From a bacterium (GTDB taxonomy: Bacteria; Methylomirabilota; Methylomirabilia; CAVQYV01): 38,477 nucleotides of DNA. This document shows, piece after piece, positions 1 through 38,477 of this stretch (position 1 is its first letter; each line of letters begins with the position of its first letter). Location: positions 1 to 38,477 of the forward strand of contig JAZDMQ010000047.1 of the NCBI GenBank assembly GCA_043800755.1, written 5' to 3'. A program made the position numbers and the translations under genes. Below the pieces are notes generated by a model. The model was not told the DNA's origin. It saw nothing but the letters and a program-made list of their open reading frames with translations, and did not search any database.

Positions 1-14
1 GACAGTCGACAGAG

Positions 15-1748
15 GTGAAAGAGCTCATTTCCCTGGGGAAGAGTAAGGGGTTTTTGACCTATGAGGAGATGAACAGCATTCTGCCGGAAGACATCACCTC
101 TTCGGGGCAGATTGACGATATCATCACCCTCTTCGGGGAAATGGACATCGAGATCGTCAATGGACCGCAGAAGGCCAAGGTGGTGAAATCCATGGAGGCC
201 CCTGAGGAAGAAGAGATATCGGGAGCGGAATTGGATCTCACCCCTTCTCCTATCGGGCACACCGACGACCCTGTCCGGATGTATCTCCGGGAAATGGCCA
301 AAACCCCTCTTTTGACTCGCGAGGGGGAGATCCGCATCGCGAAGCGAATCGAGGCGGGAAGGGAAGAGGTAAGCAATGCGGTCTGCCGGGTGTCGGTAGC
401 CGTCCGGGAGGTCATCTTCTTGGGGGAACGCCTCCTCTCCGGGCGGCTTCGGGTGGGGGATATCATCTCTCTCAACGAATTCGATGAGACCTCTGAACAG
501 AAAGAGATGGAGCTATTGGCTGAGATAGCCCCGATACTGAAAGGCCTGAAGGCAGAGCAGGAAAAGATCGATGAGCTGAGGAAGAAGCTGGTCAGTCCTT
601 CCGGGGCAGTCTTGAAAGGGGAGAAGGCCGAGGCCATCTGGAAAAAAATGGTCCGGTTTTGTTCCCGCCAGGCCAGCCTGATGTGCCACCTGAGCCTGAA
701 TCAGAAGGTGATTGATCGCATCCTCTCGCGGATGAAGAACCTCTTGGAGAGGATCGGACAGGGCGAGGACGAGATGGCCGAGGTGGAAAAGGCGCTACGG
801 CTTTCGCCGGCAGAGGCCCGTAAGATCTTCGATCTCAATCGCAGACAGAGCCTGGAAGTCCTCTGCATGAGATTCAAGGTGAAGAAGGATCGGATGGCGG
901 AGCTGGAGAAGGTCTATAAGGGGGGATTGCGCAAGGTCAGGCGAGCGGAGCAAGAGGCGGAGATGTCCAGCGCCGAGCTGAAGGAATTGCTTCATGCGAT
1001 TACCAGCGGAGAGAGGAAGGTCCTCGGGGCCAAGAAGGAGATGGTGGAGGCAAATCTGCGCTTGGTCATCAGCATTGCCAAGAAGTACACCAATCGAGGG
1101 CTACAGTTCCTGGACCTGATCCAGGAGGGAAACATTGGCCTGATGCGAGCGGTGGATAAGTTCGAATATCAGAGGGGATATAAATTCAGCACTTATGCCA
1201 CCTGGTGGATCCGTCAGGCGATCACCCGGGCCATCGCCGATCAGGCACGCACCATTCGCATACCGGTTCACATGATCGAGACGATCAACAAATTGATTCG
1301 GGCGTCCCGCCAGTTAGTCCAGGAGAAGGGAAGGGAGCCAAACCCGGAGGAGATCGCCGAGAAGATCGATCTGCCGGTGGACAAGGTGAGGAAGGTGATG
1401 AAGATTGCCCAGGAGCCAATTTCCCTGGAGACTCCTATCGGGGAGGAGGAGGACAGCCACCTGGGGGACTTCATCGAAGACAAGGGAGCGGTATCTCCTT
1501 TGGAGGCGGTCATCGGCATGAATTTGACCAGTCAGACCGAGGATGTGCTGTTCAGCCTAACCCCGAGGGAGGAAAATGTGCTGCGCCTTCGTTTTGGAAT
1601 CGGGGATGGTTGTGACCACACCCTGGAAGAGGTGGGACAGCGCTTCGAGGTTACTCGGGAGAGGATCAGACAAATCGAGGCGAAGGCGCTTCGCAAGCTC
1701 CGACATCCCACCCGCAGCCGCAAACTGAGGAGCTTCATCGAAGGATAG
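15..1748 (+). CDS. rpoD: RNA polymerase primary sigma factor sigma-70 (true start possibly just upstream of the window)
   Basis: Region 1.1 ([12 protein letters not shown]), 1.2 ([11 protein letters not shown]), 2 ([36 protein letters not shown]), 4 ([27 protein letters not shown]). Frame is open to the window edge. Confidence 0.98.
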
Positions 1749-1853
1749 GCCAGCGAGTCATTCGGCTGAAGGTTCCCACCACTTCCTCCGGGAGGCTTCA
1801 AAGGGCATCGCAAGCGCAGCTCCCTTAGCTCGCTGAGGGGGCAGATTTCAATT

Positions 1854-1930
1854 GGGCCCATAGCTCAGTTGGTCAGAGCCACCGGCTCATAACCGGTTGG
1901 TCCCAGGTTCGAGTCCTGGTGGGCCCACCA
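1854..1930 (+). tRNA. tRNA with CAT anticodon, most likely tRNA-Ile2 (lysidine-modified); elongator Met not excluded
   Basis: GGGCCCA/TGGGCCC acceptor stem, D arm TAGCTCAGTTGGTCAGAGC, anticodon arm ACCGG-CTCATAA-CCGGT, T loop GGTTCGAGTCC, encoded CCA. G1-C72 pair argues against initiator tRNA. Confidence 0.95.
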
Positions 1931-2013
1931 GTGGAGGGAGGGGAAGACAGGCTTCCCCTCCTGACCTTGAGTGCGAGAGATCCCTCGGGGCAGACCTTGA
2001 AGGGAGGATTTCA

Positions 2014-2721
2014 GTGGACAAACAGCTCGAATTGCTGATCGAACTCCAGGGATTGGATACGGAGATCTCTCAGCTCGTAAAGGAGAAGGAGGCTATCCCA
2101 AAAGAGATTCGGGCTTTGGAGCAGCGGTTTTCCGAGGAGGAATCGCGTCTGGAGGCGATCAAACGGGATCTGGAGGATTTGCAGAAGAGGAGACGAAGCC
2201 AAGAGAGGGAATTGGAACATCAAGGCCTGGAGATGAAGAAAAGACAGGGGCGCCTCTTAGAGGTGAAAACCAACAAAGAGTATTCCGCGATCCTGCACGA
2301 GATCGAAGGTCTCAAAGAGAAACAGTCGGCCTTGGAGGACGAAATCCTGGAGGTTTTGGAGGAGATTGACCGCCAGGCGGGCCAGGTGAAGAGGCAGTCA
2401 GAAAGGTTGGCCCAGGAAAAGGCCCAGTGCGAACAGGGAAGGAAGGAATGGGAGGGAAAGTCGACGGAGACCGAGGCACGCCTATCAGCGTTGCTGAAAG
2501 AGAGGGCCAACAGGGCATCAGGCATAGATCCCGCCCTGATGCAGACTTACATGCGAGTCTTCGAAAACCGCCAAGGATTGGCGGTGGTGCCGGTCAGGGA
2601 GCGGTCCTGTTCCGGCTGTTTTGTCACCCTGACCCCCCAGGTTTTCCAGGAGGCGAAGAAGAACGACCGCATCATCACCTGCTCCAACTGCAATCGGTTC
2701 ATCTATTGGAAAGAGCCATGA
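2014..2721 (+). CDS. C4-type zinc-ribbon coiled-coil protein (DUF164 family)
   Basis: GTG start after GGAGG RBS; long coiled coil; C-terminal CSGC...CSNCNR. Confidence 0.9.
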   Translation: MDKQLELLIELQGLDTEISQLVKEKEAIPKEIRALEQRFSEEESRLEAIKRDLEDLQKRRRSQERELEHQGLEMKKRQGRLLEVKTNKEYSAILHEIEGLKEKQSALEDEILEVLEEIDRQAGQVKRQSERLAQEKAQCEQGRKEWEGKSTETEARLSALLKERANRASGIDPALMQTYMRVFENRQGLAVVPVRERSCSGCFVTLTPQVFQEAKKNDRIITCSNCNRFIYWKEP

Positions 2722-2778
2722 AAGTTCATTGCGGGGGCCTTCCTTGTCCTAGTCCTATAGCCCGTCGAAGGCAGATCA

Positions 2779-3249
2779 ATGATCAATGGAGGCCTGGCGT
2801 TTGAAGATTCCTCGCACCTTCCTGGAGGGAGTTTGAGAGACCTGGGACTGATCATCTATATCGATGGGGCCTCGCGGGGGAATCCAGGTCCGGCAGGGAT
2901 CGGGGTCTCCATTCTGGACTCCAAGGGCGAGCCCCTCACCGAAGACTCAGCCTATATCGGGGTGGCAACGAACAATGTCGCGGAATACCGGGCATTCCTG
3001 CGGGCCCTGAAAAAGGCCCGGGAAATGGGTGCGAGCCGGGTTCAGATCATGACCGATTCGGAGCTTTTATGCCGACAAATGAAAGGCCTCTACCGGGTCA
3101 GGGATGCCAAATTGATTCCCCTCTTCCGGGAGGCAGTCCACCTGACCAGAGGGTTCGAAAAGGTTGCACTGCGGCATATCCCTCGAGCCAAGAATGGAAG
3201 GGCCGATCAGTTGGCCAATCTTGGCATAGATGCAGGGAGCCGAGGATAG
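2779..3249 (+). CDS. rnhA: Ribonuclease HI family protein (start may be TTG at 2833)
   Basis: YIDGASRGNPGPAG, ATNNVAEYRA, TDSELL, HIPRAKNGRADQLAN catalytic motifs. Confidence 0.93.
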   Translation: MINGGLAFEDSSHLPGGSLRDLGLIIYIDGASRGNPGPAGIGVSILDSKGEPLTEDSAYIGVATNNVAEYRAFLRALKKAREMGASRVQIMTDSELLCRQMKGLYRVRDAKLIPLFREAVHLTRGFEKVALRHIPRAKNGRADQLANLGIDAGSRG

Positions 3250-3271
3250 GGACTCCGAAGATGAGGGGATT

Positions 3272-3760
3272 ATGGTCCGAAAGAGGCTGAAGCGACCTCT
3301 TTCCCTAAACCGGGTGCTCGATGGGGCGCTCAAGGAATTAGGGATTGAGGTGCAGTTGAAGCAACACCAGGTATGGGGCCTGTGGAACGAGGTGGTAGGC
3401 CCAAAGATCTGTCATTATGCCCAGCCTTCGAGCATCCGGGGAGGCCGCCTCTTTGTGGCGGTGGAAGACTCCATGTGGCTCCACCAGCTTCATTTCTTGA
3501 GGCACAAGATCCTCCTGGAGCTCAACAGGAGGCTGGGAGAAAATGTACTGAACGACATCGTCCTGCGAGTCGGGGAGGTGAGCCCCCCCCACCCCCAGCC
3601 CCGGGAGAAAGGCCCGACGCCCCCACCTTCTCAGCCCTTATCCCCGCAAGATGAAGAAACGATTGAAAAGATCCTTTCTCCGATCAAGGGACAGGAATGC
3701 CGAGAGGTGCTGGAGAGGGTCCTCCACCTCCACCTCTGTCGCAATAAATCCTCGCAATAA
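3272..3760 (+). CDS. DUF721/DciA family protein
   Basis: WNEVVGPKI...P...GRLFVAV.DSMW...L...ILLELN pattern followed by a Pro-rich linker; ATG after GAGGGG. Confidence 0.8.
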   Translation: MVRKRLKRPLSLNRVLDGALKELGIEVQLKQHQVWGLWNEVVGPKICHYAQPSSIRGGRLFVAVEDSMWLHQLHFLRHKILLELNRRLGENVLNDIVLRVGEVSPPHPQPREKGPTPPPSQPLSPQDEETIEKILSPIKGQECREVLERVLHLHLCRNKSSQ

Positions 3761-3875
3761 AGCTACAATTCGTTGAGAAAATAATACAATTCCCAGCGGA
3801 CTGGTTGGGTGGCCAAGGGGCCATTACGGCCCAGAAATGGGGCGCCAGGGGGAAGAGCGGTGCGTCGGATGGGGT

Positions 3876-3891
3876 TGGCATGCTCTTTGCT
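3876..3891 (+). promoter_or_regulatory. Sigma-54 (-24/-12) promoter upstream of lpxC
   Basis: TGGCATGCTCTTTGCT matches TGGCAYG-N4-TTGCW, 46 nt upstream of the lpxC ATG. Confidence 0.8.
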
Positions 3892-3937
3892 TACATCATA
3901 GTTGGCGTTGTCAGATTAGATATGAGAAAGGTGGAGC

Positions 3938-4861
3938 ATGAGCCATCAACATACCCCCTTACGAGAGGTTTCCTGCCAAGGTATTGGGTTGCACACCGGG
4001 CGAGCTATCTCCCTCACCCTGAGGCCAGCCCCCATCGATCATGGGATTGTCTTTCGTCGCATGGATATTGGCGCAACTGCTCTGGTGGCGGCCATACCGG
4101 AGAATGTTCAGGATACCCATTATGCCACCACCCTCGGGAAGGATGGGGTGGAGGTGCATACCATAGAGCACCTCATGGCAGCATTTGCCGGAATGGGGAT
4201 CGACAATTGCCTGATCGACCTGGACGGGCCAGAAGTCCCAGCCGTGGATGGCAGCGCCCGTCCCTGGGTAGAGGTGCTGCAAAGGGCGCAGAGGAAAAGG
4301 CAGTTTGCCCCCAAGGCCTATCTGAAGGTGAAGGAGCGGATTGTGGTCAGCGATGGGTCCCGCTTCCTCCAACTCGTTCCCTCGGACCGGCTCACGGTCT
4401 TTTATACCATGAGCTTTGGTTTTCCATTTCTGGGGGAGCAATCCGTCGCCTATAATCTCTCCCGGAAGACCTTTGTGGATAACATCGCCCCCTCTCGCAC
4501 CTATGTCTATTTGCAGGATGTAGAAAGACTGCACAGTATGGGACTGGCCCAGGGTGGTTCTTTGGAAAACACGGTGGTCATCAGCGACGAGGGAGTTCTG
4601 AACGGAGGTCTGCGCTGGCGTGATGAGCTGGTGCGACACAAGGTGTTGGACATGATGGGGGACCTTTACCTTCTGGGGAAGCCGTTGGTGGGGACCTTGA
4701 TTGCCTACGGAGCGGGCCATGAGCTCCATGTGCGGCTGGTTCAAGAGATTCAAAAGCAGCTGAGCCCCCGGAAGGCGGATTCCCCTCTCCCCACGGTTAT
4801 TGAGAAGCTGGTCAAGCCTTTACTTTCCCCCCAGGAGATGGTGGAGAAGGCTGCCACCTAA
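3938..4861 (+). CDS. lpxC: UDP-3-O-acyl-N-acetylglucosamine deacetylase
   Basis: GIGLHTG, TIEHLMAA, PAVDGSA, RHKVLDMMGDL Zn-binding motifs and GAGHELH. Confidence 0.97.
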   Translation: MSHQHTPLREVSCQGIGLHTGRAISLTLRPAPIDHGIVFRRMDIGATALVAAIPENVQDTHYATTLGKDGVEVHTIEHLMAAFAGMGIDNCLIDLDGPEVPAVDGSARPWVEVLQRAQRKRQFAPKAYLKVKERIVVSDGSRFLQLVPSDRLTVFYTMSFGFPFLGEQSVAYNLSRKTFVDNIAPSRTYVYLQDVERLHSMGLAQGGSLENTVVISDEGVLNGGLRWRDELVRHKVLDMMGDLYLLGKPLVGTLIAYGAGHELHVRLVQEIQKQLSPRKADSPLPTVIEKLVKPLLSPQEMVEKAAT

Positions 4862-5031
4862 GGGATAACTCCCTCCCGGTTTCACCTCCCGCCCAATTTG
4901 CCCTTGCATTCCCTCCTCCTTTTCCATATAGTTACCTGATAGGTTCATTTCTCGAAGAGATCCGAAAGGCCAAGCGCCCTTTGTCCGGAGCGTGCCCCGC
5001 AAGGCCCGCCCTGTGGGCGGGGCTAGGGGCA

Positions 5032-5052
5032 AAGTACAATTGATATGTACTT
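5032..5052. promoter_or_regulatory. Perfect 7-7-7 inverted repeat, candidate transcription-factor site
   Basis: AAGTACA-ATTGATA-TGTACTT upstream of the DUF4390-ntrY-ntrX genes. Confidence 0.4.
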
Positions 5053-5137
5053 CATTTCCGGGAAGCCGCGCCCCCATGGGCGGAGGGCTCCACTCCTTCC
5101 TTCAATCCATTTCCCTCTCGGAGATGAGGGGGGCTCG

Positions 5138-5731
5138 GTGGTGAGATTTAGATTCCTTCGCTTTTGCGCCCTCCAACTTCTATTTGTCTCCCTCCCCCTC
5201 CTCTGCCTCCCCTGCGTGGGAGAGGCAGCAGGGGCTAAGATCACCGATCTCATTATCACCCAATCCGCGGAGAATCTTCTGGTCTTTGCCACCTTGAGGG
5301 ATGCCTTTACCAGAGAGATAGAAGAAGGCATCGTCAATGGGGTATCCACCTCCTTCACCTTCTATCTACGGTTGATGAAAGAGCGAAATATGTGGGCTGA
5401 CCAGGAGGTGGCCAGCCTCACCGTAAGACAGACGGTGGCCTACGACTTGCTTAAGGACCGCTTTAGCTTTACCAGCCAGAATGGAAATCAGACCCTCACC
5501 CGGGTCACCAACAACTTCGGCGATATCAGGCGGTGGATGAGTTCCTTAGACGGGATCAAACTGGCATCCTCCCAGGATCTGAAACCAGGGGAGCTCTACT
5601 ACGTTCAGGTGAGGGCAGAGATCCGTTCGATCAAGCTGGTATTCCCTCTGAACATCCTGCTCTTTTTCGTTTCCTTCTGGGACTTTGATACCCCCTGGTC
5701 GACCTCCGCCCTTTTCCGGATTGGCAAATGA
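5138..5731 (+). CDS. DUF4390 family exported protein
   Basis: Signal-peptide-like N-terminus; AFTREIEEGI.NG...F.F and WDFDTPW motifs; usual position directly before ntrY. Start approximate. Confidence 0.8.
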   Translation: MVRFRFLRFCALQLLFVSLPLLCLPCVGEAAGAKITDLIITQSAENLLVFATLRDAFTREIEEGIVNGVSTSFTFYLRLMKERNMWADQEVASLTVRQTVAYDLLKDRFSFTSQNGNQTLTRVTNNFGDIRRWMSSLDGIKLASSQDLKPGELYYVQVRAEIRSIKLVFPLNILLFFVSFWDFDTPWSTSALFRIGK

Positions 5732-5765
5732 GGCCTCGGGTCGCTGGCTCATTGGGAGATCTTTG

Positions 5766-7997
5766 ATGGTCCAGGATTTGGAAAGAAGAAAGAGAAGAAA
5801 TCGGTTAATCTCCTTCGGCATCCTCATCTGCCTTATCGTCTTAACGGCCATCCAGGTCCTCATCCAGCAACTGCGGTTTCCCACCCCCATCGCAGGCAAC
5901 ATCCTGATTTTCGCCCTCTTCAATGTCAACCTGATCCTGCTCCTGGTCCTCATCCTCCTGGTATCTCGTAGCCTCTTCAAGATCTACATTGAGCGTAAGA
6001 ACAGGGTAATCGGCTACCGCTTCCGCACTCGGCTCATCGCAGCCTTCGTGGGCCTCTCCCTGCTGCCGGCCATCGTGTTGTTTTTGGCGGCCTCCAATTT
6101 CATTACCATCAGCGTGGAGAGCTGGTTCAATGTCCAGGTGGAGAATTCCATGCGCGGCTCCATCGATATTGCCCGGGCCTATTATCAGGTCACCGAAGGG
6201 AATACCCTCTCCCAGATGAAGGAGATTAGGGCGAGGATCGAGAGGGAAGACCTCTTGGAGGCGAAGAATCTTCCCAAGTTGAGGGAACTGGTGAAGGATA
6301 AGCAGGATGAATATCGACTGGCATACCTGGTCGTCTTCGATCGACACGGAAGACAAGTGGCGGCCTCACGCGATCCGAAATCTCGCGGTGTTTCCGCCTT
6401 CAAGTGGGGGAAACGCGGGCTCAAGGGAGAGGAATTCTCCCAATCCCATCAGGTAGGCAAAAAGGACCTGGTCCGAGCCGTGGTTCCCATTCGCTCCCTC
6501 CGAGATTCGAAGAAGATCTTGGGGGCGCTGGTCGCTCATCAGATCCTTCCGTTCGGCCTTTCCCAGAGGGTCAATGAGATCACTACGGCTTTCAAGGAGT
6601 ACAATCAGCTGAAGATGCTTCAGGATCCGATCAAAAGCCTCTACTTGATGGTTTTTCTCATGATCACCCTGCTGGTCATGTTCGCCGCCATCTGGGCGGC
6701 GATCCATATGGCGCGGAGGATCACCGTTCCGATTCAGCTTCTGGCGGAAGGGACCCGGGAGGTGGCGGCTGGCAATCTCGGGTACCAGGTAGAGGCGCGG
6801 GCCGATGACGAGATCGGCATGCTGGTCGATTCCTTCAACCAGATGACCCAGGATTTGCTTCGGTCCAAGGTCGATCTGGAGACGGCCTATCTGGATCTCC
6901 GCCGAACGAATATTGAGCTGGACCAGAGGCGCATTTACATGGAGACCGTACTGGAAAATATCATCGCCGGTGTCCTCTCCTTGGATGAGAAAGGTTACAT
7001 CAATACCATCAATAAGGCGGCCCTCAGCATGTTGAACCTAAGCTCGGAGCAGGCGCTCCGCCGCAGCCATGAGGAGATCTTCTCTCATGCCGACCTCAAA
7101 CCGATGGGGGCCTTGATCAGGAGAATGGCCACCGAGGGATTAGAGACCTGGGGCCAGCAGGTCACCCTGAATATCAATGGTAAGGTGAGCACCCTGGTCG
7201 TCAGCATCTCGGGCCTGCGAGATCAGGAGAAGAGATACCGGGGCATGGTGGTGGTTTTCGATGACCTCTCCCAATTGATTAAGGCCCAGCAGGCAATGGC
7301 CTGGAGGGAGGTGGCCCGCAGCGTGGCGCACGAGATCAAGAATCCATTGACGCCCATTCAGTTATCTGCACAGCGCCTGCGCAAGAAATTCTTGGAGCGG
7401 GCGCCGGATTACGAAGGAGTCATCGTGGAATGCACCGATACGATTATTCAGGAGGTGGAGGGGCTGAAGGAATTGGTGAGTGAGTTCTCTCGATATGCTC
7501 GGATGCCCTCTTCAGAACTGAAGCCAGATGATTTGAATCAGATCGTGAATCGAGTCTTGCAGCTCTATGCTGGGCTCGCGAAGAGGTCGGTCATCCGCAA
7601 GAATCTTGACCCCCATCTGCCCCCGGTGAACCTGGATGCAGGGCAGATGCGGAGGGCTCTAATTAACCTGGTAGATAACGCCATTGCCGCCATCAAAAAG
7701 GGAGGAGTGATCGAGATTTCCACTCGACATGTGCCGGGAGCATCTATGATCCACCTGGAAGTATCGGATACCGGTATGGGCATCTCCCCAGAAGATAAGG
7801 ATAGGCTCTTTCTGCCCTACTTCTCCACTAAGAAAGGTGGGACCGGGCTGGGGCTGGCAATTGTACATCGAATCATCAGCGAGCATTCCGGCCGCATCCG
7901 AGTGGAAGACAACCACCCTCATGGAACGCGGATGCTGGTTGAACTTCCAACTTTGGCGGGGGCCTCTGCAGCGGCGGCAGCGAAAGGGGAGTCATGA
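5766..7997 (+). CDS. ntrY: NtrY-like HAMP/PAS sensor histidine kinase
   Basis: N-terminal TM helices, HAMP (PIQLLAEGTREVAAGNL), PAS, H-box AWREVARSVAHEIKNPLTPIQLSAQRL, N/G/F boxes. Confidence 0.9.
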   Translation: MVQDLERRKRRNRLISFGILICLIVLTAIQVLIQQLRFPTPIAGNILIFALFNVNLILLLVLILLVSRSLFKIYIERKNRVIGYRFRTRLIAAFVGLSLLPAIVLFLAASNFITISVESWFNVQVENSMRGSIDIARAYYQVTEGNTLSQMKEIRARIEREDLLEAKNLPKLRELVKDKQDEYRLAYLVVFDRHGRQVAASRDPKSRGVSAFKWGKRGLKGEEFSQSHQVGKKDLVRAVVPIRSLRDSKKILGALVAHQILPFGLSQRVNEITTAFKEYNQLKMLQDPIKSLYLMVFLMITLLVMFAAIWAAIHMARRITVPIQLLAEGTREVAAGNLGYQVEARADDEIGMLVDSFNQMTQDLLRSKVDLETAYLDLRRTNIELDQRRIYMETVLENIIAGVLSLDEKGYINTINKAALSMLNLSSEQALRRSHEEIFSHADLKPMGALIRRMATEGLETWGQQVTLNINGKVSTLVVSISGLRDQEKRYRGMVVVFDDLSQLIKAQQAMAWREVARSVAHEIKNPLTPIQLSAQRLRKKFLERAPDYEGVIVECTDTIIQEVEGLKELVSEFSRYARMPSSELKPDDLNQIVNRVLQLYAGLAKRSVIRKNLDPHLPPVNLDAGQMRRALINLVDNAIAAIKKGGVIEISTRHVPGASMIHLEVSDTGMGISPEDKDRLFLPYFSTKKGGTGLGLAIVHRIISEHSGRIRVEDNHPHGTRMLVELPTLAGASAAAAAKGES

Positions 7998-9427
7998 GTA
8001 AAGAGGACCTTCTGATCGTGGACGATAAACCGGGTATTCGGAGCTCTCTGGAGGGGATTCTGCGCGATGAAGGGTATCATGTCTCCTCGGTAGGATCAGC
8101 GGAGGAGGCCCTCGATCGTGTTCGACAGACTCCCCCCGATCTGGTCCTGTTAGATGTCTTGCTCCCGGGGATGGACGGGATAGCGGCTTTGGAAGAGATG
8201 AAGAAGCTGAAGTCGGATCTCGCCGTCTTGATGATCTCAGGACATGGAAGCATCGAGATGGCGGTCAAGGCTACCAAGCTGGGGGCCTACGACTTCATCG
8301 AGAAGCCCCTTTCATTGGACCGGGTGGTTTTGACAGTCCGACACGCTCTCAATGATGTCCGACAGAAAAGGGAAATCCAGCAATATCGCCAGGCTCTGGA
8401 GAAGCGATATGAGATCATCGGGGGAAGCGCTGCCCTCGCAGACATCCAGCAGATGATCCGCTCGGTGGCTCCCACCAACGGCCGGGTGCTGATCTGCGGG
8501 GAGAGCGGGACCGGGAAGGAGTTGGTGGCCAGGGCAATCCACCAGCAAAGCCCCCGCCGCGAGAAACCCTTTGTGGAGGTGAATTGCGCGGCGATCCCGG
8601 AAGATCTCATCGAGAGCGAGCTCTTCGGGCACGAAAAGGGGTCCTTCACCGGGGCGACGGCCAAGCGGCGAGGGAAGTTTGAGATCGGAGATGGGGGAAC
8701 CATTTTCCTGGATGAGGTGGGGGATATGAGTCTGAGGACTCAGGCCAAGGTGCTGCGCGTCCTGGAAGAGCAACGATTCGAGAGGGTTGGAGGGGTAGAG
8801 TCCATCACCGTGGATGTGCGAGTGCTCGCTGCCTCCAACAAAGATCTGGAGGAAGGGATTCGCGCGGGAAGGTTTCGGGAGGACCTCTACTATCGCCTGA
8901 ATGTGGTTCCCCTCAATGTTCCTCCCCTGCGAGAGCGCGGGAATGATATCCCCCTGCTGGCTAACCACTTCCTGCGCGAGTTCTGCGCCGAATACGGCAG
9001 ACGAGAAAAGACGATCAGCGCCTCAGCCATGGAGGTCTTGAAAGATTACCATTGGCCGGGCAATGTCAGGGAGTTGAAGAACCTGATCGAGAGGCTAATC
9101 ATTATGGTATCTTCCAACACCATCTCCCCCCAGGATATCCAGTCCTCGCTACGACCCGTGACCCCCACGGATGTAGGGAGACCTCTGGGAGAGGAGACAC
9201 TGCGGGAGGCCGGAGAGCAGTTCGAGAAGGAGTTTATCTTGGGACGGCTCCGGGAGAATAATTGGAATATCTCCCGCACCGCAGAAAAGCTGGGTATCGA
9301 GCGAAGCACCCTCCATCGCAAAATGAATGACTACGGGATTAGGAAGACGGCCAAAGAACCAATTCGAGAAAAATCCACAAGCAACCTCCACCGCAAAATG
9401 AAGGCCCACAGGGTTAAGCCGGGATAA
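7994..9427 (+). CDS. ntrX: NtrX-like sigma-54-dependent response regulator
   Basis: Receiver domain, Walker A GESGTGKE, ESELFGHEKGSFTGA, FLDEVG, WPGNVRELKN, Fis-type HTH; coupled to ntrY. Confidence 0.92.
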   Translation: MSKEDLLIVDDKPGIRSSLEGILRDEGYHVSSVGSAEEALDRVRQTPPDLVLLDVLLPGMDGIAALEEMKKLKSDLAVLMISGHGSIEMAVKATKLGAYDFIEKPLSLDRVVLTVRHALNDVRQKREIQQYRQALEKRYEIIGGSAALADIQQMIRSVAPTNGRVLICGESGTGKELVARAIHQQSPRREKPFVEVNCAAIPEDLIESELFGHEKGSFTGATAKRRGKFEIGDGGTIFLDEVGDMSLRTQAKVLRVLEEQRFERVGGVESITVDVRVLAASNKDLEEGIRAGRFREDLYYRLNVVPLNVPPLRERGNDIPLLANHFLREFCAEYGRREKTISASAMEVLKDYHWPGNVRELKNLIERLIIMVSSNTISPQDIQSSLRPVTPTDVGRPLGEETLREAGEQFEKEFILGRLRENNWNISRTAEKLGIERSTLHRKMNDYGIRKTAKEPIREKSTSNLHRKMKAHRVKPG

Positions 9428-10765
9428 ATGGAGAGAGAGACCTCGGCCTCCCCCCAGATCGGCGATCTCCTGGAACTGGAGATAGAGAAGTTGATCTTCC
9501 AGGGCGCAGGGCTGGCGCGGTGGAAGGGGATGGTTGTTTTGCTTCCCCACTGTGCCGCAGGGGATCGCCTCGTTGCTCGGGTGAGCAAGATCAAGGGCCA
9601 CTATCTGGAAGCCGAGGCCCAGGAGATCTTGTCTCCTTCGCCAGAGCGGGTCCTTTCGCCCTGCCCTCATTTTCCTGCCTGTGGGGCGTGTCAATGGTTA
9701 CATCTGTCCCCGGCCGCGCAACGGAAATGGAAAGAGAGGATCCTGCGCGAGCAGTTGACCCCCATGGAGAGGTGGGGAAGTGTGCCGATATGGCCGATCC
9801 TCCCCGTTTCCGATCCTCTGGGCTACCGTACCCGGGCCCAGATCAAGGTAGGACGGAAGGGAAATCGAAGCCAATTGGGATTTTTCCGCCCCCGATCTTC
9901 AGAGTTGGAAGAGATTGATGTCTGCCCTCTGCTCCACCCTGACCTGCAGGGCCTCTATGCCTCTCTGCGAGCCCTGAAGTATCCCACCCTCGCTCAACTC
10001 TTTCCCGCCTTGAAGGAGATCTGGATACAGCGAGGTTTTCCCAAGGGGGAGCTGACGCTGGCCCTCTTGACCCCCTTCGGGGAAAGGCCGGCCTTGCGGC
10101 TTCTCCATCAACGATTGCGGGAAACTTGCCCGGCCCTGAGCGGAATCTCCCTGATTCGGGATCGCGAAAGAGGCTTTTATGACCAGGTGGGCAATCCTTG
10201 GGTGGAGATGACCATCGGGAACCTGGTGCTCAGGGTGGGGTCTACCTGTTTTTATCAAGTGGGGGAGAGGGGGGCGGAGGGCATCCTCCACCAGATCGAG
10301 GCATGGATCGGAAATGGAGGGCTGGGGCGGGTCTTGGACCTCTACTGTGGGGTGGGGACCTTTAGCCTTCCGCTGGCCCGCCGCGCTGAGATGGTCCTGG
10401 GGGTAGAAGCGCAGACCGAGGCGGCTCATTGGGCGCGAGAGAACGCCCAAAGGTACGGCCTTTCCCAGGTAGAGATCCTCCAGGCGGCGGCGGAGGAGGC
10501 CCTTCTTTCCCCGCTGAGGCAAGAGAGATTTGACTTGGCCCTGCTTGACCCCCCGCGCTCGGGGGTCAGCCGGAGGACCCTGGAGGGACTCCTGCGCCTT
10601 GCGCCCCCCCGGATGATTTATATCTCCTGTGATCCTTCCACCCTGGCCCGGGATCTGGGTCGCCTGATGGAGGGAGGATATCGATGCCAAAGGGTCCAAC
10701 CCTTGGACCTCTTTCCCCAGACCTATCACCTGGAGACCCTGGTCCTGTTGGAAAGGATTATTTGA
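9428..10765 (+). CDS. rlmD: 23S rRNA m5U methyltransferase, RlmD/RumA family
   Basis: TRAM N-terminus, CPHFPACGAC Fe-S motif, LDLYCGVG, DPPRSG, YISCDP, DLFPQTYHLE. Confidence 0.92.
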   Translation: MERETSASPQIGDLLELEIEKLIFQGAGLARWKGMVVLLPHCAAGDRLVARVSKIKGHYLEAEAQEILSPSPERVLSPCPHFPACGACQWLHLSPAAQRKWKERILREQLTPMERWGSVPIWPILPVSDPLGYRTRAQIKVGRKGNRSQLGFFRPRSSELEEIDVCPLLHPDLQGLYASLRALKYPTLAQLFPALKEIWIQRGFPKGELTLALLTPFGERPALRLLHQRLRETCPALSGISLIRDRERGFYDQVGNPWVEMTIGNLVLRVGSTCFYQVGERGAEGILHQIEAWIGNGGLGRVLDLYCGVGTFSLPLARRAEMVLGVEAQTEAAHWARENAQRYGLSQVEILQAAAEEALLSPLRQERFDLALLDPPRSGVSRRTLEGLLRLAPPRMIYISCDPSTLARDLGRLMEGGYRCQRVQPLDLFPQTYHLETLVLLERII

Positions 10766-10777
10766 CCGGTGCCTCCC

Positions 10778-10808
10778 TTGACAAATTGCCCGGGGGTGAT
10801 GATATAAT
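10778..10808 (+). promoter_or_regulatory. Sigma-70 promoter for pgsA-plsY-ptsI
   Basis: TTGACA (10778-10783) and TATAAT (10803-10808) with extended -10 TG; the 19-nt spacer is long. Confidence 0.6.
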
Positions 10809-10867
10809 GGCCTCCCAGGAACCTGTCTTCCTTCGGCCTCTCACTCGCGTCGGATCCTCAGAAAGCC

Positions 10868-11398
10868 ATGAAAAAAAGAATACTCCTCAACCTTCCGAAT
10901 ACCTTAACCCTCGGCCGGATCTTTCTGGTTCCCCTCTTGGTGGTTTTCCTCATCTCCTCTTCGCGGATTAATAGCCTGATCGCCGCGGCCATTTTCCTGG
11001 CGGCTTCCTTTACCGACTGGCTCGACGGCCACATTGCCCGCAAGACGCGTCAAATCACCACGCTGGGAAAACTGTTGGATCCGCTGGCGGATAAACTCCT
11101 GGTCTCTGCGGCCTTCATCTCTCTGGTGCAAGGCGGGCGGATCCCGGCCTGGATGGTAGTGGTCATCGTGTGCCGCGAGCTTGCAATCACCGGCCTCAGA
11201 GGAATCGCGGCCTCTAAGAAGCTGGTGGTGGCTTCTAGCTGGTGGGGAAAATACAAGATGCTCGCTCAGATCCTGGCTATTATGCTCTTGATACTGGATG
11301 TTCCTTGGGCGATGGTCGCCGCTTGGGTCGCCCTGGCCCTGACCCTGATCTCGGGCATTGACTATGCCGTGAAATTCGTAGGGGGTAACTTGGAGTGA
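10868..11398 (+). CDS. pgsA: CDP-diacylglycerol--glycerol-3-phosphate 3-phosphatidyltransferase
   Basis: NLPNTLTLGR; DWLDGHIARK...GKLLDPLADK CDP-alcohol phosphotransferase motif. Confidence 0.96.
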   Translation: MKKRILLNLPNTLTLGRIFLVPLLVVFLISSSRINSLIAAAIFLAASFTDWLDGHIARKTRQITTLGKLLDPLADKLLVSAAFISLVQGGRIPAWMVVVIVCRELAITGLRGIAASKKLVVASSWWGKYKMLAQILAIMLLILDVPWAMVAAWVALALTLISGIDYAVKFVGGNLE

Positions 11399-11997
11399 TA
11401 TCCGAGGTACTCGCGATCGCCGTCGCCTATCTGGTGGGAGCGATCCCGTTCGGCCTTCTCGTTGCCAAGCTCCAAAAGGGAATTGATATTCGAGAGCACG
11501 GGAGTGGCAACATTGGGACCTCCAATGTCCTACGGACGCTGGGGAAGCGGGCCGCCCTCTTGACATTGGCGGGAGACATCCTCAAGGGCTACCTGCCCAT
11601 CCTGCTTGCACGGGGTTTGGGGGTTTCTGAACTGTGGATGACCGTTGTGGGCCTGGCGGCCGTTATCGGCCACAACTGGCCGGTTTATGCTGGCTTTCGC
11701 GGCGGAAAGGGAGTTGCCACCAGTTTCGGCGCCTCGCTGGGAATCATGCCCCGGATGGCGGGCCTGGCCCTCCTCGTCTATATCGTGGTGGCCACCATGG
11801 CCCGATATACCTCTCTGGCGGCCTTGATCAGCAGTGCCAGCCTGCTCCTATGGGTGCATCTCTTCAAGGCCTCCCGTGCCCAGGTCTTGTTTGCCGCAAT
11901 CGCCGCCGCCCTCATCTACCTTCGGCATCGGGAGAACATCCAGAGGCTCCTCCGTGGGACTGAACGGAAGATTGGCCAGAGGGTAGGGGTTCGATGA
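11395..11997 (+). CDS. plsY: Glycerol-3-phosphate acyltransferase
   Basis: YLVGAIPFG, GSGNIGTSNVLR, GHNWPVY.GFRGGKGVAT, RHRENIQRL..GTE. Confidence 0.97.
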   Translation: MISEVLAIAVAYLVGAIPFGLLVAKLQKGIDIREHGSGNIGTSNVLRTLGKRAALLTLAGDILKGYLPILLARGLGVSELWMTVVGLAAVIGHNWPVYAGFRGGKGVATSFGASLGIMPRMAGLALLVYIVVATMARYTSLAALISSASLLLWVHLFKASRAQVLFAAIAAALIYLRHRENIQRLLRGTERKIGQRVGVR

Positions 11998-13733
11998 AGA
12001 GATCAATCTGCACCCGGATCCATGGAGTCGGGGCCTCGCCTGGCCTGGCGATAGGGAAGGCGATGGTCTATGGGCGAGTCCGGCCCAAGGTCTATCGGCG
12101 CAAGATCTTGGAATCCGAGATCTCCCGGGAGCTGAAGCGATGGCAGGAAGCCCTGGATCAGGCGATGGAGGAGACCAGGCGACTTCAGTCCAAGGTGGAA
12201 CACGAGGCCGGAGAGGCGCAAGCAGAGATTTTTTCCGCTCACCTCCTGATGCTCTCCGACCCCCTCTTGACCTCCGAGGTGGAGAGGGAGATTGCAGAGG
12301 GGCAGGTGAATGCCGAGTTTGCTCTGATAGAGGTAACGCAAAGCCTCAAGAGCAATTTTCAATCCATGCAGGACCCCTATCTGAAGCTGCGCGCGATCGA
12401 TATCCAGGACCTCGAAGATCGACTTCTCGGCCACCTGGCTAGCTTCTACTCGGCTCCCCCTGCGCCCGCGGGGCCCACCATCCTGGTCGCCCACGAAGTT
12501 TGCCCCTCGGAGGTCGCCCAATTAGACCGGGAGAAGATTGTGGGGCTGGCCCTGGACTCTGGTGGCCGAACCTCACACTCCATCATCCTTGCCCGCTCCA
12601 TGAATATCCCGGTGGTGGTGGGTTTGAGGGATGTCTCCGAAAAGGTGGGGGAAGGGGAACTCATCATCTTGGATGGGAGTCTGGGGGAATTGATCCTGGA
12701 TCCGCCTCCGGAGGTGGTCGCCGAATATGAGAAGAGGAGGGAGAGAGAGGAACTATCTCTGCTCGAGCTGGAGGAGGTGCGGGCCCTTCCCGCCGTCACC
12801 CGGGATGGAAGGGCGATCCACCTCTTGGCGAATGTGACCAATGTGGAGGAGTCAGTTGCGGCCTTGAAGGCCTCGGCCGAGGGGATCGGCCTGTTTCGCA
12901 CCGAGTTCCTCTTTCTGAATCGCCCTACCCTCCCCCGGGAAGAAGAGCAATTTGAGTCCTACCGCCATCTGGTGGAGGTGATGGGAGATCGTCCAACGGT
13001 GATTCGCACCTTGGATGTGGGCGGCGACAATCCGATCTTCTCCATCTCCGAGAGGGGGGAGGCGAACCCGTTCCTGGGAACGCGTTCCCTCCGGCTTTGC
13101 CTCGAGCACCCGGAGCTTTTCCGCACGCAACTGCGGGCAATCCTGCGAGCTGGACTCTGGGGCAGGCTGAAAATCATGTTCCCCATGGTTGCCACGGTTC
13201 AGGACCTGCAGGAGGCCTTGGAACTCTTGCGGGAGACTGAGCGGGGATTGCAGCGGGATGGGGTGCCGCACCGGGAGGAGATCGAGGTCGGGATTATGTT
13301 AGAGGTTCCCTCGGCGGCCCTGACTCTGGACCTATTGGCCCCCCAAGTGGATTTCTTCAGCATCGGCACCAACGACCTTTTTCAGTATACCTTGGCCATC
13401 GACCGCACCAACGAAAGGCTGGCCAGCCGCTATGGATCATTGGACCCTGCCATCCTCAGACTGGTGAAGGGGATGGTCGAAGCGGCCAAAGCGGCAGGGA
13501 AACCCCTTTCCGTTTGCGGGGAGATGGCGGGAGAAGCCCTGGCCCTGCCTCTGTTGGTGGGATTGGGAGTAGAGGAGCTCAGCATGTCCGTTTCTGCGCT
13601 CCTGCCGGCGAAACGCATCATCAGGCAAATATCGACGGCTGAGGCGTATGACCTAACCCAGGTATGCCTTCGAGAAAGGACAGCGAAGGGGATAGAAAGG
13701 CTATCCACTGAGTTCCTCGGGAAATTTGACTGA
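11994..13733 (+). CDS. ptsI: Phosphoenolpyruvate--protein phosphotransferase (PTS enzyme I)
   Basis: GGRTSHS phospho-His, EGIGLFRTEFLF, RTLDVGGD, FFSIGTNDL, VCGEMAG; no N-terminal GAF domain. Confidence 0.95.
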   Translation: MKRSICTRIHGVGASPGLAIGKAMVYGRVRPKVYRRKILESEISRELKRWQEALDQAMEETRRLQSKVEHEAGEAQAEIFSAHLLMLSDPLLTSEVEREIAEGQVNAEFALIEVTQSLKSNFQSMQDPYLKLRAIDIQDLEDRLLGHLASFYSAPPAPAGPTILVAHEVCPSEVAQLDREKIVGLALDSGGRTSHSIILARSMNIPVVVGLRDVSEKVGEGELIILDGSLGELILDPPPEVVAEYEKRREREELSLLELEEVRALPAVTRDGRAIHLLANVTNVEESVAALKASAEGIGLFRTEFLFLNRPTLPREEEQFESYRHLVEVMGDRPTVIRTLDVGGDNPIFSISERGEANPFLGTRSLRLCLEHPELFRTQLRAILRAGLWGRLKIMFPMVATVQDLQEALELLRETERGLQRDGVPHREEIEVGIMLEVPSAALTLDLLAPQVDFFSIGTNDLFQYTLAIDRTNERLASRYGSLDPAILRLVKGMVEAAKAAGKPLSVCGEMAGEALALPLLVGLGVEELSMSVSALLPAKRIIRQISTAEAYDLTQVCLRERTAKGIERLSTEFLGKFD

Positions 13734-13773
13734 TCGATACCCCCATTTCGGCTGCCCCACTTCACGAAACCCC

Positions 13774-13827
13774 TTGACAAGACTCTTCCGAACGCATTAT
13801 TCTGCAAAATGACTGATCGTTCAGTCA
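13774..13827 (+). promoter_or_regulatory. Sigma-70 promoter plus palindromic TetR-type operator for the exporter operon
   Basis: TTGACA 13774-13779, TATTCT 13798-13803, then TGACTGA-TCGT-TCAGTCA 13810-13827 over the expected +1. Confidence 0.7.
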
Positions 13828-13930
13828 CTCAAGATCGGAAGGCGTAAAGCAATGCCAGGGAGAACAAGGAATTGGAGAGGTTGGAACTCTTTGTCCGGCA
13901 AAGAAGAAGAAAGAAGAGAGGAGGAAGAAA

Positions 13931-15586
13931 TTGAAGAAAACGAGCTTCATCTTGGCAGGGCTCATCATGGTTTTGCTTTGGGGCTCTTGTTCTCTTGGTT
14001 GGGCCCAAAGCGAATCTCGTTGGGAGAGGGTGGCTGTCCCTTACCTCGGGGCGCCCAGGTACCAGTTGGCAGAGGCTAAAGGGCCTGAGGTCTCAGGCGG
14101 TGCGGGACAAGCAGAGGCCGGGGGCCCAGGGGAGCCGTTGCTCCTCTCCCTTCAGGATTGTATCGGCATGGCCCTCAAGAGCAACCTCGATATTGCGGTG
14201 GAGGGCTACAATCCCAAAATGAGCGCAGAGGACATTCGCCGGGAGAAGGCGGCCTTTGACCCTCTTTTCTACACGGGCGCCTATTACTATGAATATTATT
14301 TGCCCACCAACAACGCCTTCTATTTGAAGTACGCGTCCGGTTTGACTATATTTCCGGACAAGCACGATAACCGAGATCTGAATGCCGGGTGGAAGCAGCA
14401 GCTGGTTACGGGCACGAGCTATGAACTCAGATATGACAATGACCGGTGGTATTCGCGGCTGGATCCTGCGCTCAACAGCAACTTCTATCTCTTCAATCCG
14501 AACTACACCTCCGTCCTCTCCCTCACCCTGAGCCAGTCCTTGCTGCGTAATTTCGGGATCGATGTCAATAAAACCAAGATCTACATTGCTCAGAACAATA
14601 GAAACATCTCCTTGCAGCAATTCCGCAGTCGGGTCTTTTCCGTCATGTCCGAGGTTCAGAGCGTCTATTGGGATCTGGCTTATGCCCTGGACAACCTGGA
14701 GGTCAATCGCCGGTCCCTCAGACTGGCCCAGAATCTATTGGAGATCAACAAGGTCAAGGTGAAGGTGGGGACGATGGCTCCTCTGGAGATTGTGGCGGCG
14801 GAGGCAGAGGTCGCGGCCAGGGAAGAAGGGGTGATCGTGGCCGAAAACCTCATCTGGAGCGTGGAGGATAAGCTGCGAAGGATTATAAACCTTCCCAGCG
14901 AGTCCCAGATGTGGGACAGGTCGATCAAGCCCTCCGACAAGCCCACCTTTGTCGCCCAACAGGCGTCGGTCGAGGAGAGCCTGAAACGGGCCCTGGAGCT
15001 GCGGCCCGACTATTCCCAGGCGAAGATCGATCTATCCAACAAGGACATCTATCGGAAATTCGCTCGGAATCAGGTCTTTCCCTCCTTGAACCTGCAAGGG
15101 TCCGCGGGCCTGAATGGCATCGGAGATACCTATCACGATAATTTTCGGGCCCTGAGGGGCGGCGACTATTATAGCTATTCCGTGGGATTGGTCCTGGAGG
15201 TCCCGATCGGCAACCGCTCTGCCCGGGCAGAGTACACCAAGGCCTCCCTCGATCAAGAGAAATCGAAGACCAGCCTGACCAACCTGGAGCAGAAGATTAC
15301 CCTTGAAATCCGGGAGGCGATCCGCCAGATTCAGACCAATCTGAAACGCATGGAGGCCACCAGGAGGGCCCGGATCTTGGCCGAGAAGAAATTGGAGGTG
15401 GAGGAGAAGAAGTTGAATGTAGGGATGTCCACCAACTTTGAGGTATTGCAGTATCAGAAGGATCTGTTGGTGGCTGAGACCAATGAGATCAAGGCCCTGA
15501 TCGATTACAATAAGTCCCTGGTCAGCCTGGAGCAGGCTGAGGGCACCATCCTGGAAAAGCACAATGTCCAGTTGAAGGAGAGTTGA
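13931..15586 (+). CDS. TolC family outer-membrane efflux protein
   Basis: Signal peptide, two outer-membrane efflux repeats (LSLTLSQSLL, V..VYWDL, FPSLNL, GLVLEVPIGNR); TTG start after GAGGA. Confidence 0.92.
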   Translation: MKKTSFILAGLIMVLLWGSCSLGWAQSESRWERVAVPYLGAPRYQLAEAKGPEVSGGAGQAEAGGPGEPLLLSLQDCIGMALKSNLDIAVEGYNPKMSAEDIRREKAAFDPLFYTGAYYYEYYLPTNNAFYLKYASGLTIFPDKHDNRDLNAGWKQQLVTGTSYELRYDNDRWYSRLDPALNSNFYLFNPNYTSVLSLTLSQSLLRNFGIDVNKTKIYIAQNNRNISLQQFRSRVFSVMSEVQSVYWDLAYALDNLEVNRRSLRLAQNLLEINKVKVKVGTMAPLEIVAAEAEVAAREEGVIVAENLIWSVEDKLRRIINLPSESQMWDRSIKPSDKPTFVAQQASVEESLKRALELRPDYSQAKIDLSNKDIYRKFARNQVFPSLNLQGSAGLNGIGDTYHDNFRALRGGDYYSYSVGLVLEVPIGNRSARAEYTKASLDQEKSKTSLTNLEQKITLEIREAIRQIQTNLKRMEATRRARILAEKKLEVEEKKLNVGMSTNFEVLQYQKDLLVAETNEIKALIDYNKSLVSLEQAEGTILEKHNVQLKES

Positions 15587-15633
15587 GGCCGACCCCTGGC
15601 TGGGCCCCTGCCTCCTGATCACCGTCTGGCGGC

Positions 15634-16893
15634 ATGGGCCCTTTTATTATGGGAAAGAATCAGATATGGCGGCGATTGCGATTCACCCTCCTCTCCCTGC
15701 TGGTTATCGGGGCGCTGGCGGGAGTGCTCTATCTCTATTATCTGAAAAAGAGCCAGGTCCCGGTCAAGGCAGGAGAGGTAAAACGGGGGGAGATGCTGAT
15801 CACGGTCTCCTCCACCACCACCGGAACTATCGAATCAGATGACCAGGTGACTCTCAGCGGGCAGGCGGTGGGGAGGCTCCATCGCTTTCTGGTGGAGGAG
15901 GGGGATCCGGTGAGCAAAGGTCAGCTGATCGCGCAACTGGACCCGGAGGAGGCCCGAGCTCAACTTCAGCTCGCAGAGGCGAATCTGCAATCGGCCCGCG
16001 CCCGGCTGCAACAGGCTGAGGCGGGAGTGGTCATGCAAGATACTCAGATAAAGTCCGACATCTCCCAGACTCGGGCCAATCTCGAAAAGGCCGAGGGCGA
16101 TCTGCACCGCATCGAAGACCTCCATCGGGGAGGCTACGCCTCGCAACAGCAATTGGATGTGGTTCGAGCGGAGTGCGAGGTGGCGAGGGCGGCTCACCAA
16201 TCGGCGGTTTCCCGGATAGATGAGAACATCGTGAAGGCCCGGGATGTGGCAGCCGCCAGGGCGGTGGTGAAACAGATGGAGGCCTCCTGGGAGCTGGCGA
16301 AACTGCAGTTGGGCTTCACCGAGATCCGTTCGCCGCTGGCGGGAGTGGTCTCCGAAAGACTGATCGAGAAAGGGGAGTTGGTTCGGGTGGGGACGCCCAT
16401 TGTCAGCCTGGTCGATCCCAAAAAACTCTATGTGAAGGCGACGATTGACGAGTTCGATGCGCAGAAGGTCCGATTGGGACAGGAGGTTCTGATCAGCGTC
16501 GATGCCTTTCCGGGGGAGACCCTCCAGGGCAAGGTCTATCAGATCTCCCCCGTTGTATCCGGGGGCAAATTGGAGACCCGGACCTTCACTGTGAAGGTCT
16601 CCATTGAAGGGAATTGCCCGGTCAAGGCGGGGATGTCTGCCGATATCGAGATCGTGGTCTCCAGGCTAAGAGATGTCCTCTTCCTCCCCTCCCTGGCCGT
16701 GGTGGAGAAGGAGGCCCGTCGGTTTGCCTTGGTGGTGGAGGGTTCGCGGGTTCGGCTGCGTCCCCTCGAGGTCGGAGATTCAAACTGGACCTATGTGCAG
16801 ATCAAGGGTGGGTTGTCGGCGGGCAATCAGGTGGTGCTCAATCCGGATTTGAGCAAGCTCAAGGATGGGCAGAGGGTGAAGGTGCAGAGATGA
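15634..16893 (+). CDS. MacA/HlyD-like periplasmic adaptor subunit
   Basis: N-terminal TM anchor, lipoyl half-motifs ([26 protein letters not shown]), alpha-helical hairpin. Confidence 0.92.
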
Positions 16894-17570
16894 TTAGGGT
16901 GTCTGATTTGAGGAAGGTGTATGTGGCCGGAGAAATCAAAGTGGAGGCCCTCCGGGGGATCTCTTTTATGATCGCACCAAAGGAGTTCTTGGCCATCATG
17001 GGACCTTCGGGCTCCGGGAAGTCCACCCTGATGAATGTCTTGGGCTGCCTCGATCGCCCCAGTAACGGATCCTATCAGCTGGAGGGAGTTGAGGCTTCCC
17101 AGATGGACGACAATCAGCTGGCCAGCCTGCGCAATCGCAAGATCGGCTTTGTCTTCCAAAACTATAACCTCCTGCCGCGCATGAATGCCCTCAAGAATGC
17201 CGAACTCCCCCTGGTCTACAGTGGCGTCTCCCGGCAGGAGCGCCGGAAGCGGGCGGCTGCGGCCCTGGAGGCGGTGGGCCTGACAGGGCGGATTGAGCAT
17301 CGGCCGAATGAGCTATCGGGCGGAGAACAGCAGCGGGTGGCGATTGCCCGCGCACTGGTGAACCATCCCTCTCTGATCTTGGCGGATGAGCCCACGGGTA
17401 ATCTGGATAGTCAAGCCGGCGAGGAGATCCTGGCGCTCTTCCGGCGCCTCAATGAGGGGGGAGTGACCATCGTGCTGGTGACCCACGATCCTTCGATCGG
17501 GGCCAAGACCCAACGGGTCCTCCACCTTCGGGACGGCCTCCTGGTCTCTGACGAAAGGAGAGGGGCTTAA
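16890..17570 (+). CDS. MacB/LolD-like ABC transporter ATP-binding protein
   Basis: ATG overlaps upstream [41 protein letters not shown]. Confidence 0.95.
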
Positions 17571-17572
17571 GG

Positions 17573-18781
17573 ATGGACCTGACAGAGAACTTCCGTCTCT
17601 CCCTGGAGACGCTCTCCTCCAACAAGATCCGGTCGTTCCTCACCATGCTGGGGGTGATCATTGGGGTATCAGCGGTGATCCTCTTGGTGTCCATCGGGGA
17701 AGGGGCCAAGGAATATGTCTCTCAGGAACTGGCGGGCCTGGGCACCAATCTCCTCATCCTCACCCCGGGGAAGACGAGCACCGCCGGGGGGTTTCATCCC
17801 CCTTCGGCAGGGACGGTGCGTAAGATGACTTACGAGGACTCCCTGGCCATCAAGCGGCGTTGCCCGGCAGTAACCGAGTCCTGCCCGATCGTGCTGGGTA
17901 CGGGAAAGATCAAACATCAGAACCTGAGTCGCGACACCACCATCCTGGGAGTGACCCCGGAATTTGAAAGGGTGCGCAACCTCCACCTGGAGATCGGGCG
18001 CTTTGTGACCCAGGAGGATGTGGATGCACGGCGTCGGGTGGTGGTCCTGGGGCAGACGGTCAAGCGGGAGCTCTTTGGGGATGCGAACCCGCTGGGCCGG
18101 ATGGTTACCGTCAGCGACGCCAAATATCGGGTGGTGGGCCTGATGACTCATAAGGGGATGAGCCTGGGATTTGACATCGATGATGTCCTCTTCGTCCCGG
18201 TGAAGTCGGCTCAGGAGCTCTTCGACACCGATCGGCTCTTCGAGATCATCGTAGCTGCCCTCACCCCCCAGGATATCGACCGGGCGACCGCCGAGATCAA
18301 AGAGGTCCTCATCAGGCGCCACGCCAACAAAGAGGACTTCACCATTGTAAGTCAGGGGGCAATGCTTTCCACCATGCAGACCATCCTCAATGTGTTGACC
18401 GGGGTGCTGGGGGGGATAGCGGCCATCTCCTTAGTGGTGGGTGGGATTGGGATCATGAACATCATGTTGGTCTCGGTGCGGGAGAGGACACGGGAGATCG
18501 GGATTCGCAAGGCGATCGGGGCCAAGAACCGCGATATCTTGAGTCAATTCCTGATCGAATCCGTCACCTTGAGCCTGTTGGGGGGCGTGGTGGGAATCCT
18601 CCTCGGGGCCGGGGGGGCCGTCCTGGCCTCCTTCCTCTTCTCCTACATTCCTACCAAAATTTCGCTCTGGTCTGTTTCCTTAGCCTTCTTTTTCTCCGCC
18701 GCAGTGGGCATATTCTTCGGGGTATACCCCGCCCGCCGCGCCTCGCTGCTGGATCCGATTACCGCACTCCGATATGAGTAA
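17573..18781 (+). CDS. MacB/FtsX-like ABC permease
   Basis: RSFLTMLGVIIGV, GGIGIMNIMLVSVRERTREIGIRKAIGA, GVYPARRA.LDPI.ALRYE. Confidence 0.95.
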   Translation: MDLTENFRLSLETLSSNKIRSFLTMLGVIIGVSAVILLVSIGEGAKEYVSQELAGLGTNLLILTPGKTSTAGGFHPPSAGTVRKMTYEDSLAIKRRCPAVTESCPIVLGTGKIKHQNLSRDTTILGVTPEFERVRNLHLEIGRFVTQEDVDARRRVVVLGQTVKRELFGDANPLGRMVTVSDAKYRVVGLMTHKGMSLGFDIDDVLFVPVKSAQELFDTDRLFEIIVAALTPQDIDRATAEIKEVLIRRHANKEDFTIVSQGAMLSTMQTILNVLTGVLGGIAAISLVVGGIGIMNIMLVSVRERTREIGIRKAIGAKNRDILSQFLIESVTLSLLGGVVGILLGAGGAVLASFLFSYIPTKISLWSVSLAFFFSAAVGIFFGVYPARRASLLDPITALRYE

Positions 18782-18812
18782 AAACCCCAGGAAAATTTTT
18801 GGCCCGGGCCGA

Positions 18813-19706
18813 TTACTTCCCCAGGCCCCTGTCCAGATCAGGTCCTGAGGGGTCGGGCTTCCCTTCCTTTTTCCTCCACTCCAGAATCTCCTCCACCGCC
18901 TCCTCGACGGTCAAAGGGATTCCCATGTCCAGGCCCGATTCCTTTAGCCTTTGGAAAAGCGCAGCCAGGAGTGGGGGATCCAGGTTAGAGTCGAAGAAGC
19001 GCTCCGCATTGGAGAAGATATCACGGGGAGAGCCTTGGGAGACGATCTCGCCTCCCTTCACCAGCATGTAGACGGAATCGGCAAAATGAGAAACCAAATT
19101 AACATCGTGAGTGGTCATTACGATGGTCATGCCACCCTGGCCATGGAGTTGGTTGAAGAGGGAGATGAGATCCATGCGAGATTTCGGGTCCAGGCCTTCC
19201 AAAGGTTCATCTAAAATCAACAACTCGGGTCTTAACACCAGGGCACCGGCCAGGGCCACCTTTCTTCTCTCGCCCTCGCTCAGGTAATGGCAGATCTTGC
19301 TCCCGAGGGAAGCGATCCCTACCTGTTCCAGGGATCGCTCGACCATCTCATTCACCTCTTTCTCCGAAAAGCGAAAATTCCGCGGGGAAAAGGCGACATC
19401 GTCCCAAACGGTGGGGGCGATAATCTGGTCGTTCACGTCCTGAAGCAGTACTCCGATGCGGCTGCGAATCTTCTCATACTCTTTCGCCGGATCGTGGCCG
19501 AAGACCAGCACTACCCCTTCGTGAGGCTCCAGGAGGCCCAGGAGGTGGTGGAGCAGGGTTGACTTCCCGGACCCGTTCGGGCCCAGGATCACCACCCGCT
19601 CTCCCTCGTGGACCACAAAGTCCAGGCCACAGAGGTAAACCTGGGTTCGATCCGGGTAGATATGCTTGACGCAGCTCACCTTGATGATCTCTTTTGCGGG
19701 CGTCAT
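18813..19706 (-). CDS. cbiO: ECF transporter ATPase (CbiO/NikO-like)
   Basis: GPNGSGKST, QIIAPTVWDDVAF, LSEGERRKVALAG, LDEP..GLDP, TTHD. Confidence 0.88.
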   Translation of the reverse strand: MTPAKEIIKVSCVKHIYPDRTQVYLCGLDFVVHEGERVVILGPNGSGKSTLLHHLLGLLEPHEGVVLVFGHDPAKEYEKIRSRIGVLLQDVNDQIIAPTVWDDVAFSPRNFRFSEKEVNEMVERSLEQVGIASLGSKICHYLSEGERRKVALAGALVLRPELLILDEPLEGLDPKSRMDLISLFNQLHGQGGMTIVMTTHDVNLVSHFADSVYMLVKGGEIVSQGSPRDIFSNAERFFDSNLDPPLLAALFQRLKESGLDMGIPLTVEEAVEEILEWRKKEGKPDPSGPDLDRGLGK

Positions 19707-20429
19707 TCAGCCTCCTATCTTCAAGACCAGAGAGATCGTCAGCAGGCCCAGGCCGACCAGGAAGGGGAGCCAGTCGCCCCGCCCCACCCGGAGGTGGGCA
19801 GAGGGCACGATTTGCCCTCGATAACCCCGCAGGTTCATCGCATCGTAGAGCCTCTGGCTCTTCTCGTATGAGAAAACGAATAGGCCCCCCAGGCCCAGGG
19901 CCACATTTCTCAGGTTGGTGGAGACCCGGAAGGAGGATAGCCCGCCCCGCAGCCGGATGGCGCTGAAGAAGCGATCCACCAGTTCCAGTAGAACGAAAAA
20001 GAGACGATAGGCCAGTAAGAGGCCATCGGAGAGGATCCGCGGCATAAGGTGGGATGCCAGACCAAAGACCTGGGGATAGCTGGTGGTGCTCAGGAGGGTG
20101 AGGAGGGCCATGGCGGCAGCCTGGGCCTTCATGATGATCAACAAGGGCCTCTGCCAGCCTCCATCAAACTGGGAGAGGGCGAAGAGGAAGGCGAAGGCAG
20201 CCGGGTAGGCGGCCAGGGCCATCATCCGGAGGACGGGCAGATGGGCCAGGGCGATCAGGATCAGGCCCAGGAGATAGATTCCCAAGAGGAGTCGCAGGTC
20301 AGAGGCAATGATGATGGAGAAGAGGGTCGCCCCCATCAGGAAAACCTTGGAGGCAGGAGACGCCAGGTGCAGGAGGCTCTTGCCCTCATAGGCCCAGCGA
20401 TCGATAGCGGAGAGGTCTAAGTGGGCCAT
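19707..20429 (-). CDS. cbiQ: ECF transporter T component (CbiQ/NikQ-like)
   Basis: S.LH...P..K N-terminus, TM helices, AIRLRGG and AMNLRGY coupling motifs. Confidence 0.85.
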   Translation of the reverse strand: MAHLDLSAIDRWAYEGKSLLHLASPASKVFLMGATLFSIIIASDLRLLLGIYLLGLILIALAHLPVLRMMALAAYPAAFAFLFALSQFDGGWQRPLLIIMKAQAAAMALLTLLSTTSYPQVFGLASHLMPRILSDGLLLAYRLFFVLLELVDRFFSAIRLRGGLSSFRVSTNLRNVALGLGGLFVFSYEKSQRLYDAMNLRGYRGQIVPSAHLRVGRGDWLPFLVGLGLLTISLVLKIGG

Positions 20430-20439
20430 TCGTCACCCC

Positions 20440-21177
20440 TCAAGAAGAGATCATCTCCGGCTTGACCTGCCGGAGGAAGCCGACGATGAAACCGACCACC
20501 AGGGCCTCCAGGATCCAGCCGATCAGGCCCAGAAGATAGGCCCCCTCCGCGAAGGTGGCCAAAGAGAGGGTAGGCTGGGGGGCCTCGGTCTCTGATTTAC
20601 CCTCATGGCCTTGGTGGTGGCCCGGGCCATGAAAGGAGAGGAGACCTCCCTCACCCGAGTGTCCTATCTCCGGGAGTTCATGCACCCTGACCGGGTCGAG
20701 GCGAGCCAGTCCGACCAGGCCAATGACTAAAGAGGTGGTGAGGAAAAGGGTGAGGATGACAGACAGAGCTGCGGCCAGACCAGGCTTCAATAGCCTCTTG
20801 CCCAGGCGGAAGAGCCAATACCCGGAAAAGGTCTCCAGTCCTAAGATCAGGGTGTTGAGGCCCACCACCGTCAGGCCGCCATGGCCCACCAGGCCGAGCA
20901 TGAAGTTCACCAGGAAGGCGGCGAGGAAGGCCATGGCCGGGCCCAAGAGGATGCCGGCCAATACCGAGAGGTTCAAGTGATAGGCGATGGGGATGACTTC
21001 CAGACTCATCCCGATGAGCATCATCGCCGCGGTAAACCCTAAGAGGGGAAGTTTCTTTCTCAGGTCCGCCTTTCTGGCTTGCCTCAGGGCGAGGGAGAGC
21101 AGGAGGATCATGAGGGCAAGCCCCATCAGCCATAACCAGACAGGCAGCACGCCATCGGGGATGTGCAGGTGTGACAT
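20440..21177 (-). CDS. cbiM: ECF Co/Ni S component (CbiM/NikM-like) with His-rich loop
   Basis: ATG after GGAGGA; MSHLHIPDG, YHL, GHGGLTVVGLN motifs; HGPGHHQGH loop near the C-terminus. Confidence 0.88.
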   Translation of the reverse strand: MSHLHIPDGVLPVWLWLMGLALMILLLSLALRQARKADLRKKLPLLGFTAAMMLIGMSLEVIPIAYHLNLSVLAGILLGPAMAFLAAFLVNFMLGLVGHGGLTVVGLNTLILGLETFSGYWLFRLGKRLLKPGLAAALSVILTLFLTTSLVIGLVGLARLDPVRVHELPEIGHSGEGGLLSFHGPGHHQGHEGKSETEAPQPTLSLATFAEGAYLLGLIGWILEALVVGFIVGFLRQVKPEMISS

Positions 21178-21351
21178 GACTCCTCCAAGTTCTAACCGAA
21201 AAGGTCCCCGGGATCGTGTCCATTCGCCCATTGCCGGGGCGATGATGGGGCGGGCAAGACCCAATGCTGCGCCAGGCCCGCTTGTCCAGGCCGCTCTCGG
21301 GTCGAGCTTCTTTTCTTAGCACAAAAGCCGCCTTGACACAATCTCAAAAAT

Positions 21352-22029
21352 GTGCAAGGCTTTTTGGCCAACGGATCCGGTGGGATTCTTATCCTCACTC
21401 CCGAGACTGGAAATTCCGCGGTGGTATTTCTGATTGGGCTTTACATCGCCTGCGAGCTCATTGCCAATGTGACGGCCTCCAAGCCCGTTTCTCTCGGGGT
21501 GATCGTGGTCCCGGCTGCCGTATTCATCTATGCCCTCACCTTCACCCTCATCGACCTGATCAATGAGCATTTAGGAAAGAGAGGGGCCAGGCGGGTCATT
21601 TATTCGGCCATTGCGGCCAACCTCTTGTTGGCCGCCTATTGCCAGTTCGCCATCTGGATGCCACCAGCGTCCTTTTACCCAGATCAGCGGGCCTTCGCCG
21701 GCGTACTGGGTGCCACGCCCCGCATCGTCTTTGCCAGCTTATTGGCCTATTCCGTCAGCTCCCTGGTCGATACGGAGGTCTTTTCCTGGTGGAAGCAAAG
21801 GGTGGGCCAGGGAAAATGGGCCAGGGTGCTCATCAGCAATGCGGTTTCCACCCTGGTGGACAGCATCCTCTTCATCTCGATCGCCTTTTATGGGATCATG
21901 CCCGTCTTCCCGCTGGTGGGAGGTCAGTACCTGGTCAAGATGGCAGTGACCGTCATCAGCATCCCCTTGATTTATGTGATCAGGATGAAAGGGGCCAAGC
22001 CCTCGGGCAGATCGGCCTGGGAGGATTGA
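21352..22029 (+). CDS. Queuosine precursor transporter (YhhQ/QPTR family); start uncertain
   Basis: ANVTASK, YALTFTLIDLINE.LG, PRIVFASLLAY, R...SNAVS.LVDSILF..IAF, GQYLVK. Confidence 0.88.
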   Translation: MQGFLANGSGGILILTPETGNSAVVFLIGLYIACELIANVTASKPVSLGVIVVPAAVFIYALTFTLIDLINEHLGKRGARRVIYSAIAANLLLAAYCQFAIWMPPASFYPDQRAFAGVLGATPRIVFASLLAYSVSSLVDTEVFSWWKQRVGQGKWARVLISNAVSTLVDSILFISIAFYGIMPVFPLVGGQYLVKMAVTVISIPLIYVIRMKGAKPSGRSAWED

Positions 22030-22030
22030 T

Positions 22031-23020
22031 ATGGACAAGCAGGAGAGGGTCAGGGCGACCCTGATGGGGGAGGTCATCGACCGCCCCCCAGTGAGCTTCT
22101 GGCGGCACTTCTATGGAAAGGAGGACTCCGCCTCTGGGCTGGCTGAGGCCATGCTGGCCTTTCAGCGGCGATTCGATTGGGACTTTGTGAAGGTCAACCC
22201 GCGGGCCTCCTATCATGGAGAGGGGTGGGGTTTGAAGGTGAGGTTTCGGAAAGAGCAGGGCCTCAAGCCGGAGAGGATCGCTCACCCCATCAAGGACCCC
22301 CACGACTGGGAGAGGATCAAGGCCCTCTTGCCGGAGGAGGGCGCCCTGGGCCAACAACTGGAGGCCTTGGCCCGCATCCGCGAGGGACTGGGACCCGAGG
22401 TGCCCATGGTCCAGACCCTCTTTACCCCCCTCTCCATCGCGGGGGATCTGGTGGAATCCCCTGGCCAACTCCTCCGGGACCTGGGGGAGCACCAGGAGGC
22501 GGTTCACCACGCCCTGCGGGAGATTGCCTCGACCTGCTCCCTTTACGCACGCGCTTGTCTTCAGGCGGGCGCGGACGGAATCTTTTTGGCCACTACCGAG
22601 TGGGCCAGCCGCGACCTCCTCAGCTTTGCCCAGTACCTGGAGTTTGGCAGGCCCTACGATCTTCAAGTCCTGTCCGGGGCCGCGGAGGGCTGGTTCAACA
22701 TCCTCCATGTCTGTGGGCGCCACAATATGCTCCAAGGACTTCTGGATTATCCGGTGCAGGCCTTCAATTGGGCAGCCACTGATCCGACTAATCCCTCCCT
22801 AAGAGAGATATTGAGTCTTACCGGGAAGGCTGCGATCGGAGGCATCACTGAAGATACCACCCTCCACCATGGATCCTTAGAGGATCTGAAGAATGAGGTG
22901 GAAAAGGCAAAGGAGCAGGGTTTTGGCAAGAAGTGGATGCTGGGCCCCGGCTGTGCGATCCCGGTCGAGGTCCCGGAGGAGAACCTGAGGATGCTTCGCC
23001 AGGAGATCGAGAGGCGGTGA
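22031..23020 (+). CDS. Uroporphyrinogen decarboxylase-superfamily protein (not canonical HemE)
   Basis: DRPPVSFWRHF, QTLFTP, AGADGIF, ILHVCG, LGPGCAIP; lacks the HemE MRQAGR motif. Confidence 0.82.
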   Translation: MDKQERVRATLMGEVIDRPPVSFWRHFYGKEDSASGLAEAMLAFQRRFDWDFVKVNPRASYHGEGWGLKVRFRKEQGLKPERIAHPIKDPHDWERIKALLPEEGALGQQLEALARIREGLGPEVPMVQTLFTPLSIAGDLVESPGQLLRDLGEHQEAVHHALREIASTCSLYARACLQAGADGIFLATTEWASRDLLSFAQYLEFGRPYDLQVLSGAAEGWFNILHVCGRHNMLQGLLDYPVQAFNWAATDPTNPSLREILSLTGKAAIGGITEDTTLHHGSLEDLKNEVEKAKEQGFGKKWMLGPGCAIPVEVPEENLRMLRQEIERR

Positions 23021-23062
23021 GCCAGCAGGACACCTGAGACCAGAGAAGAGGGGGTATAAGGG

Positions 23063-23959
23063 ATGAAGGAGATGAAGATTGGATTTGTTGGCCTGGGAGC
23101 AATGGGAAAGCCGATGGCCAAGAACCTTGTCCGGGCAGGCCTTCCGGTGGCCGTTTATAATCGCACCCGGGAGAAGACCAAGGAGTTGTCGGAGATGGGG
23201 GCCCCGGTCTCTCCCACCCCGAGGGACCTGGCCCTCGGCGCGAAGGTCCTCATCGTCATGGTCTCCAATTCCCCGGAGGTGGAGGAGGTGCTGTTCGGAA
23301 AGGAGGGGGCAATCCACGGCCTGGAGCCAGGCTCGGTGGTCATCGATATGGGGTCCTCCTATCCCTCCAGCACCCTGAAGATAGGCAAGATCTTAGAGGA
23401 GCGAGGGATCGAGATGTTAGATGCCCCGGTGAGCGGGGGGGTGAAGGGGGCCGAGGAGGCCACCTTGACCATTATGGTGGGGGGAAAGCGGGAGGTCTTC
23501 GAGCGCTGCCGGCCGATCCTTTCTGCCATGGGCAAGAATCTCCTCTATCTGGGGGAGATCGGATCGGGCCACATCACTAAGGCGATTAATAATTTCCTGG
23601 CCGCGGCCTCCTTTGCAGCCCTCTCCGAGGCCCTGGTGATGGCCAAGAAAGCGGGCTTATCGCCGGGCAGGGTCCTGGAGGCAGTGCAGGTCTCCAGCGG
23701 GCGCAGTTATGCCACCGAGCGGGCCTTCCCCCAATTCGTCCTCTCTCGTAAGTTCGACGCCGGGTTTCTGCTGGGGCTGATGAAGAAGGACCTGAATATC
23801 TTCGCCAGCCTGGGAGATGATTACCAGACCCCGATGTTCCTGGGCAATCTGGTGCATCAGCTTTGGGAGGTGGCCGCCAAGGAGATGGGGCCCTCGGTCG
23901 ATTATTCCCAGTTCGTGGGAATTTATGAGGCGTGGGCCGGGGCGAAGGTGGAGGGGTAG
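23063..23959 (+). CDS. NAD(P)-dependent beta-hydroxyacid dehydrogenase (3-hydroxyisobutyrate/tartronate semialdehyde reductase family)
   Basis: IGFVGLGAMGKPMA, DAPVSGG, TKAINN catalytic Lys, F.AGF...LMKKDL. Confidence 0.92.
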   Translation: MKEMKIGFVGLGAMGKPMAKNLVRAGLPVAVYNRTREKTKELSEMGAPVSPTPRDLALGAKVLIVMVSNSPEVEEVLFGKEGAIHGLEPGSVVIDMGSSYPSSTLKIGKILEERGIEMLDAPVSGGVKGAEEATLTIMVGGKREVFERCRPILSAMGKNLLYLGEIGSGHITKAINNFLAAASFAALSEALVMAKKAGLSPGRVLEAVQVSSGRSYATERAFPQFVLSRKFDAGFLLGLMKKDLNIFASLGDDYQTPMFLGNLVHQLWEVAAKEMGPSVDYSQFVGIYEAWAGAKVEG

Positions 23960-24031
23960 AGGAGGCCCAGGGGGCATCTCTGGGAGGGGCCCCCCACCCC
24001 TTCTGCGACCGGGAAGCCGAGGTAGGGAGCC

Positions 24032-24787
24032 ATGATCGGAAAGGCCTTGAGGGAGAAGAGGGAGGCAATGGGGATCTCCCGGGAAGAGGCATCCTCCCGG
24101 ACCCAGATCAAGCTGGAATTCCTGCAATCCTTGGAAGAGGAGAGCTTTGATTCCCTGCCCGATCCCTCTTATCTGATGGGTTTTTTGCGGAGGTATGCCC
24201 ATTATTTAGAGCTGGATGCGGACGGGCTGGTAGAGGAGTTTCAAAGGCAGATCAGCAAGCCGCTGATGGCTACCTTTGGGCCGATTCCCCGAGTCTCTCC
24301 CCCCGCCTGGAAAAAATGGGGGCGCCCTTTGATCTTGATCCTTCTCCTCCTCCTAATTTCTGCCCTCTTTTTCCTTTCCATTTATGTGATCCCCCATCGG
24401 GCGCCCAAGGGGGCCTTTCCCCCTGCGCCGGAGACGGCCCCTCGGACCTCCTCCTCTCCTCCCGGAGAGGTCAAAGGGGAGTCCTCACCTCCTCCTGCGG
24501 TCGAGCAGCCCGCCGTGCCTCCTGCCCAGGGGAAGGGGCATACCCTCTCGCTTTACGCGGTAGAGATGACCTGGCTGGTGATCCAGGCGGATGATGGCCC
24601 TGTCCGGGAGATCCTGCTCTTGAGGGGGCAGAGTTTCTCCCTCTCCGCCCGGAGGCAATTTCGCTTGACCCTGGGGAATGCGGGAGGGGTGGAGATGGTC
24701 TTGGATGGAAAGCGGCTGCCCACCTCCGGGTCCTCGGGCCAGGTCATCCGGGATCTGATCCTCCCGGCAAAAGGAAGGGGAGGTTGA
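24032..24787 (+). CDS. rodZ: RodZ-like cytoskeletal protein (HTH, TM, DUF4115)
   Basis: IGKALREKRE...GFLRRYAHYLELD HTH, single TM, Pro-rich linker, GNAGGVE...DG C-terminal domain. Confidence 0.85.
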   Translation: MIGKALREKREAMGISREEASSRTQIKLEFLQSLEEESFDSLPDPSYLMGFLRRYAHYLELDADGLVEEFQRQISKPLMATFGPIPRVSPPAWKKWGRPLILILLLLLISALFFLSIYVIPHRAPKGAFPPAPETAPRTSSSPPGEVKGESSPPPAVEQPAVPPAQGKGHTLSLYAVEMTWLVIQADDGPVREILLLRGQSFSLSARRQFRLTLGNAGGVEMVLDGKRLPTSGSSGQVIRDLILPAKGRGG

Positions 24788-24884
24788 GGGCCCCGGCCCA
24801 CCTTGGGGTCCTGCATCGCGTTGGGGAGTTTGTTAGAGAGCGAGACCTCGCGGCGAGCGCAGGGGAGGGCACCGCGCAGGGGTC

Positions 24885-25862
24885 TCAAATGGTTGGGAGT
24901 CTGTCAGAAGGCTGGGCGGGTGAGGGCTCCTCTTGGGGAGGGGCGAGGCCGTAGCTGTTGATCAGCCCCCTCATCTCTTGATCTTCAGGGATCTTGCGAT
25001 CGAGTGGGGTCAAGCGGGAATGATGGGAGATGACCTTCTTCTCCTGGTTTAGGTGAAGGTAGAACTCCCCCAAGTGGGTCCCCTTGGTCCCGGCGGAGAG
25101 AATGAAGGTCTCCCTGACCTGCACCGGCGGATCGATGATCCCCATGGCCCAGGCCAGGACGATCAGATGGATGCCGGGGACCTTGTCTGCCAGCTCCGTC
25201 GCCTCCTCCATGGTGATATGTCCGAGCACGACGATGAGATCGACCTCCTGGCGCAGCTTGGGAACGATCTCTTTGGCCACTCCAACACAATCCCCCACCA
25301 ATAGCTCTTTGTCCTCGGGTTTGGACTTCGGGGGATGGTAGAGGCTGGACATGAGACCCAGGACCCCCACCTTGATCCCCCCCAAATCTTTGATGATGTA
25401 GGGCGTGGTGAAGGGCTTCCCATCCTCCGCCCTGGTCAGATTGGCACATAACAGGGGGACCTTCCATTCCTCGGTCTGGCCCTTGATGAAATTCTGGCCG
25501 TAGGAAAGCTCCCTCGCCCCGAGGTTGTAGGCATCGTATCCCAGCTTTCCCATGGCCTGCACCATCAGCCTGGCCTTTTTTCTTTCGATGGGCATGAAGG
25601 GGCCAAAGGCATCCCCAGTCTCCAGGAGGAGGACCTTGCCCTCCTTTTGCTGGATTTCTTTTATCTTGGTCGCTCGCCGGGCCAGCCCGCCCAGCTTGCT
25701 CCGTAGTCAGCCGCAGGGCTCCACATTGCCATGGGTCTCCCCGGTGTAGAGGATGACCAGGCGGTCGGTTGCCCTCTCCTCTCCCGCGTAGCAGGGAAAA
25801 AGGGGGATCCAGAGCAGCACGAGAGCAGGCAAGATGGTCAATATTCGCATCAACTTCCTCAT
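24885..25862 (-). CDS. Probable secreted UshA-like (5'-nucleotidase-fold) selenoprotein, 325 aa, Sec at codon 52
   Basis: The listed 236-aa ORF extends in frame through one TGA (25709-25707) to ATG 25862: signal peptide, ILYTGETHGNVEPCG-U-LRSKLGGLARRAT, LLETGD, LGYDAYNLG, LLCANL, KVGVLG, VVLGH. Confidence 0.85.
25672..25699 (-). promoter_or_regulatory. Putative bacterial SECIS hairpin
   Basis: 11 nt after UGA: stem GCUGGGC/GCCCGGC, G-rich loop GGGCUG, with a lower GC/GC extension beyond an AA/GA internal loop. Confidence 0.7.
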
Positions 25863-26095
25863 TTTTCCTACTCAACCCCCTGTTCTGTCCGCCCGTCAAT
25901 TATGGAATGATCAACTCTCTTTCAGCCGTGGGGGCGAACCGGGCACAGAATCTATCAAGGTGGCCCCTTCAAGTCAATCCCCTTTAACGTGCGCTGGGTG
26001 CATCCTGCAAGTTTTTCCTTGACAGTTCGAAAACCTGGGAGATAAAAGAGCAGCCAGCAGAAGTCAGCAGTCAGTCAAGCGAAGGAGAGTCCGCC

Positions 26096-27118
26096 GTGGA
26101 AAAGAGAAGGTTGGGCCGGACCGGACTGGAGGTGACGCAGATCGGGTTCGGGGGGATCCCCATCGATAAGAAACCCCGGGGCGAGGCGGAGCGGACCGTC
26201 CAGAGGGCAATCGATCTGGGGATCAATTTCTTCGACACGGCCCGCGCCTATGGGACCTCAGAGGAAAAGATTGGCTCGGTCTTGAACCGGGGTCGCCATT
26301 CCGTCTATCTGGCCACCAAGACCTACCAGAGGGATCGCTCCGGGGTCCTTTCCGATATCGAGCGGAGCCTCAAGAACCTGCGCGTCAAAAAGATCGACCT
26401 CTATCAGATTCACCAGGTGGATCAGGAGGAGGCCCTGGAGAGGGTCCTGGCGCCCCGGGGGGCTCTGGCCGGGATGAAGGAGGCAAGGGAGGCCAGGAAG
26501 ATTGATTGGATTGGGATCACCGGACATCGGCCCGATATCCTGTGCAAGGCGATTGAGACCGGGGAGTTCGACACCGTGCAGGTCCCGGTGAATATTGTGG
26601 ATCATTATATCTTCGAGCCGGAGAAGGCCCTGCTCCCCCTGGCGCGGAGGCTCAATGTGGGGATCATCGCCATGAAACCCCTGGCCGGGGGGATGCTCAA
26701 GGAGGCCTCCCGGGCCCTGCGCTTCACCCTGGCCCAGGAGGTGGATGTGGTGATCCCCGGCTTGGGCAGCCCGGCAGAGGCGGAGGAGGTCGTCGCCGTG
26801 GGGTCTGCCTACCGGTCTCTCTCGCCATCGGAGATGAGGAGGCTCCTGGCCGAGGCCAAGGAGTTGGGGAGGGAATTCTGTCGCCAGTGCGGATATTGCC
26901 TGCCCTGCCGGGTCGGCATCGACATCCCCAGCATCTTTCGCCTGGAGGGCTACTTCGATCGCTATGATGCGGCCCAATGGGCGAAAGAGCAATACCACTC
27001 CCTAAAGGCCAAGGCAGCTCAGTGCGAGCAGTGCGGGGAGTGCGAATCGCGTTGCCCCTACCAGCTCACCATTATCAAGAAGCTGAAGAAGGCGGAAAGG
27101 AAGCTTACAGGTGGATAG
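26096..27118 (+). CDS. Aldo/keto reductase with C-terminal Fe-S binding domain
   Basis: LGRTGL.V..IGFGG, FDTARAYG, LATK, DLYQIH, MKPLAGG; CRQCGYCLPC and CEQCGECESRCP. Confidence 0.92.
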   Translation: MEKRRLGRTGLEVTQIGFGGIPIDKKPRGEAERTVQRAIDLGINFFDTARAYGTSEEKIGSVLNRGRHSVYLATKTYQRDRSGVLSDIERSLKNLRVKKIDLYQIHQVDQEEALERVLAPRGALAGMKEAREARKIDWIGITGHRPDILCKAIETGEFDTVQVPVNIVDHYIFEPEKALLPLARRLNVGIIAMKPLAGGMLKEASRALRFTLAQEVDVVIPGLGSPAEAEEVVAVGSAYRSLSPSEMRRLLAEAKELGREFCRQCGYCLPCRVGIDIPSIFRLEGYFDRYDAAQWAKEQYHSLKAKAAQCEQCGECESRCPYQLTIIKKLKKAERKLTGG

Positions 27119-28121
27119 ACTCGATCGCCGGCTCCTGGATCTCGTGCAGTCTCACCTCCCCTTGACCGAGCGGCCCTATGAGGGCCTGGGACTCTCTTTG
27201 GGGCTCTCCGAGGAAGAGGTGCTAAGCTGCCTGCAGCGACTCAAGGCGGAGGGGCTCCTCCGCCAGATCGGGGCCATCTTCGACTCTTCGCGCCTCGGCT
27301 ATCAGAGCACCCTCGCCGCCTTCGAGGTCGAGCCAGCGGCGCTGGATAGGGCGGCGCGCCGTCTGAATGAGCATCCAGGGATCAGCCACAACTATGCCCG
27401 CCGCCACCGCTATAACCTCTGGTTCACCCTGACCCTGCCTGGATCCAAGGATTTGGAGACGGAGACGGCCCGCCTGGCCGCGGAGGTCAAGGCGAAGGAT
27501 TCCCTTTATCTCCCGGCCCTGGCCATCTTCAAGATCGGGGTTCGCCTCAAGTTCTCCGAGGAGAATGAGGAGGGGGCCCTGGAAGGCCCAGTGTGGGCGA
27601 GGTCGGAGGCCTCCGCCGCTGCGATCGAGCCCTTATCTCCTTTAGAGATCCGGACGGTGCGGGCCCTGCAAGCCGACCTCCCCCTGGTGCCTCGCCCCTT
27701 TCAGTCCTTGGCGAATCAGGCGAGGATGGAGGAAGGAGAGCTTCTTAATCTGGCCCGGAGGTTTCTGCAGGAAGGGGTCATGCGGCGCTTTGCTGCCACC
27801 TTGCACCACCAGCGCGCTGGCTTCCTCTTTAATTTCCTGACCCTCTGGAGGGTGGCCGACGACCTGGTGGCAGAGTTGGGCAGGCGAATGGCGGCCGTGG
27901 AGGCGGTATCCCATTGCTATCAAAGGTATACCTATCCCCACTGGCCTTATCCTCTATATGCCATGTTCCATGCCCAAACGAAAGAGGAGGCCGATGCCAT
28001 TTTGAAGTCTCTGATCGAGGCCACCGGGCTTTCCGACTGCCTGGTCCTGGAGACCATCAAGGAATATAAAAAGGAAAGGTTCCAATACTTTCAGGAGGGA
28101 AATGATGGGCCTCAAATCTGA
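27111..28121 (+). CDS. Fused siroheme decarboxylase AhbA-AhbB (NirDL-like, Lrp/AsnC fold)
   Basis: Two tandem HTH/AsnC modules: ISHNYAR...NLWFTL and VSHCYQR...[10 protein letters not shown]. Confidence 0.88.
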
Positions 28122-28659
28122 CCGGTGGATCCGCCAGATGGCGAAGGAGGCGGAGATGATCGTGCCCTTTGCCGAGGGACAGGCCCGGGCCGGGGTCATC
28201 TCGTACGGCCTCTCCTCCTATGGCTATGATATGCGCGTCTCCCGGCACTTCAAGGTCCTCCGCCCCGGGGTCCCCTCGCTGCTGGACCCCAAGGCGATCG
28301 AGCCCGATGCCTTCCTGGACCTGGAGGGGGATTTCTGTCTGATCCCGCCCCACTCCTTCATCCTGGGCCGGTCCCTCGAATATTTCAAGATCCCCCGGGA
28401 TGTGCTGACCCTCTGCCTGGGGAAGTCCACCTACGCCCGGTGTGGGATCATCGTCAATGTGACCCCCTTTGAGCCCGCCTGGGAGGGATATGCCACCCTG
28501 GAGATCTCCAACACCGGCCCCTGGCCGGCCAAGATCTATGCGGAGGAGGGCATCGCCCAGATCCTGTTCTTCCAGGGAGACGATCCCTGCGAGGCCTCCT
28601 ATGCCGATAAGAAGGGGCGCTACCAGGCCCAGAAGGAGATCACCCTGCCCAAGCTGTAA
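28102..28659 (+). CDS. dcd: dCTP deaminase
   Basis: [50 protein letters not shown]. Confidence 0.97.
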
Positions 28660-28779
28660 AAGATTCGTTCTGACGCCCACCCCTACGCCCGAGGAAGGGA
28701 ACGCCCATCCCTTGAAAGATCCGATTACCCGCTTCCCACCCAGCCCCTGAGTCCCTCGCCTCTTTTTTCCGAATTGTCC

Positions 28780-28833
28780 TTGACAAACACCATATATTGT
28801 GCAAAATGGGTTTATAGTTACTAAATATAGTGT
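28780..28833 (+). promoter_or_regulatory. nrdR promoter with tandem NrdR boxes
   Basis: TTGACA 28780-28785; ACACCATATATTGTGC (28787-28802) and TTACTAAATATAGTGT (28818-28833) match acaCwAtATaTwGtgt, 31 bp apart. Confidence 0.88.
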
Positions 28834-28881
28834 TTTATCCACCTCTCCTCTTATGCCTGAAAAGGGCTTCACACCCGCTCC

Positions 28882-29337
28882 ATGAAGTGTCCCTTCTGTG
28901 GCCATGATGAAGACCGGGTCATCGACTCCCGCTCCACCGAGGAGGGAACGGCCATCCGGCGGCGCCGTGAGTGTCTGAAGTGCCAGGGCCGCTTCACCTC
29001 TTATGAGCGAGTCGAGACCCACCCTCTAATCGTCATCAAGCAGGACGGCCGGCGAGAGCCCTTCGATCGGCAAAAGGTCCTTTCCGGCATCCGCAAGGCC
29101 TGTCAGAAGCGGCCGATCAGCACCCAGCAGATCGAGGAGATCGTCTCCGAGATCGAAAAGGTGCTCTCGGATCGCATGAAGCGAGAGGTGGACTCTACGA
29201 AGATCGGGGAGTTGATCATGGAACGCCTGCAAGAGTTGGATCAGGTGGCCTATGTCCGCTTCGCCTCGGTCTATCGCAGGTTTGAGGATGCGTCGGATTT
29301 CGTGAAGGAGGTCAAGGGGCTGGTGGTGGAGAATTAG
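28882..29337 (+). CDS. nrdR: Transcriptional repressor NrdR
   Basis: MKCPFC..DRVIDSR, IRRRRECLKC..RFTSYE, ATP cone, VAYVRFASVYRRF. Confidence 0.98.
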   Translation: MKCPFCGHDEDRVIDSRSTEEGTAIRRRRECLKCQGRFTSYERVETHPLIVIKQDGRREPFDRQKVLSGIRKACQKRPISTQQIEEIVSEIEKVLSDRMKREVDSTKIGELIMERLQELDQVAYVRFASVYRRFEDASDFVKEVKGLVVEN

Positions 29338-29377
29338 GCGGCTTTGGTGCAGGCTTGATGAAAGAAAGGAGGGTCCC

Positions 29378-29578
29378 ATGAAGTGCGGAAAGGGTGGAGC
29401 CGATAAGGAGAAGAAGGCGGGCGAGACGACCTGCCCGACCTGCGGCCGTAAGGTGGAGGAACATCAGGTAAGGAAGGCGAGCAAGGCCGGCAAGAAGGAT
29501 TTCTGTTACTTCTGCGAGGGAGAGGTATCCGATATCGGTGGGATGGGTCCCGGCCCGGGAAAGCCCTCCAAGAAATAA
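29378..29578 (+). CDS. Small basic Cys-rich protein (66 aa, two CxxC)
   Basis: AGGAGG RBS, CPTC and CYFC, double TAA stop, host-like codon use. Confidence 0.65.
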   Translation: MKCGKGGADKEKKAGETTCPTCGRKVEEHQVRKASKAGKKDFCYFCEGEVSDIGGMGPGPGKPSKK

Positions 29579-29672
29579 TAAGATGTCCCTATCTCTCAGC
29601 GTTTTCTGGGCAGCAGGCGATGGTGACGGCTGAGCACCAATCCGGAAAGCGCCACTCCCTAGAGGTGAAAAG

Positions 29673-30260
29673 ATGAACAAGATCCACATCAAGACCAATG
29701 CCTTCTTGTATCCCATGCCGGTGACGCTGGTGGGGACCCTCATCGCGGGCCGGCCCAACTTCATGGCCGTGGGCTGGATCGCTCGGGTGAACCTGGATCC
29801 GCCCCTCATCGCGATGGGGCTCAACAAGCGCCATTCCACACCCTCGGCCATTCAGGAAAATCAGGCCTTCAGCGTGAACATCCCGAGCAAGGATCTGATG
29901 GAGGCGACCGATTACTGCGGCCTGGTCTCGGGGAAGGAGGTTGACAAGTCCGGCCTGTTCGAGGTCTTCTACGGCGAGTTGGAGACCGCCCCCCTGATCA
30001 AAGCGTGTCCCCTCTGCCTGGAGTGCCGGCTCTTCGAGACCATCAACTTGCCCACCCACTATCTGTTCCTGGGCGAGATCGCCGGGGCCTACACCGAGGA
30101 GCGCTATCTGACCGACGGCAAGCTCGACATCCGCAAGATGAATCCCTTCGTCCTGACCATGCCGGACAACAACTACTGGGTTGTGGGAGAGCACGCGGGA
30201 AAGGCCTGGAGCCTCGGCAACCGACTCAAAGGCGGGGGAGATAAGAAGGAGGAGAGATGA
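29673..30260 (+). CDS. Flavin reductase / flavoredoxin family protein, copy 1
   Basis: YPMPVTLVG, PNFMAVGW, FSVNIP, DYCGLVSG...DKS, APLIKACPLCLEC, LFLGEI. Confidence 0.92.
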   Translation: MNKIHIKTNAFLYPMPVTLVGTLIAGRPNFMAVGWIARVNLDPPLIAMGLNKRHSTPSAIQENQAFSVNIPSKDLMEATDYCGLVSGKEVDKSGLFEVFYGELETAPLIKACPLCLECRLFETINLPTHYLFLGEIAGAYTEERYLTDGKLDIRKMNPFVLTMPDNNYWVVGEHAGKAWSLGNRLKGGGDKKEER

Positions 30261-30619
30261 TGGACAAGATCAACATTGGAGCCAATTCCCTGTTCTATCC
30301 CATGCCGGTTTCCCTGGTGGGCGCCCTCGTCCAGGGCCGACCTAACTTCCTGGCCGTTGCCTGGGTCTCCCGGGTAAACCTGGACCCGCCCATCGTTGCA
30401 GTGGCCCTCAACAAGGTTCGCCACACGGCGGTGGGCGTGCAGGAGCAGAAGACCTTCAGCGTGAACCTGCCCGGCGTCGACCTGGTAAAGGAGACCGATT
30501 ACTGTGGCCTGGTCTCGGGGAAGGAGGTTGACAAGTCCAGCCTGTTCGAGGTCTTCTACGGCGAGTTGGAGACCGCCCCCCTGATCAAAGCGTGTCCCCT
30601 CTGCCTGGAGTGCCGGCTC
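29906..30619 (+). repeat. 127-bp near-identical direct repeat within the two flavin reductase genes
   Basis: 29906-30032 vs 30493-30619, two mismatches by eye. Confidence 0.9.
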
Positions 30620-30832
30620 ATCCAGACCGTCACCCTGCCCACCCACCATCTGTTCCTGGGCGAGGTGGTGGGGGCCTACACCGAGGAGCGCTATCTGACC
30701 GACGGCAAGCCCGATATGGAGAAGATTCGGCCCTTCCTCTTCTCCCGGGCGGACAATAGCTACTGGACCGTGGGCGAGCGGTTGGCGAAGGCCTACAGCA
30801 TCGGCAAGCAGGTCCAGGGCGAGTGGAAATGA
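30257..30832 (+). CDS. Flavin reductase / flavoredoxin family protein, copy 2
   Basis: Same motifs as copy 1; AGGAGG RBS; start overlaps the copy 1 stop. Confidence 0.92.
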   Translation: MMDKINIGANSLFYPMPVSLVGALVQGRPNFLAVAWVSRVNLDPPIVAVALNKVRHTAVGVQEQKTFSVNLPGVDLVKETDYCGLVSGKEVDKSSLFEVFYGELETAPLIKACPLCLECRLIQTVTLPTHHLFLGEVVGAYTEERYLTDGKPDMEKIRPFLFSRADNSYWTVGERLAKAYSIGKQVQGEWK

Positions 30833-30856
30833 ATACCCGCCGGCGTCCGGCACCCT

Positions 30857-31330
30857 GTGATCTCGGCGAAGGGAATTGAAATGGACCTGAAGCCCATCGG
30901 CAACATCAAATCCCCGGTGGTCGAGGCCCTGGACGAAGGTTGGGGCAGCGTGGTCTCTGAAATCCACCTGGATCCATCCTATGCGCCGGGACTGCGAGGC
31001 CTGGATGGGTTTTCCCATGTGATCGTCCTCTTTTTCATGCATCAGGCCACCTTCGATCCGGCCCATCACCTGGTCCGGCGGCCTCAGGGGCGTGCGGATA
31101 TGCCCGAGCTGGGCATCTTCGTCCAGCGCGCGAGACATCGGCCCAATCCCCTCGGCATCACCGCGGCCGAGCTGCTCTCGATCGAGGGGAATGTGGTCAG
31201 GGTCAGGGGGCTGGATGCCATCGACGGGACCCCGGTCCTGGACCTCAAGCCCTATTTCCCGGCCTTCGACCAGCGTGACCAGGCGCGGGCGCCGGAATGG
31301 GTTGGTCGCCTGATGGAGCATTACTTCTGA
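30857..31330 (+). CDS. trmO: TrmO/TsaA-like tRNA m6t6A37 methyltransferase (start may be ATG 30881)
   Basis: LKPIG, GL.GFSHVIVLF..H, GIF..R..HRPNPLG, GLDAIDGTPVLDLKPY. Confidence 0.9.
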   Translation: MISAKGIEMDLKPIGNIKSPVVEALDEGWGSVVSEIHLDPSYAPGLRGLDGFSHVIVLFFMHQATFDPAHHLVRRPQGRADMPELGIFVQRARHRPNPLGITAAELLSIEGNVVRVRGLDAIDGTPVLDLKPYFPAFDQRDQARAPEWVGRLMEHYF

Positions 31331-31364
31331 GGTGAACCCTTTCCCCAAGAGGAGGGCAGGGAAG

Positions 31365-31673
31365 ATGAAGGCAAGAAGGGCAATCGTTGCTGGGCTGATC
31401 CTCATGGTTTGCATGATGGCCGCCTCCCCGCTGTTTGCTGGGGGAGATAAGCTTCAGATTCAAAAGTCCGATACGATCAAGGATGTCCTGGAGAGGCACG
31501 CGGGGCAAGGGATCACCTTGCGACTGCAGTCCGGTGAAGAGATGAGCGGGACCCTGAGCAAGGTGGGGGACCAGGTGGTTCACCTGTCAGGGCTTTCCGG
31601 AAGGGATTTTTACGATGCCGTGATTCGCATCGATGGGATCTCTGCCGTGATCATCAGAGCGAGAAATAAATAG
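31365..31673 (+). CDS. Small exported hypothetical protein
   Basis: Signal peptide MKARRAIVAGLILMVCMMAASPLFA; beta-rich mature domain; AGGAGG upstream. Confidence 0.8.
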   Translation: MKARRAIVAGLILMVCMMAASPLFAGGDKLQIQKSDTIKDVLERHAGQGITLRLQSGEEMSGTLSKVGDQVVHLSGLSGRDFYDAVIRIDGISAVIIRARNK

Positions 31674-31756
31674 TGCCCTCTTCGGCCTGACCCAGGCCTG
31701 CCGCCGCCCGGCCGGAAAAGGACATCTCCATTGGAACCGACCATAGAAAGAAACCT

Positions 31757-32302
31757 ATGCGCAAAGGCCTCGTCGTCACCTCACTTTTATTATTTGTCAC
31801 CCTCGCAGCCTGCCTCACCCTTTCGCAGGCCCTCGATCTCTCCCTGGACAAGGCCCCGGCGGAGGTTTACTTCAGCCCCCACGGTGGATGCACCGAGGCC
31901 ATCGTGAAGGAAATCGGGCGGGCCCAATCCGAGATCCTGGTCCAGGCCTATTCCTTCTCCTCGGCCCCCATTGCCAAGGCCTTATTGGATGCCCATAAGC
32001 GGGGCGTCCGGGAGGAGGTCATCCTAGACAAGAGCCAGAGGACGCAGCGATATTCCTCTGCCACCTTCTTGGCGAATGTGGGGATTCCCACCTTCATCGA
32101 TGGCAAATACGCCATCGCCCACAATAAGATCATGATCATCGACCGCAGCATTGTGATCACCGGCTCCTTCAACTTCACCAAGGCCGCGGAGGAAAAGAAT
32201 GCGGAGAATGTCCTGGTGATCCGATCCAAGGATCTGGCCAGGGCTTATCTGGGGAATTGGTACAAGCACAAGGAGCATGCCGAGGAGTATAGGCGGGGAT
32301 GA
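31757..32302 (+). CDS. Phospholipase D-family Nuc-like endonuclease, exported
   Basis: Signal peptide, VYFSP.GG, VQAYSF, single HNKIMIID (HxKxxxxD), GSFNFT..AE..NAEN. Confidence 0.93.
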   Translation: MRKGLVVTSLLLFVTLAACLTLSQALDLSLDKAPAEVYFSPHGGCTEAIVKEIGRAQSEILVQAYSFSSAPIAKALLDAHKRGVREEVILDKSQRTQRYSSATFLANVGIPTFIDGKYAIAHNKIMIIDRSIVITGSFNFTKAAEEKNAENVLVIRSKDLARAYLGNWYKHKEHAEEYRRG

Positions 32303-32335
32303 AGAAGGACGCTCATAAAACCATTGTTTCTTCCC

Positions 32336-32734
32336 ATGAGCCAGAACTACTATTTCGTATTTTCCAAATCGGAGAAGCCGCCATTGGAGCTGCCAGAGCA
32401 TAATGCCAATCTGGGATACTGTGCGGCCAAGAAGATCGAGGGCCTCACCGGTAAGTCCTCGGCCACTCTTCCGTTATCGGAGTTCGCCAACAAATATTGG
32501 TACATCGCTGCACCGGGCCGGGCCTTCCTCAAGTGGCCCTTCGATAAGCTAACGGCAGATGATGAAACCCTGGACAGCGATATCCTGACCTATCATTACG
32601 CGGCCTCGACCGAGGAGGTCGAGCATATCCTGAAGAGGGGTTTTTCCGTGGATGTGCTCAATGGCCCCTTCGCTACCCGGCAAGAGGCGGCCTATAGCCT
32701 CGATCTCTTCTGGGAGGCGCCAGGGGATGATTGA
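32336..32734 (+). CDS. Hypothetical protein
   Basis: Co-directional ~132-aa ORF with host-like codons and a GAAGGA element upstream; no family recognised. Confidence 0.6.
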   Translation: MSQNYYFVFSKSEKPPLELPEHNANLGYCAAKKIEGLTGKSSATLPLSEFANKYWYIAAPGRAFLKWPFDKLTADDETLDSDILTYHYAASTEEVEHILKRGFSVDVLNGPFATRQEAAYSLDLFWEAPGDD

Positions 32735-32809
32735 GATAAATAGGGGTCGGGGGCCGGGGATTAGGGGCCGGAGAGAACCCTTCTTTGAATTGTCGCAGAA
32801 GGGCGGCAG

Positions 32810-32914
32810 CACGTCTGTCAAGAGTGTCGGCCGGACGCCCTCCCTGCATGACCCCCTTACGATGCTGCCATTCGCATTGACCAGATCAGCGCCGTGATCG
32901 TGAGGGTGGGGAAG
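32810..32914 (+). pseudogene. Degenerate fragment paralogous to the 31365-31673 exported protein
   Basis: From 32858 encodes YDAAIRIDQISAVIVRVGK vs YDAVIRIDGISAVIIRARNK; in-frame TGA at 32849, no start or signal peptide. Confidence 0.7.
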
Positions 32915-33119
32915 GAGCGAGCGAATTGGCGAGGGACAAGAGACCTCAGCATTTTCTTGGGTAGGCGCTTTTTGAATCCTCTCAATGCCTAAAGGAGAGA
33001 ATTTCATAATCCAATGGACATTCCCTTGGTAAGTCTGATTGTGGTAAGTTTGCAGGTCATTTGTCCCACTCTGGATACGATGTGAACTCTAACCTTTTAG
33101 GAACAAACGAACTATAACA

Positions 33120-34640
33120 ATGGCAATAAGGAGAGTCAGGGCTCGGACTGAAGGGGACGTCTTCCAGGGGATGTTCTTCTGGTATGAGGCCGCTGGATTA
33201 CTTATAGCCGACCTGAAGACGAGATTGGTCGTTTTGGAGCATGAAGAGGCTTCCGGCGTGGACGACGTGGCGGTATTTTATGATCCGCCCGGCGTTGCAG
33301 ATGCTGGGAAAGCTTGTATGGCTGACTTCTTCCAGGTCAAATACCATGTCGATCAACGTGAGGAGTACTGTTCCGAAGGCTTGATTGATCCAGATTTCAT
33401 CAATGCCAAGACCTCTCTTCTGAAACGGTTTCATGATGCGTATTGGAGGCTACGGGGAAAATATGAATGGTTCCGTCTGCACCTGGCTTCTAACTGGCGC
33501 TGGAAGACTGGTGATGTTCTGGCGAAGTCCATAAACGAACGAGACGGCTCGCTTCCTGAAGGATTCATTTCGGGTAATTCGGGCAGATCTTTCTCCAAAA
33601 TACGCGACGCTTGGATGACTCATTTATCCATTGATGCGATGGAGTTTGACGATTTCGCCAGTCGTCTACGATTTGATCTCAATCATTTCGGGCGGCACGG
33701 CTTTCTCCAGAGGCTAAATGATCGGCTCCGTTTAGTGGGCCTTAAACCGGTTCCGGTCAATTGTTCTGCTAACCCATACGATAGCTTGGCGCAACAATTC
33801 GTCATGTCAGGCATGAACAAGTTCGATAAACAAAAACTGCTAGATTGCTGTGGGCGGGAGGGGCTTCTCGAGGAACCGGGAACCCCGACAACGTCAGATC
33901 TCGTGATTGGCATTCGAAGCTTTATGCGTTTTGCCGAACGGATCGAGTCGGAAACACGTCGCTTTGTTTGTGTCGCCGAGAACTTCGAAGGTCGCAACAT
34001 AAAGAATCCCAAACTCTGGAAGGATAAGATTATTCCGGCCATCAGGGGTTTCCTCGATGACCCAACACTGCGTCAGGGACAATGCCATCTTGTCCTCGAA
34101 TGCCACATGTCTATTGCATTCACTGCCGGCTATTTCCTCGATCGGAAATCAGGCGTTGAGGCATATCCCATTCAAAAGGGGAACAGGCGCGAGGTTTGGA
34201 TGCCTTCCGGGATTCCCTCCGCAGCAGATTGGGGATGGCAAATTGAGCAAATGGAGCTTAATCCCTCTGCCACGGATTTTCTAGTGGCCATCTCTGTTAC
34301 ACATGATGCGTTCAAGGACGCTGAACGATATGCGATAGCGAATAGTCTTCCGGTACGGACGATTCTTCATGCAAAGATATCCGGCGGTACGGGGAGCTCT
34401 GTTATCGAAGGGGCCAACCATGCAGCTTTCCTTGCTGATCGGCTTGTACAAGAGGTCCGGAAAGTGCGTAGACATAATCCCTCGGGGATCTCGCACATAT
34501 TCGCAGCCGCTCCAAATGGATTCATGTTCTTTCTCGGCCGACACCGAGGAGGGCTCGGGCCGGTCCAGCTATATGAGTTTGATTTTGAGTATGAGTATGA
34601 ACGTGGAGGATCATATTCGCCGAGCATTTCTTTGCCATGA
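33120..34640 (+). CDS. CBASS effector: PD-(D/E)xK-like nuclease fused to SAVED domain (Cap4-like)
   Basis: N-terminal GD.FQ..FFW, DDV, FFQVK; C-terminal SAVED motifs HMSIAFTAGY, ISVTH, GANHA, HIFAAAPNGFMFFLG, LYEFDF, YSPS. Confidence 0.88.
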   Translation: MAIRRVRARTEGDVFQGMFFWYEAAGLLIADLKTRLVVLEHEEASGVDDVAVFYDPPGVADAGKACMADFFQVKYHVDQREEYCSEGLIDPDFINAKTSLLKRFHDAYWRLRGKYEWFRLHLASNWRWKTGDVLAKSINERDGSLPEGFISGNSGRSFSKIRDAWMTHLSIDAMEFDDFASRLRFDLNHFGRHGFLQRLNDRLRLVGLKPVPVNCSANPYDSLAQQFVMSGMNKFDKQKLLDCCGREGLLEEPGTPTTSDLVIGIRSFMRFAERIESETRRFVCVAENFEGRNIKNPKLWKDKIIPAIRGFLDDPTLRQGQCHLVLECHMSIAFTAGYFLDRKSGVEAYPIQKGNRREVWMPSGIPSAADWGWQIEQMELNPSATDFLVAISVTHDAFKDAERYAIANSLPVRTILHAKISGGTGSSVIEGANHAAFLADRLVQEVRKVRRHNPSGISHIFAAAPNGFMFFLGRHRGGLGPVQLYEFDFEYEYERGGSYSPSISLP

Positions 34641-34673
34641 GGATCTAAGCTGAAGAAAGGAGTTGAATTAATC

Positions 34674-35798
34674 ATGGAACTTCCAAGAGACTTCGAACAA
34701 TTTTTGAAAGAGATACGGCCAACTGAAAACCAGAGAGAAGACTTGAAGGCAGGTCATAAGACCTTACGGGAACGGCTGCGGGCCGACGAAGAACTTAGTC
34801 CGCTCATTGTAAGTGATTTTCTCCAGGGAAGTTATAAGCGCGCCACGGCAGTTCGCCCGAAGGCGGACAAGAGGGCCGATGTTGACATTATCGTCGTCAC
34901 CAACCTCGACGAGAACAAGTATAACCCCCACCAGGCAATCGACCTGTTCAAACCTTTCGTGGAGAAGCATTATAAGGGAAAGTACCGGATTCAGGGGCGG
35001 TCAATCGGGATAGAACTCTCCTACGTGGACCTGGATCGCGTGGTCACTTCCGCCCCGTCTGCGATGGATTCTAAAATCCTCCTTTCAGAAGCGCTCACAA
35101 CGGATTTTGACATCGAAGAAGCCCGAGATTGGAGGCTCCATCCCTCATGGCTCGGGCTGGACAGTAGATTATTCGAAGGGGCAAGAGACCGGCTCGCCAA
35201 CGCTCAAAGGGATAAGGAATGGGAGTCCCATCCACTCCGCATACCGGACCGCGACGCCAACAAATGGGAAGACACACACCCGCTGGAACAAATCCGCTGG
35301 ACTCGTGACAAGAATGCGGCCTCCAACGGACACTTCGTGAATGTGGTTAAGGCCATCAAGTGGTGGCGTATGGAAAATCCCTCTGAACCCGAACAACCGA
35401 AAAGCTTCCCGCTTGAGCGCCTTGTTGGCGAATGCTGTCGCGATGACATTGGTTCAATAGCCGAGGGAATCGTGACTACGTTGGAAGCCATTGTCTCCAA
35501 CTACGCATCTGCCGTAGCGTCGGGAAGTAAACCGAAGCTCCCGGATTATGGAGTCTCTATGGATGTGTTCAGGCGTGTAAGCGTTGAGGATTTCGCTGGG
35601 TTTTATAGGCAGGCTAAAGACGGAGCCGCTATCGGACGACTGGCGCTTGACAGCAATGACCGTGGGGAGAGCGGAGACCTCTGGGGAAAGCTCCTCGGCA
35701 GCAAGTTCCCCGGGCCTCCGGTCAACGGCGGAAAGAAGTCCGGTGGTTTCACAAGACGCGCAGGGATCACGATTCCCGGAGCCGGACGCTTTGCATGA
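34674..35798 (+). CDS. cGAS/DncV-like nucleotidyltransferase (CD-NTase)
   Basis: LQGSYKRATAVRP...ADVDII, third Asp in VDLD, VVKAIKWWR, PKSFPLE, W..LLG..FP, flexible tail ending GRFA; AAGGAG RBS. Confidence 0.95.
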   Translation: MELPRDFEQFLKEIRPTENQREDLKAGHKTLRERLRADEELSPLIVSDFLQGSYKRATAVRPKADKRADVDIIVVTNLDENKYNPHQAIDLFKPFVEKHYKGKYRIQGRSIGIELSYVDLDRVVTSAPSAMDSKILLSEALTTDFDIEEARDWRLHPSWLGLDSRLFEGARDRLANAQRDKEWESHPLRIPDRDANKWEDTHPLEQIRWTRDKNAASNGHFVNVVKAIKWWRMENPSEPEQPKSFPLERLVGECCRDDIGSIAEGIVTTLEAIVSNYASAVASGSKPKLPDYGVSMDVFRRVSVEDFAGFYRQAKDGAAIGRLALDSNDRGESGDLWGKLLGSKFPGPPVNGGKKSGGFTRRAGITIPGAGRFA

Positions 35799-37630
35799 AT
35801 GCGGGCAGCATGGATCGAAAGCCAAGCTCGGGGGTGCTTGCAGCGTTTAAGGGCTTACAGCGACTTGAGCGACTAAAGGTTGTCGGTGAGACTGCTTACC
35901 ACGACGGGAACAAGTCTTGGTCGATCAAGGTGGAGATCTCTGGAGTCATTCCTTCGAATTTCGTCCCTGCGAATACTTTATGGTACGTAGTCATTGAAGA
36001 AAACTACCCGCTTGGGCAGGTCAAATTTTATCCCGCAAGAGAGGGCGGCCTGTCATATACATTTCCCCATCAGGCATATAATTCGCCAGGCTCCGGTGGG
36101 GTACTATGGCGGGAAGGCAAGTTATGTTTAGATACCCCCGTGCGATCATTGATCGTCTATGGTCTGTCGCAAGAGCCGCTGGATGACGGAGTGGCACGTA
36201 TTATTTGGCATGGCAGAAGGGCCATTGCTTGGCTTGACGCCGCATCTCACGGAGAACTGCTTCGAAAAGGCGATCCGTTCGAGTTGCCGCAATATCCACC
36301 CTCCCTCGATAAAGAGATTTTTGTTCACGATGAAGCTCCTACATCTTACGGGGAATGGGCGAGAATAAAGGAATCTGTGGGAAAGATCTTTTTATCTAGA
36401 TGCTTCCTTGGGAAGAAGGAAGTATTTGCTGTCACACGTTTCGAGATGCTTTCGGGGGATTTGATTCGCCAGGGCTCATTTCGCAAAGAGGCTCATGGAG
36501 CCTCACAGTCACCTGGCATATGGTGGCTGTGGCCCAAACCAATCACCATGGAGCCATGGCAAGCGCCGGCCACGTGGGGTGACTTAGACACTGCAGGGGA
36601 ACGACTCGGGGTCGATGTCGCTGGAATATTGCGGGAAATCGCAAGGCGCATTCGGGGGAAGAAACCTCATGTCCTTCTCCTCGGTTACCCGATACCTCTA
36701 CGAGTAGGAGGGGAGCCAGTTGAGATCCATTGGAAAGCAGTTAAGTTACCAATCCTGTCAAACCGCCCCCCAAAGGGCTTCAGGCCCGAAGAACCTCACT
36801 TGTGGCGTCGGGACCGCCAAGAAGCATTCAGGCCCGACCAGTCGCTGATGTTTGAAAACACGGAAAACTGGCATCCTGACCGCCTTCAGGCCCGCGGACG
36901 ATTTGGCGATGACCTCCGGGGTGCCAAGATTGCCCTGGTGGGTGCCGGGGCACTAGGCTCAACCTTGGCCGAACTCCTTACCCGCGGTGGTGTGTGTGAC
37001 TTGCTTATCCTCGATGGGGAACAATTGACAGCCGGCAACCTCGTAAGGCATATGCTGACATTTGATGATCTACATGGAAAAAAGGCTGACGCCTTGGTAA
37101 GACGTCTCAAGTCGGTTTCGCCGTATGCTCACGTCACGAGCACGGAGGGTGGTTTCCCGTCGTCGAGCCAAGAGGCTACAGTTCTGCTGGATAAGGTATC
37201 GGTGTTCATCGACTGTACCGCCTCCGACAGTCTTCTTTTGCAGATAGCGGATTGCTGGTGGCCGATCCCAAGACTATTTGTCTCTGCGTTTTTCGGATAC
37301 AAAGCAAGGCGTCTATTCGTTTTTGTATCCGCCGGCAATATCTTCCCCCTTCAGGAATTTAATGATGCCATAACGCCCTGGATGGATGATGAGAAGAGAT
37401 TGTGGAGTGCCCATGATGAAACCTTTGAAGGGGCTGGCTGCTGGTCGCCCTTGTTTCCGGCCCGTTATGACGACGTGATGCTTGGTGCAATCATCACCGT
37501 GAAGGTGGTTGAAGGATTCGTTTCGAAATGGCCTTCATCACCCCAACTACTCGTTTTCGAGCAAAAGGATTCTGAGGGATTCGCGGGTTTTCAGCGGATA
37601 CCCCCCCTCATCGCTGATGGGATTTCTTGA
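35795..37630 (+). CDS. cap2: CBASS Cap2, E2-E1 (ThiF) ubiquitin-transferase-like protein
   Basis: E2-like YP...TFPHQ...GKLCL; ThiF VGAGALGS, LD...AGNLVRH, GKKA, IDCTA, GCWSP.FPAR; start overlaps the CD-NTase stop. Confidence 0.92.
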   Translation: MNAGSMDRKPSSGVLAAFKGLQRLERLKVVGETAYHDGNKSWSIKVEISGVIPSNFVPANTLWYVVIEENYPLGQVKFYPAREGGLSYTFPHQAYNSPGSGGVLWREGKLCLDTPVRSLIVYGLSQEPLDDGVARIIWHGRRAIAWLDAASHGELLRKGDPFELPQYPPSLDKEIFVHDEAPTSYGEWARIKESVGKIFLSRCFLGKKEVFAVTRFEMLSGDLIRQGSFRKEAHGASQSPGIWWLWPKPITMEPWQAPATWGDLDTAGERLGVDVAGILREIARRIRGKKPHVLLLGYPIPLRVGGEPVEIHWKAVKLPILSNRPPKGFRPEEPHLWRRDRQEAFRPDQSLMFENTENWHPDRLQARGRFGDDLRGAKIALVGAGALGSTLAELLTRGGVCDLLILDGEQLTAGNLVRHMLTFDDLHGKKADALVRRLKSVSPYAHVTSTEGGFPSSSQEATVLLDKVSVFIDCTASDSLLLQIADCWWPIPRLFVSAFFGYKARRLFVFVSAGNIFPLQEFNDAITPWMDDEKRLWSAHDETFEGAGCWSPLFPARYDDVMLGAIITVKVVEGFVSKWPSSPQLLVFEQKDSEGFAGFQRIPPLIADGIS

Positions 37631-38115
37631 TAGTGATGGAATTCGTATTCACCTCGTCAGATGGTCTATACCAAGTCGTCCTTCCCACCAAAGTGGTGGT
37701 GTCTTTTTCTCAGTATTGCACGAGAGCCCATCCGAAAGAGACGGGTGGAATCATCATTGGGCACTACACGCAAGACGGACTTGTGGCAACCATAACCAAG
37801 GCAACACCGCCGCCTCGGGATTCGAAAGCCGGATCAAATTGGTTCATACGCGGCACCTCTGGACTGCGGAGCTTCCTTGAGAAATGGTGGGAGAGACCGG
37901 ATCGTCGGTATTATCTGGGAGAGTGGCATTACCATCCTGCCCTGGTTGTTGAACCAAGCGTTGAGGACATCAAACAGATGATTCAGATCTCAGAGGACAG
38001 GAAATACAGCTGTCCGGAGCCAATCATGTTGATTATGGGGAGCATTCAACAAAAGAAAAGGAGCGTTCGTGCATATGTTTTTCCCAGGAGAGATCAAATG
38101 ATTGAACTGTTTTAG
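37627..38115 (+). CDS. cap3: CBASS Cap3, JAB/MPN isopeptidase (start may be ATG 37636)
   Basis: ETGGIIIG and YLGEWHYHP.....PSVED (JAMM E...HxH...S..D). Confidence 0.93.
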   Translation: MIVMEFVFTSSDGLYQVVLPTKVVVSFSQYCTRAHPKETGGIIIGHYTQDGLVATITKATPPPRDSKAGSNWFIRGTSGLRSFLEKWWERPDRRYYLGEWHYHPALVVEPSVEDIKQMIQISEDRKYSCPEPIMLIMGSIQQKKRSVRAYVFPRRDQMIELF

Positions 38116-38477
38116 TAAAGTCAGTATTAGCGAGATGCGTAGGGGATTTGTTTGAAAACAAGAGAGATCGTGCGAGAACGGTCAGTGTATCAAGTATCAA
38201 GGGGGGTCATAATATCATAACATTCTCCTGCGATCGCGCGGAGGCATCACGCCTACAGACTCTCACGAGCAGCAAAATGATCGGTCGTCAACCTTGAAAC
38301 CCCGCCGGAGAAGGTCCACGATTTGAGGAACACGGAAACAGGACCGTGCTCTACCTCTACATCGTGGCCCCGATCGCGGAGAAACGCAGAAAATGTCATG
38401 CCTTATGAGCTGAAATCGTGCGGCCTTGGGCGTTACGGATGATAGAAAAAGACTTTGACATACCCTTCATCGCAGAC

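Follow-up and report, generated by a model that had tools for sequence, protein, structure and literature searches.

Does the in-frame TGA at positions 25709-25707 end a gene, or does it lie within one? In the window, by which we mean the whole 38,477-nucleotide stretch of DNA analysed here, ORF calling with translation table 11 returns two reading frames on the minus strand around this codon: one of 51 amino acids that runs up to the TGA (25707..25862) and one of 236 amino acids (24885..25595) that starts from a methionine inside a protein domain and corresponds to the database record P0002. The initial annotation held that ORF calling had missed the upstream part of a secreted selenoprotein at this site, and reading across the TGA does indeed add both a signal-like N-terminus and the first beta strand of the fold. 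When 24885-25862 (minus strand) is translated with TGA as selenocysteine (Sec), exactly one internal TGA is found, at codon 52, and the product is a protein of 325 amino acids that begins at the ATG at 25862-25860 and stops at the TGA at 24887-24885 (full gene 24885..25862). We consider it highly likely that this interval is a single gene encoding an exported, single-domain 'UshA-like CxU' selenoprotein in which UGA52 is decoded as Sec.

Reading frame and decoding of the TGA

The read-through protein has a simple layout. Residues 1-26 (25785..25862) resemble a signal peptide when read by eye, with a basic n-region, a hydrophobic core and a C-Y-A end; AlphaFold2 places a low-confidence helix at residues 2-17, and all orthologues have a hydrophobic N-terminus, the sequence of which differs between them. 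Judged by this N-terminus, the protein would be exported. The first beta strand of the fold occupies residues 33-40 of the AlphaFold2 model, at the start of a metallophosphatase-type domain (the 5'-nucleotidase N-terminal domain; residues ~33-305, 24948..25766) that is delimited by the NF041198 match, the AlphaFold2 model and Foldseek, and whose metal and catalytic motifs are degenerate. A Pro-rich tail of 20 residues (24888..24947) follows, which is modelled at pLDDT 65-79 and ends in L-P-T-I, where most orthologues have L-P-K-I. The in-frame TGA (25707..25709) lies in the motif P49-C50-G51-U52, in which the first Cys is residue 50 and the Sec is residue 52, and its assignment as Sec draws on conservation and on Cys homologues.

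Conservation of the codon was followed at the DNA level. Related loci comprise the window itself, four metagenome contigs of the same species (L049-L052, 98-99% identity), four loci at 71-74% identity (L053-L056; three metagenome contigs and one NC10 genome) and a paralogue at 56% identity (L057); a locus search with a closer alignment (A2) returned solely the one other NC10 genome. TGA follows (E/H)-P-C-G in all eight of eight related DNA loci. Across lineages that are 56-74% identical, the 24 codons before the TGA and the 37 after it are conserved at the protein level and carry many synonymous changes; against L055, for example, the 24 upstream codons show 10 synonymous and 3 non-synonymous changes. 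Orthologues at 71% identity also keep the same neighbouring genes, which we count in favour of purifying selection and vertical descent. Sequence data over 25707-25709 agree with the assembly, the TGA being unchanged in bridging DNA contigs from two runs (X1 and X15) and in two contigs from RNA libraries of one study (X14, 25417-25751; X18, 25642-25792), the latter without thereby proving transcription. The cover from the RNA libraries has gaps at 25112-25189, to which we attach no meaning.

Protein homologues point the same way. A HMMER search among 1.84 billion representatives gave 12,319 matches at E <= 0.001, classical enzymes included; the best 150 of these 12,319 were aligned locally, giving 168 domain rows, 153 of which cover the Sec site. 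Cys occupies column 52 in 108 of those 153 rows, and C-x-C is found at columns 50 and 52 in 101 of them; two proteins, P0022 and P0024, read E-P-C-G-C. The remaining 45 of 153 rows are classical enzymes with DxH and GNH. At the position of codon 52, for which the initial annotation proposed a check of homologues, most of the protein rows carry Cys and the DNA loci carry TGA. We also sought the DNA of Cys homologues among class relatives (L031-L048) for comparison of the hairpin described below, and none of these loci has C-x-C, all being classical; contig C9 of the same-family genome G001 is likewise classical, with no Cys form.

The genome is equipped to insert Sec. In its 2.43 Mb we found selB (371 bits), selA (568 bits) and selD (394 bits), all above their cut-offs, together with a tRNA-Sec with anticodon tca (ARAGORN; above cut-off), so the machinery that the initial annotation made a test of its reading is there in full. 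The selD gene itself has a TGA at the canonical G-x-G-U-x-C-K site. Seven of 11 nearby genes, the selenoprotein gene among them, end in TGA as an ordinary stop, and the codon has therefore not been reassigned.

A SECIS-like stem-loop (25668..25702) begins exactly where it had been placed earlier, 11 nt after the UGA. Its spacer (25706-25696) is followed by a G+C-rich core stem of 7 bp, which pairs 25695-25689 with 25682-25676 around a 6-nt loop, GGGCUG (25688-25683), and there are two short outer helices. Bacterial SECIS (bSECIS) rules set out in section 5 of PMC13188914 call for a loop of 3-9 nt, a stem of 4-16 bp, a G in the first two loop positions, a distance of 16-37 nt from the UGA and a minimum free energy <= -7.5 kcal/mol. 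The hairpin falls within all four rules, with a 6-nt loop starting GG, a 7-bp stem, 18 nt from UGA to loop and a core of -13.9 kcal/mol. The eight loci do not differ in the stem, but they vary at the third codon positions of the loop. Since the 76-nt piece folds no more strongly than its shuffles (z = -0.89), the hairpin by itself is no evidence and takes its weight from position, conservation and context. No compensatory changes were found in the stem among the eight loci, as is to be expected of an invariant stem. Furthermore, the hairpin encodes K-L-G-G-L-A-R-R, a motif that is conserved in Cys homologues too, and protein constraint could therefore explain part of its conservation. Rfam returned no SECIS family, either at the gathering score over the whole window or at E <= 10 over 25550-25800, the only matches being a tRNA and two chance matches. 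We regard the SECIS line of evidence as supportive but not decisive.

The competing reading of the TGA is that it is a true stop and that a 5'-nucleotidase-like gene has decayed or been truncated at this locus, with either the 236-residue ORF from Met90 alone or nothing functional being made. Gene callers report only that ORF, TGA is the commonest stop in the region and the catalytic motifs are degenerate, all of which would suit such a gene. Against it, the codons that flank the TGA show protein-level conservation across lineages, Met90 is not a conserved start, and between it and the TGA lie both the G-D motif and the conserved helix G-G-L-A-R-R. Decay into a pseudogene would not leave five lineages with a single stop each, always in that column, and neither Cys at the TGA column of most aligned domains nor Sec machinery in the genome is what a true stop would predict. 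We judge this reading very improbable. Given that five independent lines agree, namely conservation, Cys homologues, the SECIS-like element, the machinery and the absence of reassignment, the TGA is very probably a selenocysteine codon, and the locus is very probably a real selenoprotein gene on a disabled 5'-nucleotidase fold that gene callers have shortened at the UGA.

A disabled 5'-nucleotidase domain among the UshA-like families

The fold is that of a 5'-nucleotidase N-terminal domain. An AlphaFold2 model built with 86 sequences reached a pLDDT of 93 and a pTM of 0.87, and its best Foldseek matches in the PDB were the N-domains of CD73 and UshA (E 2.5e-25; TM 0.73, normalised to the query). 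A Pfam search with the read-through protein gave nothing at E <= 1, Metallophos and 5_nucleotid_C included. CD73, UshA and SoxB have the N-terminal metallophosphatase fold in common with the window protein, which differs from them in having neither intact motifs nor the substrate-binding C-terminal domain. On the loop aligned with C50 and U52, CD73 also has Cys residues.

Alignment to the 45 classical domains bears out the altered metal ligands (ETH, GARE and AWAM) that the initial annotation had picked out. Of the five motifs, two are kept, the GD motif as G83-D84 and the His of motif IV as H215, and three are degenerate: DxH has become E42-T-H44, GNHE has become G115-A116-R117-E118, and GHxH has become A237-W238-A239-M240. 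In the classical rows the corresponding residues are strongly conserved (D in 45/45, H in 44/45, N in 41/45 and H in 42/45). We take these motif positions to be equivalent to D41, H43, D84, N116, H117, H217, H252 and Q254 of E. coli UshA. Since the Asn ligand, the catalytic His and two further His residues of the dimetal site are lost, the mature protein is, on the evidence of its motifs, not a nucleotidase. A classical paralogue of 504 amino acids with all motifs intact is encoded on contig C104 of the same genome. The C-terminal substrate domain of 5'-nucleotidases is absent, the protein ending 20 residues past the N-domain. The initial annotation was right about this absence, but the comparison it implied was not the relevant one, as the relatives that matter carry a multihaem cytochrome tail and not that domain.

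Those relatives are identified by the best NCBIfam match, NF041198 ('UshA_like_PCGU', UshA-like (seleno)protein; E 1.3e-54), which covers positions 17-276 of the 519 in the model. The window protein shares with this family the P-C-G-U motif, a remodelled 5'-nucleotidase N-domain, the alternation of Sec and Cys at one column and, if it is exported as its N-terminus suggests, an extracytoplasmic location. Its score of 185.7 bits (174.4 in the genome scan) is below the 275-bit cut-off because it lacks the multihaem cytochrome c tail of the model: NF041198 positions 399-516 represent a multihaem cytochrome c region, as two separate small ORFs on contig C16 of the same genome match both this part of the model and Pfam Cytochrome_C554, whereas in the window protein about 240 model positions are missing and there is no CxxCH motif. 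The two also differ in residual ligands, the window protein having A-R at 116/117 and W and M at 238/240 where most C-x-C members have D/E-Q and H and Q, respectively.

The family is not itself new. 'COG0737 UshA-like' CxU selenoproteins were described from ocean metagenomes in 2008, with 76 Sec and 92 Cys sequences (Zhang & Gladyshev; PMC2398784), and the family appears again in reviews of 2022 and 2026 (PMC9312934, PMC13188914), the latter of which names NF041198 and NF049981. In line with the initial annotation, these proteins are catalogued in the available text of such sources without an assigned function (PMC2398784, PMC13188914). Our literature search found no paper testing the function of UshA-like selenoproteins, and the main text of the BSepDB paper mentions neither UshA nor Methylomirabilota (PMC13326102). 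The second named model, NF049981 ('UshA_like_Sel_2'), matches residues 35-126 over model positions 1-98 with 60.6 bits, below its 140-bit cut-off; its motif is given as CxxU (PMC13188914), in contrast to CxU in the window protein.

Within the wider family, a FastTree phylogeny of 165 domain rows groups the window protein with P0019 in a 13-tip clade with support of 0.88. Apart from the window protein, seven tips are single-domain Cys-Gly-Cys proteins of 310-336 amino acids and five (P0019, P0179, P0187, P0213 and P0255) are N-terminally truncated records, which may be Sec forms. The nearest Cys forms (P0128, P0137, P0159, P0183, P0191, P0214 and P0232) are 28-32% identical to the window protein and share its single-domain length and C-G-C/U motif, but they have Cys instead of Sec, differ at the residual metal-ligand positions and are unnamed in the libraries searched. 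Because single-domain Cys forms exist, the short architecture is not new. What is known here is the family and its curated model; what sets this case apart is a predicted short, free-standing Sec form confined to a small NC10 lineage, an unusual set of residual ligands and the systematic truncation of the clade in databases.

Possible roles of the Cys-Gly-Sec pair

Gene context offers clues to function, largely through relatives. The window gene has an aldo-keto reductase/4Fe-4S gene as its divergent neighbour and a RodZ-like gene as its convergent one, an arrangement that is the same in the orthologues at 71% identity, and no gene for a redox partner lies beside it. In 20 long homologues, which were picked for their length, the accompanying domains are Cytochrome_C554 (11), DUF1573 (9), DsbA/thioredoxin (4) and LysM (3). 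Paralogue L057 (56% identity) is flanked, on the same strand, by a DUF169 gene on one side and by two thioredoxin-domain genes and a DsbD_TM gene on the other; this copy, in the other NC10 genome, has two frameshifts, and an intact version occurs in a metagenome (P0020).

The likeliest role of the protein, by analogy with the fusions and neighbours of its relatives, is that of a periplasmic thiol/selenol redox site. In the mechanism that we propose, the vicinal Cys50-Gly-Sec52 pair would be the working centre. SelB and tRNA-Sec would decode UGA52, guided by the stem-loop starting 11 nt after it, and the pair would then cycle between selenol/thiol and selenenylsulfide states. In doing so it would reduce or exchange a periplasmic substrate that contains sulfur or selenium or a disulfide, and either small multihaem cytochromes or a relay of the thioredoxin/DsbD type would re-reduce it in trans. 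Provided that the gene is real, we incline, on balance, towards this pair acting as a periplasmic redox centre. The loss of the Asn ligand, of the catalytic His and of both motif V His residues argues against phosphoester hydrolysis. The Cys-Gly-Cys tripeptide forms a strained, redox-active disulfide with a potential near that of protein disulfide isomerase.

The main rival to this mechanism has Cys50 and Sec52 coordinating a metal, together with E42, H44, D84 and M240, in a remodelled centre at the former phosphoesterase site 1; we consider this rival possible rather than probable. Sec is a metal ligand elsewhere, of Mo or W in formate dehydrogenase and of Ni in [NiFeSe] hydrogenase, and in the window protein the motif lies 6-8 residues past the DxH motif, on the loop that follows it. 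Several residues that could complete such a centre are conserved: E42, H44 and D84 are kept in all six DNA-derived sequences of the clade, H215, W238 and M240 are kept in all 16 aligned proteins, and Met240 stands at a classical metal-ligand position. In the wider C-x-C clade the residues D84 (73/101), D/E116 (88/101), H215 (82/101) and H238 (78/101) are retained while the site-1 ligands are degenerate; as the site-2 ligands are mostly kept, most members have probably retained a bound metal beside the Cys pair. However, the window protein reverses this family norm, having lost site 2 at A116 and W238 and kept site 1, a pattern unlike that predicted if Cys and Sec had replaced site-1 ligands. 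The DsbA/thioredoxin fusions and the thioredoxin/DsbD neighbours of the paralogue likewise suggest dithiol exchange instead.

Less likely still is a hydrolase of the SoxB/5'-nucleotidase type, in which a residual single metal would serve to cleave a sulfur- or selenium-linked group, for example a thiosulfonate, from a carrier, with Cys/Sec as acceptor or nucleophile. The second-best NCBIfam match is indeed the SoxB thiosulfohydrolase (97.3 bits, model positions 113-362), SoxB structures were found by sequence, and D84, H215, E42 and H44 are retained. However, 97.3 bits is far below the SoxB cut-off of 550 bits (TIGR04486), the GNHE His has become Arg and the Asn ligand Ala, both motif V His residues are gone, the C-terminal substrate-binding domain is missing and there are no sox genes nearby. 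We regard such a hydrolase as improbable.

Returning to the redox centre, a more general and more tentative proposal is that the whole C-x-C/C-x-U branch is a large class of extracytoplasmic redox enzymes in which the dimetal site has been turned into a Cys/Sec redox centre, possibly a metal-assisted one. Such enzymes might be fed by multihaem cytochromes or by thioredoxin/DsbD relays and might act on sulfur or selenium compounds, as their relative SoxB acts on a sulfur adduct. If this were true, the NC10 protein would represent the free-standing, Sec-bearing catalytic module in its minimal form, and a distinct chemistry would be signalled by its unusual ligand set, in which Cys and Sec join Glu, His, Asp, His and Met. 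MccSep/ExtKL of Geobacter, described as a periplasmic multihaem selenoprotein polysulfide reductase (PMC13510729), offers a precedent, by analogy only, for an exported Sec enzyme that is wired to c-type haems and reduces a sulfur compound. We considered the same paper as a possible description of the UshA-like family and rejected it: its available text concerns ExtKL/MccSep (NF040886, an unrelated fold) and mentions neither nucleotidases nor UshA (PMC13510729).

Distribution and annotation

Among the 61 genomes of the class and 201 of the phylum that were searched, the TGA form occurs only in the genome of the window (G000) and in one genome of the same family (G001). The class count includes one unpublished genome (G030) with a weak classical match only, on which no claim rests. 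In the phylum scan with NF041198, none of the 201 genomes gave a match above the cut-off. The short forms score under this cut-off because the curated model was built for the cytochrome-fused form. Methylomirabilota have recently been described as having very large selenoproteomes (PMC13188914).

That ORF calling splits this gene, as the initial annotation supposed, can be seen throughout the databases. All 18 close database homologues (53-75% identity, 223-263 amino acids) are N-terminally truncated, and all 16 of those that were aligned begin after the TGA; P0011 and P0014, the two outside the 16-protein alignment, are short as well. In public databases, every member of this protein's NC10 clade is cut short. 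Restoring the members of this clade is a gene-model correction and opens no new kind of system, but it gives a family first catalogued 18 years ago a free-standing Sec form. Expression and assay would also be easier with this soluble, single-domain version of 300 residues than with any other member. One of the 18 homologues is an NCBI record titled simply 'hypothetical protein'.

Small multihaem cytochromes and the C-terminal end

Elsewhere in the same genome, contig C16 carries an adjoining pair of small multihaem cytochrome c ORFs (L025, 4046-4396, and L024, 4623-4973; frames of 177 and 166 aa, respectively). Both match the C-terminal region of the UshA-like family model NF041198, at 88 and 92 bits, and both also match Pfam Cytochrome_C554. 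The two ORFs may correspond, as stand-alone proteins, to the tail missing from the window protein. The window protein itself has a conserved C-terminal tetrapeptide following a Pro-rich tail; it reads L-P-T-I here (24888-24899) and L-P-K-I in most orthologues.

selD and the paralogue in a second NC10 genome

The selD gene of the window's genome (L009, contig C131, 8011-8934) is itself a selenoprotein gene, with its TGA at the G-x-G-U-x-C-K site. A hairpin 3' of this TGA has a loop starting with GGUCU, as do the loops of three orthologues of the window gene. In the second NC10 genome, the 56% identical paralogue, which has its own TGA, lies on contig 1 within a run of same-strand genes (L057, 2199-6427) in the order DUF169, CxU gene, thioredoxin, thioredoxin-domain protein and DsbD_TM. 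In that assembly the paralogue contains two frameshifts, which reflect either decay or long-read errors.

Flanking genes in the window

The selenoprotein gene is flanked by an ECF-type metal uptake set, CbiM/CbiQ/ABC (18813-21264, minus strand), a uroporphyrinogen decarboxylase gene (22031-23020, plus strand) and a gene for a NirDL/AhbAB-type sirohaem decarboxylase (27111-28121, plus strand). These genes belong to haem and tetrapyrrole housekeeping; their synteny is kept in orthologous contigs, and none shares an operon with the selenoprotein gene.

Three long minus-strand ORFs, of 321 aa (28057-29022), 179 aa (29312-29851) and 413 aa (30173-31414), had no Pfam match at E <= 0.001. The first of these overlaps two genes on the opposite strand (the end of NirDL and the start of NrdR) and may therefore be spurious, although related contigs keep a homologous frame at 60-93% identity. 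The window also contains a single tRNA gene (1854-1927, plus strand; Rfam RF00005, 71.8 bits).
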